Source of the DNA: Tubulanus polymorphus
Taxonomy: Eukaryota; Animalia; Nemertea
Assembly: GCF_964204645.1 (NCBI RefSeq)
Contig: NC_134031.1
Span: 20,963,910 to 21,027,909 of the forward strand
DNA: 64,000 bases
Direction of reading: 5' to 3'
Part shown: positions 1-64,000 of the stretch, one piece after another
How positions within the stretch are numbered: the stretch's first letter is position 1
Layout: each line of letters starts with the position of its first letter
The notes under the pieces: model-generated
What the model was told of the DNA's origin: nothing
Seen by the model: only the letters and a program-made list of their open reading frames with translations
Database searches by the model: none
Made by a program: the position numbers and the translations under genes

Positions 1-3000
1 AAGTTCTGCTCTTGTGGCGGCAAATTCCATTTCTTGTTCACACAATGAATCTTCTACATTATCGAGAGATTCTTGTAATCTTGAAATTTCGGTATCCTTT
101 AAACGAAGAGCTTCATCTTTCTGCTGTTTCCTTGTTTCCGATTCAGCCTGAAGATCAGATAAACTTTTTCTTGACTCAATCAACTGTTCATTCAGTTCGT
201 CACAATTTTTCTGCTGTTGATGAAGTTCTGAATTGATATCGTCAATTTTCTCGTGCAACGATACATTTTCACTGCGTATTCCATCATTCAATTCAGATAG
301 TTCAATAAATTTACATCTGGTGTCTGACAATTCCTTTTCATTTGCTTCAAACATTTGTTGTATTTTGTTTAGTTCATTTTTCAATTCCTTGTTTCCAGAT
401 TCCAATTCTTGCATCTGCATTTCCCGAGTCTCGTTAACAGTCTTTTGATTTTGCATCAACTGATTTATCTTCTCCTCTAAAAGTTGGTTATGCTGCTCAG
501 ATTCTAAACTCTTCTCAGAAATTTCATTATATTTCTCAGACAAATCATTTCTCTCGACAATGATTGCTTCGTAGTCTGCTTGAAGAGAAAATTTCTGCTG
601 AACCAGAGTTTCGTGCTGGTCCATCTGATTTTTCAATTTTTCTGTCTTCTCAGTGATTTGCTGAGCTAAATCCTCGAGTTTCGTTTGCATTTTGACCAAG
701 TTTTCTGATTGCTGACCAATTTCTGATTGTTGCGACTGGATTCGAGCTTCCTTGCTGGCAATAACTTCGTCTCTCTGCCCAATGATTTCTTCCAGCGAAG
801 TAGTTTTACTAGAAAATTGGTCAACCTGATAAGAAGAAACAGTATCAATCTGCTATTCAGCCTTATATTTTCATAAACCAAGATGACTACCAGTCAACCA
901 CCTTGAATGACATTATAACCTTAATTCAAATACAGATCCTAAATGTCATTTAACATTTTCATGAGAAAGTTCAATGCTCAACATCAAATACAGTTATAGG
1001 CCAAAAACTAAACATTAGGAATCAAAGACCACAGGTCAGCCATCTTGAATGCAATTACTTTCAAATTAACTAGGGTTTATTGTATGCCACCACATCCATC
1101 TAACTAACATGAAAATCTTAAGGATTGTATCTCAACTGGTTTTAAGTGATTGTGGTAACACAAACTTCATGCGGACACAGTACAGTGAGGTCATAATTGA
1201 CAAGCTGCCATTGACAACAATAGATAATATTCACCTGATCAGATAGACCTGCTAGTTTTCCAGAAAGTTCCACAGTTTGTTCCAGTAAATCTGAACTCTT
1301 TTGTTGCAATGAATTGCGCTCTCTTTCCACCTCAGTTAAAGATCCTGAAAAATAAATGTCATTGTTGAAAGAAACAGATCAATCCAGCAGTTCAATGAGT
1401 CTTTACACTTTTTCTCGTAGATGAAGGGCTTCTAGTGATTTTCATTGTCAGTCAGAAACTCACCTCGTAAATTAGCTTCAATCTGTTCATGTTGAGATTT
1501 TGTTGTTTTCAATTCTTCCTCAAACTGCATCAACTTGGCAGATTTTTCTTCTAATTCAGATTCATATTGAACCTTACCGTTTACGAGTTCCCTACAATCA
1601 ATAGAATATTGAATGAATGAAAGAATTTACAATTCAGATTCAGTTGTCGTAATTGTTCATTAAACATAACTCTTTATTTTCCAAAAAGGAGAAGTTTTAC
1701 TGAAAAACTTACTGATGAACTGCTTGAAGTGTCGTATGAGTTTCTTGCAAATGCTGCAATTCCGAAGCATTGCGAGTAGATTTTTCCACTTCAGCTTCCA
1801 CCTGAGCTGTCAAAGTTTGAATTTCTTGTTCACTCTTTTCCATCGATTCTTTCAATTCAGTGACTTCTTGCTGCAGTTTCATCAACTCGATGTTTTTATT
1901 TTGAACTGTCTGCTCAGAGTTTCCGAGCTGCACATCTAATTCATTCTTCAACTTCTCCATTTTACCGAGTTTTGTGTCGGCGTCTTCGAGTTTCTCTTGA
2001 AGATTGAGAATTTCGTTATTCTTTTCGTTGACCATACGATCGTAATTTTCTGTTTTGCCTTTCATCTGATCGACCGTAACCTGTAAATCTTCTGAACGTT
2101 TACTCAAAGTGAAATTATCGTCCATCAATCCGGAACTTTCGATTTCTTTCATTTGCAGCTCGTTTCTAACGGCGATAACGTTTCGTTCACTCTCCTCGTA
2201 TTTCAACTGTAATTCGTCGAAATCTTTTTGCATTTTTGCGATCTTCGAATCGACGTTCGTCTTTTCCGTTTGTATTTCGGCGACTTCTTTTTTCAGTTTA
2301 TCAACATTCGCGTTCAAATCTTTCGATTGTTTTTCGAACGTTTTGCGCAAGGTATCGATTTCTTGTTCCATTTGTTGTTTCTTTGCTTTGAGTTCTTCGT
2401 TGTACTGAGTCATTTTATCGATACGTGATTTTGTGTCACCGAGTTCTTTTTCCATACGAGTACAATCTCGCTGTCGTTCACAAAGATCTTTCGCCACAGT
2501 ATCCTATAAGAGATAATATATCGTAGTGTAAATGTTAGTATATCAATAAGTCATTATCCAGTTTGAATTCAAACACATGGTGATAACAACTTTACCTTAG
2601 ATTTTTTCAGCTCATCCGAGTTTCTTTGCATTTCTTGTTGCTGGCTCTGCATCTGTAAGATGAGAAATTCAAAACGTTGACAGTCAAAGTCTGTGAATTC
2701 CTCAGTTCTTCATTCATTTTATCAACAAGAAACATCCGAAATAATGACTGGGACAAAATATTTACCTTGTAGTTTGCCTGCTCAAGTTGCGCTTTGAGCT
2801 TAGTTATTTCTTCTGAGTGTTTGGTGATAGACTGATCTTTAGTGACGAGCATTTTCTCAGTGCGATCAAAATCCAGTTGCACTTCTTTCACACGGTCGTT
2901 CAGTTTTTGTATATCTTTATCGCGTGCTTGGATTCGCAATTCCAAATTAGCGTTACCCGTTTTCAGATCTACGATGAATAAACAGTTATCGTGGGTTAAA

Positions 3001-5620
3001 CTTAATGTAAAAGATTCAGACTATCTTGGTATTTCCAATGGTAAAAATACACAAACTACCGACATTTATTTTATTAAAATTGAAAGTATATCTTGAGCAT
3101 GTTTTTTATGTTGTCATTCTTAAAAGAAAACAGAACAAATTGTATTAAAAGTCAAGGAATTTAAGTAGTGCGAATGGTCATCAATCTAATTCATTGAACT
3201 AGAAATTTGATTTTGAGCATTCTTCTCGATTTTAAAAGAGCTACTCCTCTATAATTATAGCATGAACAGTTAGAGTTTGATTGATACCAAATTTTCTTAC
3301 GTTCAACTTCTTTCTTGAGCTGGTTGACAATTTTGTTATCATCTGCGCTAGGTTGAGGTAGCGCTGAAGCTACTGGTGTCGAGTTTGTCGTCACATTGTT
3401 GTAACCGCTGAATACATTCGCTTGTTGTTCTTGAGTTGTCGGTGGCGGCGGTTGTTTCATGTGTCTCGACGTCATTAACGATTGATCGTTATTCATACAC
3501 GGTGGCGGCTCCGGTGAATCACGCGCAAATGGGCAACTGCTACGACTATTACTCTATAAATAAATACTTGATTCTAGAACATTGATTGGGTAGGGTAGAA
3601 TTTTGACTCAAATTCCAACATGAAATGAGTAGACATTCAAGTCTCTCCTACATTCTTCTAATCGTTGATTGCCCGGGAACCTAAATCACGGGACATGTTT
3701 CATTGAATACAAACTAAGAAACTTCCTTTACTAAACATAGCCTAAATTATTAAAGGAGGTAACTAAGAAATTCTATATAAGCGCATTAGGGATTCAAAAG
3801 TAGGATATATCTAATCTTGCTACTTACATTTTTACGATAATTGTTATAATTGGTCGGTGGTGCTGGAACACCGAGTCCGAATGGGTCATGTTGTCTGGTA
3901 ACTGGGGCAGCTGATTCAAAAGACACTAGAGGACCTTCAATGGCTGTCGGTCCATTTTGATACTTATTTGAGTCGGTCGTAAATTCAGCAAGCTTAAGAA
4001 AAATTATATCAAGTTACGTAAAACCAGTGTTAGATCGAAGCCACAATTATGATTTATTCACAACAAAATGAACCACACTATACGCGATCTGATTGACTCA
4101 TTTTGGACAAAAACATCAAGAAATATTACCTTTAACTGTAGATTGTGAAGATTCTGTTGAAGCTTTTGTTGTTCCATCATCGCTTCGTCTCTGGATGTTT
4201 CAGCAGATGACAACTTTGACTTCAAATCGGCTATCAGTTGATTGTTCGTTTCCTTCAAATTGTAAATCAAGACATTAGCAATTTATGTATAGTAGTTAAA
4301 CACATGGACATTCTTATGCCATACCCAGCAAGGCGCAATGTTTTGAAATGATATCATCAAATGCCATGAATCTTATATCCCCAGAGCCGGCCCATTTGAT
4401 ACACAACAAGTCATGACCTTCACATAGTTTGACTTGAGATGTGGCTGAATGACTTTTGTCTACCAATGCCACAAAACGATTAAGCTTGAAATCTTTTGAA
4501 ACAATATAATCAAAACAACATACAAAATCACTGTCCGAAGAGCTTCCATGCCCGCTGCGTGATCGTGATCGCTGAACGTTGTTTCCCATACGTCGTAAGT
4601 GATCATTTTCACTGTTCAGTTTCTCATAGCGACGATCTAAATCATGTACTTCTTGTTGCAGACGATCGAGTTCCGTTTGAAGTTTTCCGGTCTGAAATAA
4701 CAACAATAGCAATAGAAAACATGTACATGACTATAAAATTGAACAAGAGTTTTTACTAATTTGCCGTGTCTATATTCCTGTGCACATGATGTAGACATTT
4801 ACAGAAGATTTACCAGTCAATCTGAATTTGTATTTTTTTTTATAAACTACCCCTTATTCGCTAGAAGACCCCACAGTTTGTGATGCTCTGGTTCTCTACT
4901 CATTATCTAAATATATCTACTAAAATCATTTATGAAAACTTGACTCATACGAAACTGCTTATGATTCATCGATATTTTTTTTTGCTTAACCCAACCTTGG
5001 ATTGAAAATAAATTCATGCGCTCTGGAGATACAAGGCCTAGGTAACAGTGTCTCGCAGAAATAAAATAAACTGTAGCTATAAGTTATTTAAATCTTTAGG
5101 CTGTAGCCATATAACTGAACTTGGATTGGAGATTATTCTCATAGTGCATACTTTATTTGTTTCGTGATCTAATTGAGTTTTCGCTTGGTTCAGTTGACCG
5201 AGAATGCTTGTTATATACGTTTCCTTGTTGCTTAATTCATGTTGGAATTTCTGAGATTTCTTATTCAACTCTTCGCACTGATCCATTAGCGACTGATTCT
5301 CACGTTGTATGATTCCTTTCTGCGATCGTTCTTCTTCTATTTTCCTTTTTTGATTCTCCATCGCCTAAACGAAAGACATTTTATTTCACTTAAATACAAG
5401 TAGATTGATACTAATTTTAGTCCTCCTTTATCTATAGGCTACTGTTAGATGTAATTGGATTGTAACATCAATCTCAACTGACCTGCTCCAGAGTATCCAA
5501 GCGACATTGTTTCATTTGACATTCTTTCTTGAACCTTTCCACTTGTCCCTCGATTTTTTCCACCTCTTGCAACGCTCTGTACGGCAAGCCATCTTTCCAT
5601 TCGTTACGAGCCCAACTCAT
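1..5620 (-). CDS. CENPF: Centromere protein F-like coiled-coil protein, 5' part (continues off the left edge). Coding exons: 5620-5483, 5364-5152, 4691-4524, 4252-4130, 3992-3828, 3553-3301, 2968-2766, 2652-2596, 2503-1713, 1591-1464, 1344-1235, 825-<1
   Basis: The N-terminus MSWARNEWKDGLPYRALQEVEKIEGQVERFKKECQMKQCRLDTLEQ|AMENQKRKIEEERSQKGIIQRENQSLMDQCEELNK matches the CENP-F N-terminal domain (MSWALEEWKEGLPTRALQKI...). All listed exons have GT-AG boundaries in consistent phase. Downstream exons are long heptad-rich coiled coil. Confidence 0.88.
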
Positions 5621-5830
5621 GGTTGCTCGACGAGATTATCCTACATAATAACAATGAATGAAAATTTTTAGGGATGTTAATTTAGAATTCCATAGTCCAG
5701 CCTTTTTTGCTTATAAGCCTAGTCCAAATATTAAAAAATTGAACTTGAAAAGATTAATAATGGAAAATTAGTTTTGTTACATCGTAAAGTGGAGCTGCTT
5801 ACAGCCCCCTCTCTCTCAGTCTCTGATGGA

Positions 5831-6376
5831 CTAATGTCTATTTATTAATTGATGAGACCTGTTTTTCTGGGATATTTTGCTTACTTTTTGGGGTACATAC
5901 CTCATTTATGTCTTAACAGAATGCCAAAAATCGCGGACAACAACTGAATATCCGATATATTTCCAGTTCTGTACCAATTAGATGGATTGGCAAAAAGACT
6001 CCTTAAGTCTAGTTGAATGAGAGAAAATCTTCCATTTTGTCAAATTTCTTGGATTTGAACATTGTTACCATGCCTACGCCACCCTGATTTAGTTGTTGAG
6101 ACCCCACAAGAAAAATAACTTCATTTTGTAGGCATGGTGACAATGTAAAAATTCAAGAAATTTGACAAAATGGAGGATTTTCTCTCTCATTCAACTGGAC
6201 TTAAGGAGTCTTTTTGGCAATCCATCTTATTGGTACAGAACTGGAAATATATCGGATATTAAGTTGTTGTCCGCGATTTTTGGCATTCTGTTTAGACATA
6301 AATGAGGTATGTACCCCAAAAAGTAAGCAAAATATCGCAGAAAAACAGGTCTCATCCATTAATAAATAGACATTAG
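5831..6376. mobile_element. Foldback/MITE-like long inverted repeat (arms 5831-6077 and 6128-6376, ~50-bp spacer) in the CENPF 5' UTR intron
   Basis: CTAATGTCTATTTATTAATTGATGAGACCTG...TTACCATGCCTAC is the near-perfect reverse complement of GTAGGCATGGTGAC...CAGGTCTCATCCATTAATAAATAGACATTAG. No coding capacity. Confidence 0.85.
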
Positions 6377-6681
6377 AAAAAGCATATCGTGTGGAGGATT
6401 GGAATCATTCATTCTCACTCACAGTCCATCAAGTTTCACTCAGTTTACCACAAACAAACACAAGATGAGGACGAGGATCATTTTTGTATCAATAAAGTCC
6501 AACAAAACAGTGACGTGTACGTACAACAGACAGCTAACTGTTACCGTTCACTTTACGACACTTTCTGAAGGAACTGATTCCATCCGATGAACTTTCCAAT
6601 GAACTTTCTTTTCATTTTTCAGCAAGGCTTAAAGGCCTGGCTCGGAATAAATTATATATTGATTAACCAACGATCCCTTAC

Positions 6682-6780
6682 CTTTTAACAACGATAAACC
6701 GAAGGGTTAACACACAAAAGCACTAAAAGTGCCGAATTTCCCTGAAAAAAACGACTAAAAACACAACAGCTGAGTTTCAG
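6682..6780 (-). other. Probable non-coding first exon of CENPF
   Basis: Donor AAG|GTAAGG at 6681-6680 and acceptor TAG at 5642-5641, just upstream of the ATG. The 5' end is approximate. Confidence 0.5.
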
Positions 6781-6823
6781 TTTCCGCTTTGAATTTGGCG
6801 TACAGTCGTTTAGCGCATGCGCA
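6781..6823. promoter_or_regulatory. Bidirectional CENPF/ACOT7 promoter core: E2F-like TTTCCGC (6781-6787), CHR TTTGAA (6788-6793), E2F-like TTTGGCG (6794-6800), NRF1-like GCGCATGCGCA (6813-6823)
   Basis: Motifs read directly from the sequence, lying between two divergently oriented genes. Confidence 0.55.
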
Positions 6824-7635
6824 AACCCGATTCGAATGAAAAGCTAATTCAATTTAGACTTTATTTATCGAACTTTTTTCTCGTTTTAGGTCCTCGTCTC
6901 GTTTTTCCTACCCAGTCTTGTATTGGTAAAATAGACGGTAGTCGGTCTCCGGTTTCAAAAATTCAGCTTGATTATTGGGTTTTGTTCATCTACGCACGTT
7001 TGTGACGACCTAAAAGACTGGTTGCCTGTGCCATAAGGAAGATAGAGACCGGTAACCAGTCTAGGTGTATATTTACAACCGCCCCCAAGGTCGTTGAACG
7101 TTGCTACGCTATGCCAAAACAAAAATGTTCATTGTTGTCAGCACTGCTCGATACCAGTTTTTTATTTGCGCTAATTAACTACACTATTCATCGATATGTC
7201 ACATACCAATAGTTAAAGAAGACAAAGAGAAGTTGTTCCCTAAACTAAATAAGAAAGAATTAAAGAAAAAACCTTCCAACTGATGGATTTGACTGAATAA
7301 TAGCGTGGGGTTCGAACCTAGATGACGTTTTTTCACGCACTCTACCGACGATTCAACTTGCATCAATTTCGGTTTATACGCCTCTGCAGTAAGAGATGCG
7401 CCAATCGAAGTAGAATCGCTAGGAAAAATAAACACGGCATCGTTATGGCTGATATTATGATTGACAAGAATCTGATCCACGGGATTACATGTTCCAAGTA
7501 AGATTGTGAAATCAATCACTGAAAGTGATGTCGGTCATCCCGAGCAAAGCCAAACAAAATCATGACGACATCGCTACAGCTGCAGTCGTCATCACATCAA
7601 CTCAGTGGGGGTCCAAACTCATAACTCAATCGATC

Positions 7636-10289
7636 ATGGCACAGTATGCTACTAGCAAACAAAAACAGATGAAAAATTTTAGGCCTAACAGTATTGTAGT
7701 ATCATTGTAAGTATTGTATGCTTTGGGGGGATACCCTCACACTGACTGTGGAACTGGACTGTTGGGGACGGATACTTATTGGAGGGCCAGGCATACATAG
7801 GCCTGTGGTGAACCCACCTGACTCAGGACCACAAGCATATAAACTGATCTTGCCCATATGGTAAAAACACCCAACATGTTTACACTGTTTGAGGCCTAGT
7901 TATTAGTTCTACCCTTGCTCATATTAACCCTCCATGTATCTTGTCACTGCTGTTATTTCGATGATATCTATAAGTACAGTAAGAACAGTCTTGGGCTTTG
8001 CTGCAGAAATATCTTTAAAACCAGATATTGATAATATTTAATTTCTGGTAATTTCAGGCGGATGCTTCCGGACGACGCGAATCCTGCCGGGAATGTTCAT
8101 GGCGGGAACATCCTGAAAATGATTGAAGAAGCCGGTTACATAATCACCACGCGATATTGTAATAAAATGATGGCGAAAGATGCGACAGCGGATGATATAT
8201 CGCAACTAGTTCCCGTACAAACGGCTCTGGTGCGAGTCGAGAGGATGGATTTTCTCGAGCCGATGTATATAGGAGAAGTTGCTGAGGCTTCAGCTGAAAT
8301 AACCTACACAGCCGCTCATTCGCTGGAAGTGATGGTCAAAGTCTGGGCTGAAAATATCGAAAAAGGTTTTTGTCGGATTTTATGAATCTTTGTGCAAGTT
8401 TTCATGGATATTTGATCAATCAGCTTGTAAATGGCCAGATTAGATTATCACAATGGGATACTAGTACTCACCAGATGGTGCAACGAAACACTGGGTCATT
8501 TGTAGTGAAAATCAGTTCATTTTCAATGAAATTTAAACTTGAATTTTAGGCTTCCAAATCTGAATATTAGCATTGCCGGTATCCCATTGTGGAGTTGTAG
8601 CCCATAATATCGTGATCTAATTTTCATCAGGTACAAAGCGTTTGACAAATGAGGCCCACCTGTGGTACGTTCCGTGCGATACAGAATGCGGTAAGGTTGC
8701 TACGGTACCGAGAATGTCCTACGATACTCCGAATGCTGAAGCCGAAGGTAGAAAACGTTATCTACAACAGAAAGAAGAGCGGGTTCTCGCTCCAGAGAGT
8801 TTACTTTCTCCATCTCCACCTCATTCAGGAGATATTTCTAACAATAGTCCTTGTAAGTAGGCCATGACCTAATAGCATTGATAACATTTGGATTGATCAG
8901 TATCCGCCATCAGTATCGGTATTGTTTCCAAACATTTCATAAAATTCTTTTCCGTCATTTCTTTTTTAGTTACATTTCCTGAACGTTACACAGTACGTTA
9001 TTCGCAGACGACGTTGTCACACCTAGTAACGCCCTCTGACTGTACGATGTATGGTAATGTAGCAGGCGGTGTACTGATGAAACTGATGGATAACTGCGCA
9101 GGCGTCGTCGCCGCAAAACATTGTCATAGTAACGTAGTGACAGCTTGCGTCGATACAATCGATTTTAAAAAAAGTGCTCGCCTTTGTAAGTTTTATTTTT
9201 TCATCCATCTCTTCAATGTTTTTTTAGACCGAACAGAATTCTACGGTCGGTCCCATTTTATCTCATCCTCCCTCGGCAGGGACCTGATGATTGGTACCAC
9301 AGTGTTTGGTTCCTGGTCTCATGAATTGAGAAATATCAGAATTGAAAATGATCAGGAAACCAAAGAGTTTTTTAAGCCAATACTTTCAAATTTGGGATAA
9401 GAAAGTTTATCTTTAATTACAATGATTTTCGAAAGTGCTAACCGATTTAGACAACCGATTATTTAACCTTGTCCATTATACTTAACACTGATTTTTTTCT
9501 AAATTCACATTTTTCAGCAAGTTTGCTCACAATTCAGGGCAGGGCAGTATTCACGAGTTCTCGAACTATAGAAGTTGAATTAATCGTCGACGCGGAAACA
9601 ATGGAAAGTTTCATGACCCAAAGTAAAATCCGTGCCGTTCAGGCTTATTATACGTTTGTCTCGTTAGATAAAACTCGAAAAACGCTTCCGATTGAACCTT
9701 TAAATGTGAGTGGTTCTTACATTGTCAAGTATTCAACCAGTTCCACAGTTGTGAGTTAAGATTTGACTCCGAGTTAAAACATCGAAAATGAACTAACTTT
9801 AACTGATTCGGAGTTAACTCTAACTCACAACTGTGGAACTGGGTCCTAAACTGTTCATATTGACGTAAGATGAACCTCAAAAATTCCATATTGAAGAGTT
9901 TTGTTTAACAGCTCGTTTACCAACTGACTGCAATGAGTTCATAGTCAATGATGAATGACAGTAGTAATTATTCATTGAAGTACTTTCCTTAGGGATGACT
10001 GCCGAATTCCCCCAATAAAATTATGTTGGAAATATCGTGCTGCTTTATTAGGGAATCCAATATACTTCCTGATCCATTTCAAAGGGCCCTAGAAATTGTA
10101 GACCATTGATAATAATACGGACCATTCCTTCAGCGATATTCGATGATCTGTTAATCTTTTCATTTTCTCTTTATTTAGTTAATTTCTGATGGTGAGAAAA
10201 AACGGTTTGAGGAACGTCGTCTACGATATGAAAATAGAAAAGCTAATCGCGCAAAACGTAAACAGTTAGCAGAGCAAAGTCAATTATAA
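7636..10289 (+). CDS. ACOT7: Cytosolic acyl-CoA thioester hydrolase (double hotdog fold). Exons: 7636(or 7528)-7706, 8058-8365, 8631-8852, 8970-9185, 9518-9705, 10179-10289
   Basis: Spliced translation ...SIVVSLRMLPDDANPAGNVHGGNILKMIEEAG...TKRLTNEAHLWYVP...SQTTLSHLVTPSDCTMYGNVAGGVLMKLMDNCAG...EKKRFEERRLRY matches ACOT7. The catalytic Asn (PDDAN) and Asp (LMD) are retained and all splice phases are consistent. The start codon is uncertain (7636 has ATCATGG context). Confidence 0.92.
9737..9847. mobile_element. Short MITE in the last ACOT7 intron; related copies at ~45783-45892 and ~57944-58010
   Basis: Terminal inverted repeat CCAGTTCCACAGTTGTGAGTTA...TAACTCACAACTGTGGAACTGG. Similar ends recur elsewhere in the window. 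Confidence 0.7.
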
Positions 10290-11325
10290 AACATTCCGTA
10301 GCTAATTTTGATTACCGGTACTTAGGTAAAGTTCTCTGAAATGATGTGCAATAAATAATTAGTGAAAAATCAATATCCCAGTAAAATCGTTAACCAGTAT
10401 TTCAACTAGAGCAGACAACACAGCTAGGCGCTGCAGGTATCAATCAACACATTCTATACTTTCTGAGGCTCCACCTGTGCTCAGGACATCACTAGTACTA
10501 ATCGATGGTTTACAAATGCCGGACATTTCATCGTAACACTTTTCAAAAGGTGATTATAACGAATGGTGAATATCTGAAAGGGTTGGTACACACTGCAGAT
10601 TCATAGCTGCATTAGTTCAGATATTTGTTGTAAACTCCGTCGGAAAAAAATGTCTGCAAAATGTCGAACTGATTACTAACTACTCGTCATAATTCGATAT
10701 AACTGTATTATTATTGTGTCAGTAGATATAATTACATCGTAGTCTGGCAGTTTGCAACTGTATTAAAGACATGTGATGTGGTGAGATGGAAATGATTTTT
10801 CATCCAAAAAAGATTCCACTCAGAATTTACTTCACAGTGAATAATAATTATAGGGGTCAGTGACTATCTGTGGGTAGGAAAGTCTCAGTTGTAAATTGTT
10901 GAATGTTGGTGATACATACAATTTATCAATGGCAACTGATTTATTTTTCGATTTAGATCTCTGTATTTAGATATGATGTATATACTTTATATGTACTTCT
11001 TAGAATCATAACGAAAATAAACATCGATCTATGAAAAAGAAAGTCTTTTATTTCGGACGCCTGCATCGGATGAGTATGATTAGCGTTGAACTCCTGTGGA
11101 CTGGATTCTTAGCTGAGCATGGATGGTATTTTTACAATGAATCATCAAATATTCTGTCCACAGAAAACATTGAAGAATCTGTTTCACGGACTCGGAGAAA
11201 ATGACTCGAAGTGACCCGCGCCAGGTCGGCGTGAATGATCTTGTAGGGTTGTTGTAGGGTCATGATAATATTCGATAAATGAAGATCGTCCAGTACGTAG
11301 TTACATAGACTTTGTCTTTAAACCC

Positions 11326-11705
11326 GCCGATTAGGAGTATAAACTGTGGTGGTGTACGCGGTTTACAGGAGGTAGTCACCGTCACGCCAGTCGAGACTCG
11401 AGCCGATTAGGAGTATAAACTGTGGTGGTGTACGCGGTTTACAGGAGGTAGTCACCGTCACGCCAGTCGAGACTCGAGCCGATTAGGAGTATAAACTGTG
11501 GTGGTGTACGCGGTTTACAGGAGGTAGTCACCGTCACGCCAGTCGAGACTCGAGCCGATTAGGAGTATAAACTGTGGTGGTGTACGCGGTTTACAGGAGG
11601 TAGTCACCGTCACGCCAGTCGAGACTCGAGCCGATTAGGAGTATAAACTGTGGTGGTGTACGCGGTTTACAGGAGGTAGTCACCGTCACGCCAGTCGAGA
11701 CTCGA
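11326..11705. repeat. Perfect minisatellite, 5 x 76 bp
   Basis: Unit GCCGATTAGGAGTATAAACTGTGGTGGTGTACGCGGTTTACAGGAGGTAGTCACCGTCACGCCAGTCGAGACTCGA starts at 11326, 11402, 11478, 11554 and 11630. Confidence 0.97.
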
Positions 11706-11860
11706 CTTGAACGAGTCCATTGTGTCGCACTTTACCACACGACTGAAGCCGGGAAACTGTTCCATGGTTCAATAACTCTTTGGGTAAAACTATTTTGTCT
11801 AATGGCAGTCTTGCATCTTGGCTTGTCAAGTTTAAGTGGATGTCCCCCGAGTGTAGCCGA
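11630..11860 (-). mobile_element. 3'-terminal fragment of a CR1/L2-type LINE ORF2 (degenerate, frameshifted)
   Basis: The minus strand translates to (TRG)HPLKLDKPRCKTAIRQNSFTQRVIEPWNSFPASVV/KCDTMDSFKSSLD. This is the typical CR1/L2 ORF2 C-terminal motif set (TRGH, RV..WNxLP, SFKxxLD). Confidence 0.75.
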
Positions 11861-12431
11861 TGCGTCTACATCACCGCGAGCTCGGGGCGGTTACTGTAAC
11901 AATGCGAGTTGGAGCGAGCGAAACGCAATCACAATTCACAGCGCTAGATTGCAGGCTTACGCTCGGTACATGTATACTGAGACTCGTTTACAGGATATTC
12001 TCTTTCATGTAGCCCCATATACATAAAGGGGCGGATCTAGGGTTGTATTCAGGGCCGGAGATTCCCACCCTAGAATGGGGGATATCATTACAATCAAAAG
12101 GGCACCTGAAACATGAACTCATTTTTGGAAATACAGAGAACATGATTATAATTTCAAATCCCGTGAAATTTCAGGGAAACTCGTCATTTTTGACGATTTT
12201 GTTTGATAAGAATCAGAAACCGACATAAAAAACTTACATAGATTGTATAAAATCGTTGAATATAATTTATTTCCGAGGAGACCGATAAAAATATTTACAA
12301 ATCTTCACAGTTTCGCATTTTATTTACAAGCAGATTAAAACGATTCTGAAATAGTGGAATAAATGCATGATTGATATCATCCCGATATCATTTTTTCCAC
12401 TGGAAAATCATTTCACTTCAGACGCAAACCT

Positions 12432-15400
12432 TTAATGGCATCCACAAGATTTGACGCTCATGTTGCGGTATTTTTTCAAGACGACGTTCGAATACTCGTC
12501 GAAATAAAGCACAGATATCGCTTTCAGTTTGGTTGGCGCGCAGCACGGCTTCGGTACGTTTAACGGTTTCATCGAGTGTAGAAGAGTCTGTAACAGAAGA
12601 CGATACGGCAGACGATGAAATCCACAGGGAACGATGCAAAATTATGGTGGCTGAATTAGGCTTAACTGAAATATATTTTGTTTACGTAAAATCTAATTTT
12701 AGGCAATTTGCAAAAATTGTTAAGACACTACATTCAACAATTTAAAAGAAAGTATCTATTTTCTCTATAGGCCTATAATCCCTTGTAGGCCTATAATCCC
12801 TTGTTTTGTACAATCAGTCCATCTCTCACATTTGTTATTTGTGTTTTCGTAGAAAAATGAGAAAATATACAATCATCAAAATATCGTTTTTACACTTTTA
12901 ATGTTATATACTTCGTTTTTGTGCGACAGCAAATGAAAGTTTGTCGAACAACGCGTCTATGGAAACGTTCTGATGGGAAACATAAATTAGTTGCCCGTTT
13001 CTCGAGTGCAAATTGAAAGTTTCGTCGAGCTTTCAGACAACACTTTCTATTATACTGGCTGGCCTGCGTACGTACCTGAATTATAGCGTGGTTAGTGGCG
13101 TTCATGTGCGAGTTCAGAGGAAATGAACATTCACCGTAACAGTAATACGCCGGATATCCTTCAGGGGCTATTATCCAATCCTACATAAATTAATTGATGC
13201 AATGAATGACGTTCACTTCATGTCGATTTCAGACTCAAGAAAAGATTTTCAAACATTACCTGCCATTTGAGATCTTTAAAACTAACGTATAAAGTTCGCT
13301 TTTGGCAAATCTGATGATTATATCGGTTGTCTACAAAACAAAAATTTCGTTTGGTAAACATGTGGCCCTGTGCAGTATTTTCTTTTTTTTTTAACGTTTA
13401 TTTTCTATCTATGTCTCAGCGCGAGAAAACCAATAATTCTTTTTCCAGAAATCTAGAAAACGTGATATAATCCTTCAACAGCTTCGTTATTAGCGATGAT
13501 TGTGGAAATTAAAAATAAAAAACGTTTGTGGAGAAAATGTGATTAAATGCGCGCTTACATGTCATTCGTCCCCAGTTCCAACCACCGGCGTCGTTGTACG
13601 TGACGTCAGCAGGGTTTTGTCGCCGGCGAGCGGCTCTAGTTCGACGAACGTGAAGCTCTTTAACAACTTTGAATGAACCCACCATAAAGGCTTGTCTATC
13701 TTTGTGTCCTCTCAAACCGACAATTCCAACATCGTTCAGGTCTAATTCCTCACCAGACTCGCTCAGTATTTTCATCAACAGTCCCAGATTTTCAAGAGGG
13801 TGTATCATCCAGTACAGACCTGCGCTGGTGATGTTCAAATCGAGCCAACCTTCTTCGTCTGCCCTGAATGTTTTATTTGCTTCCAGAACTAATGGTTCCG
13901 CCCTGAAATACATATACACCGGTATTTTTCAACTAAAACTAAATTCAACTGATTTTGATTCTACAATAAACCGTCGATAAATGAATTATCGATAAATTCA
14001 TTACGGAAACTTTTTGGACTTCATCTTTCTCGTTATGTCACGATGATTCTCGCTCAGACAAACTAAGAGTTTATGAGATAAAAAGAATTAAAGTCTAAGA
14101 ACTTTGGAGAAAGATCTTGGAATCACGGTGAAAACTGAACCACAAATATAAAATTTCGATGAGGTCCACTTCTATTGGATGTGCTTGACCACGTCTTTCA
14201 ATAATGTTTATAGTTTTTGTCTTACTTCGGGTAGTGATTTTCATTTTGAAGCCGGTAAATCTGTATCGTAAAATTGCTTCCGATATATCGATGATGGCGC
14301 CGTTTGAAAAGTCGTAATTCCGCATCGGTTAAAGTTTCGTCCATTGGCACGTCCGCGAAATCGAAGTAGAACGAATTGTCTCTCCTGTGTCGAAGATGTT
14401 CCTGTTTTTTCGCTGGAAATTGCAAGGCAGTGGCATAGGTTTAGACATGGTATAGGTTTAGAAAGATAAGTCACAATATAAGATATAAAAAAGAAACATT
14501 TTTTGGGTACGTTATATAAACAGTAGTGAGAATGAAACAATGATGATATCGTGATTTATTTATCTGTGGATTTTTCTATGACAGAAGACTTTGTAAGACA
14601 GCGATCTTAGTCCTTATCGAGCTGCCGCGATACAATAGTAACAATCATATTGAAAGGTAAAACTTTAATTCAGAATTCGTTTTAAATTGAATAGAAACCA
14701 CATTGTGTAATGGGCCTTGTGTTGAATTATGGTGGCATAAGGAGAATTCACCTCGATTGATTTATCTCTATGTTAGTGGTGGGATGATTGGAGTTGAATT
14801 ATAGACGTTTTCTATATAGATCTTATCTGAAGACGGAATGGCGTCTTGTTAGTGTTCCGAATACAATAAGCCAGTGATATACGGGTGGTCTTATGTACGC
14901 TCAAAACGCTATTTCTTTCTGCGAGGAATATGGTTCAAATGCATAAATTCCCAAAGTATAGCGAGGCGCTTTAGTACCATTCGATATTGTTAATAGTTGT
15001 AATAAGAACCAAAATATTGCAAGGCCAAACCGAATCTAGGTTTTTTAATACAGTTTTACTTTTTTTTTATTTTTGAAAAAACTTTGTGTTTTGTTTAAAA
15101 GACTAAGAATATATATATATATTAAAAGCATAAAACCTAGTTTATCTTCTATACCTTTATTAATGAAACTCATGACCAGATCAGCGTGGTCCAATTCCTC
15201 CATGGCCCTCGCACTGGTGTTGAACATCCTCATTAGATGAAGTTGCGAATAGTATTTTTGATCACCTTCATCGCTTTCTGTCGATTTGTACAAATCCAAC
15301 ATAAACTGCGGGGCGGAATAATCGCGTCTGAACCAGCCTGGTTTCGGTCGCTGTTTCAAACCGAGTAAACTCAAGATCTCGTGTTGCAGTAAACTGCGTA

Positions 15401-15542
15401 CTTTCGTCTTCATGCGTTTAATAGCTACCGTGTGTCCTATTCCACCGGCGAGAACGTTGTCGGCAAAAATTCCGCTGAAACCATCGCAAATCGTTAGAAA
15501 ACAGGCGAAAATTAGACAAATCTGCAACACGTTCGACGCCAT
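12432..15542 (-). CDS. BMP5-8: BMP5-8 / gbb (60A) class TGF-beta family ligand, complete. Exons: 15542-15155, 14412-14226, 13902-13559, 13330-13260, 13180-13076, 12587-12432
   Basis: Signal peptide [21 protein letters not shown], then a prodomain with [29 protein letters not shown] and EEGWL, and furin site RRTR. The mature domain [102 protein letters not shown] has all 7 cysteines. Confidence 0.95.
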
Positions 15543-18500
15543 TGTGGCTGGAAATATTGTGGTAGAATTATACACGCGCAGCCTATAGTCCAGTTCGAGC
15601 ACCGAGCGTCAAATATCAATATATAATCAGTGATTCAAAGTAAATCGTTTACAGTATCTCGGTATAATACGGTATGAAAAGAGATTTCAAAACGAGTCAA
15701 AACGTTCGAATAGGCATTAGAGCCAGCAATACACTTTATATCCGAAAACGTTTGTATCAATAGTTGAACAAGTAAAAGGAATATCTCGACGCGGTCAAAA
15801 CATGTGTTCGGCTGATGGAAAAAATATCATCGATCGCTGCCAATAATCTATCGAATTAACGACGAATCTTTGATCTGTTATCGCTCTATATCATCCTTGG
15901 ATGAAAATTCCACGCATAGCTTTTACATTAGTTCCTGATATCTGTTGCTCCACTCCTCCTAGAAGTGAATTCAAATAACTTCAGTCGTTTGAATCTTAGT
16001 TCCGTTAATATAATACACCGTACAACTGCCTTTTTCCAGTTACTTTCTACTAATCCGCTTTTGAGAGTTTTTATCGAAGTTCTTCACCGGTTATATTCGT
16101 AAATTCGGAGCTCAATCGTTTGGCTTCACGTCTCGTACCTGTCGGCCATGTTTGTTTAGGCTGAACCAGGTAATTCGTAGTTTGTGCGCCAATAAAGCGA
16201 TCCTAAAGAGAACAGTAGACAGATACACGCTGTTTGCGCGATATTATTTCCATTACTATATGTCTCTCAGCATGGTTTCGAAATCTGTATCATATTCGAA
16301 AAGATTAAAAGAATGATAAGAAAGCCTCACTTTTCCCCGTAGAAATGAAGCGATTCTACGACGCACCAAAACAATAGAAACCAATGATAAGTGACAGAGC
16401 ATCATAACAAAGATGAATGATTGAAGATTAAAGTTAGCAAAATTCTTTGAAGTAGGTACGTAGGCCTAGGCATTCTCTGAATCGACGGCATTGAAATGGT
16501 TTTGGTTTGCCTCGTGAACGAATCGGTAAAAATGCCAGCCTGTTCGTGTTGATAGTGAGATAATTGACTAAAGCACTTAAGAAGCTATTATAAACGTAAA
16601 CTAAACTTAAAGGCTTTGCTTTCAAGATCAAGGGAGAAAAATGGCGTAGACGATGATGATAATTGATGAGTTTCTGTTTTAGATAGAAATTATTTTCTCT
16701 AAGTCAATAAAAGACTGGCGGATTCTTCACTGCGCGGGAATAGTAATATATCTTAAACAGTTGAAAATATGATCAGATCACGAAATATCAGAAAAATAAA
16801 TCAGGCTGCCCTGAGGTGGTGGGGAAACGGGTTCCTTATACAATACACCCTATAATTACCCTAGATTGGAACTCTAAATAGTCCCGCTATCGGAATATGC
16901 CACAATGAAATAATGTGTTCTCGTAAGGAGTTTCTATATACCATTCCGCAGAAAGCAATAATGAAACTAATAGCGTGAATCCTAAAGATGAATTTTTGGT
17001 GATTTTCATCGACTGTAATTTGCCTTCCATGTTTGAAATCTGCGTCTGAATTTAACAAAAGGCACCATCTTGATATATATTCTACATGTTTGGCTCGGTA
17101 TATCTATATATACATATACATATACACGCTTAATGTACACCGTTTTTAGGTTATAGGAGTGTCTAGGGTTTAAAGATTGAATTCGAGTGTTCATCAGACC
17201 TGTTAGGTTTATGGGGCGGGCCTAATCTTCTAGGGGAAGGTTCAATTTTGAGAAAGTGGGACTGCCCCTGTCTGGAAACATGAACTGGGTGTGAATGACA
17301 CGATCCTGGCTCTCCCCTCCGCCATTATTCAATATTTATAGAATATTCTGGGGCCCGAAATAGCGGTACTCTTTTTAAGGTGACACGTGTTCCCTAGCCA
17401 CCCCATCGCTTGCCCCCTTGTCGTGTATTTCCGACGTTACGGAGTTTCTCTAAAGCTAGAATGATTTAACAGATGTTGTTCAATCTTTGAAAATGAGGAA
17501 GAGAAAACCGTGTTGAGGTTTGACTGATGAGTCAACTCGTGAGGTTTACCTCTCGGCGCTGCTGGTGCTGGTGGTTTAATCAGTTTTGACAAGTTAATGT
17601 TCGCGCTCTTTAGCTGTTTATGTATTACTTTATCTGGCAGGGGCTTTTAGAGGAGCACCTGCTCTAACGCTCACTCACTGTCAGACGTCTATTACGTGTA
17701 GGTACGTAATATTACGCGAAATGGATAATTGAATCATCACAGAATTCCCAAAACAAATACACAAAGGCGGTCAATACAAAAACATCTTCCATCAACCAGG
17801 CTGATTACTGAAGAAAACCTGGTCGGTGCGTCCGATATTTCCACTATTTTTCTCGTCTTTTGAGGAAGGATATAATCAATCTTTCTATTCGGATAGATGG
17901 ATTGATCTAGGCTTATTCATAGATACATATAAACAGATATTTTGAGATATTTCTCGTCCGAGTCACGCGGACAAACCATAGATAGGATTTCCATGATAAA
18001 GCCTTCAGTCTGATTACTGAACGGCTCAGAATCTCTCAGATACCGACTGCAGAAATATCGCTTAGTTCGATCGACCCACTCTAAATGACTTTATCCATAC
18101 TCGGACAAGCTGAAAATAAAGCGCGAGATGTATGGCCCCATGTGAACATAAAATTAACGTAACGTGTTAGTTTAAGTAATTATGAGCATTTTTTTAATTA
18201 TTTCATTCGTGTGACAAAGATTCTCCAGCAAGTAAAAACAAGCGCTCACACTCACAGCAAAGTAAAGACTATAACCACAGTAACACACCAGTTCTTTTGG
18301 TGTGAATACTATATCAAAATTTAACAGTAATTAAATCAGTGTCTAATCATTATATTAAAATATCTAAGGAATTTAACATCTCAAATTTCATCACACGTAG
18401 AACACTACGGAAGATTTATTTCGACGGGTTGAGAGCTAAATTTCATATTCCCAAAAAATAAATTTGACTCTTGACTTTTTAAACTGTTGTCAAATTGTTT

Positions 18501-19362
18501 ACATCGCTTAAACAGTGACGAATATCATGATGTTATCTACCGATTGTTGCAATGATACATGAAATACGCAGAAATGTGTTACAAATTTAGACTCATTGCA
18601 ACATTACTGTAGTGGTTGATTTGATACATATTTACCGAACTGACAAGATGTAATGAGCCACAAGAAGGGTGAAACTTTTGTAATGAGCCTGTCTGAAATA
18701 CACTTATATCGTCTTGGTTTTCAGACTAGGAATTAATAAATTCATGGTTTAGGACTTGAGGACTCGTTCAAACGATAAACTCTCTCGTATACTGAGTTGT
18801 ATACGGTACTGGAGATTACGTGAAACGTTTTTCTCAATTACTTGTAGTACGGATATTCTAAATAAAAATGAAACCGTTTATTTTTTTTGCGGCTATTCAA
18901 CTATTTGAACTGTCTATTGAGAATTCGCCGTTTACAAGACCATTAAAAATATTGTTAGTTGTTTATCCGCTGATGTGAACAAAAGATGAAGTAGAGCTCG
19001 TTGAAAATTAGGAAAAAAAATAAGAAGACTGCAAATCAACCGCATCATTTGTATAAAGCTGACGTAATAATCAAATATTTCAAAACTTGGAAACATAACT
19101 AAAAATCTAACTGTTTTAGGGGAAATTCCCCTCACAGCATAGTGAAACGAAAACATACAACTAAACAGCTGATCTTAGCCAATTGTTTAATCCTTACCAA
19201 GTAAGAAAATCAATACGGTGAAAATTAACAAAATCAATACGGATAGGAAGACATAATAAAGTCGTAGTAAAAGTTCAGGGGCTGGTTTCATAGATAGGTG
19301 GCGCCCTGGGGCCCCGATAGATAGGTCAGGGTGGCGCCTCCGGGCTAAAGATAATACCAGTC

Positions 19363-19366
<4 letters not shown>

Positions 19367-19398
<32 letters not shown>
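19367..19398. repeat. (AT)n microsatellite
   Basis: Direct reading. Confidence 0.9.
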
Positions 19399-19400
<2 letters not shown>

Positions 19401-19858
19401 CCGGGCCATGCAGCAATCGGATCAATAACTGCAGTGTATTGCACATTGGCCACTTTAGTGCCATGTGATATCATAAAATACTCATGATCTGTTCTTCAGG
19501 AAAAGATTTAAGTTCGAGGGCTCAGTGGTTCTATACCCAATCCAACAACCTGAGACCAGTCTTCGAGTCCAGGCTGTGAAATCGGGCCTAGAAGTAAAAA
19601 GAGCATTTTCACCATACAGAAATATTTACAAAATGTTGCACACTTGTGAAAACATGAAAATTCATATGAAATTCTCTTATAGACTATTTGTAGGTGACTG
19701 ATTTTTCAGCATACGATAAAACGTAAGAATGAATAATTCTCACAAGTTAACAACAAATACATTTAGATATAAAATACTGTCTCGTTATAATGCTATGCAT
19801 TTTAAAGCTAAATAGTTTTCTTAAAAAAATATAACACAATATGATACACAATATGGTA

Positions 19859-20016
19859 CAGTAAACATCGCCTAACTTGGACATGACAAACACGGACGGA
19901 AATTAAACCATTTTTTTCTGAATTCCTAACCTATTTTCTTACCCTTAACTCGGACCTCACTAACCTCAGACTAAATTTGCCGGTATTAGTTTGTCCGCGT
20001 TAAGCGAGGTTCACTG
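19859..20016. mobile_element. Tc1/mariner-type MITE with TA target duplication
   Basis: TA|CAGTAAACATCGCCTAAC...GTTAAGCGAGGTTCACTG|TA, an imperfect TIR. Confidence 0.65.
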
Positions 20017-20114
20017 TAGCTCGGATACCAAATAATAAACTGTGTCCACATGATCACAGCCACTTAACAACATGGTTATCATTGTGAAATAAAACATCTT
20101 CGTTGTTTGATTAA

Positions 20115-20267
20115 GGGATCATTCATTTATTACGTACACATTAGGGGAGCCGGAGGTGTCAGTGCAATTGTGTACTGTAATTCTTAATGTATATGAAAAA
20201 ATGGCCGACTTTTCGTACAGAGGGGGGGTTGACAAATTGTATGCGTATGTTATTAATGAATGATCCC
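20115..20267. mobile_element. PIF/Harbinger (Tourist-like) MITE with TAA target duplication
   Basis: TAA|GGGATCATTCATTTATTACGTAC...GTATGTTATTAATGAATGATCCC|TAA. Confidence 0.7.
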
Positions 20268-22525
20268 TAAGGCCTAATACATTTACATTGACTTGATGAA
20301 ACTTTGAACTTGCATGTATAAATATTTCGTGGTCGCTGATTTTCACATTCACAAACATATGATTTATTCAAGTGACTTGAACACTATGAAGCACACGCAG
20401 CTTTTATAGATTATATAATTATAGAATAGTCCTGGATAAACATATAGACTGTTCTAGGCACTGTTGTTACCGGTAACAGATAGTAATATGCTGCAAGCAC
20501 ACGCCCATCAATAGAACACACCTAACAACTTCAAACCATTATATCAAGGACTCTCCCCGAGATATGGTTGGCAGCTCGACCTTGAGCCTACGCAATCCTA
20601 CATGCTTTGAATCTTAATTAATTTCAATTTCGAAAGATCATCGCAAGCTACTACTATTTTCCATTTCAAACAAGCAGGATATTATTCAAAATCTATATTC
20701 TAGAGCATTTTTCGGACTAGCAGGCCATCGGACTAGGGGGACGGTAACCGTCTCGGCTATTCCCTATAATAATAATTGGCTGGTTCATGAGAAAATACCT
20801 AAAATCTACGTCTACGATGCAACAATAAAATTAAAGAATTTAACGAAAACAATGCAGAATGCAGAAAAGCCGTAGCACCCAAACATTTCATAAATGCCTC
20901 CACATCATAAGCATAAAAATAAATACGAGATATGTAAAAATTCATGGATTGATATTAAATTTTTGATCGGCGCGGCCCGATTCAATTCAACGGTGGTGAA
21001 TCAGCGCGATTCAATAACGCGGCGGTGAATCAGTTTTGATTGATTGATAGCGTTGTAGCTATTGTTAATACTGGATTTGATTTGATTTAATTAATTCATT
21101 CTAATGACTAAAACCAATGAAAGCAAAAACGATATGAATATCAGCGTGACATGTGTGATCTTTTGTTTATGTTTACTAATCTCTCAAGGTTAGTGGAGGT
21201 TTTCCAACTACTGGCAGCAGTTCCCAGTGTAAATCCACGATCGCGCAAACGTTTTTGACTCGAGCCAAATTTGGCCCTTGCCGACAGGACGATTCATTTT
21301 GATAGCGTTCTAGTAACGAGTGACTGAACACACATCTACGGTGAATAGGCACGGACCAAACTTGATTTCGAGTTTGAACCGGGCGATTGCAGCTAAAGGA
21401 TTAAGTTTTAAAAATATGCAATCCACGGCTAGAGTCAACCTCTTCGTATAAACCTTTATCAGTAACAAATTGAAATGTTTTCATCAACAAAATTTGCAAG
21501 AAAATGTTCGAATCAATCAGTAATCACTGATTATACACTCGGTAACATCTCACACGGTATTTCTCTCTTTAAGTCGATATAGTAGCCACTAGCTGTCTCA
21601 GCTAAATGAAAGTTTAAACTTAAAATTGGACAAAAATTTATACATCAGAAAAAACATATGAGATCTTTTTAAAATTACATCATACTATTACATCAGTAAA
21701 TCCAGTAGAAATTATCGTTTCATTCGGATCATTCGCAACCGATGAACTTAATCCGGATTAAACATCATTGTTTATGTACATTTGGTGGACTACAACTACA
21801 TGGTAAAATCCGTATCAGATTGAAATCCAGATTAAAGCGATTTGAATCAAGCCGGTTTATGTCTGATTGGCAGTAGAATGTTTGCTAGAACCATTATCAA
21901 ACTACTTGCATTTAAGTTAAATTCATAAGTCGCGATCACAAGAGTATTTTTTACCTGATTTGCCAGATTAGGGTTTTGTCAGAAATGAGTCTGGTCAGGC
22001 CTGCGCGAAATCATTCTGTCGAATTTTTAAACTAATGTGTAGTGAATTTTATTGAAAATTCATGCACATAATTTAATAGAAATAAAATTCAAAAGTTTAA
22101 AATATTCCTCAATTCACTCAAATTCGCCTGAACTCTTTTTCGTGTGCTACACAATGACAGTTACTAAAGGATTCGAACCCATAATCCTAGGATCAATGAG
22201 GCATGGGCCAAATCTTATCCGGGCCTTGTGTGGATCAGTTTGACCTGGCACAAGTGGTCTCCATGTGATCGCGGCTACAGCGTATAAATAGATGATCATC
22301 TACTCTTCGCTAGAACATAAAGCTTACAATTGCGCACATGGGGAATGGGGGGTCACGAATCAGCTTAATTTTATGTACATACTATATGATAAGCCCCTTA
22401 CCATATATGGTAAGCAAAAATAATAATCAGTATTTTGAAGGCATTCAGGACATATTTTGAATTATACTTTGTAAGAAAAAAGCAATTTGATTATGATTTG
22501 AGTTATAATTTCTCAGTGTCGGCTT

Positions 22526-22828
22526 CATCCTCCATTGGCAGGGATTTAAACCCGATGGCATCGATAGACTCAGCCATGGCACAAAACCCTGCCACACAGT
22601 AGCCAGTGTACGCATTAGCCAGTTCTGCTGCAATGAAACTTGAGGCACCACAGATTTCATGTTGTACAATAACTGAGGCAAATTTCATGGAATGGAAAAA
22701 CCTGGGCTAAAATAAAACAGGATTTCTGATTGGCATCATGACATCATCTAAGCTGTGCATGTGCACTCAGTGGAGTGTGGCAGGGCAATCTCGATGCCAT
22801 CAAGTTCGAATCCCTACCGGGGGGGATG
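22526..22828. mobile_element. Inverted pair of tRNA-derived SINE-like segments (22526-22620 and 22752-22828)
   Basis: CATCCTCCATTGGCAGGGATTTAAACCCGATGGCATCGA...CCCTGCCACAC is the diverged reverse complement of GTGTGGCAGGG...TCGATGCCATCAAGTTCGAATCCCTACCGGGGGGGATG. B-box-like GTTCGAATCC at 22804-22813. Confidence 0.5.
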
Positions 22829-22897
22829 TGTCGGTTTAAAAAACTTTTTTTAAATTCAACTATCAAGCATCGGGACACAAATTCTATATCCTGCTTT

Positions 22898-24447
22898 TTA
22901 CAATGTAGGTGGAACTATCGTACTATTCGCTTTGATTTTTCCGAAAATGCTCAATTTACTCGAGTATTCTTGACAATCATACTCGAACCGGCGACCGAGT
23001 ATAACATTCAGAGCCGACATGTCGTAATGATGGCAGCCCGAATATCGATACAACGGTTTACGGAATTTATTACAAACTGCGTTCTGCGCTCCCGGAGGTC
23101 GGATACATTCCTCCATCAACGAACACTGCACCCACGGCAACATAATATGCGAATGAATCTGTTCTAAATTGTACAAGAGAAGTCGATCGGTCGAAACCAT
23201 CCGATGGAAATAATAGTCTTCCCGACGCGCTTTAAAAAACCGGAAAGTTTTCGGATGAGTGAGTGCCGAAGTTGGCTCGTCGACGGTCCACGCCGTGATG
23301 CCCACTTTCTCCGCCTGTTTCAACACTTTTTCGATGTCCCCGGTGATGAAGTATTCTTTCTTCTCATTCAGATCGATCCAAAATACAGCTCCGTACAAGT
23401 TCAACAGCTCCTGAAATTAGACCCAAAAGATTACGCGCCATCTTGTTTTGTAGAATATTATCTATGAGGCCATTTCTTTTTAAAAAGTTGGATCACGGAT
23501 GCCCCGTACAAGTGATGCAGTTTTGGCGTGTGCGTACCGGTGGTGCGTGAACTGGAAGCAGTTTTGGAGTGCGTGCCCATTTACACCGAAAAAACTCATC
23601 TGTCATTTTTCAGTTAACTTATTCAAATGGCTACATTCACATGTGCTCAATGAAATTCAAACTTAACTTTTTTCATATAACCAGACTCATCATGGAAGCC
23701 CGTTGATGCTGGGATAGCCCTGACAAGATATAGTTCAAGGTAGAGATACATTTTTTCATCTATCTGTATCTCAAATCATACCTGTATCGCGAGTGGTTTA
23801 TATGCTTTGATATCTGTGTTTTGTATATGATATGGAAATTTGTTAAATGGAAAACGCTTCACTTCACAATTGATTGTCTCGTTACAAGTGGATTGTAGCT
23901 GAAAGGAGAAAAAGTAACATCATAACACGCACTATACGGCACTTTATGAGGGGAATAGTAATATTGCAAGGCAAAGTGACTCCTTCAAAATTACCTGCTT
24001 ATTGTCGTATGTGCTGAGACCGATGTCGAAGAATACAACCTCGTAATCGGGCAGATAATGATGTACATTATCGGCTAAATCCTTCGCGAAACTGAAACTT
24101 CTCCACGAGACGGCGCTACCGATCACTGGCCGACTCCTACGTCTGCTGCTGCCTCGTTCTCGCCTTCTTTTCTTCGTCTGTTGTTGATTTATTTTAGGTG
24201 GATTATTCGTCAGGTATAGATTCGGATTGTCGGTGAAACCCAGATAATCGAGATACATTTCGTCAACTTGAAGCTCTTTGAAACCTTCCTGATCGTTGTG
24301 ACTTCGCGTCACTTTTAATTTGTGTAAAGTCCGATGCGTTGAAGCGACTATGTTGTGAAAGTCGGGTGTCGGATTGCTGACGAGCCACAGCATGACGACC
24401 ATCGACAACACCAACAATGAGAACAGGATCCAGTTTTTAGTTCGCAT
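22898..24447 (-). CDS. Type II membrane protein, DUF1647-like (putative glycosyltransferase-fold, uncharacterised). Exons: 24447(or 24531)-23995, 23898-23782, 23410-22898
   Basis: N-terminal TM anchor (NWILFSLLVLSMVVMLWLV), then PVIGSAVS...VFFDIGLS...FPFNKFPYH...AYKPLAIQELLNLYGAVFWID...THPKTF...MLPWVQCSLMEECIRPPGA...CHHYDMSALNVILG. I recall these motifs from the DUF1647 family. Both introns are phase-0 GT-AG. Confidence 0.8.
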
Positions 24448-25189
24448 TTTCTCGGGAATGTAAATTTTGAAACTCTCGAAATTGGTTTTTAATTGATTGT
24501 AGAAACTGCTCGATACCTTCGAGTCACTCATTAGATTTTACAGATCCATCTTCGCGATGAAGAAAAATCCTGAAATAAGAAGATAATTAGTAGGCCTAAT
24601 TATAATCAATGAAAGTCTCCAACTACATTTATCACACCGCACACAATAATCCAATCCAATTTTAACCGCTGCAAAAATAATACTCCGCGATCTTGAGTCA
24701 AAAAACGACCCAAAACCCAACTTTCTGGCGGAGATCATGAAATAAACTTAACTAGATAAAAGCACTGCAGTAAATTAAACACTGATCACCCTACTAATGT
24801 CAATACATGCGGCAGAGCATCAGGAACACCAGGAACCAGCCAGTCAGAGGTCTACATACACATACACGGTCACACCTACAAACAAACAACAACACTCCAC
24901 TCCTCGTCCCACTCCCAGCCAGTACCTGTCCGTTCTTGACAAGGTGAATTGTTTTAGTTTCTTTGCGACGATAATATTTCTCTTGATTCAAGTTCAAGCA
25001 ATTGTTAATTCTCGTCTTCGTATCAAAGATGTAAAGGTCTTACGGCTACATTATAACAGCCTGAGAACTGATTTACGGATCTTGAAGGATTCCTTTTAGT
25101 TATGCATCCGGATACGAATGTTTACGATGTTGAATGAAGATGTAATGAATTTGGGGTTATTACTCGTTCGAAGACGGTTCGTACTACCT

Positions 25190-25535
25190 AGGCCAACACT
25201 AGGGTTACTGCGTTTATTAACAGGCCAAAACTAGGGTTACTGCGTTTATTAACAGGCCAAAACTAGGGTTACTGCGTTTATTAACAGGCCAAAACTAGGG
25301 TTACTGCGTTTATTAACAGGCCAAAACTAGGGTTACTGCGTTTATTAAACAGGCCAACACTAGGGTTTCTGCGTTTATTAAACAGGCCAACGCTAGGGTT
25401 ACTGCGTTTATTCACCAGGCCAACACTAGGGTTACTGCGTTTATTCACCAGGCCAACGCTAGGGTTACTGCGTTTATTAAACAGGCCAACACTAGGGTTA
25501 CTGCGTTTATTCACCAGGCCAACACTAGGGTTACT
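25190..25535. repeat. Minisatellite, ~10.5 x 32-33 bp (AGGCCAACACTAGGGTTACTGCGTTTATTAAAC), between the divergent DUF1647-like and CNTD1 genes
   Basis: Direct reading. Confidence 0.95.
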
Positions 25536-25696
25536 AATAACTACGTTTATTCAGTGATAATAAATTAACACAATAAAAAGTGTTAATTGAATTTATCGCG
25601 CTACAGTCACTGTGAAATATCCGCCACATCATCAAAAAGTGGACGTTCGAGTGATTATACGACACGGCACGCTGCCCGTTCTCTAATCTCATTGAA

Positions 25697-28600
25697 ATGA
25701 CACCTTCAACTGGGGATAATGAAAGTGTTTTTGCATCGCCACCCGAACCGATATTCAACAGCAATTGTGACGGGTTACCTCGAGAAATATTACAAGACTG
25801 GCTGCTTCTGCTTTCGTCTGAAAACGATAAACAGATTAATTCTCCTCGGGATCAGCCTGGTGACCAGCATCATCAGCGTCTGGTGAATGGGCTAGCAATT
25901 ATTTTATAACCTAAAGAAATAGAAAAACATAAGGGCAAGACGTGTAGCACCTTTTATGCCTTCTTGCTGCAAAAATGATACAAATGCCTGCTCTGTTTGT
26001 TTTGCCTCAATTTCTCAAGTCAGTTACAGTTCCCAAACAACGTTGAGGGTGAAAGTGCACGTTTTAATTTTGAGCGGTTCAGTTCAGCCCTTAAAACACT
26101 ATCAACCCGCCCTCAGCATCAACAAATGAACTGTTCTCTAATCCATATTTATTCTGCATACAATCAAAAATAATTTTGATAGTGACCCGTAACATCTGAC
26201 TTCAGTTTTGAAATCCCATATCTGATTAAATAAGTCCTCTGTTTTGAATTAGGCTAATGAACAACAGTTTTGATCGGTAAGAAATTTCATTTTATTTAGG
26301 GACAAAGCTTCTTCAAAATGGACGACTGTGCAGAATTTGTGTTGTTGATTTGTTCTCGTTTGAAACTTTCAAACCATGCAACATACACGGCTATGGAACT
26401 TTTTGATAGGTGAGGTTACTATTACGCCTCAGCAGAACGAGGTAAACTGTAGCCTGATTCAAGACTTAGGGAGGGAGTTAATTGTCCTATGGAATATGAA
26501 TAGATTGTAACGTTTTAAACAAAGGAATCCTCGGATTTACTCGGGGAATTCTCAGGGATCTTGTAACTTGATGGAAAGTGGCAACCCTGTATTAGGTAGG
26601 TCTAATAAAGAAATACTACCGGTACTTTTCCCATCTCAATATTGGTGCTGTTGGTTTAAATGTTACATGTAGTTGTTTTGCAGCCTACAAACTGTTTGCT
26701 GTTGCCATGCTTGTTACTGACTGAAACCTTTGTCTTGTAGATTTATGACAAAGCATATAGCTGATTTATATAAGCACGTGAAATCATCTTCTAGTCGAAC
26801 TAAGATGTCTGATTGGCAGAGCATTCTTGATCGAATTAGCAATCAAATGGTTTTACGTATCGTGTCGTGTTGCCAGATTGCTTCAAAACTTGTATCTCAT
26901 TATAAGGTAAATGGCAATGTACATTGTATAGATTTTACAATTGAGAGTTAGCCTATTATTTTGCCATGTACAGTTCAAACTTGTTTAATCGGGATCAGTT
27001 TAATCACCAGATTATGATATGATACAGATTGTATTTCCAGATCGAAACTTTAATGTTTCGTCCTCAATACCCCTGTTTCTTTTTCGCGTTCCTCACTCCC
27101 ACCAACAGCAATAATGGGATCATTGACATCTGGTCCGACAAAGGTCATTAGCAACATTCCGATTGTCGTCAGAAATCGCAGACATTTGATTAACCAGGCC
27201 CTATGACTTTCAGTAATCTGTAAACATGTACCCTCTATTATCATGCCACTATGTGGAACACTGGTGGAACACTACTGAGCCATTTTAACTAATCATTTTG
27301 CCCATTATGACTGGTTTGACCTTTTGTAGAAACTTTATCTCCATTGAAATAAATCTGATGTTTTAGTTAAAAAGTATATATTTCAGATGTTGTGTTCAAT
27401 GTTGTAGATTATTACCCAAGCGAGGGCTCGACACATTCTGAAAGAAGCCGGACACCGATATAGTAACGATAGTATTCTTCAATCTGAACTACGAGTTCTA
27501 AAGACTCTCGACTACAATGTGTCAGTCCTGACTCCTATTGTTTACGTTGAAACGCTCTTGGAAATATTAGGTAGGCTAATACTTGGTTTGTAGAATGCTG
27601 GAAGAGGTAGATGCTTAGGACGTTAAGATTTGGTAGATTCCCATGGGGATAGGCGTATTGACTTGAGGGTCAAAGGTTGAGGTTCACTGCGGTTAATCAT
27701 TGGATGATTGATCCTGGTCTTTATTGTAGATAGGAAAGTAGAGCCATGATCACAAGCATTTTTGGTGCGTACCAGATTACCACACTGGTACCAAATGGGT
27801 CTGCGCCTGTTTGATATGGGGCAGAATGACTGGCACAATGTTGTGAGTTCATTTATTTGTATTCTATTTTTACAGGTTACAACCTGAAGAATTGCCGGGT
27901 AAAGATTTATTACGGAGTTTGTATAAAACTGATCGATCTCTTCAGTATCAAACGACAAACTGTTTATGACACCCTCTACAGCATCACCAGCAGGAAATCA
28001 TTTTGTTCCCAGCTTCAAAGGTAAATCCTGTTTAGAAATTGAAATAATTTGCCTAATGCACAATATTTGTGGCCGCTTAGCAGCAACCTGTCCGCCCCAA
28101 GAAATCTTGGGTGGTGGAATAGACCAATGAAGGGTCTTCGGGTAGGGTTTGTGTTAGTGTGAGCTTCGGCAGGAGGCATTCAAACCCTGGCAAGTGAGGA
28201 TACGTTTTGGCATGGTGAATGTAAGCTATATATTATTTGTATTATAGGAAGAGGTTTATGAGTGTAGAATGTGATAGTATGTTGTTAGCAGCTGCAACAG
28301 TAGCCGCCTCTGTGTATATCGTAGACCAAGATAAAGCAGATCAGGTGAGTATTAATTACAGCATGGTCTTCTGGTCAAAATGGAAATGTTCTATCCATTT
28401 AAAAGTGGCAAAAACAATATCCCATATGAGCATCATAGAATTATGGCTCATTCTGCAGACACTCCTTCCCACGATTGTTTAATGTAGCAATAGAAAATTT
28501 GAAAAAAATATTTTTTGAAAAATTCAGGAAATACAGAGATAAAAAAAGATGAATGACTATAATTAGCTGATATTGTTGGTATGTTATAGATCACGGATGA

Positions 28601-28742
28601 ACTGGGAAAAACTACACGTCTTGTGACTGATGACATTCTTGATTTTGCTGCCATTCTAGTTCAACTGGTTATCGGTGATGATGATGATGAATTGTCAGAT
28701 TCAGGATCTTATACTCCACGTGATAACAACAAACATCAATAA
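25697..28742 (+). CDS. CNTD1: Cyclin N-terminal domain-containing protein 1 (COSA-1 orthologue, meiotic crossover factor). Exons: 25697-25882, 26300-26409, 26741-26906, 27408-27570, 27876-28020, 28248-28344, 28590-28742
   Basis: Spliced translation ...AEFVLLICSRLKLSNHATYTAMELFDRFMTKH...LRIVSCCQIASKLVSHYKII...ILQSELRVLKTLDYNVSVLTPIVYVETLLEILGYN...FMSVECDSMLLAAATVAAS matches CNTD1 (cf. LRLVSCVQLASKL, ESELDVLKSL, TPLAYVETLLEVLGYN). Phases are consistent; AATAAA at 29228-29233. Confidence 0.93.
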
Positions 28743-29370
28743 TATTCCATCTTATGTTTTGAATTCTGTCTCTTAAAGCATTGACTGTGATAGAATTATC
28801 TGTGATGGCCGTTCATAAAGCATGTATACATTTTTTGGTAGGAATTAGAAAATAGTATTTTGAGGGTGATTTAGTTGTGATTGTAGCAGAGAATGCGTAA
28901 GTCAGATCGCTTGGAGCTTTAATTGTCTTCAAAATTATATTTAAATATTCCATACTTTACTTGATATTAAATATGATATTATCATACAAGTACATGTACC
29001 GTTTATAGTATTTTTTGATGTGAAATCTACTAGTATTGAATCCAACCACCTGTCAATCAAAATGATCGTTGTGATTGACAAGCGATTCTAGGAGTGACCT
29101 CCGATGATTGAGCAATCTCAGTCACTGTTTTATATATGATAGTTATTCATTATGTGCGAAGTCCTTTTTTTCTTGCTTTCTATTTGTAATGTATACAAAG
29201 TTATGCAATGTTTATAAATTGTTAGTAAATAAAGCAGTTCTTTATATCTATATATATCATGGTGTGTGTTAATTTCATCTCATTGTTTTTAGTGGTTCAC
29301 ACTAACTGTTCACACGGGTACCAAAAAACCAAAAATGCTTGATTGTCTGAGCCACCTTTAAGCACTGGTC

Positions 29371-29460
29371 AAACAGGCCAACACAAGGGTTTCTGCGTTT
29401 ATTAAACAGGCCAACACTAGGGTTCTACGTTTATTCACCAGGCCAACACTAGGGTTACTG
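29371..29460. repeat. Second, shorter copy (~2.7 units) of the 33-bp minisatellite found upstream of CNTD1
   Basis: Units of AAACAGGCCAACAC(A/T)AGGGTT(T/A)CTGCGTTTATT, in the same orientation as 25190-25535. Confidence 0.9.
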
Positions 29461-32400
29461 AGTTTAGAATATTCTGTGATGGCCGTTCATATACATGTAT
29501 AGAAATTTGTCTAGGGCCTGATCCGTGCTGATTTGGCCCAGCCCGTGGCTTTAGTCATTGCGATTCAATCATAGCGACTCAATCGCACATCTGCAGCCCA
29601 AAAACTGGTCCGAATGCCGTATAGAATAGAATCCTACCGGGTTGAAATCTGTCGTGTTTACCTAGCAACTTGCAAACATCTTAAACATCAAGTGGTGCCG
29701 TGGAGAAAAACAGATGCTGAGGAATCATTGAATACACAATTGCCTCACATTTTTAGAGTAAAATGAACTTCATTTACCGGTAGTTAAATGTCCTTCACCA
29801 TAATAAACGAAAACTAAAAAAAACCCTGGATAAACTGGTCACCGAAACATTTATTGCATTGCAAAGTTACAGAATTACATGGTTTTAGAACAAAATAGAC
29901 TGTAAGCGGTCTACACAGAGGATAACTTTGAATTTGCAAGCGTCTAGATAAACAGTTTTCTCGTAAAAATTCACGATCAGAAACATCAACGCAACATCTT
30001 CAAAAAAATGTCAGTAAACATTCTCTATGAGAATTTGTTCAGTCATCTGTAAAAATAAAGAAGCTACTAATATTAACTATGCGATTGTTTTAGTGAGCGT
30101 AGACTTGTGTAGCAATGATAGAATAAATATATTTATATCGTGTCACGAAGTCTCCGAGAATTCGCGTTTATCAGTAATATTTACGTTAGTTTAAGAATAT
30201 ATTTTGGCACAATTTTCATTCTAACGGTCTCCGAAATTACACTACGTTAGGGTAGTTTGGCACAAATTTTGGAATGTGCATAAAAAAACATTCTTTCAGC
30301 AGATATCGTAAATATAAATGTTTGTAAAATAGTAGAGACATGTCCCCCACCACGAAACCAGTCACAAATCCGTCAACTATTTCATTGTCGAACTATAACG
30401 AAATAATTTTCGGGTAAAATTCTAAAAATGTTCACGCGAAAAAAGCAATAATATTAAATCGAAAAGACGACCATTTGATGATCGCCATGATTCTGACGAG
30501 ATATTTTGATTTAATTTCTCCAAACGCCGTTTTAAAAGCTGCAGTACTTTTTTCTTCAAAACGAAAAAAGAAAACATAGTTTTTCGAACCGGTAACAATT
30601 CCATTGCACCTATAATTGACGATTAATGAATATAAACATTCAATGTATAAGAATATATATGAGCGAATGCGTTTTGGAAAGGCATACGAACTCGATCACT
30701 AGTTTATCATCTGATGCTGGCGATGTTTCAAATCGTGAATTTTAATAACACAAATTTTATATACATATCGTTGATTTGCAACCATTACATGGCCAGTTAA
30801 ATATGTAATATGTATAATCCTAATCCTACACTAAACAACAAAACTACTTTTACATCTTTGATATTGCTTGTAGACATTCGGTCAGATTCTCTCGAAGGAC
30901 AATTCCGATACCAAAATATTCTTATCTTAACCTCAATGAAAAAAATAAAATAGCTTTTAGTTCCGGCTAGATTATTTAATCGATTCAATTAACAATTATT
31001 AATTTTGCATCGAATGCAGAAATGGTAAATAATTGAGTGTAATGAGTTATGAGCGCGTCTGACCGAATGTAGGCTACCTAATAGTGGAGCGGAGTTTTAA
31101 TCCGTTAAGTCGAAAAATTATTATTAGAGTGGCACAGGCTGCGAACTTGTATACAAATATAAAACGAATATGAAGTGTATAATTACGTTATGTTACACTG
31201 CCACTTTACACAAACACATGTGACAAAAAGCATCTATTCCAATCGTAGGTTTCATCATTATTGAAACCTGTTATCAAATTATCGAATCATAGACAATTCT
31301 GAATATTTTCTCATTGAAAATTGATATATCGTTTCAGATGTTTTGAGAAATAGAAGCTCGTCACGTGTGTTTGTATTTGTTTATATATGATGATAATATT
31401 TTGGTATTTCCTATAATATACATATGACAATTGACACATTTTTGATGTATGTAATAAGAATGGGAGGTCTATGGAAAATCCCCACTTGACCAACATGATT
31501 TGCACTTGTTCCTTTTAAAAGCACACCTATTGTCCTAATAGGAAACATTGCCTCTAGTTTTTGAACGAACTGTTTGTTTCTAAGCATCCCGGCCAGAAAA
31601 GAACCAACCTAACTACCTTTCCTTCATTACTGGTATGGACTGGACATTTTAAGATGCACAGTTATCAATCAGATTATCGTTTCTGGTCTTATTAATCTGC
31701 ATGAGCAGTTCATAACCAACATATATGTACACATTATGTACGTGTACATATACACACAGCTCACAACGACAGCAATGTCTTCTTGTGGAAACATTTACTG
31801 ATGTACAGTGATGGTACGTATTATGTATGACTCAATGAACTCCAGAAGTAATCAGGAATCAACACTGATTACTGGCTTCAATGAAAATACCCATACCATA
31901 CATCTAATGGATATAACTAACCCAAGAAATGCAGTAACAAACAATATTAGAAAACATGCATTCAATGCGAATAGTCATCACGCAACTTTCTAAGCATCCG
32001 ATGCCAGGTTAGGCTCTATTTGAAGTTTTATATATAGTTCTTCATTCCCTTACACGCTAGATTTGAGCGAGGCAATGCTTCCAATTTGAACGCATAAGTA
32101 TTCACCGGGGTTAAGCTTACTCTTCAAAATCATACATCAAACAGAGATTACAATGCTAATGCTAATTTACAAACAAAACAAAAAACCACGGTGAGAACCA
32201 ATTCAGCACATCGGGGTATTAAGCGAACATGAAATGTCTATAGAACTAGTAAATATATAATGACCGATACAAAAAAAATTAAGAGCTAAACTGCACGCAA
32301 ATGCCAAATAGTACATAATGTACCTTTACAAAGCACCAAGCATGTAAAATAATATTGTATAATCTTTTAATATGTTTATATTACATTTACATTGAATGAA

Positions 32401-32520
32401 TGAAATATAGATAATAATCAATAATGACGAGAAAAAAGCTTTTTTTAATGACCTTGCACGTAAAAATTTATACACAATTACAATCGTACAAACATGCCAC
32501 TGTTAGTGTTGCAAACTTTT

Positions 32521-32746
32521 ATTATCATTATTATTATTATTATTATTATTATTTTTAAACATCGATAAACCATCAACGTATAACACTGAAAACTTTATTC
32601 CGGCGCAAGTTCATCACAATATACACACACTGTACAAACGCCGCAAATACAAATTCATTTTACTATAATTATCCATACGAACATACAACCACTTATTCAT
32701 AATGGTTTAAATATCATCAATCATTTTTTATTATAATTACTTATTT

Positions 32747-32777
<31 letters not shown>

Positions 32778-32850
32778 CATATTTATCATAATAATATTTA
32801 TTATTATTTATTTATTTATAGCATTCTTATTATTATTATTATTATTATAT
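32521..32850. repeat. Cluster of (TTA/TAT)n microsatellites and low-complexity AT
   Basis: Direct reading. Confidence 0.85.
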
Positions 32851-35373
32851 TATGTCAACAATGTATCATGATTTTAAAGTGACGCAATAAAAATTCCTGT
32901 ACACTACTGAACTCCCATGTTTATCACAGAGTCCAACCAGGTTTTTAATATATATAATTGGCTCGATTGTTCATCATCTAGATTGAATAGACAGTTACTC
33001 AAGTTGGCCCCATTATCATTTTGCTCAGTTGGTTAGTTCATATAGCGATAACAAAAAATCCTTCTACATAAAATCAATTGTGCATATATTACACCAAAAA
33101 TCCTTAAATGGAGACTCGCCGTTTCAATAACAGATTGAGTACTGTGTTGCAGGGCAAGTTTCTTGGTCTGGATACATGTACTTAGTTAACACCCAAGAAT
33201 AAATATTCGAGCTACTTAGCTTTCTGGGATAGTAACATTGAGAAACCATTGAATTCAACTTCAAAAATGTCTGCTGTGGCTATCATACGTACTAATAAGT
33301 TGGTAAAATGAGCCTAGGATATAATCTGGGGGGTGCGGTACTACACAATTCATGCTTAGTGCATATATTATATTCAGGTCGTTTTAAAAGTGGTATTTGA
33401 GCGGGTGATGACGTATACAAGTATTTTTACTATAATCAAAAATGATCCGTTACGGTAGTAAATCAGATTAAATCTATATAAAATGCATAAAATCATATCG
33501 ATGATAATCATACCGGTCACGTCACGTTGTTAGCAGATCGTGAGTTGCTCTAACGTGGAATTGTACGGTACTTGTAAAAGAGTATATGCTGCGTTAGGTT
33601 ATTCAGTATCATGTACTTGAAGGCACACAAATAAGGACGCAATTGACACTGCATTCATCAGTTTATAGTCGTAGAAGTGTTGTACCAGTATTAGATTTTC
33701 AGTTTTTGCTGCTGCCTAGTTTTTGTAGATATATATGAAACCGTGTTGGTCACTTTTTGATAAACATGGGAGTTACATGAAGCGTTTGTCCTTCCTGTGC
33801 AGTTCTACGGCGAAATTCATTTTTCAAAAGTACAGCGGTGTATAATACATGTGAAAATGCCAAAAAGTCAAAAGATCGAAATGATTTTTTGACTTTCCGT
33901 TTCGAGTTTGTTCAGGACTGGGTTTCTTGGAAGTATGTCGACTCGTCAAATGTAATGACAGCCAAGTAGTAACTGATGGGGACCAGTCATCGGAACAATT
34001 GCCTCGAAATTGGTTTTATCAGTACATACCCCGGAGGTTTTTCGATATACAGATGGTCTTCGCCATTTAATCTGCGGAAAGGACATCGCGCTAATGACTC
34101 TGATCTACTTCTAACAACTACAAGTTCTTTGCCTGTCTATATAGAATATCGAATTGATCTGAGCATATCGCATTCTACTGATAATTCTACCGGTTCTAAA
34201 TTGGAATACTGTAAATGCAGAAAATCAGGATACATTTTGTGGTATCGTCATACTGCACTAGAACATTACTATAGCCACCAATTATTAATCACTCACAACA
34301 GACTACCAGGTACGTACTATAAGCGACACCAATCTCTAAATAGTCTACCCCACAAACAAGCCCATAATGCAGTAATCTCATTTGAAAAGAACTTACGAAT
34401 TCATTGCGTTTCACAAAAATCTCATGGCCGACTGAATAGGGTTGTCAAAAAAAAGTTACAACTTAACTTTTGCTAGTAGCAGAATACTAAACCCACAAAT
34501 GTTAAGTCGAGATTGTTGTTAGATAAATAATAATTCTCACCGTAAAATGTCAGATGGTTAGACGCTAGACACGCACGCACTTTGTGAATCTCCTGGTATG
34601 CAGGATGCATCGCGTATAGTTTTTTCTATAGAGATAACTGTTGTCTTCGATTAAGCACAAACATACCCACACAAGGTACACACAACACCACCTACAATAA
34701 CTCAGATTTACTACTGCTTTATATGCACAAAACGCTAATTATGTTTTAAGCCAATATTACAAGGATTTGGTACGGATCACACCGAACAACATCGTATTTC
34801 AGTCTATGAGAACTCTCGGATTTCCACTGACAGTTACTATGAATGTATATTCATATAGGATTATTTAAAAAATGAGAATTTCATTTCATGAATGCATATC
34901 ATCAAAAAAATGTTTCATTTTGTATACAGATTATTATAATGTATCAATTGTATTAATAACCATTATAATAAGAAATAATATAAATTAGTGTAAAATCGTT
35001 CATAACAGTTTTTACCAGTTTAACTGGACTTTTTGGACCGCGGCAACAAATTTTTCAATGTTTTATGTAGAGTTAATGTATAATCTATCGGTTGAAGTTC
35101 AAAGTGAATACAATTGCTGCAATACATGGATACGCTGACTGCTGCATTGCTACTACTGACTTAAGTTGTACATCAACTACTTAATGCTTTTATTAATCTT
35201 CATATCATTTATAACAATACATTGATTATTGAGAATTATGATTCTTCTTTCTAAACTCAATCTAACTAGATTGATTTGATAATTATGATTATAATATAAC
35301 TCATCAATCTTTGTGGTTTAGATTCTAAATGCGAACCCATAGGCAAATAAGTTTAAATATTCACAAAGGATGA

Positions 35374-35470
35374 GTGGGAGTGAACCGCCTCCCTGATGGT
35401 ACCAGGGAGGTGGAACCATCTCCGTGATGGTACCTGGGAGGTGGGAGTGAACCCGCCTCCCTGATGGTAC
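35374..35470. repeat. Short GC-rich tandem repeat of palindromic units (CCTCCCTGATGGTACCAGGGAGG)
   Basis: About 3 related units centred on GGTACC; the first forms a perfect 8-bp stem (35388-35395 with 35403-35410). Confidence 0.75.
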
Positions 35471-38400
35471 ATACCTCCAATACAAAATGTTGCAGACGTG
35501 AACTTGACAATATTTAGTTAAATCTTTAGTTACACTAGTTTTGCTCATTGGTTGCTGATTTTGAGCGGGGGAGGGGGGCGAAGGGGAGAGAGAATGGATG
35601 TACATGATTATGAACTATATCGGATAATGGTGTAAATATATGAGTGTTGGGTTGATGTGTTTAATTGATTGGTCTTTGATTAGTTCAGCAGCAACAATAA
35701 GAACAAGAAATACTATCTAACAACATGAACGACGAACTTTGTTACAATAAAGCTGTGGGCATATCAAAAAAATTCATTATTCACTTATGCGCATGAATTG
35801 TTTTTGTTTGCACGGTAGTTGAACTTTTTGAACTAAATATCAATTCATATACGTCGAACAAAAATGAGGTGCACAAAATGAAAATATGTATGATTTTCAT
35901 GCAGCCAAACAACACAATAAAAGTTATGGAAAAACAGACTGAACAGCGATATAATACAGACAGAAATATCAATGCAGCTTTTAGTTTAGAATAAAATTCT
36001 ACAGAATTTCAATACGAGATGTTGCACAGAACATCATTGGTCCCATTAAAACATTTTAACACAGCAGCTTCCAACATATTTTAGTGCCACTGCACTGAAT
36101 TTTTCAGGGTTTTGTACCACACCATCGGTACACATAGAATCCAAATACATGTAGTCTTTATGCTATAATGAGCAAATATGGTGTTTCTTCAGTAACCAGA
36201 AACTAGTATGCCTTGTTGTTACTCTTTCAAGTATCTGATCTTATACTGATACGATACTGATACAATTTTAATAAAGGTTTTAAGATGTTCTAAAAAAAAA
36301 AGAAGAAATTTCTGAAAGCTTAAAATGATCATCTTTCAGACACCGGTAATGAGATTATAAATCACAGGGCTGCATTTTTCAAAGAAACATCCACCTTTCA
36401 CGGTGATAACTAGATCTGTACTTGTAAATAGCAGCGCTATACGCTGGATCTGTCTGCAGTCGTATCATTTCTGAATACGATATTCCCGAGTCTTTTTGAG
36501 AATAATATTCTGATCTTTTAATATTCTGATCACATCGTACATTTCAATCATACGATCATTTTTGATTTCTCAAATACATGTACGATCTATTTCAAAATTT
36601 GCGTTACCACTGGGATACCACTTTGAAAAATACTACTCTGAGCTGCAGCAGACGCTATACTGGCAGAGATAGTGGCAACATCGGCCAACTTCTGTAACAG
36701 AGTCCGTCGTCATTAACCCATCAACATCAGTTACAACTATTCACTATCCTAAGTTAATGGCAATCACACCAAGACCCTAGCAAACAGAAATTACAGCATA
36801 ATGAACCCTGTCGCCAAAAATAGGGCCGAGTGTTTACAAATTCATATACGCAATAAATACCTCGACAAGACACTATACAAACTACGGTATAATCTGTTGA
36901 GCAGAGGCAACAGGGATTCAGACAAATTAAATAACATCAGACAACATTTATCCGATAAACACTACTACAGTAATGATGCATTCTATGTACAATATCTATT
37001 ATTGGTCCACATGTCATGATCACTGATGATTCGAAATAAAAGGCAACTCTAGTGGTAGCATCAGGTTCATGTAACAAACCTAAATATCTGCTGCTGTGTC
37101 GATAGACAAAACGTCTGTTATATTTCCCATTATGTCTGCACATGTACATGTATAAGCATTTTTATACAAGCAAATACAGCTAGTTAAATACAATAAGGTC
37201 AAGGCACCACAGGAATTGTGTGTTCAACAACATATCACCTTAAAACTATACATCCACCAGGTGAATACAACTATTTTTTCTCAATTTCGTCCGAATAGAT
37301 GTACCAATTTTTTGAAAAAAGTGTTCATCAATTTCTCAGGAATTGTCGGGGACACACTACCGGTTTATTCGATTGGTCTTGTAGATTTAATCGCAATTTT
37401 CGAGGCCTGATGAATTTACGATATTCAGCCATCAGTTAAGCATCCAGTCAACACTGTCCCACCAATAACCAATAAGATCTCAACAAAGAGCACGTACGCA
37501 GCTATTCATCTAGTGTGTCCACCGATTCACTCCAATGTAACCATCGGCGATTATAAATTGTAGCTTATCCCGTAAATTCATTACAATAATCATATTCACT
37601 GGTAAGTGTACATAAATTAGAGCACCATTGGTGGAGCTTTAGAATAATGAGCGTCCATCTCCGGATGGATTTTTAATATACATAATTTTGTTGGAAGAAC
37701 GATTATTCATCTTGTGATTCGATGTTTGGTAATTTCAGTATTCTGAATGGTACACGATCATGAATGTAGACGAACTGTATACATCTATGTCGATCATTAC
37801 AAACATCGAAGATGGTCCAGGTTTATGTAACAAAAGTTGTTGGAAATTCAAGGCTTCCACGGATTAAGTTACATAGTTGTATATTAGTAGAGGAACCTAT
37901 ACAGTCATATACTCATGGCGTAATTTGTACATTAAATGTAAGTACCATGTTTGCTGCCTATATTCTGCTGAAATTACCAAAGACGATTTTTCTTCTTTTT
38001 TTCGAATTTGTCACAGAATATCAATGCCAGATTCAGGTTTATCAAAAGATGTACGGATTTCATCGATATCGAGGAATGGATTATGAAGTTAATATAAGAT
38101 GAAATATTCTTAATCGCCATTGTCATAAATAATATCGTGGTGATAAGCTCCGTGGATTGGAACATGTTTGATAGATAGCTCGCACCTCGAGTTTCTATCC
38201 ACATGAACCGATGAAATGCACTTGTGATAATTCTGTAGGCACATCAGTTCAACTCTAAAAAGGAAATCGTCTACGCTTATCGGATAGCCACGATCACGCA
38301 GAGACAATTCGTCCCAGGTCACTAACTGGTATTGTATCAGGTTCTAGTGATACTTGGCTGAATTAGAGAGTATTTTAACACAGAAATCACTGCTCACTCA

Positions 38401-40009
38401 TTTCTAAAAATGCTATCAAATCGACGCTGAGATAAATCACTTCTCGAACGAGTCAGTATTCACGCGCAATAAGGTTGGACCCATTCGGCAGCACATGAAC
38501 GATTGGCCGGGGTCAAAAACGCTCGTGTGATCATGGCTGACATCTTATAACAGACTGGGATCGATATCCGAGGTGTCGGTAGTTACATCATTTACATAAA
38601 AATTTAGTTTTAAATTCTGACACAGAATAATTGAAACATAGAACAAAAGAATTAAGACTCATTAAACAAACATCAAACCGATGAAAAAACACACAAGTAC
38701 ATCATCATTGAACAGAGGAATTAAATACAAAGTTTCACATGAGACAGTTATTTTGAGTCTTTATAAGACGAAGCTGAAATAGGTATTGTAGAAAAAAATT
38801 CTTACAACTATTTGACCGGATATGCACGTTAAAATTATCTAAAATAACCGACAGTATTTATTGAACTTCAAGTTCCAAGAAAATTTGTTTTATAACTGAT
38901 GTTTTAACTATTTAATAGCCATGCGTCAGTTGTTGGATTTACATGAACACAAATATTTTCAGGTATATGTGCAGCATACCACGTATTGTATGGTTCACAC
39001 CGGTTGAATCAGGAACTATTTTGATAGTAACCTGAATATTATTTCAAGTTTTAAGAAGCTATAAATCTCCACCAGACTCCATCACCTGTGCTGCATTCTT
39101 TTTCGACCATCACTTCAAATGTCTCATGTGGAACTCGCTGGTTCAACACTTAAGTGTTTGGTCGGTCACTTCAGAAATTTCAGGTCAGAAGAACATTTCA
39201 ACCCAGGGTAAACTCTACAGCATCTAGGCGTCTATTCACTGAAAATATCCTTCATTTCGAGAAGGTCTAGTCTAAAAACACGACACAGATATGGCCTCGG
39301 CCTCGCTTTTTTGTCTTTTTCGGTACAACCAATACATACTCAACTATCACCACACAGTTTTTTCCACAGACTGCAGACAAAACAATACTGACAAAATATG
39401 TGTATCACATGAAGACCAGATTCACAATCTGGCCGAGTTACGTACGAGACTTATTTATAATAATAATAATAACAAACTCACATTGGTATGAAACATTCTT
39501 TCTTTTTACACCCAAGAGAGGTGGTCATTGTGACACGCTTTTTTTTCTAATACGGAGACCAAAGTGCGCTATTTACACGTTTATATTCCAAATGATCGAT
39601 ATGCTTTTTTCGTCCAATAAGCCACACACGTTCCCTCTGAGCATCAGTGCAGGTATAACTAGAGTAGTTACTACTTTTCTATCACTGATTGTTGTTGTAG
39701 GGGATTTTATTTTGATGAACATCGAATATGTTTTGCTATGTCATCATTACACAGTATATCACCATCGCGCATCACATTGTCCAAAAACTTGAGCATTTAC
39801 CACATTAAATATAACAAGTGAATTCAACAACATCAAGGCCACTAAGTGTTACTGTTTCCTCTTCTTCTATAGACAGTTTTATATATATATATATTTTTTT
39901 TATATATCATCCTCATTCTTTTTTAATGCCCATGTTCTAGACATAATACAAGGTCTAGACATCACATCGGTAAGTGGGAACCTGATACAAAGCTAACCTA
40001 CAACCATGT

Positions 40010-43000
40010 TCAAGTATTTTGATGATGGCCGTGTGTTTGAGGACTCGGACTACGTCCTAAGGATGACAAGGATGAGCGCTGCGATGTGCCGTAGTTCAAC
40101 GAGGAAAGTGCTTGAGCTCTTTGTACAGCCGCGATAGCTGCGGCCGGGATAGGTGGGCTTATTGGAGGAAAACAACGATCTGACAGACGTGATATAGGTG
40201 GCAGCCCGGTATGAGTCCCAACCATTGACGACAACATATTCTGTGATAGTGGACGTTGGTTCGTTGATGATATAGGACTCGGTAGTGGCCCCAATCCGTC
40301 TTGCTGACTATGCGTTGTTCTCAATGACAATGGCGCCATCACATTTGGCGTTGCACACCTATCATCGCTGTGACCCCCGTCGTGCATCGCCTCGCGCATT
40401 TCTCTCATATTAGCTTCACGCATCTCGCGCATGTTCACATGATCTCGTTGCATATCCCGCATCATATCACGCATGCTCATATCTCGCATACTCATATCTC
40501 TCATATTCATATCTCTCATATTCATATCGCGCATGCTAGCCTCGCGCATGCTGGCCTCGCGCATATTCGCCTCACGGTAATTCGCCTCAGCTCGTAGACT
40601 TGCTTCGCGCATGTTTTCACGAACGACTTCACGCATGCTCTCACGTAGAGTGTCCCTTATTACGTCCATGCTCGGTGTAGCCATCGGATTATGTGGATTC
40701 GTTAGATTTAAACCACCAGTAGGTGATAGTTGATGGCTAGGTGTACTTGGTCCGCTCGACATGTGGTTTGTTGGGCTATTCTGACCAGGTAATGGTGTAG
40801 CTGTTGTTGGGCTCATGGTGGGAGTACTGTTAGCTGATGTTTTGGTTGGCGAGTTGGAATGTTGAGACAAATGAGAGTGAAGCTGAAAATAAATGATCAA
40901 ACAATATATTTTGTCAATCAACAAAATAGCAGAAAACCTCAACTCTATCGATCACTGCGTAACAATATTCCGTAAAACAATCCCATCCCTTTAACTGAAA
41001 CCGTAAAACAAAATGCTAGGCCTCATGCAACATATACCAATACTTTAAGACAAATACCATAATTAATTTATGCTGGTGCAAATATATCATTTTTTAACGA
41101 GCTAGAATTAGCAGATATAAAACTGATATCTAGTATTATTTGGATCTAACCAGCTCGCACGCCAGATAAACACTCAAGACTGACAACGCTGAAAGTTGGG
41201 CACCCAAAATCTGTTAGATCAGTAGGTGGTATATGCTTGTGTACAGAGGCCAAGCCCTCTTTAATCCAGACAACAGGAAAACTCATATTTCCACACATTT
41301 CAAGGGATCAAAAATATTTGATTATCTACGCCGTAAAATCTTTGTAATTTGCAAATTTTGATGCACCAGTGGCCCTCGCTGATCTGTTCATGCGATGCAA
41401 AACAGACATTGTTTTGAATAAATATTTGATGAAATTGCCAATATCGATGGCCTGAAATGACCTTGATAACCTTGGGGCTCGTTCCACAAACCTTAATTAA
41501 AGCTTAACTTTAATCACTTTTATGCTCCCTTAAAAGTTCTGGGAATGGATTTAATTCCACTTTGTGAAAGAAGCCACAGGGAAGATCATAAATTAGATTT
41601 TTTTGCAATTCCATCAAACGGGAAAGTTAGTGAACTTAATAATTGCATCTTGAACATTTTTCGCACGCAAGATCAGCTAGGCCAACTGTTACAAATCAGC
41701 AAATCAGATTAAAGAGGGTTTCAGTGAACACCTTCTCATCTGGACGGCTTACCCTTGAAATATGTTTGTCCAGACTAGACTCGGTGACAAATCCGCGTTG
41801 ACATACCGTGCAGTAGAAACTCTTCCGAGACCCCTTGGCTTTTGTGTTGTCATGGTTTCGCTGATGATGCTGTAAATTGGAAAGCTGTGCGAATGCTTTG
41901 TTGCAGTCCGGTATATTACATTTATACGGTTTTTCACCTGAAATCAAATTGAGGTGAAAATGAACGTTAATAAATTATTGTTAAAGCAAAGTGGTTGTTC
42001 TGATACACTCTCCCGGTGTAAAAACATGGCAACATTTTCAACCCGGTGTAAAAACATGGCAACAGTTTCAACCCGGTGTAAAAACATGGCAACATTTTCA
42101 ACCCGGTGTAAAAACATGGCAACAGTTTCAACCCGGTGTAAAAACATGGCAACATTTTCAACCCGGTGGAAAAACATGGCAACATTTTCAACCCAGTGGA
42201 AAAACATGGCAACATATTCAAGAGCATTTCTATTCAAACTCAGACAAAAAGTTTGAATAAAAATGTTCGCGAGGAAGTGAAGGCTTCGTGAGGAGAAATA
42301 TTTTGTGCCGGTAAAAGGCCTGTAAAAATGAAAATGCTAATTTCAGAAGTTGTATATGTGTCAAGATAGACAGAAGAAGCCGCTTAAAAGTTCACTTGTC
42401 GCGACGGGTAAAAAAAAAATATCAGACAAATAAAAGACGGATTTATAAGTTCTGAGAACTGTCTCTCAAAGTACCAGCATTCAATCTAAACTTAGCTTTA
42501 AAAATTAGGGAATCATCATCATTATTTGACTGTATAACTGGGTGGCAGTATGACTGGGTGGCAGTATGACTGGGTGGCAGTATGACTGGGTGGCAGTATG
42601 ACTGGGTGGCAGTATGACTGCAAGGGGATTTGATGGCCTCAAGTGATATTGAGTACAAAAACATGGGAAAAATGAAGTGAAATTTAGCTTTCGTATTGTA
42701 ACCAGCCTGAAGGAAGATGATGAAACTGTTTTCTTAGGAAGAAAATTCACATCAAAATCTTCAGAACTAGTAGGAACAGTTGTATTACTGAATGTCCAAT
42801 TTCAATCTCAATAGGCCTAAGCCATTATGTGTTACTGCCAGCCTTTTGTGAATGTTTCAACTTTCTCCGCGTAAATTTCTATTTGTCTAACTAAAATGTC
42901 AAATCAATAATTATTTTTCAGCTTTATTAGTTTTTCTGTAGCATTCCAACAGTATTGTCCATTTCATCGATAAAAAAACTTAAAAGATTCATTCAAACTA

Positions 43001-46000
43001 TTCATCTGTCTGGTTTTCAGTACAAGGACTAGGTGAACTTCACAATGTGCAGTTCTATATACAAACACCAGACGACACTTGATCCGTATTTTCATAGACT
43101 GGAAAAAATCGATATGAATTGAGTAAAATGTGAAATATCTGATAGAACTAAGTGAAATTACGAATCATACGTATCAAAACAGTTGTCATTTTCAGAATTT
43201 TCTCCACAGGTAGTTTTAACTAGTGCCGGTTCACAAAACATTTTCAGCTGTATATTTCTAGGCCAAATGAGTCATAACGATGTCATCTCCTCTATTCATC
43301 CCCTTTTATTTATTTTTTCAGATTTTCTAAATTCCTCAATAATAAATTTCATTTTTGGTTTCCAGAAAATAATGAAGCAACGCAGACAAAATCATGACAT
43401 ATTTGAAACAAAATCGATCAAAGCATCTTCAAAATTTCTCATTGAAAACTTTGAAAATGTGTGCTGATTTTGCTGAATAACAATGGCCGCCGGTCAGCCA
43501 TCTTGATCGTGATGGGGCCAATATTTTGGCAAAAGATGCATCTATGGTAGATACGCACATCAATCAAATAGCACGACCATAAATTGAAAATTTCTGTCGA
43601 CAAATGGACGGACAATGGACAAAAACTGTCAAACGCAATAGCCCGCTGGGACAGGTGGGCACAAGACATGTTTTACAGCGCAGAACTTGTGTGAGAAGAT
43701 TGGCCTTTTCTCTAGCATAGATGATATACATACCATCCGGGATATTAACTCCATCGAACATTTCAGCACCAGGTGGCGTTGGATCATTTTTATCGTGGTT
43801 GCGTTGATGATGCTGTAAACTCGCCAGTTGAGCGAACGACTTGTTACAATATGGCATTGAACATTTATACGGTTTTTCACCTGAAAATAGATTTTTGAAA
43901 AAAAAATTGAATGCAAAGGAATAGAATCGCAATAAACAATGAAAATACCCAAAATCAGCTTTAAATGAAAATCAAAATGAAATCAAAATCGTCACTGGTC
44001 GACTTTTTTAGTTTTTGATAATTTTTTCTTATGTCGGTTTTGAAGAAACTATCACACCCTATAGCCACACCAGGCAGTTCCCTATAGCCACACCAGGCAG
44101 TTCCCTATAGCCACACCAGGCAGTTCCCTATAGCCACACCAGGCAGTTCCAATCACATGGTAATAGTATAAGCCAATTTCATGTTCGGTCCTCAATGAAA
44201 GTTTCCTTACGGTTTCACAAGCAACAATCACCGACCAACAAATGTAGTGAAACTATCAAATCAAACGATACAGAAACATAAAGGATGAAAATTGATTCAA
44301 TTAATCAAGACACATAGAAAAATAGAATAACGTTTTTAAATTGCACATGACACATACACAAACAACTATATAAATATATCTATCTGAAAATATGACTAAA
44401 GGATCCAGAATAAAAGTGTTAGGGGGCAGTTTTGGTTTTGAATGTGAAGGAAATTTGACTAACAACTAAGTTTGGATTTAGGTATGGAGCGCCACTGTGG
44501 TTTACAAACACACACACATATATAATATACAGTTGAAAGTAGTTTGAATCTACGCTACAGAATGGAAATAAAGAAGCGCAAAATATCGACAATAAAAAAA
44601 CAAGCACAGCTAAAAAGATGGTTGTTTTTGAATGGAAGGGTGGTTTTTGAATTGAAAAGCCTGCACATACCTGTGTGCAGCCTGGTATGGCGCTGCAGGT
44701 GTGAGAGCTGGATGAAGCCTTTTGGACAGAAGGAGCACTGGTATTTACGTTCCCCTGCAGCAAGAGCAGAGACCAAGAGTACATTTACACATGCCACATT
44801 TATTGAAATGATCTACTCTCTAATATCATGTCATTTCGTTCTTTTAATCTCGAATGAATCAATTGTTTTATGGTAGGTTATGGTGGTAAACTAAGGTGTG
44901 TTAGGATATAAATATAAAGTCATGAAAAAATGGCTGCCAACTTGGTCAACTTGATTTTCAAACTTAAATATTCTGCCAACCCCGACTGGAGATATCTTCA
45001 TTTGCTCCGGGAGACCCACGTATATGATAAAACTTTCATATATTTTCCGCGAGTATCTTTTTTTGAATACTCGATGAAATCTGGTTTTTATGGGACTGAT
45101 TCGATACCGATCCCCGAACAGATATTTTTATCATTCTATTCAAGTATTTCTCTTCAAGCTTGTTTTCCTGAGTTCTAATTAATGTATGTGGAATGCAGTT
45201 TTTACACGTGCCTCTGAAGGTCAGCTTTCACCGTTAAGGAGTATGTAAAAACCAATTATGACTTATGAACTGCGATGTCTCAACGATGAACGAGACATCT
45301 CACAGTTGGTCGAGAACATACGGGATAATAGAAAAAAGTATGGTTCTTTTAAAAACTGAAATAAGAAAAAAGGGAGCTCAGTAAAAACTTATCAAAAACC
45401 GAAGTCAATTTTAATAATGAGATTAGTATCGGGATTAGGAGAATGTACTCTTGGTTGACTACTCTTGCGTTTAAATCGATCACTTTGTTTTTCAAATTCA
45501 AATCAAATAACAAGTCATCAGTAAACAATCCCTCACACACCTTGACACCGGTTTAAACCATGGATTCAAATACATACACATCGCTAAGTTTTACCCATTT
45601 TAACAAATAGTTGGTAATTGCGAGAAATGCAAAGTATCGCAATTTGAATCCATTTTTCAAGAAAGTTTGTATCCATTTCTAACCCTTACACGGAGAAGTT
45701 CAGATTTTCATCGGCACAAGTCGGGACTGGAGTGAATGAAACAGTTCAGTCCCAGTTGTACTATTCCCCGCTTAATCTGATTCCGGTTCGACAGTTGTGA
45801 GTTAGATTTAAGTCTCTGAATTGAAATGAGTTAATTTTCTATTCGTTAACTCGGAGTCTGATCTGAATTCATAACCGTAGAACTGGGTCCTGATCTGTTT
45901 GTACTTATGCAGCAAGAATGACCATTTCATTTGCATATTTATCAATTTGAATGTAATATGTACATAATGATTAAAGTAACAATTTAAGTAGATGGCTTGG

Positions 46001-46985
46001 TGTCATGTTGCCAATGATACATGATATGTTAATTTTTGATTGCCAGTTAATTGACGCATATGATTTTAATTTCAAAATAAAATAGAATTTCAAATCTGGT
46101 GTAAATATCTCTGAATATAATACAACTATAGTTTTATAATCGTTAATTAGAAAAATGATCAGGGGAGGGTAGGCAGGGTTCTGCGTAAATAGGAGTAATC
46201 CTTGTACAACTGGGAGATGACGTCAGTATCGTAGACTTGGTCGATGAATAAAACAGTAGCGGTTAGAAATAAATTCACACTCGTGGTTTTGTTTGTCACC
46301 ATCACCTACCAACATTTAAATCATATAAACATGTATTAAAAATAACTTGAATGAGTATTGCCAGAATTAGACCTTTTTGGATCATTCCATACAGTTTTAC
46401 GAAGGGTTCAACTCGCGATAAGTGGTTCTTAAAACACAAATAAAACACTTCCTCCGATAAGCCTGATTGGTATTTCCAAATTCAAATTCAAATTTCAACA
46501 CGGTTTCATACGAAGACTGTTTTGGAAACATCCCCGAGATTCAGTACTCATTCAAGTAAAGATCATCTTATCAGAACAGCACAAACACTGCCCCCTAGTG
46601 GAGTATCCATACCCCTAATTCTTGATGGTGCTTACAAACCTATATATGTAGACAGGCATCGGTTATTAACTATGCACCATCCTCAACATAATTGTTTTTA
46701 TCAAGTTCAGCCGATGATGTCATAGATACAAATCTGCCCCCTGGTGGCGCAGTTAGACATACCTGTATGGATACGAGTGTGTTGTTGAAGATGAGATATC
46801 TGTTTGAAGGCTTTCTCGCAGTATTTGCACTGATATTTCCGGATGCCTGTATGCACGAGCGAATGCTGATGCAGCTGCGATGGACTCGCAAATGATTTAT
46901 AGCAATTAGGACACGGATGAGCCTTATCTTGGATGCCGTGTGTTTCTTTTCCGTGGTTGAAAACGTCGGATTTGTTTTCAAATTT
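40010..46985 (-). CDS. C2H2 zinc-finger transcription factor related to rotund/squeeze/ZNF384/ZNF362/jim, 3' part. Exons: A 46985-46763, B 44754-44671, C 43880-43734, D 41937-41753, terminal 40882-40010. 5' exons not located and probably beyond 64000
   Basis: A: KFENKSDVFNHGKETHGIQDKAHPCPNCYKSFASPSQLHQHSLVHTGIRKYQCKYCEKAFKQISHLQQHTRIHTG. B: ERKYQCSFCPKGFIQLSHLQRHTRLHTG. C: EKPYKCSMPYCNKSFAQLASLQHHQRNH. D: EKPYKCNIPDCNKAFAQLSNLQHHQRNH...FYCTVCQRGFVTESSLDKHISR|LH, the last finger completed across the splice. QLSHLQQH/QLSNLQ helices are typical of the rotund/ZNF384 group; exact orthology is uncertain. Confidence 0.88.
42012..42220. repeat. Minisatellite, 7 x 30 bp (CCCGGTGTAAAAACATGGCAACA[T/G]TTTCAA)
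   Basis: Units start every 30 bp from 42012. The first five alternate between T and G variants (60-bp higher-order period). Confidence 0.95.
42537..42620. repeat. Minisatellite, 5 x 16 bp (ACTGGGTGGCAGTATG)
   Basis: Direct reading. Confidence 0.95.
44057..44150. repeat. Minisatellite, 4 x 23 bp (CCCTATAGCCACACCAGGCAGTT)
   Basis: Direct reading. Confidence 0.95.
45783..45892. mobile_element. Diverged copy of the MITE seen at 9737-9847
   Basis: CCGGTTCGACAGTTGTGAGTTAG...ATAACCGTAGAACTGGGTCCT. Confidence 0.6.
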
Positions 46986-48558
46986 CTGTAAATATTGAAA
47001 AAACGCTCATGAATGAACACAACAGCATTTGAATTAGGTATTATCAAACACTTTTTTAGAAATGTTTTATGTCGGTGGTAAAAGCCTTTTCCCAAAAAAT
47101 AAAATAGGCAACTGAAACAACCAGCTTCAGTCTGCACCAGACATCAAATTCACATTTAGAGAAACTGGTTACAAATGGTGTCGATATAAAACTCAAGTCA
47201 TGCGAATTAATTGAACTCTGTATTTCTAAATTCTTTATGGCTTCTTTTGCCTTGATATTATTCAGCTTCAACATTCGAAATATTGCTTCACTTCTGAACG
47301 CCTCTTTCTATATCTGAGTATATCTGAATATTTATAGACGTCAACGATTGAATTTGGGATGAAATCAACTTTACGCTTTTAGCACCTAGCGTATTACTGT
47401 CGCCTGGTTACAAAGTGTATTCCAATTACAAACACGTGAAACATCTTCAAATGAAAACGATGTTAGAATTTCCAGATAATCGTTAGAAATCCGAGTAGAT
47501 CAAAAGATTCCACGTGTTTGTATTAATTACATTAATCAATAATGAGAAGCAAATGAAAAACTGGCCCACATTATACTTGGTTACATGTCCAAAGTATCTA
47601 TGTGCTTACAGGGCTATAGATTCTGTGTTAACCCCGATTGAGGCTCAAATTTGTTGGCCAGTTGTATAATGCAGGTATAATCCCAGTTGTACAAAGATTT
47701 CCCCAGTTGTAGATTTCTCTAAACACCTCAAATGATAAAATAGGTAAATGTGATAATAATGCGACACCAGAATTATACAGGAATTGTTGTTACAGTGGAC
47801 AGTGAATAGATACGCCTAGTGCAAAAAGCATGAAACAAAATCAACGGAAATGTTTTTCTGGTTTGTTTCGTGATGAGCGTGTGTGTGAGTTGCTCCAGAA
47901 ACCTTGCTTCTCTCGCTAGAATTGCTGGTATCACAGAAATGTTTCAGTACGTTTCTTGTTTTGAAATACGTGACTGCTGCGAACTAAATGCTAAAACAAA
48001 CACAAACTATGTTTCTCGTTCGCAGAAGTGTTTCTTTCAGCGGTTCAATAAATATGAAGGACTTTAACATAGGTCTAGTCAACTAGTCTAGTCATTAGAT
48101 CCAGCATTTTGTACAACTGAGAAATGGACCACTTGGACCTTAAACATAGGAGCTAAAATTTGTTGAACTGGTTACTGGCAGCACAACTATCATAGAGAGC
48201 TCATACTGGAGTTGAGGCATTTGATGCTCATTAGATTTGATTTTTGCTGATTAACGAATTATTTCAATGAGAACACTGAATAAGCAGATATCATTATAAC
48301 TATTTGATCAGAATTTAAGCCGGGATCATTGATAGAAGTGGTCAGAATTATCAAAGAAATATCAGCTCATTTTCTCTGCAACTTTAATGCCTTTAATTTC
48401 AATATTTCTTCGAAATGGTTCAGAAATCTAGGAGCGAGATTTTCTTGATAATAATCGAGATTTAAAAATGAATAAAAAGTCGCTTAGCAACAGAAACAGA
48501 CGGGCGAAATACAGTTGAAGATTTCACTAATCTTTCTAGAATTTTCACCCACACTATC

Positions 48559-48691
48559 CCGCTTAATTCGGATCGTTCGTGACCTATGAATTTATTTAGG
48601 TTTTATGAGAAATCCAGAATATGAATTTAAGTATAAAAGGTCATATCCCGATTACAACGAAATCTGGATTAAGCCGATCCGAATTAAGCGG
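48559..48691. mobile_element. MITE with 17-bp perfect inverted termini
   Basis: CCGCTTAATTCGGATCG...CGATCCGAATTAAGCGG. Confidence 0.65.
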
Positions 48692-49438
48692 TTTGATTCA
48701 ACGTGCATCGGGACGATGAAAGGTTTTAGGATAGATCATCATATATCATTTCAGTTTTCACAGAGAGGCTGTAATGACAGTCGCATGCACAAAGCGTTTT
48801 TCTAAATCATGCAGAGTTAGTACGATATCTTATACTCGAGGAAGCAATTTACAGTTGTCCATCATTTATTATATTTTCATCCGAAATTGATTGAAATATG
48901 ATAAGATGATATAAAAAAGCGTGACACTGAAGAGCATATACCCTACACACCGGAATGAAGGTAATTTCGTGCGCCGACACTGCTAGATAAAGTGACACCG
49001 TTCAGCGTTGTTTTTTTTCTTCTCATTTCTATTTAATTCATTTTTTTTTCATATCGAAATATCAATTATAAACAGATGAAATAAGAATGTGCGCTTATCA
49101 TTCGATGAAAACTAAGGCCTCATAAATATAATATCGATTGATTTCACAAAATTGAACGATCAACGCTCGAAATGGATCAACATTCATTTATGAGACCTTC
49201 GAAAAAGACATAAAACCCGATATGACATGTATTTGAAAATTGAATCTAGAAATCATCGATTATGACTCATACCGATTCCCCTGCGAACAAAATATATAGA
49301 TTTGATATGATATAAAATACGAATTAAGATACGATAATTTGATATATACTGATCATATATGAGTATAAATATATTTGTTCTATAGATAATGCGACTGTGT
49401 ATCATGTCTACGGTTTCATATACTGTGGAAGCTCTTAC

Positions 49439-49510
49439 AGATTTTGTGTCTTTCTTGTGATGTTCCCGTCCTTTATGCTTCCAATGCGGGCACTCGGAAT
49501 AGGGGACAGT
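49439..49510 (-). CDS. Candidate 72-nt phase-0 cassette exon of the zinc-finger gene (TVPYSECPHWKHKGREHHKKDTKS)
   Basis: Acceptor TTTTTTCGCTCACCCTTTCGTCGTAG and donor TCT|GTAAGA. Length is 3n and the exon is open in the phase required by exon A. Confidence 0.4.
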
Positions 49511-52500
49511 CTACGACGAAAGGGTGAGCGAAAAAATATCAAGAATTTTTACCAGCAGCGTCAGTTCACTCAAAGAAACTGCGCATAGTTAAAAACAACA
49601 ACAAAACCAAAAAAAACAAAAAACGTAAATTTTCTGGGTTCGATACGAAAAAGCGAAACAAATATATAATTCTTTTTAATAGAGAAAATGTGCTTTTTTT
49701 GAGGATCGAATGAAAATTAGGTTCAGACCCAGTTGCCCCTAATCATCCTAACACCGAATCCACCTGGAGCAACCTTTTGATGCTTGTCTCTGGATAAATT
49801 AGCTTTGCAGCTTGCTTTATTGGATACATGATTGAAAACTAAAAACTGGCTTCATGCGATCATTTAGAAGATAATCACCAGATCAGATCAATAACATTTT
49901 CAGTATCGTCAGTTTGACTGCGTACTTGCTACTTGTAGTAGCGTATGAATGACTAAGTCCAAGGTCTCGAAGATTCTTAGATTAAATAATAATGTGGCCA
50001 AATCACAACCAGTGACAATCATAAACATGTTGAGCATGATAATAAATTAGTAAACCTAATGTGACATAAAATATCCAAATTCTCATGGATTCCCGATTAC
50101 AGCTATCATAAAACTACAGAACGTTTGTCCAACACTAGCAGACGCAGGGGTAGCCACCACCATAACAAACGTGCAAATATATGAATATTCATAGGACATT
50201 AGAGCTGTTATAGCCAATGAGCTATGAGGATGTTTAATAAGCAAACCCACAGTTGATGAGCTAACACCATTCATTTTACTCGATTAAACTCCATCATCAG
50301 AGAAAAAAACGAAACCATAATATCAAAACTGTCAGGAAACAAAATGGTTAAATCATCAACCGTGGATTTCACTGTGAATATAATGAGATTAATATCGGTA
50401 TCTAGAAGTCAGACGCTTGTCCTGAGGTTTTATGAAAAACCATCAATTTGTATATGAATAAAAATGTATCAGTCTGTACCGTATTAGGTACCTTTATATA
50501 ATATATTAATCTAAAACATTTATCAATTTCTTCAAATAAATGTGCATTTCAGACATTGATCATATTGTTTAATAAGGCATGTATACTAGCCACTATTATC
50601 ACCTGGATCAGGGTTTTAGCTCAACTCGGTTTTTTCATATTCATTATGATAAAACTTATTTCTGGGTTAAGTTGATTTATTTACCAACAATTTGAATATA
50701 CATATGAAATTTTACATGATATACTTTTGTAATTTTTTAATGAAACCACAGATACGAGTTGTTCAGTCTCATGACTCATTATAACAGGCGTATTACCGGG
50801 TCGGTAATATTCTCAAATTCTAACATCACTATTGCGGTTATCTAGTCATCATTGCGGCTAATGATATTCTAAAACTTTTTTCTATGCAACCGCGATCTTA
50901 GTATTTCACATTAAGTGTTGTACAAGGTATAGATTTCGTCGACTAATGAAAAAAAAAATCCTGGTGTATCTTAACATATCGCGTGTCATCGCGTGACATC
51001 GGAGATGGTTTGCTAAGAAAGTTTTTCGGATATGCGAGACGACGCGACCCGACGCCCCAAACTTTCCCCACAAGAGAATGTAAAAAATACAAAGCACGAC
51101 CGACTACTGGACGGATTAAAGGCGTCTTTTTGATGAATTTTTTTTTTCATTTTCGAGCCGAATCTCGTAATTGGAAGCTCTCGAGAGTAACGTTATACAT
51201 CGAGATATGATAAAACGTTGCGGCGATATTTTTTTCCACTAGCTCTGAATATTTGATATATCTTGAGATTAAACAATTGATAAAAAATTTCTAACGTCCT
51301 AAAGCGAAGGGGGGGATTATGTATATACGGTGATGTCAAATGATACGTTCATATCAATTGCCCGGTATTCACAAACTTTTTACACGTATTCAGAAACACT
51401 TGGTCACTGGAGCATTTTTCGTATTGACAGCGGGTGGATCGGAATGACGTGCTTGTCGTATCTCGGATGGAAAACAACAATTGGTTCGTTAGTTCGGTCA
51501 AGTGACAGGGGACTGAACACAACTTCAGCAGCGAATATTAACCAACTAAAGATGGAAGAAAAAAACCGATTTTTAAAAGCACAGAACAACGTCAAACTTC
51601 TCGATTCAGTGGCTGTGAATTTAGCTTCGGTATTTCTATATATCATGTAAACTTTATCAAATGATAGATTTCATAAAATATGTAAAGTGCTCTAATACCC
51701 AGTAGTTGAGAGCGGTTTATAGATAAGTATCATGTTTTTTCTGTGATCTCCCTAGCGAGGATGTGGGATCTCAGGGAAAACCAAATATGGAAAATAATAC
51801 GAGAGAGTCTGAAGTTTAGATCTACTTTGTTTAAATCATGTACATGTACCAACTGAACCGCTGTATAGAGCCAGGCTCGGATCAACTCACTTACAATGGA
51901 ATTCACTGATCGCTATTTGTTGTGCGACTGACCGCGAGGGCTCACATCAATACCAATTCCTGGTGTCATCAAGAATAGATCGTGATCCACGCCGTAAAAA
52001 TATACAACATTTCTAATTCCAATGAATAACAATCTCATTGGCAACAAATAGTTTGAGTTAGAAAAATAATTCGATGAAATGACATGATTCTCATTGATTC
52101 ATCATCACTAAGTATAAATGGTGGAATGTGAATTAACTGTGGTTGTATTTTGTTCAGTTTAGAATTGTCCATTCAAATAATAATACTATTAATTATCATA
52201 ACTCAAAGATGACCAGTTCTATTAATATCGATCTACCCTCAATATTGACTCCTGAATGAAAATATCATCATTTATTTGGAAATATTTATTTCACCAGTTT
52301 CAACCACAGCGTCTAAAAAGTAGTGCGCTCATGTCTGAACCAAATTACACAGTTTTAAGATTTTCCTAAAAAGACTCTTCTATGATCCGTATACTCAGTA
52401 TTTCCGGAACTCAGATATCATCTATAATCTCTGAATACTAGTTATAGAATACTAGTTCTATACGTTTATTGTACGCAGAATTATATCATTTCATATCTGG

Positions 52501-52593
52501 AGACAGCTTGAAGACACTTCGTAACACACGGTCAGTTTTTACTCGCTGAAAAACAAATATAATCACGGCAGTACACTGGTAACACCCTTCTCA

Positions 52594-52597
<4 letters not shown>

Positions 52598-52670
<73 letters not shown>
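52598..52670. repeat. (AT)~36 microsatellite
   Basis: Direct reading. Confidence 0.97.
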
Positions 52671-52672
<2 letters not shown>

Positions 52673-53627
52673 TGATGGAATCATTCATAAATGATCACAT
52701 TATCCGGTTTACTATTACATCACGACGTTAAAACACAATGATTAAATGGATTCAACATTCGACGTTAGAAGGAAAAGAGACGTTCGTCGTTCGTCGTTGT
52801 GCTGAGTGTTCGCTTCATGATCGGAACTGACAAAGCACTCACGAAATCAGTTAAAGAATCGCGCGTAGCATTAATAGTTAAACAGACAGACAGCTTCGCT
52901 GAAACAACAACAGCAACGACGCGGAATAGTGCCATATTATATAAACTCGACTTCAATGTGAAACAAGTCACTTACGGCAAACATGGGTGAAAACTCACCG
53001 GCTTAACAGTGAGCCGCGGAGGAGAATAAAACGTAAATAGCCGCAAGGCAACTTCCCCCCTCCTCCCCTCCGGTCGATTTTGTCAAGGCTATTGCCATAA
53101 CCTATAAACCTATCAGAAGAGATCGCATTCGAAATGAGATTAACTTCGCGTAAATGTAGTTCAGTAAATAGCATCAGCTCAGTAGCGCCACCTAACAATC
53201 ATAGGTAAAAGCATTCATTCCGTACTAATTTTTCTATCGAGTTTCATAAATGATTTTTGTTAAACATTCAACGTTTTAGTGCGGAAAGTTGAGACTTGTT
53301 GTAAACGAGAAACTAAGTTACCGCGATCAGCGATCTTAGTCAACGTTAGATAATCGTGTTATAAGTTACCGTTAAAGACATTGTTTACTAGACGACCGAA
53401 TGCCAGCCGTTAAACATGAATGTCACGATAGTGATATTCTCTACGGCAGGATTTAGGAAATATGAATGAAAACCAAAACACGCCATCATTTCCAACACAA
53501 CCGAAGCCTAGCGTACACTGTATAGATCAGAGATACAAAACTGAAACACTTTATTGCAGAAAATGTTGACAGAAAGGGACGACTTTGCAGACCTTAAACA
53601 ACACTATCATATTCACTATAAGAAGAA

Positions 53628-53727
53628 CGTAGTGAAGAAAGGGTTAACGGTTCTCGGCGCGTAGTGAAGAGAGGGTTAACAGTTCTCGGCGCGTAGTGAA
53701 GAAAGGGTTAATGGTACGTCGCGCGTA
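53628..53727. repeat. Tandem repeat, 3 x 32 bp (CGTAGTGAAGAAAGGGTTAACGGTTCTCGGCG)
   Basis: Units at 53628, 53660 and 53692. Confidence 0.85.
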
Positions 53728-53948
53728 GAAAATGAATCCATCAAAAAGCAATGATTCGAATTACACAGATTACATAATACGTGATCGGAGCTCGCTGTCA
53801 AATCGTTTCACACATTGAACCGTGAACGATACGATCAACAACGATCGTCCATTGGGACGAGTTCGCCTGCCTGTTACAGTAAAACGAGATACCTCTGAGA
53901 GTATGAGCATTTAGTCGTTTAGTCGTTTAGTCGGTCAATCTCCTCATC

Positions 53949-54233
53949 GGACTCCCGTGCGCTCTACTTGACTCCCGTGCACTCTTCTTGACTCCCGTGC
54001 GCTCTACTGGACTCCCGCACGCTCTACTGGACTCCCGCACGCTCTACAGGACTACGCTCTACAGGACTACGCTCTACAGGACTACGCTCTACTGGACTAT
54101 GCTCTACTGGACTCCTGTGCGCTCTACTGGACTGCGCTCTACTGGACTACGCTCTACCGGACTACGCTCTACTGGACTACGCTCTATAGGACTACGCTCT
54201 ACAAGACTACGCTCTACAGGACTACGCTCTACT
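53949..54233. repeat. Compound minisatellite of 20-bp (ACTCCCGTGCGCTCTACTGG) and 15-bp (ACTACGCTCTACAGG) units
   Basis: Direct reading. Confidence 0.95.
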
Positions 54234-54522
54234 GTATGTTAAAGAAATAAATCCATTAAACATGAACTGAACCGTACTCATCGTTTTAAGGAACGAAGAG
54301 ATCATTTTGAAAAATGAAGGCGCACAGATTTTCATTACGTTATATGATAAATGTTCATGAAACAGTAAACCAACCGTAAAATACTGCATTCCACTCGAAA
54401 TCATTGAAATGATTCACTACGCAGAAATATCCCTGTTACGGTCATCATGGGAGCTATGAGTTACTGATTTCAACGATTCATCAAAATTATCAGAAAAAAA
54501 ACTCAGTCTATGAGCACATTTT

Positions 54523-54542
54523 CTAACCCTAACCCTAACCCT
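54523..54542 (-). repeat. Short interstitial (TTAGGG)3; another at 59128-59142 (+)
   Basis: CTAACCCTAACCCTAACCCT. Confidence 0.6.
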
Positions 54543-57500
54543 GCACTCTAAACAAAAATGTCCTAAACTGATATAACTCAGATATTGTGAGAGTGATAAT
54601 GTAGATAATGAATTAACACATGCCAAAAGTCTGTTAAACCATCATGACTCGAGGTAAGCTTGGTTTTAGGTCACTAAGGTTATATAATTAATCCGCGCTT
54701 TGTTGACTTAAAAGCATTTTTCTGGTCGAGGCATTAGTGTTCTTGAATTTTAAGACCGATCTTAAGTAACTAGATTGGCTATAGAATTTAGGTGGCCTTG
54801 ACTATGGGACCAGGACCTGGTTTTTCCAAGTTTCCAGTCACTGCACGGGAGTCTGTGAATACGTGAAAATAGAGAAATGCTGCTGAGTAACGTGGAATTA
54901 ATTCTTGTCGGCAGATTTTTTGGAAGCGCAGCAATAGCCGGGAATCAGCTTTCAAATTACCGACACACGGCTACGCGTCACAGTAACTGTACTGAATGAA
55001 CAAGTAGTTACCCGAGTGATGGGTTATAATATCAAGATGTTTGTATGGTTGTAGAAATTCGACAGTCCATACCCGCGGGTGCTGTTCTATTTGCATGATA
55101 AATGCGTCCCTATTCATGAAGTTGGTCAACAGAAAACAACATCGAGCCATGAGCAGAATGCGTAATGTTTACGGCGAAATTATTCACGCTTTCTGCATGA
55201 AAATTTATAATAATCGAGACATTTTTTTCAGCGTCTCTCGCGATTGATAATTCTTGCCGTGGTCCCAGGGTCCGTCTCAATCATTCGTGTCTGGTTCGTA
55301 AAAAAAAATGTGCACAAATTCTACTTTGAAAGTGGATTCTATATCAGCGATGTTCGGATCATGATTTTCAATAAAACAGAAACAAAATTTACCCGATGGA
55401 CACTTCTACCAGCAGACTGAGACAGGGTTACCCCTTTTCTTGTTCCGGATTTTATATTTTCCATTTTAGAAGGCTTTATTTCCTGAGTCAATATCGAGTT
55501 GATAGCCATCGTACAATCATCAATGCGCAAGTATAACCAGATGCAAAAAACCGGGAAAACTGTCATAGATTTCACATTCAACACTTGGTAAGGTAACTAA
55601 CCTTGTTGCATACATAGATTTTGAGACTTGATATCGATAAAAACTGCACAACTGAAACAACTCCAAAATTTTTCGGGTTTTAATAAAATTCATCAAATTT
55701 CTTGAGATAATAATAACTCTGTGAACACTTGAGCTGCCATATTTAAAACAAAAGTATGACAATAAGACTATCTACTCAATCATAACGCGCCCTGGTGACA
55801 ACTTATGAAGGCAGGATTCGAATGAATATTTCAGGTTTAATATTCCAGATTACGAATGATAAAAACAATCTATATAGATAAGTTCCGTAAGTGAAATCAG
55901 TGTAGGCGTAGCTCCATCAAAAATCAAGAGCACACCCTACTTTCTATAAAAATGTCCAGTCATTGATTCAGACATCAGTTTTTTTGCATGAGAAATTTAA
56001 AAAAAACCTGCACGACAACATCTTCATATCATGTGACACGACGAGAAGGGAGTGAAAAAATTAATTTCTGGGTGCAATGTACTGATGGCAACGTGTGATT
56101 AAGAAAATGACAGGTGCCAAATTCACACAGCGAAACCACCTGGTCTCGCTGGATTAATAGCTAGAAATTCTGATTGTTTCGTAATCTGAACACGGAGTTT
56201 GAACACACATGAATGTACAAACAACGCTTGTTCTTTCTCACTACGACGACGAACAATTTCGCTCTTAATCCGTCCGCGACGGTTAAATAATTTTTTTCTA
56301 ATTTTTTCGTCATCATTCGCGAAGTGTTTTCAATTCCGATCGAAAAAAACGTTAAAATACCGTCATCAGAAATTCATGAACCGCCTTCGCGATTGCCGTA
56401 TATCGAAGAAATACTTGAAATAGTTCCGTAAAATGAGGAACGCATCAAAACATCTGCGGAACTTAGCGCAGATTTTTGACTCTCCTAATCCGACTTGTTT
56501 TCAAAGGTTTTCAGAGTAAACATATAATAAATGTATGATATAGATAACTACAGCTCAGGGCATTTCATTTCAATAGGAGGATTTTAGTAGAATAATAGCA
56601 GAGGCCACTTCTGATATACTGAGCAACTGTGAATATATGGGTACAAATGGCGCTTGAAATAAGTCTGATATTTGTTTTAGGGGTTTATTTGGGGCCACAT
56701 AATTGCTTTGAACAAACTGAATAGCCATAGCACAAGTTCCTGATACCAGCAAAATACATGCAATAACTGCAGTAACCAATGAGTTAAATTGTCTCGAAAC
56801 CATTTTCAATCGATAAAGATAGGGTTAGGGATTGTTTTAGGGGTATCCAGTACATAATAACAGAAAATCAGGACGATAGAAACTACACAGATCAACTGTC
56901 TACAATTCATTGATTTGTCCCCTCCCCTCATTAACCAATGCTGTAACATTTGCAGCTTCTGAACTATGTAGTGTCACTATTCGATAATTTCAGCAATAAA
57001 TTTCCTTCCCTATTCAGAGTTTAGTCATGCAGCTCACGTTGGCTTAATTCCACTAATCAACTGCTATCCTAGTCGAGCAATTTTCGTAATTAACGCAAAT
57101 GGATAATTAATGGCCTAATTTTCACTACTTTGCATCGATATTGTTTGAATATTACGTAATCTAATCTACTATCCTAAAAACGCCGATGCCATCTAAATAG
57201 AACACGTTAATTCATTCACATCACATCAAGTCTTCAAACTATACATCTGTCTCTGAGAAATATAAAGCTATAATCTATTAAGTGATAATTTTGTTAATTA
57301 TTCATGACACTTTACATATAAAGGTCCTGGAACCCGCGTTATCACTAATTACCCACAACACCAATAGGTGGCAGCAATGTTAATAACTATATTCCATGTA
57401 CAGTTGTTTGTTTCTTTTTTCTGTCAAACATTGTTTATTTTATATTGTACGTTGTTTTATACTTGTAACTATTTTTATCTTGTGATATATTTTAGCTGTG

Positions 57501-57846
57501 ATATATTTGGATTTTTGCAATTCCAATTGTGCAATAAACTCTACTAGTTACGTAAGATAGGGGGGATTATTACCTAGGGGATTTTACCAACAGCACTACC
57601 AGCTGTTACATGGGTCGATATCCCCTCAAACTACATATCAAAATGGGAATGATTAATCACTGGCATCTGTTTATAAATGATCAAAACGTATATGTAAAAT
57701 ATGTCAATGAAAATTATGGCATATTATGTTAGACATGTATATCCATAATCAGTCATTCACCTGATGAAGCTTCTATACATTAACATAACTACAGGACGGC
57801 CTATATTCCTTATATAGGCATAAAAATAATATTGATCGTAACAAGT

Positions 57847-57923
57847 CGACTAGATCGACCGATTGGACTAAATCGGACTAGATCGACCTATTGGACTAGA
57901 TCGGACTAGATCGACCGATTGGA
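57847..57923. repeat. Short tandem repeat (~29-bp GACTAGATCGACCGATTGGACTAAATCG-type units)
   Basis: Direct reading. Confidence 0.8.
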
Positions 57924-58671
57924 TCTACGTCAACACTATCAACTCAGTTCTACAGCTAATCTTTGAGACCACTTTTGGACATTAAGTCACAACTCGGTAA
58001 CTGGGACCCGGGACAAATAATTGAGCTCTAATATATCTGACTCGACCTTTCTACCTCAATCATCATATCGAGTTCAGCGCTTTCTATTAAACTGTCATCA
58101 TTACGTGTATATTTATGCGGTGGTTACGTCGTATTTTCTTTTTTTTTTGCGATCGGTTCCCGCTGCGATATTTTCACCTCGGTCACGTTCGGCGAGGCCC
58201 AGGAATATTCGAGCGAGCGACCGACGTGAATGCCATTACACGACGTAAGTCCCAAAGAGCGACGGCGCCTCGTACCTCGACAGCGTTACCCGTCATTATA
58301 TATTGCGTTGCATAACATCGCGGCGAGGATCCGGGTTGATTAGAAACGTAGCGGGACTACTAATGACTAGATTGCTCATTTTCGGCAATAAATATGCATT
58401 AACTCGCGGTCGGCGGACTCGGACAAGTTTATACACACGGCGTAGTACTATCAATGAAACCACAGCGTACGTTCCTGACTACTAATAGTATCTGGTTACA
58501 ACATCAGACAATTCACGAGTCTCACGCGAGACAGACGTGGACAATCATTTTAACCATCAATCACGCTACGAGTTATACCTGCGCACTATTGGAGCAGTCG
58601 AATCAGAGATGTAATGTGAAGCTATTATACGATTTATGGCAGTCAGTTTTTTGGTGAGTCGGAATATTGAC

Positions 58672-58678
58672 CAGCAGC

Positions 58679-58720
<42 letters not shown>

Positions 58721-58744
58721 GGTAGCAGCAGCAGCAGCAGCAGC
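58672..58744. repeat. Interrupted (CAG)n trinucleotide repeat; pure (CAG)13 at 58681-58719
   Basis: Direct reading. Confidence 0.95.
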
Positions 58745-61700
58745 TACAAACAACAATTCACTATCTAACCAACAGAATTTATATTTCACTCCAAAAAAAA
58801 ATCAACGAAACAAATTCATACTCTGCGTAAACAAAGTTTTGCGTGAGATTCTATAATAGCCATCACGCCGATGCGAAAACCAAGACCAGCCAGCTGGAGC
58901 CACCCAGCTGGAGCCACCCCTATTTTATGCATGAAACAAAAGTAGAACTTTACGCGTATATATTCAATGCCAGCCGAACCTACAATACTGACACTTTCTA
59001 GTCAGATATTTCTAGAATAAATACAATCGCTCCAAGGCGACTTTTGGAAAATTAGTTCATCGGGCTAAAATTTCAAACAATAATTTTTCTGTCAAAAATA
59101 AATCAATTATGAATTTCATCCTGATGCTAGGGTTAGGGTTAGACCCGGCATCGGATTAATAGTCAGAGTTGGGATTCAAAACATACAACATGTCGAGTCC
59201 ATCCTTCGTCATTTTTAAAAGTAATTTCTATCTAGTTTTTATGAATCTATATTACTGATGTCATCTGACACCGATAAGCAGTGACAGTTCATAATAAATA
59301 TATTCAGCAGACAATATCATCATACTGACCGCACATGCGGAATTCAATTTCAAGCACGAATGTCCATCGTGAAAATTATGATTTATTCAAGATTCTGTCA
59401 GCAACTTTTTTTTATCATGTTATCATCATGTCAATCACGAAAGCAGTTTTCTGTAAAACTTATGAAATATGATTTTCACTCGCGTCGTCGTCATTTCACG
59501 CGTGCATTAAACATATTATTATCATTATCATATTTATTCTGTATTCATAATGAAAATATGATATATCAGTGAAAAATACTGTCGTCACACTGAATAATTC
59601 AATGAAAGTCTCAACGCATTCCTATCAACATAATGGACACAACCCATATATGGCATTTACACAAGAGTTTTCAATAAACTAAATGTCGTACATAGTTTTA
59701 AACAAGACTGGTTTTTGATCTAACTTTTAAAAAGTGTAGAATTTTGGACTTTATCTCGATAGTACGCAACTGAGCCCTGTAATTTCTCCATGGAATCCAA
59801 TAATTTTCAATTTGATGCCCAGGTTTTAGAATTTATAAGCAGAAAAAAGTTTTATTGACTAAAGCCACCATTGTCTATTGTGATTTCAAGGGTTACATAC
59901 TTAATACCAGACTCGGAGTCCAACTATTGGGTCAGTTAGAAGTTGGCTGCGGTAACACTCAACTCAAACGTTTTAATCAGCTGTTTGTTAATGGTATGCA
60001 ACTATATTTGAACAGTAAAACTAAACGCAGATCGATGACTATATGCGATCTAGACTTCGAAATGACAAGAGATATAAAGGCTACTGTATGTCCTGGGAAT
60101 GTACTGGCATGGCTGCACTGTCCGGCGTGGACTTGCAACTGCTGATGTTAATAAAATCACGCACTAACGAGAAGATTCCTCGAGCTAATATTTATTGGAT
60201 TTTTCAAATGTATCCTAACTCAAGCGATCGCGCAGAGACGATTTGACCCGGGCCAAATTGGCTCAGATCGGGCGCGAGACAAATTAGGCCTGTGACTAAT
60301 AAGAGCGTGCATATTCACACGTAAACCACTCACTCAGTACTAAACAATGCTTTAACAACATCAAGTGAGTCAATTCAGGAACCAGTTGCTAAGATTTGGT
60401 TAGGTTCAACATTTCTGCTCTGGCAAAATTAGACCGAGCCAAACAAGTATCCGATGAGTGGTCAGCCAGAGCTTTATTTGATCGATCTGGCCAAACAGGT
60501 AATGCAAGTGCGGCTTAATGGTCATTTTCAGAAATACCGGGCACAGTATCAATATTCTAGATGACTTAGAATTGAATCAAAACATCGGATAAACATTTCA
60601 GTCATTTTATTCTTAGTGCGAGGTTTCATATACTCTTCACATCGCAGAGTTCAATACAGCCCCTGATACAAATACTGCTCCAATTTCATCATTTTAACAG
60701 TATTCATAATTTTTCATTCACACCGACGTGTTCTCGTAGCGATATGGGAAACGTTGACATCCTTTTACTACTCCAGATAAATATCAGATTCACTAATCAT
60801 CCGGTGATGTTTAAAGCTTCTTTGAGAATGAGATAAGCATGATGATGAGACGAAGGATAATGCGTAATGTTACAAATAATCCTCGCAAACATTCATTTGT
60901 GTAGAAAGAAAAGTTTCCTCCGTTCACCGAGAATCCGACGACCGGTATTCGAAAATCCTACCGATAATGCGGATAAGATTTTTCGAAAATGTTCTTTTTA
61001 AAAAAGGTTTCATCAGAATCCGTCGAGATATCCGTCGAATAACGACGTCTTCGCCGGATATCTCGACGAGCGAGCGTCGCAACTCGAAGAGAAAAGAATA
61101 AAAACTGCAAGAGTTGGCGTAATATCGCATACTGATACTGACAAGATATTTTATTTAGGAAAACATAAACCTCGTTTTAAACTCAGAGAAAATGAATTCC
61201 GCACGAAAACATCGTTCACTTGTACTAAACATAAACTACAACTTCTACTCCACTATAACAAACATCATAATAATAATAATAATCATAATAATATGTGAAA
61301 AAACAATCATAAAACATATTGTAACCATGGAAACAAAGTTACTCTTTTCACTTACACAAGTTTGTCACTAGAACTAATTGTTTTATACTAATTATAAAAT
61401 ATCAAGATTAATCCGTTTTAATGAATTAACTAATCGATTATTACGTAATTTACTGATTATCTCAATTTAACAAACAATAATAATTTCGTTACAGCGAATA
61501 AATAACTCATCCTGAGGTTTGAGAACACTTCTAATCGCGACGATACGACACGACAAAATGACACACTAATTATTTCTCGATTCGACGCCCGAACTTTTGT
61601 GTCTCGGTAAGAAACAATCAATTCTCGAACGCTATGATTATCTCAGATGCAGTTTGAAATTTTTTCCGTCAACGAAACTGTATATAATTCTATGGGTTCA

Positions 61701-64000
61701 TGTCATAAGGGATCAACATTGATGAATCCGAACAAGTGATAAACTGTTGTTTGAAACTGTCGTTAGTTCTAATTTTGCAAACTGCTGATTTTGAAAACCG
61801 CTCCCAGGGAACGTACGGTTAAACTGTATGTATGGCCCTTTAAAAGGACATATGCAATACGCATTTGCCCGACTTTAATGCAGTATCCCTCCCCTTAAAA
61901 TATCAACACAAAAGCCATATGTACAAGTGGCAAACTACCCCCATTCTTACTATCCATACTCGGTGTGACAGTCCCTCCTTACGAAGGGAATTTCTCTGAA
62001 TCCGCGAAAAGGTTTTGCGATCATGAACGACTGACAAAATAATTTATTATTTCAACCAACAAAAGACGAACTTATCATCATCCAACTAAAAAACGCTTTG
62101 ATTTTGAAAAAAAAATATTACAAATGAAACCACGACGGACGGCGGTATCGTTCCGTCGTCAGATGAACAAAATAATATTCAACTATCAGCGACAAAAACT
62201 GGCCATTATTGTAAGTACTTAACACACATATAACATGTGTGTATTTATATATGCGACCAGCTCACGTACATCACTGTACATCACTGTACATCACTGTACA
62301 CTAATGTATCTTTCAATATCTTATATATCTAACAATCAATTAATAAGTTTAATACAAAACAATTTTTGTACAATAGAGTAATCTATATATATATACACAG
62401 ACATACGAGTCACTTACTCCCTATGAAAAAAAAAAACAACAAATAAACAACATTGATGACTATTCATTCATCTTCAAATCTCGAGAATCTGGTTATAGTT
62501 GAGAAGAAAAAACCAAACATAAAATTCCTCCTTATCGACCACTGGCTAAAGGTGTAATGCGTAATATTATGGCTTATTCAGATAATCATGAATGTTTATA
62601 TTAACACGATTTCATAGGAATCAATATCAGTACTTCACTTTCTATTTCAAAAATCGAAACTGGTAACAGACAATAAACCAGACATGGCTGGTTGTAATGT
62701 ATGATGTATTTTGTCAATTTGAACATTACTCATTCCAAAAATATGTCATCGCAGCTGTTGCGCTGATAACTACCGATAACTGTGACTGATTTAGACGAAC
62801 TGGAATAGGTTTGAATATGAGTCTGAGATCGGGATATTAAATCCAACACATGGCTTTGAATACGCATTAGTGTCACATTTTACGCCGAAACTACCATCAA
62901 TCTTATTACGTTTAAGCTGAATCTTTTTATCTTAATTTCAGTGCAAATTCTTTATATCAAACGTTACCCTCGCAGAGAGCATAAACTGACAAAAACGTCA
63001 AATTAGTGCCTGTGAGCATTCACTGATTGAGTAAGTGATTCCCAACAGCAACATCTTCAATAGTATTTTAGTAAAGATGATATACGTAAATGCGCTCTCT
63101 AATTAAGCTTGGCCAAATATCACCCAGGCCAGTATAACCAGTGCTAAATCATCTGCGTGTGATCATGGTTTATGAGCCTTTGCCAGCGAACTGGTATTTT
63201 CATTAGTCGTATTCGCACTACGTTATTTAGAAAGGTCTAAATTTGGCCGGCACCGATTTAGAACGGTTGATCCTCACTGGATTTAGATGATGTATGAACG
63301 CGCACTCAGATTTGGCAGTTTCACGTACGAACTGTCTCAAACTAGTAATAATGTGAACATAGCTATTGCATAATCCAACTGACCAAACAGTGTTCACTTT
63401 AATCATAAGCAATGTTCATTTCATTTGTTTTGTAATTAAAGTTTTAGCGTATCTACGGCAACATCTATAGTTTAAAGCTCAAAACGGTTTTCTTCAATAT
63501 GATTTTTTTAAGATAAAAAATATAACGAGCACCACGTGCTACCAGACAATTCCACGAATAATTGACAGAATTGAGTGAACAGGTGTCGTCGTCATCGTCT
63601 GAAGTATTTGACACGGTTTGATATATATATATACATGTATTTCAAATATTAGTAAGAGGTTCAAAGTCAAAGTTTTGATTAAATTCCTGCAGAAAAGTTA
63701 AATTCTCCTCCAAGAATGTCCGTTAATGTTAAGACCCATCTAGGGTCAGTTACAGGTAGGGTAGACGCAAGTTTGGTAAGGGGGGCATTGCTTATTTACA
63801 TATACACCAAAGGAACTGGTTCATCATTTCTTACATTATTCACCAGATGACTGATTTAGTAAATTATCTCGTGTTCTGACAGTTTTCATTCCGAAAACGT
63901 AAAAGAACATTCCAGAAATTGATGTGGAAGAAATGACAAAAAAATGCTTGCGTAATGCATTTTAACGATACGACGAATAACGTGTCACACGTACGACGAC

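What the first reader, a model, noticed from the sequence alone, without database searches (positions are those of the whole stretch)
41753..46985. Zinc-finger array built from duplicated, frame-symmetric cassette exons that differ at DNA-contact residues
Seen: exon B (84 nt) and exon C (147 nt) are both phase 1-1 and 3n long, so either can be skipped in frame. B resembles the last finger of exon A (RKYQC..C.K.F.Q.SHLQ.HTR.HTG). C is a duplicate of the start of exon D: the acceptor plus the first 20 exon nt are identical (TTTCAG GTGAAAAACCGTATAAATGT). The recognition-helix differences include canonical contact positions (-1,2,3,6): A3 is Q,S,H,Q versus B Q,S,H,R, and D1 is Q,S,N,H versus C Q,A,S,H. 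Established: these positions set C2H2 base preference, and rotund/ZNF384-type fingers bind A-rich sites. Inference: one gene could produce A-D, A-B-D, A-C-D and A-B-C-D isoforms with different finger numbers and binding sites, a splicing-programmed specificity switch created by exon duplication.
Basis: partly seen in the sequence, partly recalled or inferred. Interest (0 to 1): 0.8.

Follow-up and report, generated by a model that had tools for sequence, protein, structure and literature searches.

The report
Ribbon-worm zinc-finger gene with optional finger exons
Part of a ribbon-worm ZNF384-like transcription-factor gene whose zinc fingers sit on separate in-frame exons: RNA shows one extra finger exon in use, another skipped, and splicing removing or altering two more fingers, a known way of varying a DNA-binding array.

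Summary
Their lengths, phases, splice sites, the identical 26-nt acceptor and exon start of C and D, and the contact residues all check out.

One boundary is wrong. The RNA-like contigs end exon D at an internal GTATGT donor (41807), not at 41753.

The only spliced evidence comes from one run of unrecorded type (X3). It shows A-C, C-D and D(short)-last-exon joints.
- C is therefore an expressed exon.
- B is skipped.
- No A-B, B-C, B-D or A-D joint was seen.

B is not decaying. Its synonymous sites against finger A3 are saturated while pN is 0.24. It has 55% GC inside 35% GC introns. The same 84-nt phase 1-1 "GERKY" finger exon occurs 6 times in one snail orthologue and at least 9 times in another. 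The Lineus orthologue has neither B nor C.

The exon anatomy is confirmed. The four-isoform specificity switch is only partly supported. Finger-number variation by splicing is already known for vertebrate ZNF384, so I class this as a new member of a known kind.

The parts
46763..46985 (-). Exon A: second half of finger 1, then fingers 2 and 3 (223 nt, phase 0 to 1)
   Evidence: Its 3' end is joined to exon C, and its 5' end to two different upstream exons, in X3 contigs.
44671..44754 (-). Exon B: an 84-nt, phase 1-1, single finger of the F3 type (GERKY...QLSHLQRH). Intact, but skipped in the available RNA.
   Evidence: The A-to-C joint skips it, and it is covered only by a contig colinear with the genome, 44657-44876. 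pS 0.95 and pN 0.24 against A3. GC 0.55 against 0.35 in the introns. The same exon type is found in Candidula and Bulinus.
43734..43880 (-). Exon C: 147 nt, phase 1-1. A diverged copy of the C-x4-C finger 4 plus a 20-residue spacer. Expressed.
   Evidence: Joints 43878>46761 and 41935>43732, each with the cut shifted by 2, place it between A and D in X3 contigs. pS 0.90 and pN 0.10 against D1. Absent from the Lineus and Candidula loci.
41807..41937 (-). Exon D as used in the RNA contig (131 nt): finger 4 and the first Cys of finger 5. It ends at an internal GTATGT donor.
   Evidence: Contig record 17 leaves the genome at 41807. Its next 30 letters match 40853-40882 uniquely.
41753..41806 (-). 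Optional 54-nt in-frame extension of exon D: the body of finger 5 (VCQRGFVTESSLDKHISR), bounded by a second donor, GTAAGC.
   Evidence: No X3 contig covers it. It is 17/18 identical to Lineus, with about 10 synonymous changes by my reading, so it is conserved as coding sequence.
40010..40882 (-). Last coding exon: it begins LH (the final His of finger 5 in the long form), continues with a low-complexity C-terminus, and ends at the stop at 40010-40012.
   Evidence: 67% identity to Lineus 'zinc finger protein 384-like'.
49439..49510 (-). 72-nt phase 0-0 exon (TVPYSECPHWKHKGREHHKKDTKS) that joins exon A in one X3 contig. It does not supply the Cys pair of finger 1.
   Evidence: Loose end at 46985, mapped, with splice sites visible. 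No Pfam match.
43861..43886 (-). First copy of the 26-nt string (acceptor TTTCAG plus the first 20 exon bases), at exon C
41918..41943 (-). Second, identical copy of the 26-nt string, at exon D
   Evidence: No similarity extends into the introns.

Best explanation
The stretch is the middle of the zinc-finger-coding part of a spiralian paralogue of the ZNF384/rotund/LIN-29 family, in a ribbon worm. Every linker-to-linker unit here is a separate phase-1 exon, so fingers can be added or dropped without breaking the frame.

Shown:
- Exon C, a diverged copy of finger 4 followed by a 20-residue spacer, is spliced between A and D.
- Exon B is skipped in that same spliced form.
- An internal donor in exon D removes finger 5.
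- Exon A receives two different upstream exons, and only one of them completes finger 1.

Inferred:
- B is a conditionally used cassette. It has stayed an intact finger with good splice sites since an old duplication. It is also the same kind of 84-nt exon that forms arrays of 6 to 9 copies in snail orthologues.
- Splice choice sets the number and spacing of the fingers.
- Because the contact residues of B nearly equal those of finger 3, including it most likely lengthens or strengthens binding to A-rich DNA rather than switching the target.
- C puts a finger with altered contacts (Q,A,S,H) into the canonical position next to finger 3 and moves finger 4 behind a long, non-canonical linker.
For: - Exon anatomy and Pfam scores.
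- Spliced contigs of run X3: joint 43878>46761, a 372-nt contig that is exactly A+C; joint 41935>43732, which is C+D; exit at 41807 continuing at 40882; and two upstream partners of A, mapped to 49439-49468 and to an exon 25.7 kb upstream that ends ..YQCKMCDQ|GT.
- No copy of the A|C junction exists in the genome, so the contigs do not come from a retrocopy.
- Old duplicates that stayed coding: C against D1 has pS 0.90 and pN 0.10; B against A3 has pS 0.95 and pN 0.24. At most 16 non-synonymous differences over 65 sites has P about 2e-4 under a neutral expectation of 0.47.
- B has GC 0.55 and GC3 0.67 inside introns of 0.35 GC.
- Comparative loci: Lineus has A and D 196 bp apart with no B or C. 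Candidula has six and Bulinus at least nine 84-nt AG/GT-flanked GERKY finger exons with the same boundaries and phase as B, and their gene models use only subsets of them.
- In Candidula the best match to B is cassette 1 (74%), not that gene's own finger 3 (65%).
- Human ZNF384 has an isoform with six C2H2 motifs and binds homopolymeric dA.dT (PMC8589989).
Against: - No contig joins B to anything. B is seen only in a contig colinear with the genome, so its use is inferred from conservation alone.
- All RNA evidence comes from contigs of one run, at most two samples and one study. The run type is not on record. Contigs drop rare forms and cannot show absence or proportions.
- Skipping of C and use of the long form of D were not observed.
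- B and C are missing from the only other nemertean locus available (Lineus), so neither is needed for the gene's basic function.
- Isoforms X1 and X2 of the Gigantopelta orthologue differ only at the N-terminus.
- DNA-binding consequences are untested.
Confidence: 0.6

Rival explanations
1. Exon B is a relic pseudo-exon. It was once a finger exon, as in the snail arrays, but it is no longer spliced in this lineage. Only C was added to the working array.
For: - No joint involving B was found.
- The A+C contig runs through the end of A without a break.
- B lies only in a contig colinear with the genome.
- Lineus has lost or never had B.
Against: - B has an intact frame, all zinc ligands, the conserved Phe and Leu, and linkers at both ends (TGERKY and HTG).
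- It has AG and GTATGT splice sites.
- pN is 0.24 with saturated pS.
- Its GC content is 20 points above the surrounding intron.

A long-dead exon in a 35% GC intron should have lost these features. A recent death cannot be excluded.
Confidence: 0.27
2. B and C are independent cassettes giving A-D, A-B-D, A-C-D and A-B-C-D, and each isoform has a different DNA target.
For: - Both exons are 3n long and phase 1-1.
- One of the four forms, A-C-D, is seen.
- A-D is the form annotated in Lineus.
- The contact residues of C differ from those of D1 at positions 2 and 3.
Against: - Three of the four forms are unobserved.
- B's contacts are nearly the same as those of A3 and of every snail cassette. 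This points to a change in footprint length rather than in target.
Confidence: 0.15
3. The spliced contigs are an artefact. They come from a retrocopy, from another locus or organism, or from misassembly, so they say nothing about splicing here.
For: The type of runs X2-X4 is not on record. Contigs can be chimeric.
Against: - Three joints fall exactly on predicted AG/GT boundaries with no other differing letters.
- The junction 40-mer is absent from the 268-Mb assembly and from the DNA run X1.
- The loose ends map uniquely to exons of the same strand and frame.
Confidence: 0.03

Closest known systems
Vertebrate ZNF384 (CIZ/NMP4) isoforms with different numbers of C2H2 fingers
   Same: It is the same protein family. 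Exon A aligns at 52-61% to fish ZNF384b. The nearest named protein is 'zinc finger protein 384-like'. The F2-F3 fingers are duplicated in the fish and Gigantopelta proteins. A human isoform with six C2H2 motifs is in use, and the protein binds homopolymeric dA.dT (PMC8589989). That the longest human form has eight fingers, and that the forms arise by alternative splicing, is from my memory and was not checked here.
   Different: Here the extra units are a single F3-type finger (B) and a copy of the C-x4-C finger 4 with a spacer (C). No second finger 4 is present in any relative examined. The gene is a spiralian paralogue rather than the direct ZNF384 counterpart, which lies next door.
Ikaros family (IKZF1, IKZF2/Helios) finger-exon skipping
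   Same: In-frame skipping of exons that encode single C2H2 fingers changes DNA binding. The existence of Helios splice variants with altered function is cited from PMC5040427, as listed.
   Different: It is an unrelated family. The Ikaros isoforms act as dominant negatives through a dimerisation domain, and nothing of that kind is seen here.
Drosophila lola / Broad-Complex / tramtrack: common 5' exons joined to alternative zinc-finger 3' modules
   Same: Exon X, which ends in the Cys pair of finger 1, is followed by two downstream modules. Each starts at the homologous point of finger 1 in the same phase. Splicing of X to the distal module is seen in RNA.
   Different: There are only two modules. 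No BTB domain was looked for. The shared exon carries half a finger. Use of the proximal module was not checked with RNA.
Dscam-type mutually exclusive duplicated exons
   Same: C and D are duplicated exons with identical acceptor regions.
   Different: C and D occur together in one spliced contig. No complementary docking copy of the 26-mer exists in the window. They are therefore not mutually exclusive.

Membership tests
ZNF384 / rotund / LIN-29 family of C2H2 factors | A tandem array of C2H2 fingers | tested here: met
   Pfam zf-C2H2 scores are above the gathering cut-off on exons A, B, C and D.
ZNF384 / rotund / LIN-29 family of C2H2 factors | The signature fingers in order: ..QLSHLQQH.. 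followed by a C-x4-C finger ..AF.QLSNLQ.H.., colinear with a named family member | tested here: met
   The order appears in the translations. Exon A aligns to fish ZNF384b. The closest named protein is 'zinc finger protein 384-like' from Lineus.
ZNF384 / rotund / LIN-29 family of C2H2 factors | Being the direct (one-to-one) counterpart of ZNF384/rotund | tested here: inconclusive
   A neighbouring single-exon module, about 23 kb upstream on the same strand, matches ZNF384b colinearly, including its last finger (56% over 147 aa). The A-D module lacks that finger. It shares its unusual finger 2 (..QLHQHSLVH) with the Lineus and snail proteins. It looks like a spiralian paralogue. No tree was built.
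ZNF384 / rotund / LIN-29 family of C2H2 factors | Binding to A-rich / homopolymeric dA.dT DNA | not testable with these tools
   This is known for human ZNF384 (PMC8589989).
Alternatively spliced cassette exon | A frame-preserving length with usable splice sites | tested here: met
   B is 84 nt and C is 147 nt, both phase 1-1, with AG acceptors and GTATGT donors.
Alternatively spliced cassette exon | Both the included and the skipped form seen in RNA | tested here: not met
   For B only skipping was seen, and for C only inclusion. The data are contigs from one run, which drop rare forms, so the missing forms are not excluded.
Mutually exclusive duplicated exons | The two copies never occur in the same transcript | tested here: not met
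   A contig carries the C|D junction.

The most novel reading that the evidence does not exclude
The spiralian ZNF384-like paralogue may act as a 'finger-number dial'. It would carry an ancient, expandable row of interchangeable single-finger exons (none in Lineus, one in this worm, 6 to 9 in snails) that are used combinatorially. In this worm that would be combined with two further choices. One is a lineage-specific second finger 4. The other is a choice between two whole finger modules that share an upstream exon carrying half of finger 1. One locus would then produce many DNA-binding arrays of graded length.
Probability: 0.2. Interest if true: 0.65.

Novelty: new member of a known kind. Interest (0 to 1): 0.4.

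Why it matters
If B-type exons are used in a regulated way, this gene family would be a simple natural case of how the length of a zinc-finger array is tuned by splicing and by exon duplication. The copy number ranges from 0 to at least 9 across the ribbon worms and snails examined. The family's vertebrate member, ZNF384, is a leukaemia fusion partner and a bone regulator, and is already known to have isoforms with different finger numbers. As it stands, the finding is a well-supported gene-structure annotation with partial evidence for alternative splicing. It is not a new principle.

Tried and rejected
- The word search with exon A alone found nothing, because the length window excludes full proteins.
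- The search with the Lineus finger region was swamped by poly-zinc-finger proteins. Only four relatives, picked out by their higher identity, were usable.
- I did not run the large representative search. It is costly, and its summed scores would favour poly-finger proteins in the same way.
- The Gigantopelta and fish ZNF384b loci are not on record.
- Gigantopelta isoforms X1 and X2 differ only at the N-terminus, so they give no support for finger splicing there.
- Docking-site idea: no complementary copy of the 26-mer exists in the window. No similarity between the C and D regions extends beyond the exon.
- Retrocopy idea: rejected.
- Six literature searches found no open paper that lists the CIZ/Nmp4 isoforms. 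Only PMC8589989 mentions 'isoform 2, six C2H2 motifs'.
- The identity of the first six codons of C and D (6/6, against 7/17 same-residue codons elsewhere) is only marginally unusual, about 0.005 to 0.05. Local gene conversion or a splicing constraint remains an open reading.
Full report
**Anatomy**

The gene runs on the minus strand. From the sequence and a script, the exons are:
- Exon A: 46763-46985 (223 nt, phase 0 to 1).
- Exon B: 44671-44754 (84 nt, phase 1-1).
- Exon C: 43734-43880 (147 nt, phase 1-1).

All four are flanked by AG and GT.

- A encodes the second half of one finger and then two complete fingers.
- B encodes one finger, GERKYQCSFCPKGFIQLSHLQRHTRLHT.
- C encodes a C-x4-C finger followed by a 20-residue tail.
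- D encodes the C-x4-C finger and the start of a last finger.

Each exon scores above Pfam's zf-C2H2 cut-off. The string TTTCAG plus 20 exon bases is identical at C and D and occurs nowhere else in the window. No similarity continues into the introns.

**RNA evidence**

No run is on record as RNA. However, run X3, from the same study as the DNA run X1, behaves as RNA when laid on 41400-47399.
- A 372-nt contig is exactly exon A joined to exon C. The joint is 43878>46761 with ends CT..AC, which lands on the predicted boundaries when the cut is shifted by 2.
- A 1359-nt contig starts with 30 nt of C, runs through D from 41937 to 41807, and then leaves the genome.
- The next 30 letters of that contig match 40853-40882 uniquely. 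This is the start of the large last-exon reading frame.

In this RNA, then, D ends at ACG|GTATGT (41807). The 54 nt that encode the body of the last finger are spliced out in frame.

Exon B is covered only by a contig colinear with the genome (44657-44876).

The DNA run shows none of these joints, and the A|C junction 40-mer is absent from the 268-Mb assembly. A retrocopy is therefore excluded.

These are contigs from one run. They show that a form is present. They cannot show that a form is absent, or give proportions.

**The 5' side of exon A**

Two X3 contigs reach the acceptor of A with different upstream sequence.
- One maps to a 72-nt phase 0-0 exon at 49439-49510.
- The other maps outside the window, 25.7 kb upstream, to an exon ending ..KRSYQCKMCDQ|GTATGT.

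The distant exon, joined to the KFENKSDVFNHGKETH that opens exon A, makes a complete C-x2-C-x12-H-x4-H finger 1. The 72-nt exon does not. This is direct evidence of alternative splicing at finger 1.

**Relatives**

The last exon finds one named relative, 'zinc finger protein 384-like' of the ribbon worm Lineus longissimus. Earlier notes of this scan call the present genome Tubulanus polymorphus. I treat that as a lead only, though it fits a nemertean nearest relative.

In the Lineus locus the exons matching A and D are 196 bp apart. Nothing resembling a separate B or C lies within 23 kb. The Lineus gene model is A, then long D, then the last exon.

The snail orthologues differ.
- The Candidula locus holds six exons, and the Bulinus locus at least nine, between the counterparts of A and D.
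- Each is exactly 84 nt, AG/GT-flanked and phase 1-1.
- Each encodes GERKY/F-x-C..C..F.Q..HL..H..-HT.
- The deposited gene models use only some of them.

In Candidula, B matches the first of these cassettes (74%) better than it matches that gene's own finger 3 (65%). B therefore belongs to an exon class shared between two phyla. No relative has a second C-x4-C finger, so C is specific to this worm's lineage.

**Selection**

Between C and D1, synonymous differences are saturated (pS 0.90) while pN is 0.10. Between B and A3, pS is 0.95 and pN 0.24.

If B had drifted neutrally since so old a duplication, about half of its non-synonymous sites should differ. Sixteen or fewer differences out of 65 sites has P about 2e-4 under that expectation.

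B also has 55% GC, with GC3 of 0.67, inside introns of 35% GC. B has therefore been kept as coding sequence for most of its history. Whether it is still used is not shown.

The 54-nt finger-5 segment is 17/18 identical in protein to Lineus, with about ten synonymous differences by my reading. The long form of D must therefore be functional too, and the two donors are best read as alternatives. In Lineus the site of the internal donor reads ACC GTG TGC, which is a poor donor.

**The wider locus**

Between the distant exon X and the window lies a single large exon with a strong acceptor, on the same strand and about 1.7 kb downstream of X. It begins MFESKSDLLVHSHQVH, which is the homologous second half of finger 1 in the same phase. 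It encodes five more fingers, a C-terminus and a stop. It aligns colinearly with fish ZNF384b, including the last finger.

The locus thus carries two tandem finger modules behind one exon that holds half a finger. Splicing of that exon to the distal module, the one in this finding, is seen in RNA. Use of the proximal module was not tested.

**Mechanism**

Shown:
- C is included.
- B is skipped.
- Finger 5 can be removed.
- Two different upstream exons join A.

Inferred:
- Splice choice sets the number and spacing of fingers.
- B, A3 and all the snail cassettes carry almost the same contact residues (Q, S/T, H, Q/K/R). The family's best-studied member binds homopolymeric dA.dT (PMC8589989). Adding B should therefore lengthen or strengthen binding to an A-rich tract rather than change the target.
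- C takes the canonical TGEKP-linked place next to finger 3, with contacts Q,A,S,H. It pushes finger 4 behind a 20-residue linker, which could change spacing or sub-site use.

**Comparison and verdict**

Variation in finger number by splicing is already known in this family and in others such as Ikaros. I therefore class this as a new member of a known kind.

C and D are not mutually exclusive, because they occur in one contig.

The 'specificity switch' remains untested.

Exons were searched separately by reference. 

Noticed in passing
L006 871-1914 (minus) and L001 1498-1773 (minus); about 69.9-70.9 kb and 72.6 kb in window-equivalent coordinates, beyond the window end: A second, canonical ZNF384/rotund-type finger module lies on one large terminal exon, 1.7 kb downstream of exon X. 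It starts at the same point of finger 1, in the same phase, as exon A. The layout is either two alternative 3' finger modules sharing an exon that carries half a finger, or two tandem paralogues with read-through splicing. Only the X-to-A join is seen in RNA.
   Followed up: partly
window 49439-49510 (minus): A 72-nt phase 0-0 exon joins exon A in one RNA contig. It has no family match, and what lies upstream of it in the transcript is unknown. If it sits between X and A it would split finger 1.
   Followed up: partly
L003 14464-38177 and L010 6443-15932: The snail orthologues carry six (Candidula) and at least nine (Bulinus) tandem 84-nt single-finger exons. The deposited gene models include only three or four of them, so the models are incomplete or the exons are optional.
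   Followed up: partly
window 42012-42221, 42532-42620, 44057-44150: The introns between D, C and B hold perfect or near-perfect minisatellites with periods of 30, 16 and 23 nt and 4 to 7 copies. DNA contigs break at them.
   Followed up: no
window 43441-43632 and 43911: Runs X2 and X4 replace 190 nt of the C-D intron with 37 other letters. An X3 contig departs from the genome 31 nt upstream of exon C, with no splice signal at that point. These are probably indel or transposon polymorphisms between individuals.
   Followed up: no
window 13512-15602 (minus); 8062-9397 (plus); 1712-4712 (minus): Other genes are present in the window. There are two exons of a TGF-beta/BMP-type propeptide, a thioesterase-superfamily (4HBT) gene with two such domains, and a coiled-coil protein gene.
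   Followed up: partly
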